Source: Eledone cirrhosa
Taxonomy: Eukaryota
Reading direction: 5' to 3'
Assembly: GCA_964016885.1 (NCBI GenBank)
Contig: OZ024741.1
Location: 117,304,001 to 117,368,000 of the forward strand
Length of the DNA: 64,000 nucleotides
Shown: in pieces, positions 1 to 64,000 of the stretch
How positions within the stretch are numbered: the first letter of the stretch is position 1
Layout of the letters: every line of letters begins with the position of its first letter
Notes under the pieces: generated by a model
What the model saw: the letters and a program-made list of their open reading frames with translations, nothing else
What the model was told of the DNA's origin: nothing
Databases searched by the model: none
Position numbers and translations under genes: made by a program

Positions 1-59
1 TGAAAGGCAAAGTCAACCTCGGCGGGATTTGAACTCAGATCGTAAAGGGACGTAACTAT
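1..59 (-). mobile_element. tRNA-derived SINE family A, partial (window edge)
   Basis: Reverse complement of GATCTGAGTTCAAATCCCGCCGAGGTTGACTTTGCCTTTCA, a B-box-containing core shared with more than 10 copies in the window. Confidence 0.8.
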
Positions 60-66
60 ATATATA

Positions 67-156
<90 letters not shown>

Positions 157-439
157 CTGTTCGTGTGTAAACAAATGTACAAATACCAATACAGAAACAC
201 ACACATATTTGCTATTGAGACGGTAAAAGCTCAACCGTAAGTCAAAGAATCTCTATAATAATACCTACGTTCTGTGCATTAATTGTCAATGTGCTTAATT
301 AATTAATTAATTAATTAATTATACATAACAGAATGCATTGTACATAACCTAATGTTTATAAAACGTTTTCTTAAAGATTATACGTCTTGCTGAGATATGC
401 AAATATTTAGATGTCTCTGTGGCAGAAAGATGCTAGTAT

Positions 440-662
440 TATTCGGAAGGCGGTGGGTTAAGAGAGTCTTTAGAGCGTCAGACAAATGTTTAGCAGTATT
501 TGTTTCCACTCATTATGTTCAAAGCTCAAATCTTTGACGTTATCTTTGCCTGTCATTCTTCTGAGGTCGATAAAATGATGAAGTGGTCAAATACTGGGAT
601 TGATATAATCGATGTTACATTTGCTCAAAATTGCTGGGTTTGTTCCAAAAGTAGAAACCACT
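440..662 (+). mobile_element. diverged SINE family A-related copy
   Basis: Degenerate matches to ctttgcc-tcattctt-gaggtcgataaaat and ttgctgg..ccaaaagtagaaac. Confidence 0.55.
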
Positions 663-1270
663 ATTCTGGAAATTCATTAAAAAAACAAAACAATAAAACA
701 ACAACAACAACAACAACAAAAACAACTGAACTATAATTTCTGCTCATGTATATAGTCTCAGAAATTGGAGCCACGAGCTTATAGCTCTTTTAAACCGTGC
801 CGGAAAGCTTTCAAACCTAGAACAGCTAAAATATATTTTAATGATGTATAGCTTTACTTGTGGATAACGTGTATTTGTAAATGCATTTTCTTCACTTGTC
901 AACTGATTTGCTGATAATAAGCTCTGTCGCTAGATATAACTTAAACTGTATAAATACATCTTTCCTTTAAAAATATAGTTTTCCTATGTATAGCCTCATT
1001 ATAAATGAAGCTTTAGGTGAGTAGTTTGTATATAAATACCTGCATCCGAAGATTATAGCGAACAAGGGAAGCCACTTCACAATCATCGGATCGGATGATA
1101 AAAATTCGATCAATAGTGTTCCCCATAACTGTGAAAGTGGAAGAAGTTCGGAGAACATTCGCAGCTATGGTAATTGGTCCGCTTGTAAAATTCCCGGCAA
1201 TACAAACCAGCTAGCACAGTTATTTCAAGATACCGGAAGAACATTTGTACCGATATATTCTTAAAGATAT

Positions 1271-1371
1271 AGTTTCTACTTTTGGCACAAGGCCAGCGAT
1301 TACCCCAGTGCACCACTGGTACTTTATATTTATCGACTTCGTAAGGATGAAAGGCAAAGTTAACCTCGACG
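1271..1371 (-). mobile_element. 5'-truncated SINE family A with 19-bp TSD
   Basis: Family A 3' half flanked by the direct repeat GATATATTCTTAAAGATAT (1252-1270, 1372-1390). Confidence 0.85.
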
Positions 1372-2839
1372 GATATATTCTTAAAGATATGACATTACAT
1401 TGGAAAATTGTGCAGGATAACGTTCCATGTCATTTTGCAATGTCGTTCAAACATTAGAAAAATGAAAAGATATAGTATGTCATAGTTTAGTCAGCTCAGT
1501 ATCCGGACGTAAATCATATTAAAATATGTGAGGTTGAGAGGCATTTGATTAATATATAATGATATAATATAAACAAAAGGTTAATAGTAAGGCAACGAGG
1601 AGAAACAGAGACTCTGGAAAAGCGAACTTAAAATGCCTTAACATATCCTACAAAAAAATTGAATCATGTGCAGCAGGTAGAGTGGGCTGGAGAAATACCA
1701 TTTAGAATGGAGTTAAAGTATTTGAAATGAAGAGGGTAAAACATGCAGAACTGAAAAGAAAAGTGCCGAAGAACGAGACCAACAATAATAATGATGAATC
1801 TTATCCAGCGTTGGTTTTCAAATCCCCTTGCGCCCTAAAGTCTGCCTTTTGAACGCTGGCTTGAAGTCACACCAACGAGCACGTGATGGTAAAGTCCAAG
1901 TTGATTATTCAAAATCCGTTGCAAAGAATCAGTTCTAGTGCCGTGTTTGTTAGAAAATTTGCAAATCAGATGGTGTATTAAAGCGACATCTGAAGATACA
2001 CAATAAACAAACTCAAAGTAGAAACAAGAACGAAATGAGACATCAGGAAGGAACAGATATAAAGTGTAAGTAGTCAAGCTTTGAATAAAGCAGACGACCT
2101 TCATCTCATCTTCAAAGTGTGGTGTTGTTTTCTCAAAGAAATACCTTCATCTCATTGATCAGATATTACCTTAACATTGCAGTACCAAGTCTATTGAATT
2201 TCTTAAGTCAGTTGTCCTTGATACAGGTCAGTCTGTAGAGTTGTTTTTAACAACCAACTATAATAACTGTATATACCTAGAAAATAGGGGTGTTCTGGTC
2301 TAGGTGACCTAATTGACCTTAGTGGCAGTAGTGTAAACAGGTCACTACTACCATTCATTTTGCGGTAGTATTGTGGTTGTTAGTGAAGAATTCATGTATG
2401 TAACCAGATATGGGTTCATCTGGGAATGTGAATGCTTATCAATATTAAGAATCCTGATAGTAAGAGATGTTAGAATCAGAACTTTAGGTGTTAAAAATTA
2501 TAATCTATATTGTAAACATTTAATACACATATTTACGTACAGACTCACACACACACACAAATATATATATATATATATGCACACACACACACACACATAT
2601 ATCCATACATACACATACATCCATACATGAACATATATATGTATACACATATATATACATACACACGCAAGTACATACACACATACATAGACACATATGT
2701 ACCCTTTAGAGGGGTAAAAATAGAAATGATAGGTACGTCTTATTTACTTATCACTGTTAATACTGACTTTTATGTGCGAAAGGAATTAGGTTGGAAGTAG
2801 TTTGTCCTTCGGAAAACCGGATTACAGGGCGGGGGGGGG

Positions 2840-3016
2840 GGATCGTGAAGCCCTGTGATTGGAAATGTGGGGCGCATGGACACACACACACACAGACACA
2901 CACACACAAACACACACACTATATATATATACTATATATATATATATATATATATAGTGTGTGTGTGTGTGTGTGTCCATGCGCCTCACATTTCCAATCA
3001 CCGGGCTTCACGATCC
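2840..3016. repeat. fold-back element (about 45-bp arms plus CA/TG arms around a TA core)
   Basis: GGATCGTGAAGCCCTGTGATTGGAAATGTGGGGCGCATGGACAC mirrored by GTGTCCATGCGCCTCACATTTCCAATCACCGGGCTTCACGATCC. Confidence 0.8.
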
Positions 3017-3149
3017 ACCCCTGGTCTCTAAGGTGATACAACCTTATCGAGTTCTTTGCTGCATATTCCAGATTGCATATCGTTAGCTTGGCTACAGCCA
3101 GAGCTTCGATTTTACTGAACTTCCAGTTGTGTGTATATATATATATATA

Positions 3150-3362
3150 AACGATCGACTTTCGTCAAATCGGACCGAGGGAACAATGTTTCCGTTGGTC
3201 TTTCCAATTCTAATACTATCTATCGGTCGCAACTCCAGGTAGAAGGAGCAAGGTGAAATAAAGTGTCTTGCTCAAGGACATAACGCATCGCCTGGTCCAG
3301 GAATCGAACTCACAACCTTACGATTGCGAATCCAATTCTCTAACCACTCAGCCACACGCCTT
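3150..3362 (-). mobile_element. tRNA-derived SINE family B (CORE-like motif)
   Basis: Minus strand has A box GTGGCTGAGTGG, B box GAGTTCGATTCC and GTCCTTGAGCAAGACACTTTATTTC; homologous to 13370-13553. Confidence 0.85.
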
Positions 3363-3366
3363 CACT

Positions 3367-3515
3367 AAATACGACACCGAGACAGCTACAAAAGTATACT
3401 GAAAATTGATAATTATAAACGTACTTTCCAAATCAAAATTGAAAAGACGTGGTGTCGTTCATGGCTTTCCAATATTTAGAGTCGACTTCTGGTCATTATT
3501 GAAAGTCCTTCATCA
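3367..3515 (+). repeat. dispersed repeat, near-identical to 4781-4943
   Basis: AAATACGACACCGAGACAGCTACAAAAG...AAAGTCCTTCATCAACAC in both copies; inverted partial copy at about 4500-4560. Confidence 0.8.
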
Positions 3516-3601
<86 letters not shown>

Positions 3602-3607
<6 letters not shown>

Positions 3608-3823
3608 AGAAATGTTAGCTATCGCCGTATTTTGACTAAAGAAATTAAAGAAATTATTTAGCCTGATAGTGGGGTCAAGAACCCTCGGAGAAATGGAAAA
3701 AGATGAGTATTGACGTACATCACTGTCAGGCTAAATACATTCTTTAATTTCTTTAGTCAAAATACGGCGATAGCTAACATTTCTAATAATTTCAAATCCA
3801 ATCGCTGTTTCGAAAATATTCTT
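3602..3823. mobile_element. fold-back insertion within (TA)n
   Basis: About 70-bp inverted arms 3602-3671 and 3721-3790; TA repeats on both sides. Confidence 0.7.
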
Positions 3824-4196
3824 ACATATATATATATGTATATATATAAAGTGGCGGACTGGCCAGGTTGCGCAATAGCAAGTGAGCCCCAGGGGGCCCA
3901 CGGTAGCATTGCAAGAACCCACCGTAGCATTGCAGGGCCCACAGTAGTATTTTAGGGACCAATGCTTTGCTTTCAAAAAATACCTGAAATCTAAGAAAAA
4001 GAACAATTTAAAAAAAATAAATAAATAGAACAATTAAGCAAAGCATTTGGTCAACCAATTCCCCAGGGAATTACTAGAAACCAAAATATACGATAGTGCA
4101 AATAGCTGGAATGAGTGAATGTACATTCTATTAAATCTAAAGCTTAGTGTATTCATTCATGCATGCAAACATACATATATAGACACACACACACAA

Positions 4197-4261
<65 letters not shown>

Positions 4262-4942
4262 GCCAATCGTTGTAAGTTTGAATCTAACTGACATATAAAT
4301 AGGAATAAAGTAAGCCCAAATCACATTAGATTCAAATATCACAGAGAGAAATAAAGAAAGAAAGAGAGAGAGAGAGGGAGAGAGAAACATGGCTTACAGG
4401 TTAAAATGTAGTCTAGATAGATGAGAAACAAAATGAGGATGTAGTTTATGGAACACCCAAATGATTTAGAAGTCAACCTTAAGCTGGAGCAATACCATTA
4501 AGAAAGACATGAACGACACCACATCATTTTGTTTTGAAAATTTTGAAAGTAGGTTTATAAGTATGAATTTTCACAAGATTTTCGTAGTTGCCTCTGGGGC
4601 CTAGCGGTAGGTGCTAGAGACAGTGGAGAGCCTGGCCTTCGGTTCTATTCAGGTCGTGAGATACATGTAACCTTTTTTCATTTTTTATTTTACAACTTAT
4701 AGAAAAAAAACTGAAAAGGTTTACTGCTTCTGACCAGGATCGAACTTCAGACCACGATCTCCAACGTTTATGATTCCTCCAAATACGACACCGAGACAGC
4801 TACAAAAGTATACTGAAAATTGATAATTATAAACCTACTTTCCAAATCAAAATTGAAAAGATGTGGTGTCGTTCATGGCTTTCCTAGTGCTGTTAGCAAT
4901 ATTTAGAGTCGACTTCTGGTCATTATTGAAAGTCCTTCATCA

Positions 4943-4974
<32 letters not shown>

Positions 4975-5079
4975 CTGTATATAGTGGTAGAACACTGGAA
5001 GGTAATATCCGTAGTAGTAGAGCACTCAGTCCATGGGACGAGTTAGGTAGAAGTGGTTATACAACAGTTAGTTCACCAT

Positions 5080-5120
5080 ACCGAAAACAATTGTTTCACC
5101 TTAGCGACTCCTCAGCTCGT
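5080..5120 (-). ncRNA. type I hammerhead-like motif (degenerate stems)
   Basis: Minus strand: acgag CTGAGGA gtcgctaaggt GAAA caattg TT ttcggt. Confidence 0.55.
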
Positions 5121-5437
5121 AATGCACATGGTTATACGGGACAGGAAGGACAACCGTACGAACGCGCATGCGCAGAAACGATCACTTCACACAGGCAATA
5201 CTAAATTGCGTGCGAGAGGTGTAAGGGAGATAACTGCGAAAGTCCGAAAGTTTCTAGTTGATAAGAAAATTAGGATGTTGTTGTAATTCAATCCGGAGCT
5301 TTGTAGTTATAGAAGAGGTGTTTCCAGACGTGTGGACAACGTATGAAGAATTCATTTTTCGTGTTTAGGCAATCACTATTGCGTAATCTCCTTAGAATAT
5401 TTATTCATCCTTCCTGTTCCGTATAACCATGTCCATT

Positions 5438-5478
5438 ACGAGCTGAGGATCCGCTAAGGTGAAACAATTGTTATCGGT
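5438..5478 (+). ncRNA. type I hammerhead-like motif (degenerate stems)
   Basis: acgag CTGAGGA tccgctaaggt GAAA caattg TT atcggt; palindromic stem III CAATTG. Confidence 0.55.
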
Positions 5479-5514
5479 ATGGTGAACTAACTGTTGTGTA
5501 ACTACTTCTATATA

Positions 5515-6125
5515 TCTGTATATATATAAAATTAAGTATGTGTGTATTACCTATAGGGACCTACATCTTACGACCGATTTTCATGAAACTTTACAGGCTC
5601 ATAGATTAGTCATCGGGGAGTGTTTTCCATATATCAGCGTATCGTTTTTTTTTTTATTCCGGGGTCATCCTGCAGATAAAAATCGATAGGAGGTCACCTT
5701 TTTTAGGTATCGAAAATAAGATTTTTGGCTCTAGCTCCCACATTTTGCCACCGATTTCGTTCAAATTTTAAAGCAAAATAGAATTTATCATTGCACATCC
5801 TGTAAATCCTGTACTGGCTTTATATTTTGCATTTGTTGTTCAGGGACGGCGTGGCAGACGCTTAAATATTCAAAAATACAACTTTTAGACTTAAATTTCC
5901 ACTTTTTCGGCTCTAGCTCCCACATTAATCAACCTACTTTGTTCAAATTTTGCACTACGCTAGATCTGATTATTTTACGTCTTAAAGTGGCTTTACATTT
6001 TGGATCTTTTGTTCAGAAACGGCGTGGCAGCCGCTTAAATATTCGAAAATACCACCTTTTCGCTCAAATTTCCGCCTTTTCGGCTCTAGCTCGCACATTT
6101 TTCAACCGATTTTGTTCAAATTCGA
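5515..6125 (+). mobile_element. possible non-autonomous Helitron-like element with internal ~180-bp repeats
   Basis: Starts TCTGTATATATATAAAA, like the 5' end of the Helitron at 19355-20268; three degenerate copies of TTTCGGCTCTAGCTCCCACATT..CCGATTT.GTTCAAATTT; no clear 3' CTAG end. Confidence 0.4.
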
Positions 6126-6566
6126 AACTCTCTCCCCCAGTCTGCCCCTTCGTCAGTCACCCTCGTTTCTCAGTGATTAGGTCATCACCATCCTCCCTCG
6201 CATGGCCTGTGTGTGGCCATAGATGAGTCATCGAGTAGCAGTCGACGGGATTTCAACTCAGACCATATATCTATATGTGTGTGTGAGTGTGTGTGTTTAT
6301 GAGTGTGTAAATGAAAGAGAGAGGGGGAGGAAATATCGACAGTATGTCTACTAGACGAGACAAGTTGTCTTGCCATAACAGACAATGAATGAATGTGATG
6401 GTGATTTGACTAGACAATCTAGTCACCAGGATTATCTTACGTTATATATAAATGGACATATACATTATTACATACATACACGCGGACATTCACACACTTA
6501 CAGACATATAATACATATATTTAGACACATATATATATATAATAAATAAATGTATATATACATATA

Positions 6567-6624
<58 letters not shown>

Positions 6625-6834
6625 ATAGAGATAGATAGATAGATAGATATAAATATATATATACATATATATATATATGTGTATATATGTATATATATAT
6701 ATATTTATATACGTATGTATATATATTTATATATCTATATACATATATATATTTATATATATACATATATATACATATATATATATACATATATATATAT
6801 ACATATACATATACATATATATATATATATATAT

Positions 6835-6961
<127 letters not shown>

Positions 6962-7303
6962 GGATCAAGTTGGCATCTATCGTTTTCGAGCAGCAACAGG
7001 CGAAACGTAAACGGAAGCAATCCACCCTCCTGCCACTTATAACTTCAGAAGAAAGTAAGAAAGTATTCGATGATGACATACAAATGTTGCGATGAGAAAC
7101 ACATGCTACATGAGCTCGTCATTATTACTATAGTTAATATAGTACTTTAGAACTCTGCAATCCAGACACTCTTCTAAGATATAACAACAAAGTTAATTTC
7201 CTGCACCTCGCCACTCTCCAATGTTTCTGGCGTTTGTTGACGCCATATTTTAATATTCGATTCGTTATGAGCCACTACAGACATGTGTGCTTCAGAGACA
7301 CAT

Positions 7304-7335
<32 letters not shown>

Positions 7336-7361
<26 letters not shown>

Positions 7362-9185
7362 ATCTCTAGTGATTTTAATCCGGCACTGATTCCTAGTGTT
7401 TTTAATCCGGCCTTAAAATGGAGGATTTTTTTAGCACCATTGAATTATTTCAGTAGAGCAAGTTTATAAGAGGCGATAGGTGGCGAATTGACCAGTCGTT
7501 AGAACGTTAAATAGAATGTTTTGTGCTATATGTTCTTTGTGTCTTTAATCCGGCACTGATCTCTAGTGTCTTTAATCCACTTGATAAGGAAGATATGTTT
7601 AGTACATTTCAATTATATCATTAAAGTTAGTTTATGATGAGAGGCGATAGGTGGCGGCACTGATAACTAGTGACTGTAATCCGACACTGATCTCTCGTGT
7701 ATTTAATCCGACACTGAACCCTGATATATTTATTCCGGCATTGATTTCTAGTGTTTTTTATCTGGCACTGATCTCTAATGTCTTTAATCCGGCACTGATC
7801 TCTAGTGTTTTTAATCCGGCACTCATCTCTAGTTTCTTTAATCCGGTACTACCATCTGTTATTTTTAATCCGAAACTGATTTCTAGTCATTGATCTCTAG
7901 TGTAATACGGCACTAATCTCAGGTGTCTTTAATCCAGCACAGATCCTTAGTGTCTTTAATTCGGCACTGATCTCTAGTGTCGTTAATCCGGCAGTTACTT
8001 CGTGTTTTTAATTCGGCACTGAACACTAGTGTATTTAATCCGACTTTAATATCTAGTATCTTTTATCCGGCACTGGTACCTAGAGTATTTAATCCGGCAC
8101 TGATCCTTCGTGTATTTTATCTGACAGTGAAACCTAGTATCTTTAATCCGATACTGATCACTATTATCCTTAATTAGGCACTGATCACTAGTATATTTAA
8201 TCCGTTATTTAACTCTGTTATTTTTTACCCGGCACTGAACCCTAATATTTTAAATCCGGCTCTTATCACCAGTATCTTTAATCCGGCAAAGATCTCTTGT
8301 GTTTTTAATCAGACACTGATATCTAGTGTTTTTAATCCGCCACTGATCCCTAGTTTATATAGTTCGGCACTTCTCCTTCTTTTAATTCGACACAGACCCG
8401 CAGTATCTTTAATCCGGCACTGATCCCTAGAGTCTTTAATCCGGCCTGAGAGATGATAGACGGTATAATACTGAGGAGATAAGATAGAAAGTAGAAGTTA
8501 GACCAGAGAAGATAGACTGTAGAAGATATTTTCTACAATCTACCGCCATCTATCATTTCACGTCTTTCTTTTACCGTCTAGTATGTTTAATCCGGCACAC
8601 ATCCCAATTATTTTAAATTCGGCACTGATCCTATTTTATTTAATCCGGCACTGATCTCTAGTATCTTTCTTTAATCCAACTCTGATCACCAGTATCTTTA
8701 ATCCGGCAAAGATCTCGTGTTTTTAATCTGGTACTGATCACTAGTTTATTTAATCCGACATTTCATTTTATTTTTAATCCAGCACTAGTATCTTTAATCC
8801 GACATTAATCTCTAGTACCTTTAATCCGGCACAGATATCTTGTGTTATTAATCTGGCACTGATATCTAGTATGTTTAATCCAGCACTGATCTTTAATTCA
8901 TTTAATTCGGCACACATCTCTATTATTTTGAATCCGGCATTAATCACTAATATCTTTAATCCGACAATGATCTCTAGTATCTTTAATCCGGCACTTAATT
9001 CAATTATTTTTAATCCGGCACTGATCCTAATATCTTTAACCCAGCAAAAATCTCTTCCGTTTTTAATAAGGCATTGATCCTGGTTTGTTTAATCCGGCAC
9101 TGATCCGTAGTGTCTCTAATCTGGCACTGATCATTAGTAACTTTAATCCGACACTAATCACTAGGATCTTTAATCCGGAACTAAT
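7336..9185 (+). repeat. interrupted ~27-bp minisatellite (TTTAATCCGGCACTGATCTCTAGTRTC)
   Basis: Degenerate tandem blocks at about 7336-7412, 7540-7578, 7655-8445 and 8580-9185. Confidence 0.9.
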
Positions 9186-9923
9186 CCCCCCACTAACCCC
9201 CTCCCCCCAACAAAACCCGAAAGGGGTGAAAATTATCACGTGGCTAGTGGTGAAGATAGAAGTGTTGTGAAGGGTAGACTGGTGATCAGTAAGTTCATTG
9301 CTATAAGAAGCAGTTAGTTACCGCTTAAATTTACTCAATCGTAAAGGAGTTAGAACAAAGTCATAAGGAACACATATATATTTAAACATAAGCATATTTA
9401 TATGAATATACATATATATATTTTATACATACATACATATATATATATACATACATATTATTATTATTATGCTTTATTGCACAGGTACCATTTGACTTTT
9501 ACTTTGAAGTTTATTATTAGTTGGTTCGTCAAAGTTCTTTCGTAACACATTCTGTGACTACCTCAAAGACTATTGTTTCTTCTGTGCCTCTTCTTCTTTC
9601 TGGTTTTATTTTGTTTACTCCATCTCGTCTTTCTATTGTCGTTTTCTTGCCTTATGTGCTTTTGTGTCTGCGCCTGAGTGTTTTGCTTTGTGTATATATG
9701 CATTGTGTGTGTGTGTTTGTATATTTCAATGTTTGAGCCTTCCTATTTTGTTTGCCTTATGTGTCCTATCCTGTCTTATATCGTTGGTTTGTTGGCTGGG
9801 GTTGTTACTATTCTATTTGAGTCTTCTGTTGAAGCTCGATCTACTTTATATTATGTGTGTGGTCTCCGTAATTTGTGTGAGTATTGTGTCGGTTGTATAT
9901 GTGGATAAGATCTTAATTTTTAT

Positions 9924-9966
9924 GTTATCTATTGATGATGTGATAATCCCAAACGCATAAAATAAC
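9924..9966 (+). ncRNA. decayed hammerhead-like motif
   Basis: gttatcta TTGATGA tgtgataatccc AAA cgca TA aaataac; core mutated, stems partly retained. Confidence 0.3.
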
Positions 9967-10066
9967 TGCAACAGCAATCTGTCGCTATAACAATAGTTTA
10001 GAAAATCGGGTAAATTACTCCTAGAGACCGAAAGAATGGCTAGTAACCACTAAGACGAATTGAACT

Positions 10067-10083
10067 CTGTTATCTTGAGAATA

Positions 10084-10133
<50 letters not shown>

Positions 10134-10150
10134 TATTCTCAAGATAACAG
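10067..10150. repeat. palindrome with (TA)n centre
   Basis: CTGTTATCTTGAGAATACCA-(TA)n-TGGTATTCTCAAGATAACAG. Confidence 0.85.
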
Positions 10151-10158
10151 ATATATAT

Positions 10159-10233
<75 letters not shown>

Positions 10234-10879
10234 CGTGTGTGTGTGTGTACGTACATATATGTATATATACACATATATATAATATATATGAGTGTGTAGC
10301 CACGTGCATCCTAAAAAATAATTATAGTGATATATAAATATTTGTATATATGCGCTTCATATAATTTTTTTCTCTTTCTCATATATTTTATACATATATG
10401 CCTTTATACATACATACATACATACATGCACATTTAAATACACACACACTTAAACATATGTTGCTTAACATTGTTAAGCTCCATTGGGAAAATCTTTGCG
10501 AGGCTTCCCCAATTCCTTCTGTGATTGCTTTTACAGAAGCTGTTATTCTGAATAGCACGTGACTGGCACGTGTAGAATATATATTATTATATAACACAGA
10601 TGGTATTGATGGTATCATAAAGAAGCCATTGGCTGTAGAATACAATATAACGATACCCATCACAGTTTCTCGTTTAAGTTGCTTCTCAATTTCAAATCTC
10701 CTGAGTTTTCTGTAATCAGTAAAAATCCAATTGCGGGTGATTTACCAGTAAAAATCTTCACCAGTAAAAATCATCCACATACACACATACACACATGACT
10801 AGGTCACATTTATACAGGTTTTAGTCCATAGGCTTTTTCTCGACTGTCTGAATGATAGGGTCTCTAATCCTGTCCTACA

Positions 10880-11372
10880 ATCACATATGTATGTTGCTAC
10901 AACTCACACCTATATGCAGGTTTAACTAGCTTCCTACGAAACTGCATCTCATGGGAGGTTTCATGATGGAGGCTCCAGTCCTATCAGACACACACATATC
11001 TATGTTGCTGTTACAGCTCGCACGTATCTGCAGGTTCAGCTGGTCTTATACAAGGTTGCATCTCACGAATGGTTTTTTTTATGTTTTAATGATAGAGACC
11101 CCAGTTCTATCATGTTGCTTTGTTACAGCTCCCACTTATAGGTCAGTTGGCCTCCCACGCGGTTGCTTCTCATGAATGGCTTTTTTTATACTTTAGTGAT
11201 ATGGGTCCCAGTCTTATAATGTTGTTTTGTTTCAGCTTGCAGGTTCAGCTGGCCTACTATGAAGTTGTATCTAAAATATGGTTTCTTTGATCTTTTAATT
11301 ATATCATGTTGTTGTAACAACTCGCACTCATATTCAGGTTCTGCTGGCCTCCTTTGAAACTGTATCTTATGC
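10880..11372 (+). repeat. old degenerate tandem repeat (~100-120-bp unit)
   Basis: Recurring atgttg..acagctc..caggttcagctggcct...tgcatctca motifs. Confidence 0.55.
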
Positions 11373-11664
11373 TGTAATGTTTCTAGGGTGAAATGAAAGG
11401 TCTCGGTCAAGAAAACATAGCACCACCCGGTACATGTATCGAGCCAATAACTTTATTTATAATCCCGAGAACAACAACTAAACTATTGATCTGCGATGGT
11501 TATTAAATCATTTCAACTTCACCATTAAGTACGATTATTTTACCATCAGAGATAATATTCAACTGTGACCGATAAATAACAGTAATTTCGAACTGTTTAC
11601 GTTCTGTAAAACCAGTATTAGCGATGTTTTACAGGGAGTTGTATATAATTATGCTAGTATTGAA

Positions 11665-11938
11665 AGCGTGAGTTCGGTTAATGATCATAAAGTAGTGAGT
11701 TCGATTTCTGAAGGTGCGTTCTATGCTTCAGCAAAACACGTTTCTATCACGCTGCCTCAGTTCAACAAGCTGGTAAATGTGAATGTTACCTGTAAATTCA
11801 AAGGGCTGACCTTGTAATATTGTGTCAAGCTGAATCTCGCTAAGAACTCCGTTACCTGTCGGTGGAATGATCGAGAACTTCACGAGCAAGCTCTGCAATT
11901 GTTCGACCAACTAGATCACTCATTATCGGAAACGACAG
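11665..11938 (+). mobile_element. diverged SINE family B-related copy
   Basis: gtgagttcgattt, acctgtaaattcaaagggc, ctgaatctc motifs shared with the 14691, 17280 and 32590 copies. Confidence 0.5.
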
Positions 11939-11958
11939 ATGACTAACATACACACATG

Positions 11959-12035
<77 letters not shown>

Positions 12036-12520
12036 GTATGTATGGAAATTTTTCTATTTCAAAAAGTGCAGTTATATCTATATTAAACTTAAATCTAATA
12101 TACGCTAAGTACTATCATACACACACACACCCATATATGTATGTATATATGTGTATATATATATATCTATATATATATATATTTTTTTTTGCTTACATAG
12201 AGATACATATATATGACTATGTTTTGTGTGTGTGTGCAGAACATAATATACATGCAGCACTCCTCAGTTCCAAGTAGGAGGTTAGGATATAACTCACATC
12301 ACTTTTCCTGTTTGTAAAATATTTTACCTAATGTTTATATTTTATATACACACTCTACACACATTTAAGTCACTTTTGGAACATTGCCAACACATTTAGC
12401 CTACATATTTATAAACAACATTTTAGTATATTTTCATATTTTCCTCCCGCTCATTTTTTTAAATTCAAACATTTAATCATTGCTAAAATCAACAATAATA
12501 ATACGCCATTTTGCTCACAA

Positions 12521-12576
<56 letters not shown>

Positions 12577-13269
12577 ACACACACACACATATATATATAT
12601 AGAGAGAGCGAGAGAGAAAATTGAGGTTGGTAATGGCACATGGAATATATAAGAGACAGAATACTTTTTTGTGAAAAAACATATAATTTTATAAGGTAAG
12701 GAAAGAATAAAGGGTATAAAAAATGACCGGTTTCGAATGGTCTGCAAAAGCCATCTTTTCAAATGTTGATTAATATTAAGAAAAATTAATAATAAGAAGA
12801 GTTAAAATTTGAGATTTGAAAATTCAAGTATAAAATTCAGTGTGGGATTTCATAGTAGTTTTCATCTTGGTAGCAGCAAGTTGACTGCTGTGTGTCCCTT
12901 TCTGGTAGTGAATGAGGAATTATTTTTAAGGTCAGATTTAGCAATGGCCAGATGGCCAGCTGCTGGTCAGTGAGGGGGTGGAAGCAATATACATACATAT
13001 ATCTCCATGTGGTCGGTAGGAGAGGGGAGAGTGATAGAAAGGGATTTAGTGCACTTACACCTATATATACACATACCCTCATCCACACACACATACATAT
13101 ACATACATATATATATATATATATATACACACATACATATACATACACACATACACACACACACACACACACACATACACATACATATACACATACACAC
13201 ACATATATACATACACACACACATATACACATACAAACACATACGCATGTGTATATATATGTGTGTGTA

Positions 13270-13300
<31 letters not shown>

Positions 13301-13314
13301 ATGTGTGTGTGTAT

Positions 13315-13365
<51 letters not shown>

Positions 13366-13369
13366 TGTA

Positions 13370-13553
13370 GGCGCGTGGCTGAGTGGTTAAAGAATTAGAT
13401 TCTTAATCGTGAGGTAGTGAGTTCGATTCCCGGACCGGGCGATGCGTTGCTCTTTCTACATGGAGTTGCGACTGATAGAGAGTATTAGCAATTGGAAAAA
13501 CTAATTGAAACATTGTTTCCTTGGTCCGATTTGACCAAAGTCGATCGACTGTC
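13370..13553 (+). mobile_element. tRNA-derived SINE family B (internally deleted)
   Basis: A box GTGGCTGAGTGG, B box GAGTTCGATTCC; 3' part homologous to 3150-3250. Confidence 0.85.
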
Positions 13554-13607
<54 letters not shown>

Positions 13608-13699
13608 TGTGCGTGCGTGTATAACTAAGTTTATTCCGGGTTTAATCGGGGGTAACCACAGTAAGTAAGGTACTTAATACATAGCAGAGTATAAATATT

Positions 13700-13825
13700 T
13701 AATATAGAAATGGCTTCTACAGGCCTAGAACTGTTTCATTCGGGAGAAATCATTAGGAAGCCGGCTTCCTGATGATTTCTCCCGAATGAAACAGTTCTAC
13801 TGCTGTAGAAGCCATTTCTATATTA
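13700..13825. repeat. spacerless near-perfect palindrome built from a hammerhead-bearing segment
   Basis: About 63-bp arms centred on AAGCCGGCTT (13758-13767), followed by (TA)n. Confidence 0.9.
13763..13813 (+). ncRNA. type I hammerhead ribozyme motif
   Basis: ggcttc CTGATGA t-ttc-tccc-gaa-t GAAA cag-ttctactg-ctg TA gaagcc; perfect 6-bp stem I. Confidence 0.8.
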
Positions 13826-14690
13826 TATATATATATATATATATGTCTAACTTTTTAAAATGTATATGTACATACACAAATGCATTTCCTATCTTAGTCA
13901 TGTTGCTACTATAAGAAGTTTGCTTTCCAATCACAAGGCCCTGGGTTTTAACCCTAAATTTGCCCTTGTAAATAATTATCCAAATTTTCTCATACATTTA
14001 ACCCCCTATGTCATTTGTACATATATGCTCAACATTTATGTAGTTATATCCTAGTCATCCAAATGTCATTCTTATCTTTAATCACTACCACGTGTCAGTA
14101 ACCAACATAAACTCTAACTTTTTACTTAGTTCATTGCAGGCCTGCCAATCTCTAAAAACGCAAACGGGGAGTATCATGAAAAAATGTGCCCCAAAACGGG
14201 GAGAGATGAGGCAAAATGGGGAGATTTTACATAATGAAAGCTATACTCATTTTCACAAGAGAAGACATCTCTCACCTACCCCAAAATGGGTGGGGGAATC
14301 TCCCTGTGGAACGAAGAGTGTTGACAGGTCTGATCTTGTTATATATGGCTTACCAATTCTGGAGAAAATAGCTAATGGTATTTAATTACGGCATTTCCCA
14401 TTCTGAGTTCAAAGCCCACCATGGTTGACGTTACGTATAAACCTTCCAGGGTTGATAAAATAAAGTTACCATTTAAGTACGAGGCCCGATGTAAGCGACT
14501 GCCTCCTATCCCAACACCCACACTCTGGCCATGTGCCCAAGTAAGCAATCTGTATCAAAATAATTTGGCATGTTTCCTAATGGTTTCTTTTAATGATATA
14601 AATATATAAAAAAAATAGTAAATTAATTAAACTACCGAAAATTAAATTAATTAATTAACTAATTAATTAATTAATTGACTAATTAAAATT

Positions 14691-14928
14691 GAAGGTGCGT
14701 GGCTTAGTGGTTAGGGTACTCAGCTATAACTGGCGGCACACAGGGTCTTTGAGCAAGACACTTTATTTCATGTTGCTCTAGTCCACTCAGCTATCAAGAA
14801 TTAGATGTACCTGTAATTCGAAAGGAGAGCATTCTCACATTTTGTGTCACTCTGAATCTCCCTGAGAACATGCTGTTCCGTTGATCTCATCAACTCGAAT
14901 ACTCATCGCCGTAACCGACGGAGTACCT
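14691..14928 (+). mobile_element. SINE family B copy
   Basis: GTGGCTTAGTGG A box; TTGAGCAAGACACTTTATTTCA; CCACTCAGCT. Confidence 0.75.
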
Positions 14929-15651
14929 TAGAATTATAAAAATTGAATGAGTGCAAGCGTGGTTAAGAAGTTCGCTTAGTAATTACGATTTTCTAGGTTC
15001 AACACCACCGGGTTGTCAATGTCTTCCGCTACATCCTCCAAACTACCGTGGCTTCAATAACACAGGTCTTACATCACCACCAATAACAACGAAAACGTCA
15101 GATTAGTAAGTGTAGTTATAGATACAGTGTGGACACAACATGGATAAATGGTTAAGAAGTTTGCATAATAATCATTAGGTGCCGGGTTCGATCTTACTGT
15201 GGAACATCTTGGGCAAGTGTCATTAACCTCGGGTCGCTCCTTGCTTTGTGAGTGAAATTGGGTGGACGTACTGTACCTGTAATTCAAAGAACCAGTCATT
15301 TCACATATTGTGTTGCGTTGAATCTCTTTGAGAATTCCATTAAAGGTACACGTGTCTGTTGAATGAGTAGTCACTTATACGTTGATCGTGTTACTGGAAC
15401 ACACATAGTCAAAACCGACAGAGTTCTGTGGCCGTTAGGTTTCGTTTAGATACACCGTATCTGAATAAAGATGGGAGGATGGTAATGACTGGAGTAGATT
15501 TGACCATAGGTCTTGATCAGGTCTAACCAGACACTAAACAATAACACTATGAAACACAAGCCTAAAAGAAGATCAGTTCACGGTCACTAAACCTACTAGA
15601 ACTACCAAACAAATCTCCCAAAATCAAATATTATCATCTTAGAAATAATCA

Positions 15652-15866
15652 GGGTGGTTGATTGGCAGTATCGGGAGAGGGTCGGACGCCATGCTTTGTA
15701 GCATAGAATTACGGTCCTTTATGATCTGAGTTCAAATCCCGCCGAGGTTAACTTTGCCTTTTCATCCTTACGGGGATGATAAAATAAAGTACCTGTCACG
15801 CACCGGGGCCCATTTAATCTACCCCCCCCCCCAATTGCTGGCCTTGTGCCTATATAAGAAACCATT
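15652..15866 (+). mobile_element. SINE family A, full length
   Basis: TGGCAGTATCGG head, GAGTTCAAATCC B box, 3' TTGCTGGCCTTGTGCC; ATCTTAGAAATA repeated on both sides. Confidence 0.85.
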
Positions 15867-16047
15867 ATCTTAGAAATAGTTATTACATTGCGATATTTGT
15901 TCTGGTTCTCTCTGTTCTGAGTTCAAATACCACAGAGGAGAAAACTGCTGTTCACTCTTTCAGGATCGATAAAATAATGTAGAGCTTAAGACCATACCAA
16001 ATGTAAACCTGGTACTTGTAGTAAGCTAAACGCTTCAAATTAATATA

Positions 16048-16082
<35 letters not shown>

Positions 16083-16399
16083 GTGCGTGTGTACTTCGGA
16101 GATGAATAGATATGTTATATGCTTTTTTTTTCATTTTGTCTCAGTATTATTTTGTTTTATTTTATATAGTCATCTTGTGTTTCATTGTTTCTAAAAAAAA
16201 ATTCAGTATGGATCGCATTCGCTGGAGTAATTCCAGGTGTACCAAAATTCGACAAACATCACAGATACTACCACATTTTTTGTATTTTAATTTATAAAAG
16301 AATCTTCTTCCACCCAGCGTTACACGCCCGCGCTCATGCACATTTATACATACATACATACAACTGGACCTTGAAACCTTAAGTAGTACCTTTTATTCC

Positions 16400-16476
<77 letters not shown>

Positions 16477-16483
16477 TAATATA

Positions 16484-16550
<67 letters not shown>

Positions 16551-16786
16551 TTTAGTACAGCATTAACGAAGCTTTAGGCTGCGGCTAAGCTAGCGAATGC
16601 AGATTCGGAATGCAGCTTAGCACTCGATGGAGAATAATACCCCAGATTTATCAATATATATATATATCTGAGGTATATGATTTTTAATGCGATGAAATAC
16701 CAATGATGGTTGGCAAATCACTGACGAGGGACTAATTTTATCATATGTAACCCATCTGCAACCACGCAGTATTCCTCTTTCTTCTC

Positions 16787-16958
<172 letters not shown>

Positions 16959-17279
16959 ATTGATAAATAGATAGTGTAGTGGAATTTCGTAATACATATT
17001 CTAAGAGGTAGAGCAATCAATCCGGGCTACTTTTTATTTTTAAGTATATTTTTTATACATTTCTTTCCTTTTCGTGACCTTAAAATGTGTGATTTGAGGG
17101 TAGTGTAGCTGCCATTTCTAGCAGGTAAAAATGATCGACCACAATTTTGCGAGTTGACTGGCACATTTATGTGTTTATGTATGTATGTATGTATGTATGT
17201 ATGTATGTATGTATGTATGTGTATGTATGTGTGTATTATGTATGTATGTGTATGTATGTGTATATGCATGTGTATTAGG

Positions 17280-17572
17280 GGTTACGTTGTTTGACTTACG
17301 ATCGTAAGGTCATGATTTCGATTTTCAGATCGGGTGGTGAGTTGTGTCATTGAGCAAGACACTATAGTCAGCCCACTCATCTAACTAAAATGTGTTGTAC
17401 CTGTAATTTAAAGGGCCAGCCTTTTCATACATTGTGTCACACTGAATCTTCCTGAGAACTAAGTTAAGTGTGCACGTGTCAGTGGAATGCTCAGCTACTT
17501 ATACGTTACTTTCCCGAGCCGGCAGTTCCGTTAATTGAATCAACTGGAGCACAAGTCGACGAAAACGGTGGA
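17280..17572 (+). mobile_element. SINE family B copy, diverged
   Basis: ttgtgtcattgagcaagacact; tacctgtaatttaaagggccagcc; ctgaatcttcctgagaact. Confidence 0.7.
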
Positions 17573-17640
17573 GGGCCTCCATGTTTGATTGTATGTATGT
17601 ATGTATGTATGTATGTATGTATGTATGTATGTATGTATGT

Positions 17641-18180
17641 CAGGTCGCTCTCGAGGGCTACTGGTAACCCAGTACAACCTGTCTCGTGGTCGGGTCGTCG
17701 GCGACTAAACCGGCAACATCACCAAGCTAGCTTGGTGAGGAGGGTGATAACTGGACACCCTGCGGGATGAAATACAAGACCCGGCAAAGGGCGGAGGAAC
17801 TCAGCAGAGTCAATGGCCATCCAAATAGTAGTTTTTTGTTGTTTCTTTTTTTATTTTGTTTTTTCTTCACCTAGGAGTGAAAGACCCCAGTTGTTGTCAT
17901 AACACCTTTCTAGGAGAGAGAAACTCGGAAAAAAACATGCGGCTTCGGGAGCATCCGATGATGTTGAACTGTTCTCCTTTTCGAGTAGTGTTTTCGATGC
18001 TCAGAGAGTGGGATTAGTTGAGTGCAAGGCCTTCCCCCACATAAAAACCCTTCAAAGCATAGCCATTGCTTGTTCAGGATATGTTACAGGTTCGTGTGGC
18101 TGGCCGTACTCTAAAAGTGCACCAAACTCTATAATCTGACAAGCGATTGCAATACTGTTAGCAGAGTTTGCAGCCATCAT
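17641..18180 (+). mobile_element. probable RTE-clade LINE 5' UTR fragment
   Basis: GC-richer segment between (TATG)n tracts with motifs CTAGGAGAGAGAAACTC and GGCCTTCCCCCACATAAAAA, recalled from RTE 5' regions and not verified. Confidence 0.4.
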
Positions 18181-18417
18181 CTATGTATGTATGTTCTTCT
18201 GGTTTTATAATTTCACAAAGTTTTACCAATAGAGAGAGAGTCGGTTTCTAACATAGACACAAGACTCTCTCATTTGAATTTACACAACATCAACTAGGTA
18301 GATATGTATGTATGCATGTGTAGATATGGATGTTATTAAATGTGTGGATGTGTATGTTTTGAGTTGTATGTGTGCATGTGTATATGCTTTGTATCTGTAC
18401 ATGTGTATATGCAGTTA

Positions 18418-18785
18418 TTAGATGCAACATTTGTGGAATGTTTTACATATTTTTACTGTTCCATTAATGGATTGTACTTGTAATTTCCTAATTAGTTGTG
18501 TTCTTTCTGTTCCTGTCAACCCTAGCTTCTCAAGATTTGTATTGAGGCAGTTACAAACATATCCCAGTGCCCCAATAATCACAGTCATAAATCTGAAGGT
18601 GTAATCAGGGTGGAGTGTCTGCAGATTTCTCAACAGTTCTGCATAAATATTCTCCTTTTTACTAATCTTTGATATTATATTGGCATCTGCTGGGCAGCTA
18701 ATTTCCACTACTGTGCATGCTTTCTTCTCCCTGTCCCATATCATAATATCTGGTCTGTTATGCCTGCATTTTATTGGGGTTTTTA
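18418..18785 (-). pseudogene. 3' fragment of an R4/Dong-type non-LTR retrotransposon (restriction-like endonuclease domain)
   Basis: HNRPDIMIWDREKKACTVVEISCP.D.N...K..K...Y..L...VIIGALG, a PD-(D/E)xK RLE signature, open to the stop codon; bounded by (CATA)n. Confidence 0.85.
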
Positions 18786-19225
18786 TGTATGTATGTATGT
18801 ATGTATGCATGTATGTATGTATGTATGTATGTATGTATGTATGTATGTATGTATGTATGTATGCATATATGTATGTATGTGTGTATGTGTGTATAAGTAT
18901 GTATGTGAGTGTTTCTGAGAGGCGTGCATGAGAAAGGTGAGTGGTTCGCTGTGAATGTAGACCAATTCTAAATATATATCAACTGATAGAGATGCGTAAG
19001 TAGTGTAAAGGGCGTGGGACTGTTTGCGTCATCCCGAAAGAAACGTTGAAAAACTGGATGCTGGATGACGTATGCATATATGTATGTAAACACGCACACT
19101 CACACACACAGACACACACACTAATATATATATATATCGAAATATATATAGCAGTAAATAAAGGATTATGAGTTCATGCAATTGACTTATGTTTCGTCAC
19201 TATATATATATATACATATATATAT

Positions 19226-19297
<72 letters not shown>

Positions 19298-19354
19298 TGT
19301 ATTATATATATATATTATATATATATATACATATATAATAGCTATATATATATA

Positions 19355-20268
19355 CTAGCAGTAAAGCCCGGCGTTGCTCGGGGTCGCTCAGTAGCTGTGT
19401 TAAAGTTACAATGTTAAGTTTCTTTTTTGGCTTAAAAACTGTAGTGTCTACTGTGCAGACTTGCATGTGGTGTTTTTGATTAATATTCCCTCAACCAACA
19501 ATATGCCTTATGAAGTTAAGAAAACATAACGATAACCCGAATGTTATAACAAAAGAGGATGCTGGGGATAGAAACTGCACTGGTTATTTATTAACAAAGA
19601 TCGAAAATGTAAACACTGCAACGCAGAGAAAAACATTAGCGTAACCAAATTATCAGTTATGTCTGTCTGCACGCCTATATCACCTCTCTGCACGACTGTC
19701 TGTCTGCACGCCTATATCACCTCTCTGCACGACTGTCTGTCTGCACGCCTATATCACCTCTCTGCACGACTGTCCGTCTGCACGCGTATATCACCTCTCT
19801 GCACGACTGTCTGTCTGCACGACTGTCTGTCTGCACGCCTAACGACGAAATATTTGCTTGTTTTACGTAGTCTTTAAATAGACTTGTTTTCAAGTAAAAA
19901 TATTGTTTTAAAATGCTTTTAAATGGAAATGAAGCAAAACGGAAGCTTAGTGTTCGAACTGATGAATTTTGCAGGTCAATATTTTGCTGGCTCGACAACT
20001 GTTAAAGCCAGCGTAATTTTTTACGTAAGACGCTCAATGTAAACAGAACAAAGGGAAATAACTGATAACTTACGCTCAAAAATCGATACATTATATTCGA
20101 TTTCGTCACATAGGGTGGGTCAATTTGAAATTTTTTTTTTCCGATGTCTTCGCTAGGGCTCAAGGTACAAGTATAGCAATTTCGGTGCAATTCCGTGAGA
20201 GATTCTAAGAGGAGATGTGTGCCAAAAATCGATAGACAGACAGACAACCACAATTTTATATATATAGA
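19355..20268 (-). mobile_element. non-autonomous Helitron
   Basis: Minus strand starts TCTATATATATAAAA and ends with hairpin CCCGAGCAACGCCGGG then ...CTAG; inserted between A and T with no TSD. Confidence 0.85.
19660..19839 (+). repeat. ~37-bp minisatellite inside the Helitron
   Basis: (TGTCTGTCTGCACGCCTATATCACCTCTCTGCACGAC) x4 plus partial copies. Confidence 0.9.
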
Positions 20269-20615
20269 TTATATAGTAGAATAATCGAGTATCGAAAAAT
20301 CGGCGCACGAGTTCACGATAAACAAAATTCGACATGAGTGGCAGAGGGCTCAATAATTCAGATAAATCAGAGCTATAACTATCGTTAAAATACCAACACA
20401 CATAGATTATGTCTAAAATCAACCATACGACCGAAAAATTACGATCAGGAAGATTCGGGTCACTCAGATAAAATATCAATAAATCAATAAATCATATGAA
20501 TGTAAAAAGCTTACCCGGACCCACTAGAAAGATGGTAAATCTAGCTTCTTGGGTTTCTGTAAATCCTTAAATCGCCCACTATCAGCCCACATAAAAATAT
20601 ATAAGACTTCTAGAG

Positions 20616-21170
20616 GGAAAAAGTATGACCCCGAGCAGAGCTCAAGCCGTTTCGACAGCTATTTCCTGGACGTTACCCTTAACCTCGAAAATGATCTGTA
20701 CTACCCATACAGAAAACCAAACGACAACCTGCACTACATCCACCGCCGCTCTAACCTTCCTAGAAACACCACCAATAACCTGGCATCACCAATAAACATC
20801 TCCCTCCGCATATCTCGTTTGTCCGCTAATGAGCAGATATTCGACGAACACGCCGCTCATTACAACCAGGCCCTCAAGCGGAGTGGCTTCCGGGAGGAAA
20901 TATCCTTTTATCCAGCTTCCCTTAGCGGAACCAGCAGGCGACACCCCCGCTCGCGCAACGTTGCGTGGTTCAATCCTCCCCAAAATGTCGAGGTGGCAAC
21001 ACCTATCGGGAAAGAAGAAAGTTAAGTAAAAAAAGAGTAGTCCAGAAATAGCCGTCGAAACGGCTTGAGCTCTGCCGTCGGGGTCATACTTTTTCCTATT
21101 TCCCACTCTACTACCCTAAGTATTGAGTACTCTGGTGCGTTATGGTCCATCTGGTTCCTTACCATAATTC
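20616..21170 (+). mobile_element. Penelope-like element remnant: RT thumb fragment between inverted termini
   Basis: FLDVTLNLENDLYYPYRKPNDNLHYIHRRSN.P...ISLRISRLS..EQIF......YNQALKRSGF...RNVAWFNPP (20660-21022); inverted arms 20616-20671 and 21040-21096; ends at (TA)n. Confidence 0.85.
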
Positions 21171-21171
21171 G

Positions 21172-21252
<81 letters not shown>

Positions 21253-21332
21253 TCATATATTGAGTTAGAAACTCAAAATAGTCATTTACAATTCAATAGA
21301 TGAAGGAAGGGAATCTTTCCGAGTTGTACAAA

Positions 21333-21592
21333 TGATATATGAGAGGGATGAACACCGATACAAGTATACATGTGTTCGAATTGCAAATGACCAAGTTAAC
21401 CAGGTTGAAAAATACTAATTCTAAACAATATGGTTTGCCTGTCTTGATTTAAAGTAATAAATCAATAAAAATAACAAACCAATATTGGGCGATCGCCGTT
21501 GATACCCGGACGGATCGAAATCTGTTTGATCATTTGCAATTCGAACACATGTATACTTGTATCGGTGTTCATCCCTCTCATATATTCAATTG
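21333..21592. mobile_element. fold-back insertion within (TA)n
   Basis: About 60-bp inverted arms 21335-21394 and 21526-21585; related solo fragment at about 27008-27062. Confidence 0.75.
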
Positions 21593-23036
<1,444 letters not shown>

Positions 23037-23037
23037 G

Positions 23038-23155
<118 letters not shown>

Positions 23156-23168
23156 CATTTATATATAC

Positions 23169-23200
<32 letters not shown>

Positions 23201-23224
23201 GTATATATATGTATATATATATAT

Positions 23225-23263
<39 letters not shown>

Positions 23264-23277
23264 TATATAGATATAAG

Positions 23278-23382
<105 letters not shown>

Positions 23383-24700
23383 CAGTAATCAAAGTTCAGT
23401 TTAAGTCATTTATTTGCTTACAATTGTTTCCTCCAAACCGAGGTTTGGATTCTTCGGAGCAACTATTTATAACATACTTGACCTCCTTTTCAACCCAAGA
23501 GACACATAAAACATATGCGCATATTGATCAACAGTGGGGTGACATTCATCAAATGAAACAGCATGGCAATTTACATATAAAGTGTTACATGATAAAAATA
23601 AAATAAAATAAAATAAAATAAAAGCAAGAGTGAAAATAAAGATAAACATGAAGCGTTGGCAGTCTATGAAGATAAAGCAAGAGGAAAGCTTAGAGTAGTC
23701 AGTGCATGAAGCAATCTCCCGTGTAGCATGCACGCTTGTCTTATCTATACATGATTAGAGTGCGTCAGAATGATATTTGCAGGGTCAGGCAGTTGAAGCA
23801 GGCAATCAATCTAATAATATAGGCTGAATTAATAAGTCATTAATTCTCATACATCTGTATGATATACAGTCTCGGATGCGGGGAAACACCAAAATATCAA
23901 AAACCTTCAACATACTATAAACCTTATTGTATCGTAGGCAAGGTCGTACCACTGTCCTTGCTCACACCACCACTCACATAATCCATGAGACGCAATATAT
24001 ATATATAGAGAACACGCGTCTATCATATAATTCGCAGTGGTTCAGCATATAGTCAAGCTATAAACGGTATCCAGTCGGTTCTTAATTAATATATCATGCT
24101 GTCCAAATTCCGGAAGTGCCTGAATGATTAAGGGGAATTAATGCGTAAGGGGAGGTAACTAGCTAGTTATTTTAGTTACATTACTATGCTAAACTACATT
24201 AATGGTGATTCAAATACGTGCCTATCATGTGAAGTTATAACTAATATCTAGAGTATGGTACCCAATTATAAGTTAGAGAGTTGTTCATTAAGAAGTACAA
24301 GGGTGTATATACTAGGATGATTGCCAACCAATAATTAGGGGTGTCATATCTGAACGTTCTATAAGAGGAGTCGGACTCTCAAGTCACTGCTCCATGCAAA
24401 TGTAATACAACAGTAGGACCTGGTATGGTCCCACTATTATATATGCCACCCGGTAGGCTCCGGGTCATTGCTTGCCTGCATCTCCAGTAAATCTTCGGTA
24501 TGGTCCGGAGATCCGATCTCTCATATAAACGCACTAGTCTGGCCATCAGGTAATAGACAACCCCCGTCTCAAATATAAATCAATTATGTATCACATTTCC
24601 AAGCTAGAGTGGAGTTTATTAATAGGTATTAAAGGAGTCCACATCAAGATGATTACGTTCATAATTCAATGAACTGATCGCTTACAGTATATACTCACTT

Positions 24701-24860
<160 letters not shown>

Positions 24861-25122
24861 CGGAAAAAATGAATCGAAATTTCATTTCCCACTCTTAGTA
24901 CGGCTGTTACTAAAATATAATTATGTACACGTACATACATATATGTATACAGACGTACAGTAGTATGTATATATATAGACATACATGCACACATATATAT
25001 ATGTACGTATGGATTCACCGAACATTTATTATAATGCTCGGTGTGTTTGTAAACAAACATCCCGTATGAAGCCGTAGTGTCTAGCAACCATCGTTGCTCG
25101 TTTGTTCAACACTGACAAAGGA

Positions 25123-25165
25123 ACGCTGTACTTGTTTCAAGCTTATTAGCTATCGTCAGCAACGT
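25123..25165 (-). ncRNA. type I hammerhead ribozyme motif
   Basis: Minus strand: acgttg CTGACGA t-agct-aata-agct-t GAAA caag TA cagcgt. Confidence 0.75.
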
Positions 25166-25325
25166 ATACCTTCCTGCCAGATTGGTGAACGTCTGAAACT
25201 ATATACTTTCCTTATGCATATCAACGGCTGAGTAGCCCAATCTGCATATCGAGTGGGTTAATCGGCTGGGTGCACCGAAAACGATAAACGGAAAAAATGA
25301 AATCAACAATCTGGCAGGAAGGTAT

Positions 25326-25368
25326 ACGTTGCTGACGATAGCTAATAAGCTTGAAACTAGTACAGCGT
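25326..25368 (+). ncRNA. type I minimal hammerhead ribozyme motif
   Basis: acgttg CTGACGA t-agct-aata-agct-t GAAA ctag TA cagcgt; palindromic stem III. Confidence 0.85.
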
Positions 25369-25798
25369 TCCTTTGTCAGTGATGAACAAACGAGCAACGA
25401 TGGCTGCTAGACACTACGGCTTAATACGAGATGTTTGTTTACAAACACACCGAGCATTATAATAAATGTTCAGTGAATCCATACGTACATATATATATGT
25501 GTGCATGTATGTATATATATATACATACTACTGTACGTCTGTATACATATATTATGTACGTGTACATACTTATATTTAAGTAACAGCCGTACTAAGAGTG
25601 GGAAATGAAATTTCGTTTCATTTTTTCCGTTTATCGTTTTCGGTGCACCCGGCCGATTAACCCACTCGATATGCAGATTGGGCTACTCAGCCGTTGATAT
25701 GCATAAGGAAAGTATATACTTTCAGACGTTTAACAATCTGGCAGGAAGGTATACGTTGCTGACGATATTTGGCTTCGTTTATTATAAATTAGAGATAT

Positions 25799-25855
25799 AC
25801 TGCTATATATATATTTCGGTGACAACCATCATTGGCTGTGACGTCTTCAGGCAGT
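25799..25855 (-). ncRNA. type I hammerhead motif with TATA-repeat stem III
   Basis: Minus strand: actgc CTGAAGA cgtc-acagcca-atga-tggttgt-cacc GAAA tatatata TA gcagt. Confidence 0.75.
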
Positions 25856-25919
25856 CCAAATTGGTGTGGGAAAGACAGGTACATACATATATATATTACA
25901 TATATATATATATATATAT

Positions 25920-26064
25920 ATGCTTTCCAGCATAGTTACGTCCCTTTACGCTCTGAGTTCAAATCCCGCCGAGGTTAACTTTGCCTTTCATCCTTACGGG
26001 GTAGATAAAATAAAATACCAGTAATGCACTGGGTTATTGCTGGCCTTGTGCCAAAAGTAGAAAC

Positions 26065-26069
<5 letters not shown>
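25920..26069 (+). mobile_element. SINE family A, 5'-truncated
   Basis: Near-identical to 37892-38044. Confidence 0.9.
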
Positions 26070-26108
<39 letters not shown>

Positions 26109-26274
26109 TATAAAGTATGTCCATAGAATCATTTGATAATATATATACACCATTTCCACTCCCAATTAGCATAATCAACCACACAAAAAAACAATTAAAC
26201 CAGGCTATAAGATTAAAAGACACCTATGAAGAAATAGTAGATAAATAAACGACAGCCATCTATTCGCGATCAAC

Positions 26275-26454
26275 CGTTATAGAATATTTACCCAACATTT
26301 CGATAGCACGTGGAAATTCATTAAATATACCCTCAACCATACACAATTAGGCATAAAATTAAAGTTAGAAGAAAAAATGCATATACACATACCAGGATTA
26401 CGTTTATACCCTTTAGGGTTTAGTTCGCATTCGGAAATATCCTATCAAGGATAA
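26275..26454 (+). pseudogene. possible Penelope-like GIY-YIG C-terminal remnant
   Basis: In-frame IFTQHF...KLKLEEKMHIH...LYPLGFS resembles the HF...R.E..I...P.GLN pattern; lies in a TA-bounded segment. Confidence 0.35.
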
Positions 26455-27086
26455 ATTCTCGAGCTTCAAACTCATCAGGAAACAAACTCACTTGGACAAA
26501 GATTTTTCTTAAATGATTCCCGCCAGAAACGAATTCAAAAGGGCTAAGAACTGTGACGTGGCAGTGGTCAAGTCAGAAAGAATGTGATTAGTGCCTTACG
26601 GCGAGTGGGCTGGTTGCTAGAAGGCGCAGCCCAATATTGCCTAAATTGCATCTCAACCTTATGGGAGATTATCAAATATAAAGATTTACATATACACAAA
26701 CTAGACAAAGTCACAGATATATATGTTTTGGCAACCATTCACGATGTGGCTCAATGATGAATTAATAAATTAAATAATCATATATATATATGAAATATAT
26801 ATACAGTATATATTTATATATATATATATATATATACATATAAATACATATATATGTATATTTATATATATATATATATACATATATATACATATATATG
26901 TATATGTACACGCACACACACAGACACACACACACAAGAACACACACACATACAGATATATATCAGAGGTATATATTGAGGTATATATTAGCGAACTTGG
27001 TCCCTTACAATTCGAACACATGTATGTTTATATTTGTGTTTATCTCTCTTGTATATTCAATTATATATATATATATATATATATAA

Positions 27087-27417
27087 TGTCCCGTGACTCC
27101 TGAAGGAGCCGTAGGGTGCCGCATTGACATACAGTGTTTCCAGACCATTTTCAAACCTGGTGGTGGCCATCTCCACTCCAGGTCAGAATACAGAATATTT
27201 CTTCCAGATAAAGAAAGGAAGATAGGATGTGAGAGAAAGGGAGAAGGAGATATAGAGGAAGAATCTACCCCTGTACTAGACTAGTATTTTTTATCGAACT
27301 TGAATGGATGAAAGGCAAAGCTGATCTCTGCGGGATTTGAATTATGAGAGCAGACAGCTGAAAGGAATACTACAAAGCATTCCATCCTAACGTTGTAACG
27401 ACTGCCAAATTACTGCC
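27087..27417 (-). mobile_element. SINE with family A-like head and distinct structured 3' tail
   Basis: Homologous along its length to 43083-43405. Confidence 0.7.
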
Positions 27418-27522
27418 ACACACACACACACACACACACACCCATGCGTACACACACACACACGCGCGCGCGCGCACACGCACGCACACACATGCATACA
27501 CACGCACACACACACGCACACG

Positions 27523-27568
<46 letters not shown>

Positions 27569-27663
27569 CACACACACACATACATACACACACACACATA
27601 CACACACACACACACACATACACACACACACACACACGCACACACACACACACACGCACACGC

Positions 27664-27701
<38 letters not shown>

Positions 27702-27708
27702 ACACACA

Positions 27709-27802
<94 letters not shown>

Positions 27803-27810
27803 CATACACA
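27417..27810 (+). repeat. (CA)n/(CG)n compound microsatellite
   Basis: Direct reading. Confidence 0.95.
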
Positions 27811-27816
27811 CATATA

Positions 27817-28342
27817 TAGAATAGAATTAGGATGTAGCCTCAGGCATATCTGTATACAAATATTTATAGAAATTTTGTATTTCTAAAGAAACTCGGAATG
27901 TTTACAGGTAAACATTTAGAAAGCCGTAGCTACGCAAAAAACACCGGGGCTAACACGCCCTCTGTGACTGTCCAGCAGAGGCAATGGGGGACAATCGTCG
28001 ATGTATTTCTGACTGGCCCTCATCAGGACGATCCCAGCGATTGCTGGCCTTGAAAGCACTCAAAAATATATAGTTTTCTCGTCTGTGTAAATAAGCTATT
28101 TTATCTCATTTGGTTATGAAGCTGCATAAGTTGGGTGAACTTATGATAGAATAGAATTAGGATTTAGCTTCAGGCACAGCTGTATACAGATGTGTATAGA
28201 AATTTCGTATTTCTAATGAAACATTGTATGTTTACAGGTAAAACATTTAGAAAGCCGTAGCTATGCATTAGCCTCGATTCTTTTTGCATAGCTACCGCTT
28301 TCTAAATGTTTACCTGTAAACATTCCGTGTTTCTTTAGAAAT

Positions 28343-28410
<68 letters not shown>

Positions 28411-28424
28411 ATTTCTAAAGAAAC
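27817..28424 (-). mobile_element. retrozyme-like element, 330-nt period plus inverted tail
   Basis: TAGAATAGAATTAGGAT... recurs at 27817 and 28147 (about 120-bp direct repeat); inverted segment 28281-28345; family shared with 31771-32237. Confidence 0.8.
27994..28032 (-). ncRNA. type I hammerhead motif
   Basis: Minus strand: atcgtc CTGATGA gggccagtca GAAA taca TC gacgat; perfect 6-bp stem I, weak stem II. Confidence 0.7.
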
Positions 28425-29227
28425 ATATATATATATATAAATGCATATATATATATACACACATATGAAGGTATACATTCTTACATACATACATAGAAAC
28501 AAGCAAACACATCTCTTCTTTTTCTTCACCAAAGGTGAAGCATTTCTTTTGCTTTTTCTATTGACAAGAATACATGCGGCTCGCCACACCTACATACCTA
28601 TAGGTTTCTCCACTAACTGGAGCAGCTGTCCCAACCTATTGTCGAATTAATAGTCGATCGTCTGCGAAGCCACTGGCGCTCACGACGCCGAGCTCATGTA
28701 ATTAAACTGTTGATCGTTTCATGAGTTATTTCTTATGATGTAACAAGCAGGATGTTTATCGAGGCTTACTCCTTCAGATCTGACATGTTCTGATAGACCA
28801 TCCTATGATCACTCTATCAGCGGCACCTAGTGTAGGATGTGGCTTTTCACCACCCAGGTTGGTCTTCGAACTGAGAAAGGCTAGGTGCTCAACTTGAATG
28901 AAGTTCTCTGAGTGGCTTGTTGAACAGACAGTGGAACTCAGGGGTACTCCACAAAAGACCATCCAGTGCCAACCAATAACATCTACTACAGCTCTACACA
29001 CACTAATACATACAACTGCACTAAAAACAAAGGATACTGCAACAGTAACAACAACAAAATCAGTAGTAGTAACAACATCAACAACAGCAACAATTGCACA
29101 CAAAAAGACAGGGCAACAGTAACAACAGCAGCAGAAGAAGTAACAACAACACTAACAAAAGAGACAACACCAGTTACAATAACAAAAGCAACAGCAACAA
29201 CAACAACAGCAACAATAGATAAAACAA

Positions 29228-29416
29228 TAATTGTTTCTACTTTAGGCACAAGGCCAGCAATTACTCAGTACATTACTGGTACTTTATTTTATCGACCTCG
29301 TAAGGATGAAAGGCAAAGTTAACCTCGGCGGGATTTGAACTCAGACTGTAAAGGGACGTAACTATGCTAGAAAGCATGGCGTCCAACCCTCTACCGATAC
29401 TGCCAATTCACCGCCC
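29228..29416 (-). mobile_element. SINE family A, full length
   Basis: Matches family consensus; ATAAAACAATAAT on both sides. Confidence 0.9.
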
Positions 29417-29540
29417 TTAGATAAAACAATAATAAGAATGAGACTGTGATGATATCAACTGTCATGGATATCAACAATATTATTATAGTGTTGAATTGTA
29501 GGCATACACACATACACACACTCACACACATATACATATA

Positions 29541-29688
<148 letters not shown>

Positions 29689-29789
29689 AAAAGCAAACAG
29701 AAAAAAATAAAGGAAGCGACACAGTACAATGAAGAAATATATTAGTTTTACGCTTGATATACGAATATATATATGTATATATATAATAT

Positions 29790-29887
<98 letters not shown>

Positions 29888-30317
29888 TTTATATATATAT
29901 GTATATAGTTTATATATATATTAAATATGTGCCAAATATGTGCCTGGATACATTCCTGCCACTGTTTGAATACGCGTGTGTAAGAGCGTATACGTGTTTT
30001 GGTTATTGCTTATAGCAGTGTGTTTGTGTGTGTATTGTGTATATTATCTGTAACATCCAGAAGATCATTTTTCCACGACAGCCTGTGTGTTCATATGGAA
30101 AACATTAAAAGAGACTTCGTAGCCCGCTGTCCAAAGCTTGCCCCGTCACCCTCCACCACTAATGCTGTCCTGTAAACATCCGTTTGTTCACGTATGTTAT
30201 CATTTAGCTTTACCAGCCGACGTTTCAGTTTGAATTCGTTTCATCTCCCCCACTTGTTTTGATTTACCCCTATTTATTTCTTCATGCCTCCAACTCACTC
30301 ATCCCCACTCTACTTCG

Positions 30318-30385
<68 letters not shown>

Positions 30386-30434
30386 ATCTCTGTCTCTCTG
30401 TTTAACTATCTGTCTACCGATATATTTGTCTGTC

Positions 30435-30481
<47 letters not shown>

Positions 30482-30484
<3 letters not shown>

Positions 30485-30686
30485 AATTAAAAGATGGTTA
30501 AAAGAGTTCCATGTATTTTATTATGCGCATTTCAAAAACAAATATTCACAAGTGTTTTTTTAAGCATCATATCATGTCTCCCTATTTTATCTGATGAGAA
30601 CGCAAATATCGTCCCAGGATGATATTTGTTTTTGAAATGTGCATAATAAAATACATGGAACTTTTTTAACCATCTTTTAATTTCTT
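30482..30686. mobile_element. fold-back element with hammerhead
   Basis: Inverted arms about 30482-30545 and 30622-30686. Confidence 0.8.
30583..30653 (+). ncRNA. type I hammerhead ribozyme motif with long stem II
   Basis: tattttat CTGATGA gaacgcaaatatcgtc-ccag-gatgatatttgttttt GAAA tgtgca TA ataaaata; 8-bp stem I; the inverted arm has palindromic TGCGCA. Confidence 0.85.
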
Positions 30687-30789
30687 CTTATATATACTCC
30701 AGTCCAATAAACTTTTGAGTGCTACTTATCCGATATTTGCATTGCTTTATTGTTCTACAATAAAACTCACCTCCTACATTATATATATA

Positions 30790-31135
30790 TATATATGAAT
30801 GTATATATAGTGTATTTTGCAATACACTGTATGCTTAATTTAAAGCATTTCGAAGACCTTACGCTATTGTTTTAGAGTAGTGACAGTCTCACTTACATTA
30901 ATTTTCAGCAAACAGGGGAGATAAAGCTGACAGAGCTCTGTTTCGCACTTTTTGGTGCTTATCAAAGCCAACTACTCATGTCAGAGCTCTGTCAGCTTTA
31001 TCTCCCCTGTTTGCTGAAAATTAAAGTAAGTGAGACTGTCAATACTCTAAAACAATAGCGTAAGGTCTTCGAAATGGTTTAAATTAAGCATACAGTGAAT
31101 TGCAAAATACACTATATATACATTCATATATATAT
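30790..31135. mobile_element. fold-back element (~150-bp arms) in (TA)n
   Basis: Arms 30790-30940 and 30982-31135. Confidence 0.85.
30925..30969 (-). ncRNA. type I hammerhead motif, core mutated
   Basis: Minus strand: ggct TTGATAA gcac-caaaaa-gtgc GAAA cagagctctg TC agct. Confidence 0.65.
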
Positions 31136-31157
31136 CGGTATTTCAGAGCACCAAATC

Positions 31158-31196
<39 letters not shown>

Positions 31197-31221
31197 CTAT
31201 AAGTATGATTCCCTCTATATA

Positions 31222-31255
<34 letters not shown>

Positions 31256-31279
31256 CAAGTGTGAATGTGTATGTATGTA

Positions 31280-31523
31280 CAGGGACGGTGGAAGCATTTC
31301 TGAATTCGGGTGGCCAAATTTGGACAATTTAGTTGTAGAGATTAGTTTAGCTCTTTGCACTCTAAGATGGTCAGAAACCTTCGATATGCGATAAACATGA
31401 CATGTACATAAATTGTAGCGCATATCCAAATAGATGTGTGTTTTGTTAGTTTGGGGAGAAAATATCATTATTGGAGGGGGGGCATGCACCCCCGCCCCCA
31501 TCCCCCCAGTTTCACCGTCACTG
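31280..31523. mobile_element. hAT-like MITE
   Basis: 14-bp imperfect TIR CAGGGACGGTGGAA / TTTCACCGTCACTG; subterminal GGGGGGGCATGCACCCCC; no TSD recognised. Confidence 0.5.
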
Positions 31524-31635
31524 AATATATATAATTTTAAAAAATGATGCTCCGTGCCCTTTCCTAAGTGGTCAATATATTGAGCTGCTTTGCATTTGGT
31601 AAAGAAACTGGTAATATACCCTATTTATTCATCTC

Positions 31636-32237
<602 letters not shown>

Positions 32238-32589
32238 CGCAATACCCATCAGATAGATAAAATCTGCATGCCCTTCCTGGCTCCCTAAAAGGCAGGGGTG
32301 GATCTTCACAATGGACTCGTCTGATATCCGGATCCGTTCTACATGTGATTAGCAATAATAATTCTACTCCTTTATGACCAAGTGTTCAAAACCCGTTGGT
32401 GCTGCCCCCCTTTCTTCGCCATCACTCAGCTCGCCACACAGGCACTGTTGACGTTGTCATGTGGTAACGGTGTTTAGTTGCACTTTTCGATGTTGAAATC
32501 GTTGTCTCGGCATCACCGGTAGTCAAAATATCATTACCATAATAATTGTTAATATAGGAACCTATTTCCGTTGGTTAAGGCTTAACCAA

Positions 32590-32845
32590 TAGTGGTTAGG
32601 GTTTTAGGATCATGATCGTAAGTTCGATTCCCGGTAGTGAAAAGTCTTATTTGTCGGGACGCTTTATTTCACTTTGGTCCAATCCACTCAGCTGGTAAAA
32701 ATTATTTGTACAAGGAATTAAAAAAAAAATGTTAAAAGTACACGTGTCTGTAGAGTGCTCAGCCACTTGCACATTAATATTATGAGCAGGTTGTTAAGTT
32801 GTACAAACAACTGGAACACTTGTCATCGTAACCGATGGAGGTACG
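32590..32845 (+). mobile_element. SINE family B copy, diverged
   Basis: agtggttaggg, AAGTTCGATTCCCGG, ccactcagctgg, ctcagccacttgcacattaat. Confidence 0.7.
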
Positions 32846-33224
32846 ACAAAAATAATTTTTTCTGTTCTATTTTCATTTACAACTTTGAATAAAATATTTT
32901 TCTTTACACTTCCAAAAATGTATCACTTTCTGTCCATATCTTAAAAATCAGAAATATTTCAAATCATTGTTTTCTGCATTTTACTGCACGTTATGTTTCC
33001 CACAGAATGTTACCTATGTTGTTGTTTATACACTCCCACTCTGTCATATAAACCATACTTCAGTCAGCCTGATAAGTTCCTCTTCCATTGTGGACAAGTA
33101 GCTCAAGAAACCAAGTATTTTGATATGGGAAATGCGTGGAAGAAATCCCCACAAAAATTACATATTATTATGTAGCATTGAAAGTGCCCTAATGATAATA
33201 TATGCATATCACTAGGAATGTTCG

Positions 33225-33385
33225 AGGAAGAGGAAATTTGAGGAAGTCGACACCAGTTTTTCGCTGGTACTTTATTTCATCACCCTCCGAAGAATGAAAA
33301 GGAAAGTTGACCTCAGTCGGATTTGAATTCAGAAAGTCAAGAACCGGAACAAACAGAACAAAACATTCTGTCCGACGCTTTAGCA
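33225..33385 (-). mobile_element. diverged SINE family A-related copy
   Basis: tggtactttattt..gaatgaaaaggaaagttgacctcagtcggatttgaa. Confidence 0.65.
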
Positions 33386-34479
33386 CTAATTGGTCCCTCT
33401 CATTTTTATTTTTAAATTTCTGAAAAAATAATGTCTATTTTTTTAAAAATAACAACGGTTGATTTTATAAAAGAAACTTTTTTATTATGACTGAATGAGT
33501 TGTTTATTATAGGATAGACAAATATTCAGTCCGGTTGTAAAATTCGAGAATCAACGAGATCTCATTAACAGTCAACAATCACACCTTGGATTTACAATAA
33601 GGTGTTACGGCCAAAGGAATTTTTTTAACCTAATTAAAGCACAGAATATATTGAACTCCGACAAGTAGAACTTTTTAACCAAAAATTTATAATTGTTTTG
33701 ATATTAATATAGATAGAACATATTCTATTTTATTTTACTAAATTTATATCGTGCAGCGTTGGAAAAAAAAAATTTTCTAAACCTTATTGTATTAAAATAT
33801 TCCAGAATGTCCTAAAATAAGCTAGAAAAACAGTTCTATTATTACATTTCTCTTGGGGGTGGATGTGATAATAAATTTTGAAAACAAAAAGCAAATGATA
33901 GACTTTAACGACGAAGGTTTTGGTGCAAAATAAAACATTTGCCATCAATATATAAAAGACCAGCACTGAAACCTGGGATTAAGGATTTAAAGTTTATGCG
34001 TTTTCTAGACCTTAAATTCTGAAATTTGAGAGCCTCAAAATCCTTAGAGGAGGGAGGTGAACATCACTTTTGTCCTGTGTTGCAAACTTTCAATCCCAGG
34101 TCTTGTATACACACTGATTGTTTTTCCGGTGGGTCATACTATCGACACACACACACATTATTTATTGACTACCATAAAAATTTATTTTTCGATACAATAC
34201 ATAGAGTAATGTATGAAGTAATAATTGACATTTGTACAAGTGAAAAAGTGTCACCGTGTTTGAACATTTGTACCAATATAAGCTAAGTACTAGTCCAGCA
34301 CTGTGGTCGCTTCTTCCTTTATATTTCTTTCTTACTTCTCTACAACACTCTTTCTTTGTTTGGAAGAAATCGGCTATGTTCATATCAGGAGGCGAAAGGA
34401 TGGACTCCACCATGTTTTAAAAATACGATATGCTGTATGTCACCATTGTGCCTCTACAATGCCATCGAGTTACGGTTCT

Positions 34480-34585
<106 letters not shown>

Positions 34586-34956
34586 TTATATATATGCACA
34601 CAGAATAATTACAAGTCTAGATCATATACATAGTCCCCATTATTTAGGCTACTGTTTTAGCGATCTTTTAAGTTGCAACGTTTGAATAACAGATGTGTCG
34701 TTAAACACCACTTTTAGTACATTTGTTTGAAATTATAATTATTTCAGCTAAATCTTTAACAATTGTCACTAGTTGTTGTTGCTGCTTTCTTTACATAGAA
34801 GCCATGAAAGGTTGCAGTAGTAATACTAAATCATATGTGGACAACGAGGAAGTGAATTACATCATAAATACCACTGCATGACATTAACTCATCTCCTGTT
34901 CGGTTAACTATGTCTGAAAACACTATAACGTTGCGATTTTAAACCTGACATTGACA

Positions 34957-35042
<86 letters not shown>

Positions 35043-35582
35043 GAAATATATAAATTTATTACTTTTCTTGTTACTATAGTTTCATATTCAAAATAATTTG
35101 TTTCACCTCTCAACTTTAAATTCTGTTAATTTGTCGTATTAATATTCGCACCAAATCTCCGGTAAATGGGAATTGTTTCCACCAATCACAAGGGCCGTGA
35201 AAATAATCATGATCGTTTCCCTTCCTTTTCTGACTAACCCTTACATTTTTTAGAAACCGACGTTTAAGTTATACAAAGCTAAAGTTTGTCGCGATGAGTG
35301 TAGAGTCTATCCTAGTGATTGTTAAACGGTGCACGGTAAGGGGCATCTAAGTACACAACAGATTTTTAAATATATAAACAGCTTAGAAAATCAATTTTAA
35401 TACTTGAGTGTCGTGAAAAATGTATTATTCATAATTTGGTATTTATTTTTATTATTACGTCCGCCTCAAAGACTGTAATAGTAAAATGATTTTAATTTTA
35501 AGGGTAGTTAGTGTATAAGTTTGATTAACATTTTTGAAAGAATGTGGCCTTCAAAACCGTTGTATATTACTTGTTTTCTGTA

Positions 35583-36337
<755 letters not shown>

Positions 36338-36514
36338 AACATTTGTAATATGTTAATAAATGTGAGATGATGAGATGATGCAACACTGATTCCTCGTTCT
36401 TTATAATATTATACTCTGCTCTGCACGGGCATCGTGTGCTTAATCGGCATACCGCCTACGGACGCATTTACCTTGCAACCCTACAACTCTATATATATAT
36501 GTATATATAAATAT

Positions 36515-36567
<53 letters not shown>

Positions 36568-36666
36568 CATGTTGGCATATATATATATACATATGCATGC
36601 ATATATATATATAATACACACACACACATACATCTATGTATATATCTATCTATGTATATATCTATC

Positions 36667-36737
<71 letters not shown>

Positions 36738-37430
36738 TTATATACGTACATACGTACGTCCACACATACATGCGTTCGTACATACGTACTTACGTACCGT
36801 GAGAAATTTCAATGATGTCACTGTGATGGTTTGTCAAGTTAGTCAGATGATGAAAGGGTGTGAGATAAAAGATGTGACAAGAGAAAGTACGAATGACTGA
36901 CTGTCTATCTATCTGGCTGGCTGATTCGGCTATGAGACAAAAAAAAAAGTGTAGGCAGTAAGGAATGGTTTTTATACTTTGACAGTGGTGACAGACGAAA
37001 TGTCAAATTACTCTCCAACTCGAGAATAAAAAAAAAAAATAGAGACATTTTTTTAAAAAGAAATATAGTAATATAGTAAATAAAGAGAAGGAAATAGTGA
37101 CCTTCAGAAGAGGAGCCAAAACAACGTCCTGCCAGATGAAAAAAGTGACTGGAAAAGCAGCCGAAACGGAACTAATTAGTAAAAAATAGAGGTGATAGAT
37201 GTAATAAGATTGGTTTCACACTTGGAATAAACAGAACGACATGTTGACTGTTGGAACGGACGAAAAGAAAAACAAAATGAACAAAAAGTAAAATATAATA
37301 AAGATATTTTATGTTTTTAAACTGTAAATGAAGCTGTGAATAAACTCTTACATACGTATATACGTGTATATTTACATATGTCAATACATTCGTTCATATG
37401 TACGTATATGTATATACACATAATTGTATG

Positions 37431-37472
<42 letters not shown>

Positions 37473-37864
37473 CATACAATTATGTGTATATACATATATA
37501 TATATACATACAATTATCTGTGTATATATATATATATTATTGAGTAAAATGACAGGAGGCTGGACTGGTGAAGTTCCTTCAAAAAATTTATTACAAACAC
37601 TATGCACATTTCAATGACCAGGTTCCGCAGGATCCTGGTGATATCACAGAACTGGTCATTCCGCATAGTCAACTGTGATGTAATAAAATGAAAAACACTC
37701 GACGTAATGCAACCCATCCCATACGGAATGACCAGTTCTCTCAAGTGGTGAACCAACAAACCTAAATAAATATACATATACATACAAGATGTCCCCAAAA
37801 ATATATACACAAAACATCTTTAAAAAAAAGCATTAAAATAAATTCTGTTTTATATGCATTATTT

Positions 37865-38044
37865 TGGCAGTATCGGTAGAGGGTCGGACGCCATGCTTTC
37901 CAGCATAGTTACGTCCCTTTACGATCTGAGTTCAAATCCCGCCGAGGTTGACTTTGCCTTTCATCCTTACGGGGTCGATAAAATAAAGTACCAGTAATGC
38001 ACTCTGGGTAATTGCTGGCCTTGTGCCTAAAATAGAAACAATTA
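37865..38044 (+). mobile_element. SINE family A, near full length
   Basis: TTGGCAGTATCGGTAGAGGGTCGGACGCCATG...GAGTTCAAATCCCGCCGAGG...TAGAAACAATTAT. Confidence 0.9.
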
Positions 38045-38187
38045 TTTAAATTATGTTAACGTTTTAGAGTGTTCACTTACAATTGAATTATGCCTGTACA
38101 TCATTTTATTTGTGGGAAAGGTTGTGCATTCTAATAAATATTGCCTGTACAAGTAATCAAAGTGTGCATACATTTTTGGGGGAGACC

Positions 38188-38223
<36 letters not shown>

Positions 38224-38329
38224 GTGATGATGAACACTGAGATGAGCCTTGGATGTAAATTAAAATCGTATTTGAAGAATATTACACTATATGTGTATAT
38301 ACACACAAGTACGTATAGTTTGTGTGTAT

Positions 38330-38476
38330 TACTTTATTTTATCGACCCCGTAAGGATGAAAGGCAGTGAATCCCGCCGAGGTCAACTTGCCTTTCATCCT
38401 TACGGGGTCGATAAAATAAAGTACCAGTAATGTACTGGGTAATTGCTGGCCTTGTGCCAATAGTAGAAACAATTAT
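38330..38476 (+). mobile_element. 5'-inverted truncated SINE family A (hairpin)
   Basis: 38330-38365 is the reverse complement of 38388-38423. Confidence 0.85.
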
Positions 38477-38674
38477 TTAATGTTTTGCAGTAGTGTCAGA
38501 TTTCTGAGTTATTTCATTACGAAATGTCACATCGCTCTATGATCGTCTTTTATCCCATACGGTTATTAACGTGATTATGATTTCAAAGATCAATTTATCT
38601 TTCGATGCATTTTACTTTCCTCTTTCCAGTCAGGTTCTCCATACAACACGTTTTATTTATTTTTTATGAAAATC

Positions 38675-38790
<116 letters not shown>

Positions 38791-38809
38791 ATATATATAT
38801 AAGAAAGAA

Positions 38810-38975
38810 AGTGTGGTAAGAAAGCAGGTGGACCATAACGTACCAGAGTACTCGATACTTAGGGTAGTAGAGTGGGTAATAGGAAAAGAGCCCGGACCTC
38901 GACGGCTGAGCTCCGGCCGTTTCGACAGCTAAAACGGCCGGAGCTCAGCCGTCGAGGTCCTGACTCTTTTCCTAT
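38810..38975. mobile_element. fold-back terminus of the Penelope-like family seen at 20616-21170
   Basis: 38815-38930 is homologous to the reverse complement of 21048-21163; palindrome 38879-38975; TA-flanked. Confidence 0.85.
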
Positions 38976-39443
38976 ATATATATATATATATTCATACATA
39001 TATATTCATACATATATATTCGTATCATTCATCTTTATGAAGCCCTTCACTAACGCTTTGCATGAAAATTATTTACGTCATATATGTGAAATATGCATAT
39101 ACATTATATACACGCACATATATATATTATTATATGCTGAGTTTTGTGTATATGTGTGTTGAATTAGCTATGTTTGAATGTGCGTAAAGAAAAATTCGTT
39201 TGGTCTTTAAATGTCAATCTTTCTGTGTCACTGTGTTTCGGCTTCACCGTTTTCCCCAGCTTCCTCTTTATCCTGCATATCCCCCACCCCTGTCTCTCTC
39301 ACAGACACACACTCGCTTTCTTCTAAGAGTGTATATATATACATATATATAAATATATATATGTATATATGCATATATATATGTATATATATATGTATAT
39401 ATATCTATATATCTATATGTATATATATATGTATATGTATATG

Positions 39444-39518
<75 letters not shown>

Positions 39519-39607
39519 TTCTGTCATTCACTCTTCAACATCTTTCGAAATATTTAAAATTGTTCCCGTCAAATTTCCTCACTACCCTAACGCTTCAATG
39601 CTTGTTT

Positions 39608-39642
<35 letters not shown>

Positions 39643-39829
39643 CTGTGGGTGGGTGTGTGTAATCATTCACTATTTTTCCTTCTAAACTGTATATAATATA
39701 AACAAAATCAACAAACCATAGACAATAAATAGAAACTAAATAAATAGCAGTTGTCTGGAAGCAGATTTAATGCGTTCTACTATAGCTAATTAATTATATT
39801 CTTATTGGACTGATATATAAAGCACTATC

Positions 39830-40085
39830 AGCGGAGCCTTTGGATGGAATGCCTTGCGTTATTTAGATACGAATCTTTACATTCTGTATTCAAAACACAA
39901 ATTCTGCTCAAGTCAAACTTTGCCTTTCATCCTTATAAGATCGAAAAAGTGTTAGTCAAATACTAGAGTAGATTTAATCAGCCTTTTCTGTTCTGCGTTC
40001 GAATTCTGCTGAGGTCAACTTTGCCTTTCATCCTTCTGAGATAGATAAAATAAAGTACTGGGATCGATATAACCGACTCTTTCCC
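39830..40085 (+). mobile_element. two diverged SINE family A-related fragments
   Basis: ctttgcctttcatcctt occurs twice; gataaaataaagtac. Confidence 0.6.
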
Positions 40086-40644
40086 CACCTTATGCTATTC
40101 TGCTGTTTAGCTACATATCTACCCTGATCGAACTGTCATATGATCTGCTGCCGTTTAGCTCCATGTTTACCCTGATCATTATCAAATGCATCTAAATTGA
40201 TGGGTTTTTTTATTTAGCTGCTATTTCGTAGCAGTCGAACGATCACTTTGAGAATTTTCTCTCTGGAAATGTTATTCTAAGCCCAATTCTGACCAAATCT
40301 TTCCAGCTGCGAACATATGACAATAACACAAAACCACATCGTCCAAGAGATCTTTATCTAAAACTTTTGAAGATTTCGCTATTATTTCTAGCAGGTCAGG
40401 AATCACTTACAGGGTCATTCTCTACATATGTGGTATCAGTAGAGAAGGGTGGTGATGGTGTAGTTAGATGAATTAGAATAGAAATGTCAACGACAAGAAT
40501 AACAATATTAAAATTCAACTTCTAAAGTGACTTTGTCAATTATACTTACATTCTATAGTAACAACCCGAATGACATTTTTTACATTTCAAAAGAGGAAAA
40601 ACGAGAACTGAAGATGGGACTGTCAGTGAATTCGTGAATGGCTC

Positions 40645-40711
<67 letters not shown>

Positions 40712-41767
40712 GCGTGCGTGTCTGTTACTGTGATTCTTTATGCATGTATGTGTGATTCTCAAAGCATGTGTGAATGTGTCTGTGCATTTGTGTCTATGCA
40801 CGTGTGTGTCTCTCTATGCATATGTGTATGCACCTGTATACCTATGTCTATTAGTGTGTGTGTGTGTATGTGTCACTACAGTTTACACGTGTATGAATTT
40901 ATTAATCACATATAAATATCTTTGCCGCGTAGTAGCATTATCCAAAGCGTTGGAAAGGGTCGTATGGTCTGATGATCTGTCACATGATTTGACGTGGATG
41001 AGTGTAAACTTTGTAGAGTGTAAAAACTGTGAACATGCAGAGTTAGTAATTTTCTTAGTGTAGTCAGATCAAGAAGTGTCAAAAGCTAGGTTCGCCAGCT
41101 TACCAAACTTTAAGTTGAAGTTAATTTATTTGGGAGACGGGGTACGCAACTGGAATAATGGGGTGTATATTGTATGGCTAGATTAAGGTGCTAAATACCC
41201 AGGCGCCGGCTCTGGGTAATACAAATAAAAATGTCTTCAAATGATACCCAGTCCTTATAAGGAAATGGCATAAACTCTTTAATTTTCTTCTACCATTTCC
41301 CAATTCTCCTTAAACGGATGACCGACTATCAGCACATTCCATAACTTCAGTTTCTTCATTCTAGTTAAACTTGGCCCTTGTTTTCTTTCTCTCAGAGACT
41401 TGCTCTCAATTAAATATGAGGAATTTTGATAGGGGATATATCGTAAAATGTGAGGTAGACTCCAGTAAACATCGACGTGTTTCTAATTTTAGTGTCCAGT
41501 CTCCTTTTCTAAAGGTTCTTGTGTCTAGGGTTGAAAGTAGGTTGACCTGTTGAAAATATTTATTCATCTATGTAATGTCGTTATCTTCCAAATTATTCTG
41601 CTTCAAGGAAACAGATTTCACTTCGACTAAACACTTCGTTGTTTAAAGAATTTCCCTCCTCAGAATAGAATATAAACAAGAAAAGTAAACATTTTGGGAA
41701 TTTATAATAATAATAAAATGATGATGATGATAATAATAATAATTATTATTATTATACTAATTTCCCA

Positions 41768-41875
41768 CTAAGGGCCCACGGCGTTGTGTGCAACACAAAG
41801 ACGAAAAACAACATGGTGGGGTTTACATCGAATAAAGCGAAAGGAAAGGGAATAATGATGATATTAACAATATCT
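41768..41875. repeat. dispersed repeat also at about 50941-51050
   Basis: AAGGGCCCACGGC...ACGAAAAACAACA...GGGTTTACATCGAATAAAG...GGAAAGGGAATAATGATGATA. Confidence 0.75.
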
Positions 41876-42204
41876 ATAATGATGATGATCATGATAAGTT
41901 CCTTTATTGCTACAATGGCTGGTGATAATAATGACGGTGGTGGAAATGTGTGGTAAGGATAGTTGTGGTGATGGTGGTGATGGTAACGATGGTGGTAAGG
42001 CGATGGCAGTGAGAACGATAGTGGAAATGTTGGTAGTGGTAAGTGGTGGTGAGGATGATAGTAAGGATAGGCGTGGTGGTGTGTATTATTCTAGATAACT
42101 GAATAGTAGGTTATTTTGTGGGGAGGGGGGGGGGGCAATTTTATCCTCCAAGATATTGGTTATGTGGAGAATTTGTGATCTTGGCGACCAAGATTGCAAT
42201 AATA

Positions 42205-42421
42205 ATGGCTTCTGATTTAGGCACAAGGCCAGCAATTTTAGGGGAGGGGAAAGTCGATTAAAACGACCCAGTGCATTACTGGTACTTTACTTTATCGACC
42301 CCGTAAGGATGAAAGGCAAAGCTAACCTCAGCGGGATTTCAACTCAGACCGTAAAAGGCCGTAACTCCATACTGCAAAGCATGGTGTCCGGGCCTCTACC
42401 ATTACTGTGAATCTACCGCCC
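42205..42421 (-). mobile_element. SINE family A, full length
   Basis: Matches family consensus. Confidence 0.85.
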
Positions 42422-42589
42422 TATGGTGACAATGTTGTTGCTGCTGATGATGATGACGATGATGAAGAGAAGGATTATAATAAACAAGTTAATGAAAGCT
42501 GATAATGGTAAATATGATGGCTACCAACTCTCTGATATGTGGAATGTAATGGCACTTGGATTTCTAGCTCAGGTGTCCACAAATATGCT

Positions 42590-43080
42590 AATAACTAGAG
42601 TTTTTAGTGTGCTACTAACGTCGTAACCAAGGTATCTAGTATGACACTCTAACGTAATAACTAGAGTATTTAGTGTGCCACTAACGTTGTAACCAAGGTA
42701 TTTATGTGTCACATTAACGTAGTTGCTAAGGAATTTAGTGGGTGACTTTAACGTAGCTACTAGGGTATTTAGTGTCCTATAGCATAGTAACTAAGATATT
42801 TAGTGTGTTACTTTAACGTAGTTACTAAGGTATTTACTGTGTCACTAAGATGTTTAGTGTTATTTTAACGTAGTTGCTAAGGTATTTAGTGTGTTATTTT
42901 GACGTAGTTACTAAGCTATATAGTGTCCCGTTAGCGTAGTAAGTAAAACATATAATCGCATTTAGTGTGTCAATCCACTGAAGTAACTAAGGTACTTAAA
43001 GTATCACTAACGTCGGAACTAAAGTATTTAGTGTGTCAGTAACGTCGTAAATAAGATATTTTGTGTTACTAACGATGTAA
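42590..43080 (+). repeat. degenerate ~32-bp minisatellite
   Basis: Recurring AACGTAGTAACTAAGGTATTTAGTGTGTCACT-like unit; resumes at about 43410-43470 after a SINE. Confidence 0.8.
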
Positions 43081-43082
43081 TT

Positions 43083-43405
43083 AGGCAGTGAATTGGCAGT
43101 CATTAGAATGCCAAATAGAACGCTTTACATGATTTGCTCCGACTCTCTGCTCTCTTAGTTCAAATCCCGCCAGGGTCAACATTGCCTTTCATTCTTTCGA
43201 GGTCGATAAAATAACTGTCAATCTAGTTCTGGGGGTCGATTCTTCCTCTATATCTCTTCCTCCCTTTCTATCCTTCTCTAGAAGAAATCTACTGTGATCA
43301 GACCTGGAGAGGAGATGAGCTCCGCCAGGCTTAAACATGCCCAAGAAACGCCGTATGTCACTACGGCGCCCCTACGACTCCAATAGGAGTTGTTGGCTCA
43401 AAGAG
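43083..43405 (+). mobile_element. SINE with family A-like head and structured 3' tail, inserted in the minisatellite
   Basis: AGTTCAAATCCCGCC B box; tail homologous to the reverse complement of 27087-27270. Confidence 0.75.
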
Positions 43406-43601
43406 AATAGAGTAACTAGGGTGTTTAGTGTGTCACTAACATCATGATATATTTAGTGTGACCACTTTACCTAATATATTAAGGTGCTACTCAGTTCTGC
43501 TACTTCGTCACTCGTTCAGTTGTTTAGATATCATTTTGAATTACCTCCATCATTTCTATCATTATCACTGTCTACAACCTCAGCATCACAACTAATCCTA
43601 C

Positions 43602-46600
43602 TATCACGTCATACTCCCCACACCTTTATCACGTCATACACCCCACACCTTTATCACGTCATACACCCTACACCTTTATCTCGTCATACACCCCACACCT
43701 TTATCACATCATACACCCCACACCTTTATCACGTCATACACCCAACACCTATATCACGTCATACACCCCACACCTTTATCACGTCATACACCCCACACCT
43801 ATATCACATCATACACCCCACACCTATATCACGTCATACACCCCACACCTTTATCACGTCATACACCCCACACCTTTATCACGTCATACACCCCACACCT
43901 TTATCACATCATACACCCCACACCTTTATCTCGTCATACACCCCACACCTTTATCACATCATACACCCCACACCTATATCACGTCATACACCCCACACAT
44001 TTATCACATCATACACCCCACACCTATATCACGTCATACACCCCACACCTATATCACGTCATACACCCCACACCTTTATCACGTCGTACACCACACACCT
44101 ATATCACGTCATACACCCCACACCTTTATTACGTCATACACCCCACACCTTTTTCACATCATACACCCCACACCTATATCACGTCATACACCCCACACCT
44201 TTATCACGTCATACTCCCCACACCTATATCACGTCATACACCCCACACCTTTATCACGTCATACACCCCACACCTATATCACGTCATACACCCCACACCT
44301 TTATCACGTCATACACGCCACACCTATATCACGTCATACACCCCCACACCTTTATCACATCGTACATCGCACACCTATATCACATCATACACCTCACACC
44401 TTTATCACGTCATACACCCCACACCTTTTTCACATCATACACCCCACACCTATATCACGTCATACACCCCACACCTTTATCACGTCGTACATCCCACACC
44501 TTTTTCACATCATACACCCCACACCTATATCGCGTCATACACCCCACACCTTTATCGCGTCGTACATCCCACACCTTTATCACGTCATACATCCCACACC
44601 TTTATCACATCATACACCCCACACCTATATCACGTCATACACCGCACACCTTTATCACGTCATACCCCCCACACCTTTATCACGTCATACACTCGACACC
44701 TTTATCACGTCCTACACCCCACACCTTTATCAAGTCATACTCCCCACACCTTTATCACGTCATACACCCCACACCTTTATCACGTCATACACCCCACACC
44801 TTTATCACGTCATACACCCCACACCTTTATCACGTCGTACACTACACACCTTTATCACGTCATACACCCCAACCCTTAATCACGTCATACACCCCACACT
44901 TTTATCACGTCATACATCCCACACCTTTATCACGTCGTATCCCCCACACCTTTATCACATCGTACACCCCACACCTTTATCACGTCATACACCCCACACT
45001 TTTATCACGTCATACATCCCACACCTTTATCACGTCATACACCCCACACCTTTATCACGTCATACACCACACACCTTTATCACGTCGTACACCACACACC
45101 TTTATCACGTCATACATTGCAAATCTTTATCACGTCGTACCACCCACAACTTTATCACGTCATACATCCCACACCTATATAACGTCATGCACCCCACACC
45201 TTTATCACGTCATACACCCCACACCTATATTACGTCATAACCCCACACTTTTATCACGTCGTACCCCGCACACATTTATCACGTCGTACATCCCACACCT
45301 TGATCACGTTGTACACCACACACCTTTATCACGTCATACACCCCACACATTTATCACGTCGTACACCCCACACCTTTATCACGTCATACACCCCACACCT
45401 TTATCACGTCATACACCCAACACCTATATCACGTCATACACCCCACACCTTTATCACATCATACATCACACACCTATATCACGTCATACACCCCACACCT
45501 ATATTACGTCATACACCCCACACCTTTATCACGTCATACACCCCACACCTATATCACGTCATACACCCCACACCTTTATCACGTCATACACCACACACCT
45601 TTATCACGTCATACACCCCACACCTTTCTGACGTCTTACATCCCACACCTATATCACGTCATATATCCCACACCTATATTACGTCATACACCCCACACCT
45701 TTATCACGACATACACCCCACACCTTTATCACGTCATACACCCAACACCTTTATCACGTCGTACACCTCACACCTTTATCACGTCATACACCCCAGACCT
45801 TTATCACATCATACATCGTACACCCCACACCTATATCACATCATCCACCCCAAACCTATATCACGTCATACACCCCACACCTTTATCACGTCATACACCC
45901 CACACCTTTATCACGTCATACATCCCACACATTTATCACGTCGTACACCCCACACCTATATACGTCATACACCCCACACCTATAATACGTCATACACCCC
46001 ACACCTTTATCACGTCATACACCCCACACCTTTATCACGTCGTACACCCCACACATTTATCACGTCATACACCCAACACCTTTATCACGTCGTACACCCC
46101 ACACCTTTATCACGTCATACACCCCACACCTTTATCACGTCGTACATCCCACACCTTTATCACGTCATACATCCCACACCTTTATCACATCATACACCCC
46201 ACACCTATATCACGTCATACACCCCACACCTTTATCAGGTCATACCCCCCACACCTTTATCACGTCATACACCCGACACCTTTATCACGTCCTACACCCC
46301 ACACCTTTATCACGTCATACTCCCCACACCTTTATCACGTCATACACCCCACACCTTTATCACGTCATACACCACACACATTTATCACGTCATACACCCC
46401 ACACCTTTATCACGTCATACACCGCACACCTTTATCACGTCGTACATCCCACACCTTTATCACGTCGTAGATCCCACACCTTTATCACGTCATACATCCC
46501 ACACCTTTATCACATCATACACCCCACACCTATATCACGTCATACACCCAACACCTTTATCACGTCGTACACCTCACACCTTTATCACGTCATACACCCC

Positions 46601-49600
46601 AGACCTTTATCACATCATACATCGTACACCCCACACCTATATCACATCATCCACCCCAAACCTATATCACGTCATACACCCCACACCTTTATCACGTCAT
46701 ACACCCCACACCTTTATCACGTCATACATCCCACACATTTATCATGTCGTACACCCCACACCTATATACGTCATACACCCCACACCTATAATACGTCATA
46801 CACCCCACACCTTTATCACGTCATACACCCCACACCTTTATCACGTCGTACACCCCACACATTTATCACGTCATACACCCAACACCTTTATCACGTCGTA
46901 CACCCCACACCTTTATCACGTCATACACCCCACATCTTTATCACGTCGTACATCCCACACCTTTATCACGTCATACATCCCACACCTTTATCACATCATA
47001 CACCCCACACCTATATCACGTCATACACTCCACACCTTTATCAGGTCATACCCCCCCACACCTTTATCACGTCATACACCCGACACCTTTATCACGTCCT
47101 ACACCCCACACCTTTATCACGTCATACTCCCCACACCTTTATCACGTCATACACCCCACACCTTTATCACGTCATACACCACACACATTTATCACGTCAT
47201 ACACCCCACACCTTTATCACGTCATACACCGCACACCTTTATCACGTCGTACATCCCACACATTTATCACGTCGTAGATCCCACACATTTATCACGTCAT
47301 ACATCCCACACCTTTATCACATCATACACCCCACACCTATATCACGTCATACACCCCACACCTTTATCACGTCATACCCCCCACACCTTTATCACGTCAT
47401 ACACCCGAGACCTTTATGACGTCCTACACCCCACACCTTTATCACGTCATACTGCCCACACCTTTATCACGTCATACACCCCACACCTTTATCACGTCAT
47501 ACACCACACACCTTTATCACGTCATACACCCCACACCTTTATCACGACATACACCCCACACCTTTATCACGTCGTACACTACACACCTTTATCACGTCAT
47601 ACACCCCAACCCTTAATCACGTCATACACCCCACACTTTTATCACGTCATACACCACACACCTTTATCACGTCGTACACCACACACCTTTATCACGTCAT
47701 ACATCCCACACCTTTATCACGTCGTACCCCCCACACCTTTATCACATCGTACACCCCACACCTTTATCACGTCATACACCCCACACTTTTATCACGTCAT
47801 ACATCCCACACCTTTATCACGTCATACACCCCACACCTTTATCACGTCATACACCACACACCTTTATCACGTCGTACACCACACACCTTTATCACGTCAT
47901 ACATCGCAAATGTTTATCACGTCGTACCCCCCACAACTTTATCACGTCATACATCCCACACCTATATAACGTCATACACCCCACACCTTTATCACGTCAT
48001 ACACCCCACACCTATATTACGTCATACCCCCACACCTTTATCACGTCGTACCCCGCACACATTTATCACGTCGTACATCCCACACCTTTATCACGTTGTA
48101 CACCACACACCTTTATCACGTCATACACCCCACACATTTATCACGTCGTACACCCCACACCTTTATCACGTCATACACCCCACACCTTTATCACGTCATA
48201 CACCCAACACCTATATCACGTCATACACCCCACACCTTTATCACATCATACATCACACACCTATATCACGTCATACACCCCACACCTTTATCACGTCATA
48301 CACCCCATACCTATATCACGTCATACACCCCACACCTTTATCACGTCATACACCACACACCTTTATCACGTCATACACCCCACACCTTTATCACGTCTTA
48401 CATCCCACACCTATATCACGTCATATATCCCACACCGATATTACGTCATACACCCCAAACCTATATCACGTCATACACCCCACACCTTTATCACGTCATA
48501 CACCCCACACCTTTATCACGTCATACATCCCACACATTTATCACGTCGTACACCCCACACCTATATACGTCATACACCCCACACCTATAATACGTCATAC
48601 ACCCCACACCTTTATCACGTCATACACCCCACACCTTTATCACGTCGTACACCCCACACCTTTATCACGTCATACACCCAACACCTTTATCACGTCGTAC
48701 ACCCCACACCTTTATCACGTCATACACCCCAGACCTTTATCACATCATACATCGTACACCCCACACCTATATCACATCATCCACCCCAAACCTATATCAC
48801 GTCATACACCCCATACCTTTCTCACGTCATATATCCCACACCTATATCATGTCATACACCCCACACCTATATCACATCATCCACCCCAAACCTATATCAC
48901 GTCATACACCCCATACCTTTCTCACGTCATACATCCCACACCTATATCACGTCATACACCACACACCTTTATCACGTCGTACACCCCACACCTTTATCAC
49001 GTCATACATCCCACACCTTTATCACGTCATACATCCCACACCTTTATCACGTCATACCCCCACACCTTTATCACATCATACATCACACACCTTTATCACG
49101 TCATACATCCCAAACCTTTATCACGTCATACACCCCACACCTTTATCACGTCATACCCCCACACCTTTATCACATCATACATCACACACCTTTATCACGT
49201 CATACCCCCACACCTTTATCACATCATACATCACACACCTTTATCACGTCATACATCCCAAACCTTTATCACGTCATACCCCCACACCTTTATCACATCA
49301 TACATCCCACACCTTTATCACGTCATACACCCCACACCTTTATCACGTCATACACCCCACACCTTTATCACGTCATACATCCCAAACCTTTATCACGTCA
49401 TACACCCCACACCTTTATCACGTCATACACCCCACACCTTTATCACGTCATACATCCCACACCTTTATCACGTCGTACACCCCACACCTATATACGTCAT
49501 ACACCCCACACCTTTATCACGTCATACACCCCACACCTTTATCACGTCGTACACCCCACACCTTTATCACGTAATACACCCCATACCTTTATCACGTCAT

Positions 49601-50497
49601 ACACCCCACACCTATATCACGTCATACACCCCACACTTTTATCACGTCGTACATCCCACACCTTTATCACGTCATACACCCCACACCCTTATCAGGACAT
49701 ACACCCCACACCTTTATCACGTCATACACCCCACACCTATATCACGTCATACACCCCACACCTATATCACGTCATACACCCCACACCCTTATCAGGACAT
49801 AGACCCCACACCTTTATCACGTCATACACCCCACACCTATATCACGTCATACACCCCACACCTTTATCACGTCATACACCCCACACCCTTATCAGGACAT
49901 ACACCCCACACTTTTATCACGTCATACCCCCACACCTATATCACGTCATACATCCCACACCTTTATCACGTCATACACCCGACACCTTTATCACGACATA
50001 TATCCCACACCTATATCACGTCATACACCCCACACCTTTATCACGTCATACCCCCACACCTTTATCACATCATACACCCCACACCTTTATCACGTCATAC
50101 CCCCACACATTTATCACGTCATACACCCCACACCTTTATCACGTCATACCCCCACACCTTTATCACATCATAGACCCCACACCTTTATCACGTCATACCC
50201 CCACACCTTTATCACGTCATACATCCCACACCTTTATCACGTCATACACCCCACACCTATATCACGTCATACACCCCACACCTTTATCACGTCATACATC
50301 CCACACCTATATCACGTCATACACCCCACACCTTTATCACGTCATACATCCCACACCTTTATCACGTCATACACCCCACACCTATATCACGTCATACATC
50401 CCACACCTTTATCACGACATATATCCCACACTTATATCACGTCATACACCCCACACCTTTATCATTACATATATCCCACACTTATATCACGTCGTAC
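43602..50497 (+). repeat. 25-bp satellite array (TTTATCACGTCATACACCCCACACC)n, ~6.9 kb
   Basis: Continuous tandem array of about 275 units (length/25). Confidence 0.98.
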
Positions 50498-50611
50498 AAC
50501 ACACCCCATACATCATTCACTACACATCAGTCACTAAGCATTATACGTCAAACACATCACGCTGCATATGACACATAAACGGGCAAGTATCTCATATGAT
50601 GATGATAATAA

Positions 50612-50925
50612 TAATTGTTTCTACTTTAGGCACAAGGCCAGCAATTATCGCTGTACATTACTGGTACTTATTATTTTATTTTATTTTATCGACCCTGTAA
50701 GGATGAAAGGCAAAGTTAACCTCGGCGGGATTTGAACTCAGAATGGCAAGGGCCGTAACTCTATGCGTCAAAGCATGGTGTTCGACCCTCTACAGATACT
50801 GCCAATCCACCGTTCTACTATAGGCAATTTTGGGAGAGGGGGGAAAGTCGATTAAATCGACCCCAGTGCATTACTGGTGCTTTATTTTATCGACTTTGTA
50901 ATGAAGAAAGACAAAGCTTATCTAA
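50612..50925 (-). mobile_element. SINE family A copy plus adjacent fragment
   Basis: Consensus match 50612-50811 and partial 50815-50925. Confidence 0.85.
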
Positions 50926-51123
50926 ATTTCTTTTTATTGACTACAAGGGCCCACGGCTTTTGGGGCAATACAAAAACGAAAAACAACAGAGTAGGGTTTA
51001 CATCGAATAAAGAATAAGGAAAGGGAATAATGATGATAATAACAATATCTTTAATAAAGATGAGGAGAAGGGTTATGATGGTTGTGATGATTTTAAGTTA
51101 TTTTATTGCCAGTCTGGTGATAA

Positions 51124-51470
51124 TAATTGTTCCTACTTTTGGCACAAGGCCAGCAATTACCCAGTGCATTACTGGTACTTTATTTTATCGACCCCGTAAG
51201 GATGAAAGGCAAAGTTAACCTCGGTTAAAGTTATCACCAGTCTGGTGATAATAATGGTTTCTTATATAGGCACAAGGCCAACAATTTTGGGGGAGCGGAA
51301 AGTCGATTTAATCGGCCCCAGTGCTTGACTGGTATTTTATTTTATCGACCCCGTAAGGATGAAAGGCACTGTTAAACTCGGCGGGATTTGAACTCAGATC
51401 ATGATGTGCCATAACTCTATGCTGCAAAGCATGGCATCTGACCCTCTACCGATACTGCCAATCCACCGCC
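51124..51470 (-). mobile_element. two adjacent SINE family A copies
   Basis: Truncated 51124-51224 and full 51255-51470; GTCTGGTGATAATAAT repeated at the three junctions. Confidence 0.85.
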
Positions 51471-51830
51471 CTGGGTCTGGTGATAATAATAATGATGAGG
51501 GTGGTGGTGTATGGTGAAAATACCTTTGGTGATGGCGATGCATCGCATAACGCATGCAGTGCATAACGCTTATGCATCTCAGAACACATGCAACACATAT
51601 CAACATACTATACATATATCATATACATCGTATTCAACATACTTCATATATATAACATACATATCATAATACATAACTTTTCAGTGAAGTCAACCACTTC
51701 ATGTTAGCAAATGTCAGTGGAAATATACGAGTTACAGTCGAGAAGTTAAGAAGGTTGGGGTGGTAGGCGAGTAGTCTAGCATTCGGGAGCGGGGTCCAAG
51801 GTGGAGGGTCCAGGTGTGTTATGGGTACGA

Positions 51831-51944
<114 letters not shown>

Positions 51945-52004
51945 ATGTATACGTGTATGGCTGCTGTCGTTTATTTATCAAATATTTCTTCATAGGAGCC
52001 TTTT

Positions 52005-52690
52005 GGCATACGTTAAGACGGGCGTCCCGGAGAGTGAAAGTAAATTTATTTTCATTTTCGAACGTCGTGTTTACATTTTGTGTGTGTGTTTAGATCTAAA
52101 TTAGTGTCGTTTTAACTGATTATATATATATATGTATATGTGTGTGTGTGTGTAGTTGACGGTTGAGAGAAGAGTACTCAATACCGAAGTAATCTTGTAA
52201 TGAGGCTTGCAGAATGGTGAGTCCGACATTCTAGACGCTGCTGCCTTGTAGAAGTCCCAAATCGAAGCTCTGACACTCTCGTCCCCATCATTCAGCAGGG
52301 ATTTTGCCAGGCTGCCGCATCATCTCCGATGGTTAGGCTTCCTATTTGGAAATTGAAGGTGGGATTTACGTTCATGATGTTGTGGTGCACGAACGGAACT
52401 TTGTAGATCCTGCGGACCTTGATGTGCACACACAGCTCATAAAGAACACATGGAGCCGTGCAAAGAAGAAGCTTCGTCGCCAGCATGTGCAAGCCTCATT
52501 ACAAGATTACTTCGGTATTGAGTACTCTTCTCTCAACCGTCAACTACACACACACACATATACATATATATATAATCAGTTAAAACGACACTAATTTAGA
52601 TCTAAACACACACACAAAATGTAAACACGACGTTCGAAAATGAAAATAAATTTACTTTCACTTTCCGGGACGCCCGTCTTAACGTATGCC
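52005..52690 (+). mobile_element. Merlin (IS1595/ISXO2-like) DNA transposon deletion derivative
   Basis: About 205-bp TIRs (52005-52211, 52488-52690) starting GG; 9-bp TSD GAGCCTTTT; internal VPNRSSDTLVPIIQQ/ILPG..IISDG*..Y/H.VV.HERNFVDP...VHTQ.I.NTWSRAK. Confidence 0.9.
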
Positions 52691-52849
52691 GAGCCTTTTA
52701 ATCTTATAGCCTGGTCTAATTGATTTTTTATGTGGTTAATTATGCTAATTGGGAGAAGAAATGGTGTATATATTATCAAATGATTCTATGGACATACTTT
52801 ATGATATATATATATATATAGATGTAATCTGAGTTTTTCGAATATTAAT

Positions 52850-53040
52850 AATTGTTTCTACTTTTGGTACAAGGCCAGTAATTAAATCAGTGTATTACTG
52901 GTACTTTATTTTATCGACCACGTAAGGATGAAAAGCAAAGTTAACCTCGGCAGGATTTGAACTCAGACCATAAGGGGCCGTAACTCTATGCTGCAAAGCA
53001 TAGCGTCAAACCCTCTAGCGATATTGCCAATCCACCGCCC
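52850..53040 (-). mobile_element. SINE family A with ~17-bp TSD
   Basis: TTTTCGAATATTAATAA on both sides (52835, 53041). Confidence 0.9.
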
Positions 53041-53232
53041 TTTTCGAATATTAATAATAACATTCGATTCGTTTGCAATTATGCAAACAAGCCTCATTTT
53101 TATAGCCATGTCAGTAGAATGAACTCTTCATTCTTGCTCTTGTGTTGGTATGTAAACAATCGAATGTTATTATTAATATTCGAAAAACTCACATTACATT
53201 TATTGTATTCAGCCATGTAGAGCGAAATTTTT

Positions 53233-53292
<60 letters not shown>

Positions 53293-53473
53293 ATATATAT
53301 GTATGTATATATGTATATATATATATGTATGTACATATGTATATATATGTATATATGTAAATGTGTATGTATATATATGTTTTTATATATAAATACACAT
53401 GAAGGCGAACTAGCCAGTTTTAGAATCCCCTTTTTCGGACTATATTACTGTGAGAGCCCTGGTTTTCTGTTGA

Positions 53474-53555
53474 GCTCTGCTGATGAATGATATTCCAACC
53501 GTGACCATCTCCACTGAAAGTTTTCATGAAATAGTCTTTTAAGACTATACAGAGC
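53474..53555 (+). ncRNA. type I hammerhead ribozyme motif (copy 1)
   Basis: gctctg CTGATGA atga...tcat GAAA tagtctt-tt-aagacta TA cagagc. Confidence 0.88.
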
Positions 53556-54102
53556 ATTTGATGTTATTCCAAATTGAAGGATAAGTGTTTCAAACTTTGT
53601 TTTATCATGAGTTAAAGGTCTATAGATTTTTCCATGGATTTTACTAAATTCTGTGGATGAATTTGTATCCTGATTCTCTTTTGAGATGAGTTTGAGTTAT
53701 TTTTCCTAAATCTTTCATTAACTACTTTTCCCATCTTGACGTTATAGTCGCATATATGTTATAGAATGCCGTTAGCTTCTTGCTAAAACAATCTCTATAC
53801 GTCTCATTTATATTTATACTCGGATTCTTTTCCTAGAGTGCTTAAACTATCTGTGACTAATCCCGGTTTTTTTCATAAAAACTGTGATAATTATTGCTAT
53901 TTTGCTGAACTCCTTGTAGAGTTTTTTTCAGAATGTATTTGACTGCTATTTCTTGTAAATAAACATTCACTTCCATCCTGACGTCACTAGCCCCGTTTTT
54001 TCCTCATGTGCTTTTTCATAAATACACATGAAGGCGAACTAGCCAGTTTTAGAATCCCCTTTTTCGGACTATATTACTGTGAGAGCCCTGGTTTTCTGTT
54101 GA

Positions 54103-54184
54103 GCTCTGCTGATGAATGATATTCCAACCGTGACCATCTCCACTGAAAGTTTTCATGAAATAGTCTTTTAAGACTATACAGAGC
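54103..54184 (+). ncRNA. type I hammerhead ribozyme motif (copy 2)
   Basis: Identical to 53474-53555, 629 nt downstream. Confidence 0.88.
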
Positions 54185-54554
54185 ATTTGATGTTATTCCA
54201 AATTGAAGGATAAGTGTTTCAAACTTTGTTTTATCATGAGTTAAAGGTCTATAGATTTTTCCATGGATTTTACTAAATTCTGTGGATGAATTTGTATCCT
54301 GATTCTCTTTTGAGATGAGTTTGAGTTATTTTTCCTAAATCTTTCGTTAACTACTTTTCCCATCTTGACGTTATAGTCGCATATATGTTATAGAATGCCG
54401 TTAGCTTCTTGCTAAAACAATCTCTATACGTCTCATTTATATATATATATATATATTTGCGTGTGTATGCGTGTGTATATATTATGCGTATATATATATA
54501 TATATATGGATATATATAGATATGTATATACATACACATATATCCACTCGAGCC

Positions 54555-55199
54555 CTATATTCTTTGAAAGTCTTCTCCAGCTGAGATTTTCCTGCACCTT
54601 CCTTCGAGCATGACATGAACTTGTCTAGACATGCTTACTTTTCCCTTAGAAGGCTTTCCACTAGTGGTTCATTTGCAGTAAGCCAGCCCTGATGTTTTTT
54701 CTGCATAACCCAAAGTCGTGGCAGCTGCCTCATAAGGTTGTTTGCTGAAAGACAGACATGCATCATCACTGTTAGCAACTTCAATTTGCTTAACTGCTTC
54801 TTGAAATTTCTTTCGTTTTTCTGGGCAGGTGAATTGTGAAACGTTTTTACGTCTCTGCACCCTGACATCACCATGCCTCATCTTCTTCCGCACACGAACA
54901 GTTTCTTTTAGGAACCGGTAGTCTGTCTAACATCCTGCGTCTCTCAAGCAACAGATAATCTGGCATCCCGCTAATCGTTACGTCTTACAGTGACATAATC
55001 AAAAATATGCCAATGTACTTGTTCTTCTGTCAGAACCATGCGTTTCTTATGACACGATTAAATTCCTGGCACACCTGTAACAGGAGAAGTCCGTTTCCAT
55101 TGCATTTTCCAATTCCATGACGTCTTATACTGCTCCCTGTAGTAAAGTCACACCCAACACGAGCATTCAAATCACCTAACACTATAAGTTTGTCATCTC
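54555..55199 (-). pseudogene. RTE-clade LINE APE endonuclease/linker fragment (inverted segment)
   Basis: Minus strand DDKLIVLGDLNARVG...RHGIGKCNGNGLLLL..C.EF; downstream decayed linker. Confidence 0.85.
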
Positions 55200-55202
55200 T
55201 AT

Positions 55203-56215
55203 GTGTGTGACAACCACCGTGGTATCACTCTACTATCAGTTATTGGTAAAATCCTTACCAGGACCCTTGTTAATCGTCTGCTAATGTACATTGCACTCAA
55301 CATTCTGCCGGAATCTCAGTGTGGTTTCCGTCTATCGGGGCACTACAGATATGATCTTCACGGCATGGTAGATGCAGAAGTGTAAGGAGAAAGAGTTTGA
55401 TTTGTACAATTGCTTTATTGATCTCACGAAAGCCTTTGACACAGTCTTTACAGGGTTTATACGTTCATTGCAGGATGACATGAGAGCATGGTCTGTGTCA
55501 ATTGTGAGACAGGTGATGCTTGCATATATATATATGTTATCGAGCTACAGGAAGGCTTTTTAACATCCGACGATTCCTCGTTACATCAAAAACTTATATC
55601 ACACTGGTACGCGATCTTCTTTATGCAGACAACTGTGATCTTGTTAGCCACACAGAAGATGACCTGATGGGTTGCTTCTCGGCAGCATGTGATGAATTTG
55701 GGCTGACAATCAGCCTGAAAAAGACAGTCGTGATGCACCAGCTTGGAAAGCCATATATTCCTCCATCTATATCTGTCAAAGTGAAAATATTGATGGTTGT
55801 GGATAAGTTTGTTTACCTGGGTAGAACTCTTCCCAGCACCAGCACCCTTGATGAAGAAGTAAGATACCGGCTGTCTAAAGCTTCCGATGCTTTTGGTAAG
55901 CTGGAAAAGCGCCTGTGATCAGAGTCAGATATCAGTGTGCGCACGAAAGTCGAAGTGTATCAGACATGTGTGCTTACAGTGCTGCTCTATGGATGTGAGA
56001 CATATCCAGCGTCTCGAACGTTTCCACCAACAATGCTCGCGCTCCATCCACAAAATCTGATGGAGGCCTCATACACCAGACACTGATGTGCTGCTGCTGG
56101 CCTGTATGCCAAGCATCGAGAGCATGCTCATGAAACAGCACCTCCGGTGGACAGGTCATACAGTAAGTTCTGTATGGTGAATTGTTGCAAGGCAAACGCT
56201 TATAGTGCAAACCAC
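55203..56215 (+). pseudogene. RTE-clade (BovB-like) LINE reverse transcriptase fragment
   Basis: CDNHRGITLLSVIGKILTR; LPESQCGFR; FIDLTKAFDTV; DLLYADNC; FGLTISLKKT; VDKFVYLG; KAS.AFGKL; disrupted. Confidence 0.93.
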
Positions 56216-56395
56216 ACATATGAATGTATTAGCAATGCGAAATTATCGTACACACAATTTTTTCAAAGTTTGTATTACTTCATTATCTAAGCTTTCATAG
56301 ACCACCAACACTTACAATGACCCCTGACATGCACAAATCAGCATATCGTTTCCACTTGAGGATGTTGCTTAATGAAGTTAGAGGCCATCAATGGT

Positions 56396-56876
56396 TGGCC
56401 GGGTGTACCGAAAACGATAAATGGAAAAAATGAAATTTCATTTCTCACTCTTAGTATGGCTGGTACTTAAATATAAGTATGTATACGTACATACATATAT
56501 GTATACATACGTACAGTAGTATATACATACGGCCGACTAACTCACTCGATATGAAAATTACGCTGCTCAGCCGTTAATATGCATAAGGAAAGTATATAAT
56601 TTCAAACGTTCAATCGACTGACAGGAAGGTATACGGTGCTGATGACAGCTAATAAGCTAGAAACTAGTTCATCGTTCCTTTGTCAGTGTTGAACAAAAGG
56701 GCAACGATGGTTGCCGAACACTGTACATCTTAATTCGGGGTATTTGTTTACAAACAAACAGCATTATAATAAATGTTCGGTAAACCCATACGTACATATA
56801 TATATGTGTGTGCATGTATGTATGTATATACATACAACTGTACGTCTGTATACATATATGTATGTACGTATACACA

Positions 56877-56880
<4 letters not shown>
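56396..56880. mobile_element. second copy of the ~427-nt retrozyme-like family with inverted 5' part
   Basis: 56396-56520 is inverted; 56530-56880 is colinear with 25650-25730 followed by 25305-25572; ends in (TA)n. Confidence 0.85.
56633..56675 (+). ncRNA. type I minimal hammerhead motif
   Basis: acggtg CTGATGA c-agct-aata-agct-a GAAA ctag TT catcgt. Confidence 0.8.
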
Positions 56881-56917
<37 letters not shown>

Positions 56918-57122
56918 CAATGAGTTATATGGTTTGTTAATTATTATTCAACAGAGTTAATTTTTATGCGTTAAGGTATGTCAATATCTTAACACCAAAT
57001 ACTATAAGTTAGTGTCCTTGAAATACGTATAATAAAATAAAAATGGTATTATAAAGATATTTTCCATTTATTAATGTTGTTAATATATATATATGTATAT
57101 ATATATATTATATATATTGGTA

Positions 57123-57203
<81 letters not shown>

Positions 57204-57290
57204 AGATATGTATATACATATATATAGCTATATATGCATTTATATATGTGTGTGTATACATGTATATATGTGTATACATGTGTATATTTG

Positions 57291-57382
<92 letters not shown>

Positions 57383-57557
57383 AGTGTGTGTATATACTGT
57401 GTATATGCATATTTATATATGTATATATGTGTATATGTGTGCGTATATATATACTGTGTATATATATATGTGTGTGTGTGTGTATATGTGTATATATTTG
57501 TATATATATATATATATGTGTATATGTGTGTGTATATACGTGTGTGTATACATCATT

Positions 57558-57617
<60 letters not shown>

Positions 57618-58499
57618 CACAGGGGGGCTAAATAAAGGGGTTCCTACATGGGAAGGGATAAGGGTTAACATCTCCATACACCAGTCATTTCTCTTACACA
57701 TACACCCCTCTCTCTCGTTATATATATATATATATCATACACATACACACACACACATACACACACACACACACATATATATACATATATATATGTATTG
57801 AAATGTAACCAGATGTTATTGTAAGGAAGCAGGGAAGACTGACAAATATTTATATATATTTATTTTTTATTCCTATAGTTGTTGCTGTTACTGTTGTTTC
57901 TGTAGTTGTGAATGTTGTTGTTAATAGTTATTTTTGTTGTTGTAACTGTTACTGTTGTTAATTCTAACGTTATTGTTGCTGTTGTCATAGTTGTTGTAAA
58001 TGTTAGAGTTATTGCTGTTACTGTTGTAGCTCCCTGTGTAGGGTTTACAAGATTCAAAGCAACAGAAAAATTAGGGTTGGTGGTAGTGGGAGGTGGTGTT
58101 GTGCATAGATGACGTTGGTGATGGTGTTGATGTGGTGTTGTGGTGGGAGTGGGGAGAGATGGTCGTTGTGGTGGTAGTTTCTGAAGGGCTGGGGTGATTG
58201 TAGTAGCGGTGATGGTTTTGCTGGTACTGGGAGAGAGATGGTCATGGTGGTAGTTGTAGTAGTGCTGAAATGGTGGTGATGGCAGTGCTCGTGATGGTAG
58301 TAGTACTACTGGGGATGGTAGTGAGGGGTGATGCTGCTTATGGTGGTCGTTACGGTTGTGCTGAGATGGTGGTGGTCGTGATGGTGGTGGTGGTGGTGGT
58401 GCTTGTGCTGATGGTAATATTAGTGGTGGTTGTAGTACTGCTAGTGAGGATGGTGGTGGTGTTAGGGAGGAGTGGTGATGCTTGTAAGGGGTGATGGTG

Positions 58500-58690
58500 C
58501 TGTGGATTGGCAGTATCGGTAGAGGATCGGATGCCATGCTTTGACGCATAGAGTTACGGCCCTTGCCATTCTGAGTTCAAATCCCGCCGAGGTTAACTTT
58601 GCTTTTCATCCTTATGGGGTCGATAAAATAAAGTACCAGTAATGCACTGGGTATTTGCTGGCTTTGTGCCAAAAAGTAGAAACAATTATT
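58500..58690 (+). mobile_element. SINE family A, full length
   Basis: Matches family consensus. Confidence 0.9.
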
Positions 58691-59171
58691 AGTGGTGGTA
58701 TTGTTGGTTATGGTAGGGGTGCTGTTGTAGTAGGACTTGTGGTGATGATAATGTGCTGTAGCGATAGTAGGGGTGATGGTATTGATAGTAGTTTAGGTGA
58801 TGTTGGTGGTGGTTCTGATGGTAGTGGCAACGATGGCGCTGGTGGTTGTGATAGTGGGTGATAGTGATGGTGGGGATAGTGTTTGTGTTAGTAGTATTGG
58901 TTGGGAGTATTGTAGTGATAATAGTGAGGCTGCCGGTCCTTGTGGGTGTGTCAGGCTGTTGCGGTGCTAGTAATGATGTTGGAGGGGTATACATGTCTGT
59001 GGAATACTCAGCCACTTGCACATTAATTCAACGACTAGGAAGTTCAGTTATTCGAAGAACTGAACACTCATCTTCGAAATCAACGGAGATCCATTTACTT
59101 TTTTGTCTGTGTGAGTGTGTGTGTGTGTATTTGATAATGAATGTGGAGAGGTATGTGTCAATATGCATGTG

Positions 59172-62100
59172 TGTATGTATATAGTGTATGTATATAGTGT
59201 ATGTATACTGTGTATGTATATAGTGTATGTATATAGTGTATGTATACTGTGTATGTATATAGTGTATGTATATAGTGTATGTATATAGTGTATGTATACT
59301 GTGTATGTATATAGTGTATGTATATAGTGTATGTATATTGTGTATGTATATAGTGTATGTATATAGTGTATGTATATAGTGTATGCACATTGTGTATGTA
59401 TATTGTGTATGTATATTGTGTATGTATATTGTGTATGTATATTGTGTATGTATATAGTGTATGTATATTGTGTATGTATATAGTGTATGTATATAGTGTA
59501 TGCACATTGTGTATGTATATAGTGTATGTATATAGTGTATGTATATAGTGTATGTATATAGTGTATGTATATAGTGTATGTATATAGTGTATGCACATTG
59601 TGTATGTATATTGTGTATGTATACTGTGTATGTATATTGTGTAAGTATATAGTGTATGTATATAGTGTATGTATATTGTATGTATATTGTGTATGTATAT
59701 TGTGTATGTATATAGTGTATGTATATAGTGTATGTATATAGTGTATGTATATAGAGTATGTATATAGTGTATGTATATAGTGTATGTATATTGTGTATGT
59801 ATATAGTGTATGTATATTGTGTATGTATATTGTGTATGTATATAGTGTATGTATATAGTGTATGTATATAGTGTATGTATATATTGTATGTATATAGTGT
59901 ATGTATATAGTGTATGCACATTGTGTATGTATATTGTGTATGTATACTGTGTATGTATATTGTGTATGTATATAGTGTATGTATATAGTGTATGTATATT
60001 GTATGTATATTGTGTATGTATATTGTGTATGTATATAGTGTATGTATATAGTGTATGCACATTGTGTATGTATATTGTGTATGTATACTGTGTATGTATA
60101 TTGTGTATGTATATTGTGTATGTATATAGTGTATGTATATAGTGTATGTATACTGTGTATGTATATTGTGTATGTATATTGTGTATGTATATAGTGTATG
60201 TATATTGTGTATGTATATTGTGTATGTATATAGTGTATGTATATAGTGTATGTATATAGTGTATGCACATTGTGTATGTATATTGTGTATGTATACTGTG
60301 TATGTATATTGTGTATGTATATTGTGTATGTATATAGTGTATGTATATAGTGTATGTATATTGTATGTATATTGTGTATGTATATTGTGTATGTATATAG
60401 TGTATGTATATTGTGTATGTATATTGTGTATGTATATAGTGTATGTATATAGTGTATGTATATAGTGTATGCACATTGTGTATGTATATTGTGTATGTAT
60501 ACTGTGTATGTATATTGTGTATGTATATTGTGTATGTATATAGTGTATGTATATAGTGTATGTATACTGTGTATGTATATTGTGTATGTATATTGTGTAT
60601 GTATATAGTGTATGTATATAGTGTATGTATATAGTGTATGTATATAGTGTAAGTATATAGTGTATGTACATTGTGTATGTATATTGTGTATGTATATAGT
60701 GTATGTATATAGTGTATGTACATTGTGTATGTATATTGTGTATGTATATAGTGTATGTATATATTGTATGTATATTGTGTATGTATATAGTGTATGTATA
60801 TAATGTATGTATATTGAGTATGTATACTGTGTATGTATATTGTGTATGTATATAGTGTATGTATATAGTGTATGTATACTGTGTATGTATATTGTGTATG
60901 TATATTGTGTATGTATATAGTGTATGTATATAGTGTATGTATACAGTGTATGTATATAGTGTAAGTATATAGTGTATGTACATTGTGTATGTATATTGTG
61001 TATGTATATAGTGTATGTATATAGTGTATGTACATTGTGTATGTATATTGTGTATGTATATAGTGTATGTATATATTGTATGTATATTGTGTATGTATAT
61101 AGTGTATGTATATAATGTATGTATATTGAGTATGTATACTGTGTATGTATATTGTGTATGTATATAGTGTATGTATATAGTGTATGTATATAGTGTATGT
61201 ATTTAGTGTATGTATATAGTGTAAGTATATAGTGTATGTACATTGTGTATGTATATTGTGTATGTATATAGTGTATGTATATAGTGTATGTACATTGTGT
61301 ATGTATATTGTGTATGTATATAGTGTATGTATATAATGTATGTATATTGAGTATGTATACTGTGTATGTATATTGTGTATGTATATAGTGTATGTATATA
61401 GTGTATGTATATAGTGTATGTATATAGTGTATGTATATAGTGTAAGTATATAGTGTATGTACATTGTGTATGTATATTGTGTATGTATATAGTGTATGTA
61501 TATAGTGTATGTACATTGTGTATGTATATTGTGTATGTATATAGTGTATGTATATATTGTATGTATATTGTGTATGTATATAGTGTATGTATATAATGTA
61601 TGTATATTGAGTATGTATACTGTGTATGTATATTGTGTATGTATATAGTGTATGTATATAGTGTATGTATATTGTGTATGTATATTGTGTATGTATATAG
61701 TGTATGTATATAGTGTATGTATATAGTGTATGTATATTGTGTATGTATATAGTGTATGTATATAGTGTATGTATATTGTGTATGTATATAGTGTATGTAT
61801 ATTGTGTATGTATATAGTGTATGTATATAGTGTATGTATGTATATAGTGTATGTATATAGTGTATGTATATAGTGTATGTATATAGTGTATGTATATTGT
61901 GTATGTATATCGTGTATGTATATAGTGTATGTATATAGTGTATGTATATAGTGTATGTATATAGTGTATGTACATTGTGTATGTATATTGTGTATGTATA
62001 TAGTGTATGTATATAGTGTATGTATATTGTGTATGTATATTGTGTATGTATATAGTGTATGTATATAGTTTATGTATATAGTGTATGTATATAGTGTATG

Positions 62101-62506
62101 TATATAGTGTATGTATATTGTGTATGTATATTGTGTATGTATATAGTGTATGTATATTGTGTATGTATATAGTGTATGTATATTGTGTATGTATATAGTG
62201 TATGTATATTGTGTATGTATATTGTGTATGTATATAGTGTATGTATATAGTGTATGTATATAGTGTATGTATATAGTGTATGTATACTGTGTATGTATAT
62301 TGTGTATGTATATAGTGTATGTATATAGTGTATGTATATAGTGTATGTATATTGTGTATGTATATTGTGTATGTATATAGTGTATGTATATTGTGTATGT
62401 ATATTGTGTATGTATATAGTGTATGTATATAGTGTATGTATGTATATAGTGTATGTATGTATATAGTGTATGTATATAGTGTATATATATAGTGTATGTA
62501 TATAGT
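59172..62506 (+). repeat. 14-bp minisatellite (GTATGTATAT[A/T]GT)n, ~3.3 kb
   Basis: Continuous tandem array with variant units. Confidence 0.98.
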
Positions 62507-62584
62507 GAATAAATATAATGAGATATGTGTATGAGTATGGGGGGTGGCATTGTGGGCGAAGAGCAGACAAATAGAATGGGAGGT

Positions 62585-62764
62585 GAGAAAGACGGAATGA
62601 TGCGAGAGAGAGAGAGAGAGACGGAATGAGGTGAAGAGAGCGAGAGAGTGAGAGAGAGAGAGAAAGAAAGAGAAAGAGAGAGAGAGAGACGGAATGATGC
62701 GAGAGAGAGAGAGGGAATGAGGTGAAGAGAGAGAGAGAGAGAGACGGAATGAGGTGAAGAGAGC

Positions 62765-62838
<74 letters not shown>

Positions 62839-62970
62839 ACGCGAGAGTGAGAGAGCGAGAGAGGGAGAGAGTGAAAGAGAGAGGGAGAGAGGGAGAGACG
62901 GAATGAGGTGAAGAAAGAGAGAGAGAGACGGAATGAGGTGAAAAGAGAATAAGTGGGGGAGAAATGAGAG
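62585..62970 (+). repeat. (GA)n-rich repeat with recurring GACGGAATGAGGTGAAGA
   Basis: Direct reading. Confidence 0.85.
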
Positions 62971-63501
62971 AGTGTGAGAGAAGAAGATTCTTGAAGTGGA
63001 TGAGGCCAATAAAGAAATGATGTAATTAGACAGACGTTAGCAACAACATATATAGAGAGGGGGAGTAGAAAGAACGGAGAGAGAGAAAGAGAAGGTGGAG
63101 AGATAAAGAGAAAAGGAAAGACAGACATAGAGAAAGAGAGGAGGATGGAAATATGGTGTAAAGGACAGTGAACTGCAGAAATCAAACGCATTATATATAT
63201 GTATATGTGTGTGTGTGGGGGGGGGGGGGTGTGTGTGTGCAACGTGCAATTACTCAATTAGACAGACGGTAGTAAACGTGTGTTTATATGTGCAACCACC
63301 CTTGCACACATTCGTGCATAACTCACGCACAGGCACATGCAAAGATATATATATATATATATATACATACACACATACATATACAGTATATATATATATA
63401 TATATATATACACAGTATATATATATATACAGTATATATATATATATATATACATATATATATACAGTATATATATATATATATATACATATATATATAC
63501 A

Positions 63502-63533
<32 letters not shown>

Positions 63534-63602
63534 TTTTATATATATATATATATATATATGAAATGCTGTTCGCTTTTTGCTGCACTGTTTTCTATACCTT
63601 CC

Positions 63603-63693
<91 letters not shown>

Positions 63694-63743
63694 CTTTTAC
63701 TCTTTTACCTGTTCCAGCCATCTGGGTGAGGCCATGGTGGGGC

Positions 63744-63778
<35 letters not shown>

Positions 63779-64000
63779 TTTATATATATATATATATATA
63801 CAAAGCGCACCACACGCACCACACTCACACACAAACACCACATCACCACATCACCACATCACCTCATTCTATATGTAACAGGGTTTTCTGTCGAGCTAGA
63901 AATGGTATTAGTTAAGTCACGCAAGTGAAACCCAATCTGCTACCTTTCCATCCAAAGCAAAACATACCTTTCATTTTAAAAAAAGTGGGGCTGGGAGTCA

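What the first reader, a model, noticed from the sequence alone, without database searches (positions are those of the whole stretch)
53389..54442. Youngest-looking candidate: two identical full hammerheads 629 nt apart
The two ~425-bp copies are almost identical. The ribozyme has an intact core, a 6-bp stem I, an extended stem II and a 7-bp stem III, so it could fold as a monomer. A plus-strand transcript would be cut after 53549 and 54178, releasing a 629-nt unit able to circularise. No ORF is evident and the element sits in (TA)n. This is the best candidate for a currently competent retrozyme locus.
Basis: partly seen in the sequence, partly recalled or inferred. Interest (0 to 1): 0.85.

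Follow-up and report, generated by a model that had tools for sequence, protein, structure and literature searches.

The report
Hammerhead retrozyme with single fixed end
This is one young copy of a 629-base non-coding repeat that carries a conserved self-cutting-RNA (hammerhead) motif and sits in thousands of TA microsatellites, nearly always ending at the same base; it is a new member of a known class (animal retrozymes), likely pasted in by a Penelope-type enzyme re-reading one small RNA, but cutting and expression are untested and this copy is not the family's best candidate.

Summary
Observation confirmed: two 425-bp copies (one mismatch) 629 nt apart, each with a type I hammerhead cutting after AUA at 53549/54178. 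It is not an LTR-like pair but 1.67 units of a tandem retrozyme family: 1,028 exact hammerhead matches and 3,492 identical 3' junctions genome-wide. In 70 of 73 sampled insertions the 3' end is one fixed base before (TA)n, 260 nt past the cut site; 5' ends vary and do not pile up at the cut. The hammerhead is the most conserved part, with three compensatory pairs against a ~67% sister family. Both copies here share an allele seen in none of 89 other insertions; 12 of 49 short arrays show such array-wide variants, none partial, favouring one re-read monomer template (circle likely, uncut multimer not excluded). Against 'best candidate': stem II here is weak (4 bp, predicted probability 0.03 versus 0.7-0.8 in other copies), 15 of 73 sampled insertions also have two hammerheads, and no RNA evidence was available. 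Intact Hydra-clade Penelope elements exist in the genome, but no homologous partner was found. The scan has reported other retrozyme families before, here and elsewhere; unlike those, this one has a single end.

The parts
53389..53809 (+). 5'-truncated unit (unit bases 209-629, counting from the base after the fixed end); joins the TA flank through AT microhomology
53810..54438 (+). complete 629-nt unit, ending at the family's fixed 3' end (…CATTT then ATAT)
53474..53555 (+). type I hammerhead 1; predicted cut after 53549 (AUA)
54103..54184 (+). type I hammerhead 2; predicted cut after 54178 (AUA)
53550..54178 (+). predicted cut-to-cut 629-nt monomer; as a circle it folds to -136.5 kcal/mol, z -3.7 against 40 shuffles (minus strand z -3.1)
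   Evidence: RNA itself not observed
53805..53823 (+). unit-to-unit junction: fixed end plus the AT-rich 14 nt after it, unchanged in the ~67% sister family apart from an extra AT; inferred priming / protein-binding site
54385..54431 (+). predicted hairpin just before the fixed end; 9 of 9 subfamily variants fold a hairpin here (z -1.5 to -6.4) but the alignment shows no compensatory pair
53979..53986 (+). TGACGTCA (CRE-like, label recalled); kept in 83-100% subfamilies, lost in the sister family; absent upstream of hammerhead 1
53427..53427 (+). allele C, private to this locus among 90 insertions and present in both copies (also 54056)
53236..53388 (.). left TA/TG microsatellite target
54439..54543 (.). 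right TA microsatellite target; no target duplication other than TA can be seen
63560..63606 (+). 47-nt 3'-end stub of an older subfamily of the same element, between TA runs

Best explanation
The locus is a 1.67-unit insertion of a high-copy, non-coding 629-nt tandem repeat with one conserved type I hammerhead per unit, and it was likely made when a Penelope-like enzyme nicked a TA microsatellite and reverse-transcribed one monomer-length RNA, probably a ribozyme-cut and ligated circle, more than once round from a single fixed start. Shown: unit, family size, one fixed 3' end at TA, variable 5' ends, no excess of 5' ends at the cut site, ribozyme conservation and covariation, array-wide private variants. 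Inferred: plus-strand transcription; slow self-cleavage after AUA; ligation; internal priming 260 nt past the cut site, next to a hairpin, where the RNA continues with AUAU that could pair with the nicked TA strand; copying stops after 50 nt to several rounds and joins the target by TA microhomology; the longest arrays (6-13 units) grew further by local unequal exchange; the enzyme is most likely a Hydra-clade element.
For: Fixed end: 70 of 73 insertions (first 100 of 1,028 matches) end at unit base 627-629, 69 followed by ATAT; 3,492 such junctions genome-wide, control 0. 5' junctions at the cut site number 8 against 20 and 8 at two control sites 23 nt upstream and 58 nt downstream (28 of 36 fetched, all family junctions), so copying runs through the cut site. 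The layout [209-629][1-629] cannot come from tandem duplication inside one unit. Among 49 arrays of 2-4 pieces, 16 private variants are in every covering unit (12 arrays, this one included), 0 in only some, 62 in one; one array has a 599-nt period throughout. Hammerhead region differs at 2/79 bases against 81/541 elsewhere in an 84% copy (Fisher p 0.001); stems I, III 99% and 97% paired over 19 copies, with both-side changes at two stem I pairs and one stem II pair, and the free core base N7 varies U/C/G/A. The 14 nt after the fixed end are unchanged in the sister family. Intact 784-795-aa RT+GIY-YIG frames are in the genome; the one read shows DKT, CxCX5C, CxxC, CxH and an RWR variant of the RWK motif given for Hydra elements, which insert in (TA)n (PMC8557442 passages). 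Internal fixed initiation beside a stem-loop downstream of the hammerhead, with AT-rich targets, is shown in vitro for a Penelope-like element (PMC11167929). Circles are shown for coral, mussel and axolotl retrozymes (PMC7229834).
Against: No RNA data. Stem II of this copy is predicted not to form in the catalytic register, and across the family the stem II closing pair is a standard pair in only 4 of 19 aligned copies. In PMC11167929 ribozyme cleavage was not needed and uncut RNA was the main template; in 10.64898/2026.07.22.740005 only 1 of 9 tested dimers cleaved. Non-autonomous Chlamys elements give multicopy head-to-tail insertions although most Chlamys lack hammerheads. The three compensatory pairs come from essentially one family split, not 25 events. 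'Private' is relative to 90 of several hundred long insertions; partial sharing can only be seen in arrays of 3+ pieces and does occur for non-private alleles (T478C in 2 of 3 units of L015). No A>G editing signal in array-wide variants (3/16 vs 5/62, p 0.35). No homologous autonomous partner found; Penelope hallmarks are weak here (inverted arm in 1 of 73; a tested second end at +89 has 3 matches, control 1).
Confidence: 0.52

Rival explanations
1. Same element and enzyme, but the template is uncut linear multimeric RNA from source arrays; reverse transcription starts internally at the fixed site and the hammerhead acts at another step or only with protein. Array-wide variants come from homogeneous sources or from jumps within one terminally repeated RNA.
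For: Uncut RNA was the dominant substrate for the Anolis element and its ribozyme needed protein (PMC11167929). Weak stem II here and U-U at its base in 30 of 88 hammerheads counted. No 5' excess at the cut site fits this equally. 10 of 35 sub-monomer 5' ends fall in unit bases 190-227, where this locus also starts, which could be a transcript start.
Against: That cluster is not significant once the window position is free (scan P 0.16). No allele shared between arrays repeats at a fixed unit position. 16 array-wide and 0 partial private variants in short arrays need a one-monomer bottleneck.
Confidence: 0.33
2. The fixed end is only inherited: transcripts read into the flanking (TA)n, the (UA)n tail pairs with the target, and any TA-targeting retrotransposon copies from there; nothing internal is recognised.
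For: Every source copy is followed by (TA)n, and tail-target pairing is the usual route for microsatellite-targeting elements (own knowledge).
Against: Does not explain why the 14 nt after the end inside the unit are unchanged across ~33% divergence, nor array-wide variants.
Confidence: 0.07
3. The unit is simply the pseudo-LTR of an autonomous Penelope-like element, left as solo or tandem ends of truncated insertions.
For: Layout (T-rich, hammerhead-like motif 100-260 nt before a TA end) resembles the 3' ends of Hydra-type elements seen in three loci.
Against: Upstream of unit base 1 there is always the previous unit or microsatellite; in 224 family-bearing records of 281, the 4 loci with a same-strand Penelope C-terminus within 1.5 kb upstream all had a TA run between; no DNA similarity to 35 loci of the commonest intact family.
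Confidence: 0.05
4. The duplication is an assembly error or a local tandem duplication.
For: Flanks are long microsatellites; no public contig spans the locus.
Against: The same junction and end recur at dozens of loci with different 5' break points; A-B-A geometry is not a tandem duplication; the copies differ at one base.
Confidence: 0.03

Closest known systems
Metazoan non-LTR retrozymes (Cervera and de la Pena 2020, PMC7229834; passages and Discussion read)
   Same: Non-coding, low-GC tandem units with one type I hammerhead each, dispersed and high-copy, no LTR/PBS/PPT; U-U at the base of helix II has precedent in axolotl HHR_Amex2 (22% cleavage in one hour).
   Different: Unit is 629 nt against 170-400 nt there; 41-nt stem II insert with a conserved loop; one fixed end with TA targeting (the word microsatellite does not occur in that paper's main text); RNA not shown here.
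Vertebrate non-LTR retrozymes as Penelope derivatives (Li, Clavereau and Pollet 2026, 10.64898/2026.07.22.740005; parts 1-3 of 5 read, supplements closed)
   Same: Meets their definition of an active retrozyme (two consecutive units with hammerheads); size within their 51-972 bp; co-occurs with Penelope-like elements.
   Different: They favour monomer insertion then local amplification; here short arrays look inserted ready-made. No homologous pseudo-LTR was found here.
EN+ Penelope-like elements, Hydra clade (Craig et al. 2021, PMC8557442 and its preprint; passages read) and Poseidon PAc (Frangieh et al. 2024, PMC11167929; parts 1-2 of 4 read)
   Same: (TA)n targets, partial tandems with a 5'-truncated upstream copy, hammerhead upstream of a fixed internal start beside a stem-loop.
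   Different: No ORF; one start site instead of two, so no tail; inverted 5' arms rare (1 of 73).
Plant LTR retrozymes (PMC4918200; search listing only, features as summarised in the two papers above)
   Same: Two direct repeats each with a hammerhead, 600-1000-nt predicted circle.
   Different: Type I not type III ribozyme; repeats are tandem units, not LTRs; no 4-bp target duplication; 5' end variable.

Membership tests
Metazoan non-LTR retrozyme | Head-to-tail units with one type I hammerhead each | tested here: met
Metazoan non-LTR retrozyme | Non-coding, low GC, no LTR organisation | tested here: met
   GC 213/629; longest internal frame 83 aa without Met; variable 5' ends
Metazoan non-LTR retrozyme | Dispersed high-copy family with signs of retrotransposition | tested here: met
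   1,028 and 3,492 matches; fixed 3' and truncated 5' ends
Metazoan non-LTR retrozyme | Hammerhead fold under selection | tested here: met
   closing pair of stem II not conserved
Metazoan non-LTR retrozyme | Self-cleavage of the transcript | not testable with these tools
   prediction is unfavourable for stem II of this copy
Metazoan non-LTR retrozyme | Expressed as linear and circular monomer RNA | tested here: inconclusive
   no RNA holder listed; only contigs of runs of unrecorded kind
Non-autonomous Penelope-like element | Partial tandem, fixed 3' end, microsatellite target | tested here: met
Non-autonomous Penelope-like element | Second start site (tail) and frequent inverted 5' arm | tested here: not met
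   3 of 73 other ends, all different; inverted arm 1 of 73; +89 end 3 matches, control 1. Lowers membership, not likeness of mechanism
Non-autonomous Penelope-like element | Sequence similarity to the pseudo-LTR of an autonomous partner | tested here: inconclusive
   none among the elements held; only one family was sampled in depth
Autonomous Penelope-like element | RT + GIY-YIG reading frame | tested here: not met
Plant LTR retrozyme | Type III hammerhead in true LTRs with 4-bp target duplication | tested here: not met
   type I fold; repeats are tandem units; complex target duplication in 2 of 73, both over 50 nt

The most novel reading that the evidence does not exclude
A retrozyme that borrows a Hydra-clade Penelope enzyme but uses only one of its usual two start sites: the enzyme binds the conserved sequence just past a terminal hairpin on a 629-nt RNA circle, primes from the nicked TA strand on the RNA's own AUAU, and rolls from under a tenth of a turn to several turns. 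The family would then be a clean genomic record of rolling-circle reverse transcription and would map the RNA signal that a Penelope enzyme recognises, with a hammerhead variant (open closing pair, long conserved stem II insert) tuned to cut slowly or only with protein.
Probability: 0.3. Interest if true: 0.62.

Novelty: new member of a known kind. Interest (0 to 1): 0.38.

Why it matters
How animal retrozymes get from RNA back into DNA is proposed but, in the papers read, not shown. This family gives a simple test case: one fixed start, a short conserved junction, a graded series of subfamilies (100% to about 67%) and intact candidate enzymes in the same genome. A 120-nt RNA around the junction and one purified protein could tell circle from uncut linear template. 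The single locus is ordinary within its family, and similar families have been reported by this scan many times, which keeps the score moderate.

Tried and rejected
Expression: no RNA holder listed; four runs of unrecorded kind, kept as contigs from one study, hold the family but cannot show ends, strand or circles. Read support for the duplication: the private C allele has an inferred depth of about 16 and 19 in two runs and 0 in the third against about 8 for single-copy flank contigs; too indirect to count. Rfam: no hammerhead match in the window's listed top 150 of 218 hits or in the element. Partner search: one intact Penelope family sampled (150 scored of 38,618 candidates) has no similarity to the unit; 3' ends of about eight other families in flanks were unlike it; a profile search of the genome was not available, so other families, Neptune and Naiad included, are unexamined; two motifs from loose contig ends led to a ~67% sister retrozyme family (218 matches) and a 78% copy, not to a coding element. 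Pfam found nothing in the 784-aa frame, so its clade rests on motifs read by eye. Second end at +89: rejected. 5' cluster as transcript start: not significant. RNA-editing marks: not seen. Covariation in the terminal hairpin: none in the MAFFT alignment of 15. A possible GUUG/CAAC pseudoknot and an inner GUG/CAC helix in stem II are 88% and 93% paired but show no compensatory change. Literature: four searches found no paper on this family or on cephalopod retrozymes; supplements were not read and may list such elements. Look-up of earlier scan findings by this sequence returned nothing.

Full report
Observation. The two copies are real and as described: 53389-53813 and 54018-54442, 424 of 425 bases identical, offset 629. 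Each has a type I hammerhead with a 6-bp stem I, the CUGAUGA and GAAA core, a 7-bp stem III counting the A15.1-U16.1 pair, and AUA before the predicted cut after 53549 and 54178. There is no ORF of note and both flanks are TA-rich microsatellite. Rfam does not detect the motif, probably because of the 41-nt stem II region (inference).

What it is. A search of the own genome scored 40 of 2,365 candidate places and returned head-to-tail arrays of the same 629-nt unit at 96-100% identity. Counted from the base after the common end, the locus is [209-629][1-629]: a truncated unit and a whole one, not a pair of LTRs. An exact 26-mer from the ribozyme occurs 1,028 times, control 0. I took the first 100 of these, on contig 1, as a sample not chosen for structure; they make 73 insertions. 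In 70 of 73 the 3' end is unit base 627-629, in 69 followed by ATAT; the other three end at three different places; 5' ends are scattered; one has an inverted arm. The 3' junction pattern occurs 3,492 times, control 0, and in two searches with end pieces most of the 60 loci fetched were stubs of about 55 nt between TA runs; one lies in this window at 63560-63606. A complex target duplication was seen in 2 of 73. Subfamilies run from 100% to 83%, and a sister family at about 67% has the same unit frame, junction and end. The host is an animal with a 3.0-Gb genome; its repeats look to me like an octopod's, which is recalled and untested.

The ribozyme. In an 84% copy the hammerhead region differs at 2 of 79 bases against 81 of 541 elsewhere (p 0.001); the other 12 diverged units show the same trend but are not independent. 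Over 19 aligned copies stems I and III are 99% and 97% paired; two stem I pairs and one stem II pair change on both sides, essentially at the split between the two families, and the free core position N7 takes all four bases. So the fold is selected. The closing pair of stem II is not: it is a standard pair in 4 of 19. In the 73-insertion sample 34 of 88 hammerheads have A-U and 6 contiguous pairs, 30 have U opposite U or lack the base, 23 have A-U and 4 pairs like this locus, 1 has 5. ViennaRNA gives the catalytic stem II register a probability of 0.03 here, 0.67-0.79 in the 6-bp variants and 0-0.37 in the U-U variants; the AUGA of the core is repeated right after it, which allows a slipped pairing. 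The model leaves out the core's non-standard pairs, so this ranks copies but does not predict inactivity. An axolotl retrozyme with U-U at this place cleaved 22% in one hour (PMC7229834 passage).

How it likely spreads. The fixed end lies 260 nt past the cut site, beside a hairpin that all 9 variants tested can fold (z -1.5 to -6.4, no covariation shown), and the 14 nt after it are unchanged in the sister family apart from an extra AT at the join. This matches internal, fixed initiation shown in vitro for a Penelope-like element on AT-rich targets (PMC11167929, parts 1-2 read). The genome has intact RT plus GIY-YIG frames of 784-795 aa with motifs given for the TA-targeting Hydra clade (PMC8557442 passages), but none that I held resembles the unit, so the partner is inferred. 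Unlike typical Penelope insertions there is no second end: a candidate at +89 has 3 matches against a control of 1; other positions were tested only through the sample of 73.

Circle or not. If cut linear RNA were copied, 5' ends would pile up at the cut site; they number 8 there, against 20 and 8 at control sites with shorter microhomology. The template was therefore ligated, uncut, or jumped end to end. Among 90 insertions at 93% or more identity, 49 have 2-4 pieces; these carry 16 private variants in every covering unit, none in only some, and 62 in one unit (arrays over 4 pieces and the first 14 nt of truncated units left out). This locus is one of the 12: C at 53427 and 54056 occurs in no other of the 90. 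A stricter count on the first 40 arrays, masking homopolymer edges, gave 9, 0 and 35 in 34 short arrays and masked this site. The A-B-A layout cannot arise by tandem duplication within one unit, so both copies most simply come from one monomer read more than once. Four long arrays show partly shared variants, the mark of later local expansion, so array length is no evidence of rolling. Against a circle: uncut RNA was the main template for the Anolis element, hammerhead-poor Chlamys relatives also make multicopy tandems, private means only unseen in a sample, and there is no editing signal. I put circle or re-read monomer at about 0.5 and uncut multimer at about 0.33.

The locus is in the youngest subfamily, but five arrays are closer to its majority sequence, 15 of 73 sampled insertions also have two or more complete hammerheads and 7 have two adjacent stronger ones (my pattern may miss some). 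The upstream copy lacks bases 1-208, including a CRE-like octamer; if that is the promoter, this locus needs outside read-through to release a monomer. That octamer is lost in the sister family, so the promoter is uncertain. No RNA run was listed.

Known and new. It is a member of the metazoan non-LTR retrozymes on all DNA-level criteria (PMC7229834; 10.64898/2026.07.22.740005, parts 1-3 read); RNA-level criteria are untested. Four literature searches found no report of this family. Earlier scan notes describe other retrozyme families in this and other genomes, mostly with two fixed ends and back-to-back arms, some with editing marks (unchecked AI notes used as leads); neither trait holds here. 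The distinctive points are the single end, the conserved sequence beyond it, the long unit and the ribozyme with an open closing pair. Verdict: real, ordinary in kind, useful as a test case; interest 0.38.

Noticed in passing
window 20528-21170: Fragment of a Hydra-type Penelope RT frame (+) joined to pieces of that family's end sequence and a TA run; the family has intact 784-795-aa frames elsewhere, with 38,618 candidate places.
   Followed up: partly
window 5115(-), 5443(+), 13769(+), 22831(+), 25159(-), 25332(+), 28026(-), 31976(-), 56639(+): Short CUGA-N-GA … GAAA motifs that look like minimal hammerheads of other Penelope ends; two pairs are on opposite strands 170-330 nt apart.
   Followed up: no
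window 63560-63606: 3'-end stub of an older subfamily of the same element; such ~55-nt stubs begin at an internal TA-like stretch and seem to be the commonest form of the family.
   Followed up: yes
window 43602-50498, 59171-62507, 7655-9186: Large tandem arrays: 25-nt unit x 276, 13-nt unit x 257, and degenerate 27-nt units.
   Followed up: no
window 52005-52149 and 52546-52690: 145-nt inverted repeats, 97% complementary, 396 nt apart; MITE-like.
   Followed up: no
window 55517-55918: Decayed LINE-type reverse transcriptase fragment right of the element (RVT_1 E 0.055, below cut-off).
   Followed up: partly
L261 (G000:C1:242315600-242319900) and L128: Arrays whose every unit has a changed length (599 nt; 641-642 nt), suggesting a length change fixed in the template before insertion.
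   Followed up: no
L067, L068 (G000:C4): 13-unit arrays with variants shared by alternating or neighbouring units, the pattern of later higher-order duplication.
   Followed up: partly
L071:4440-5100 (-): 3' end of another Hydra-type element next to an array, with a hammerhead-like motif that also has a long insert between the core halves.
   Followed up: no
L124: Target-site duplication of over 50 nt around an insertion.
   Followed up: partly
run X4: A small assembly (88 million letters, kind not recorded) holds contigs of several subfamilies and of the sister family; if it is RNA the family is transcribed, but this could not be told.
   Followed up: partly
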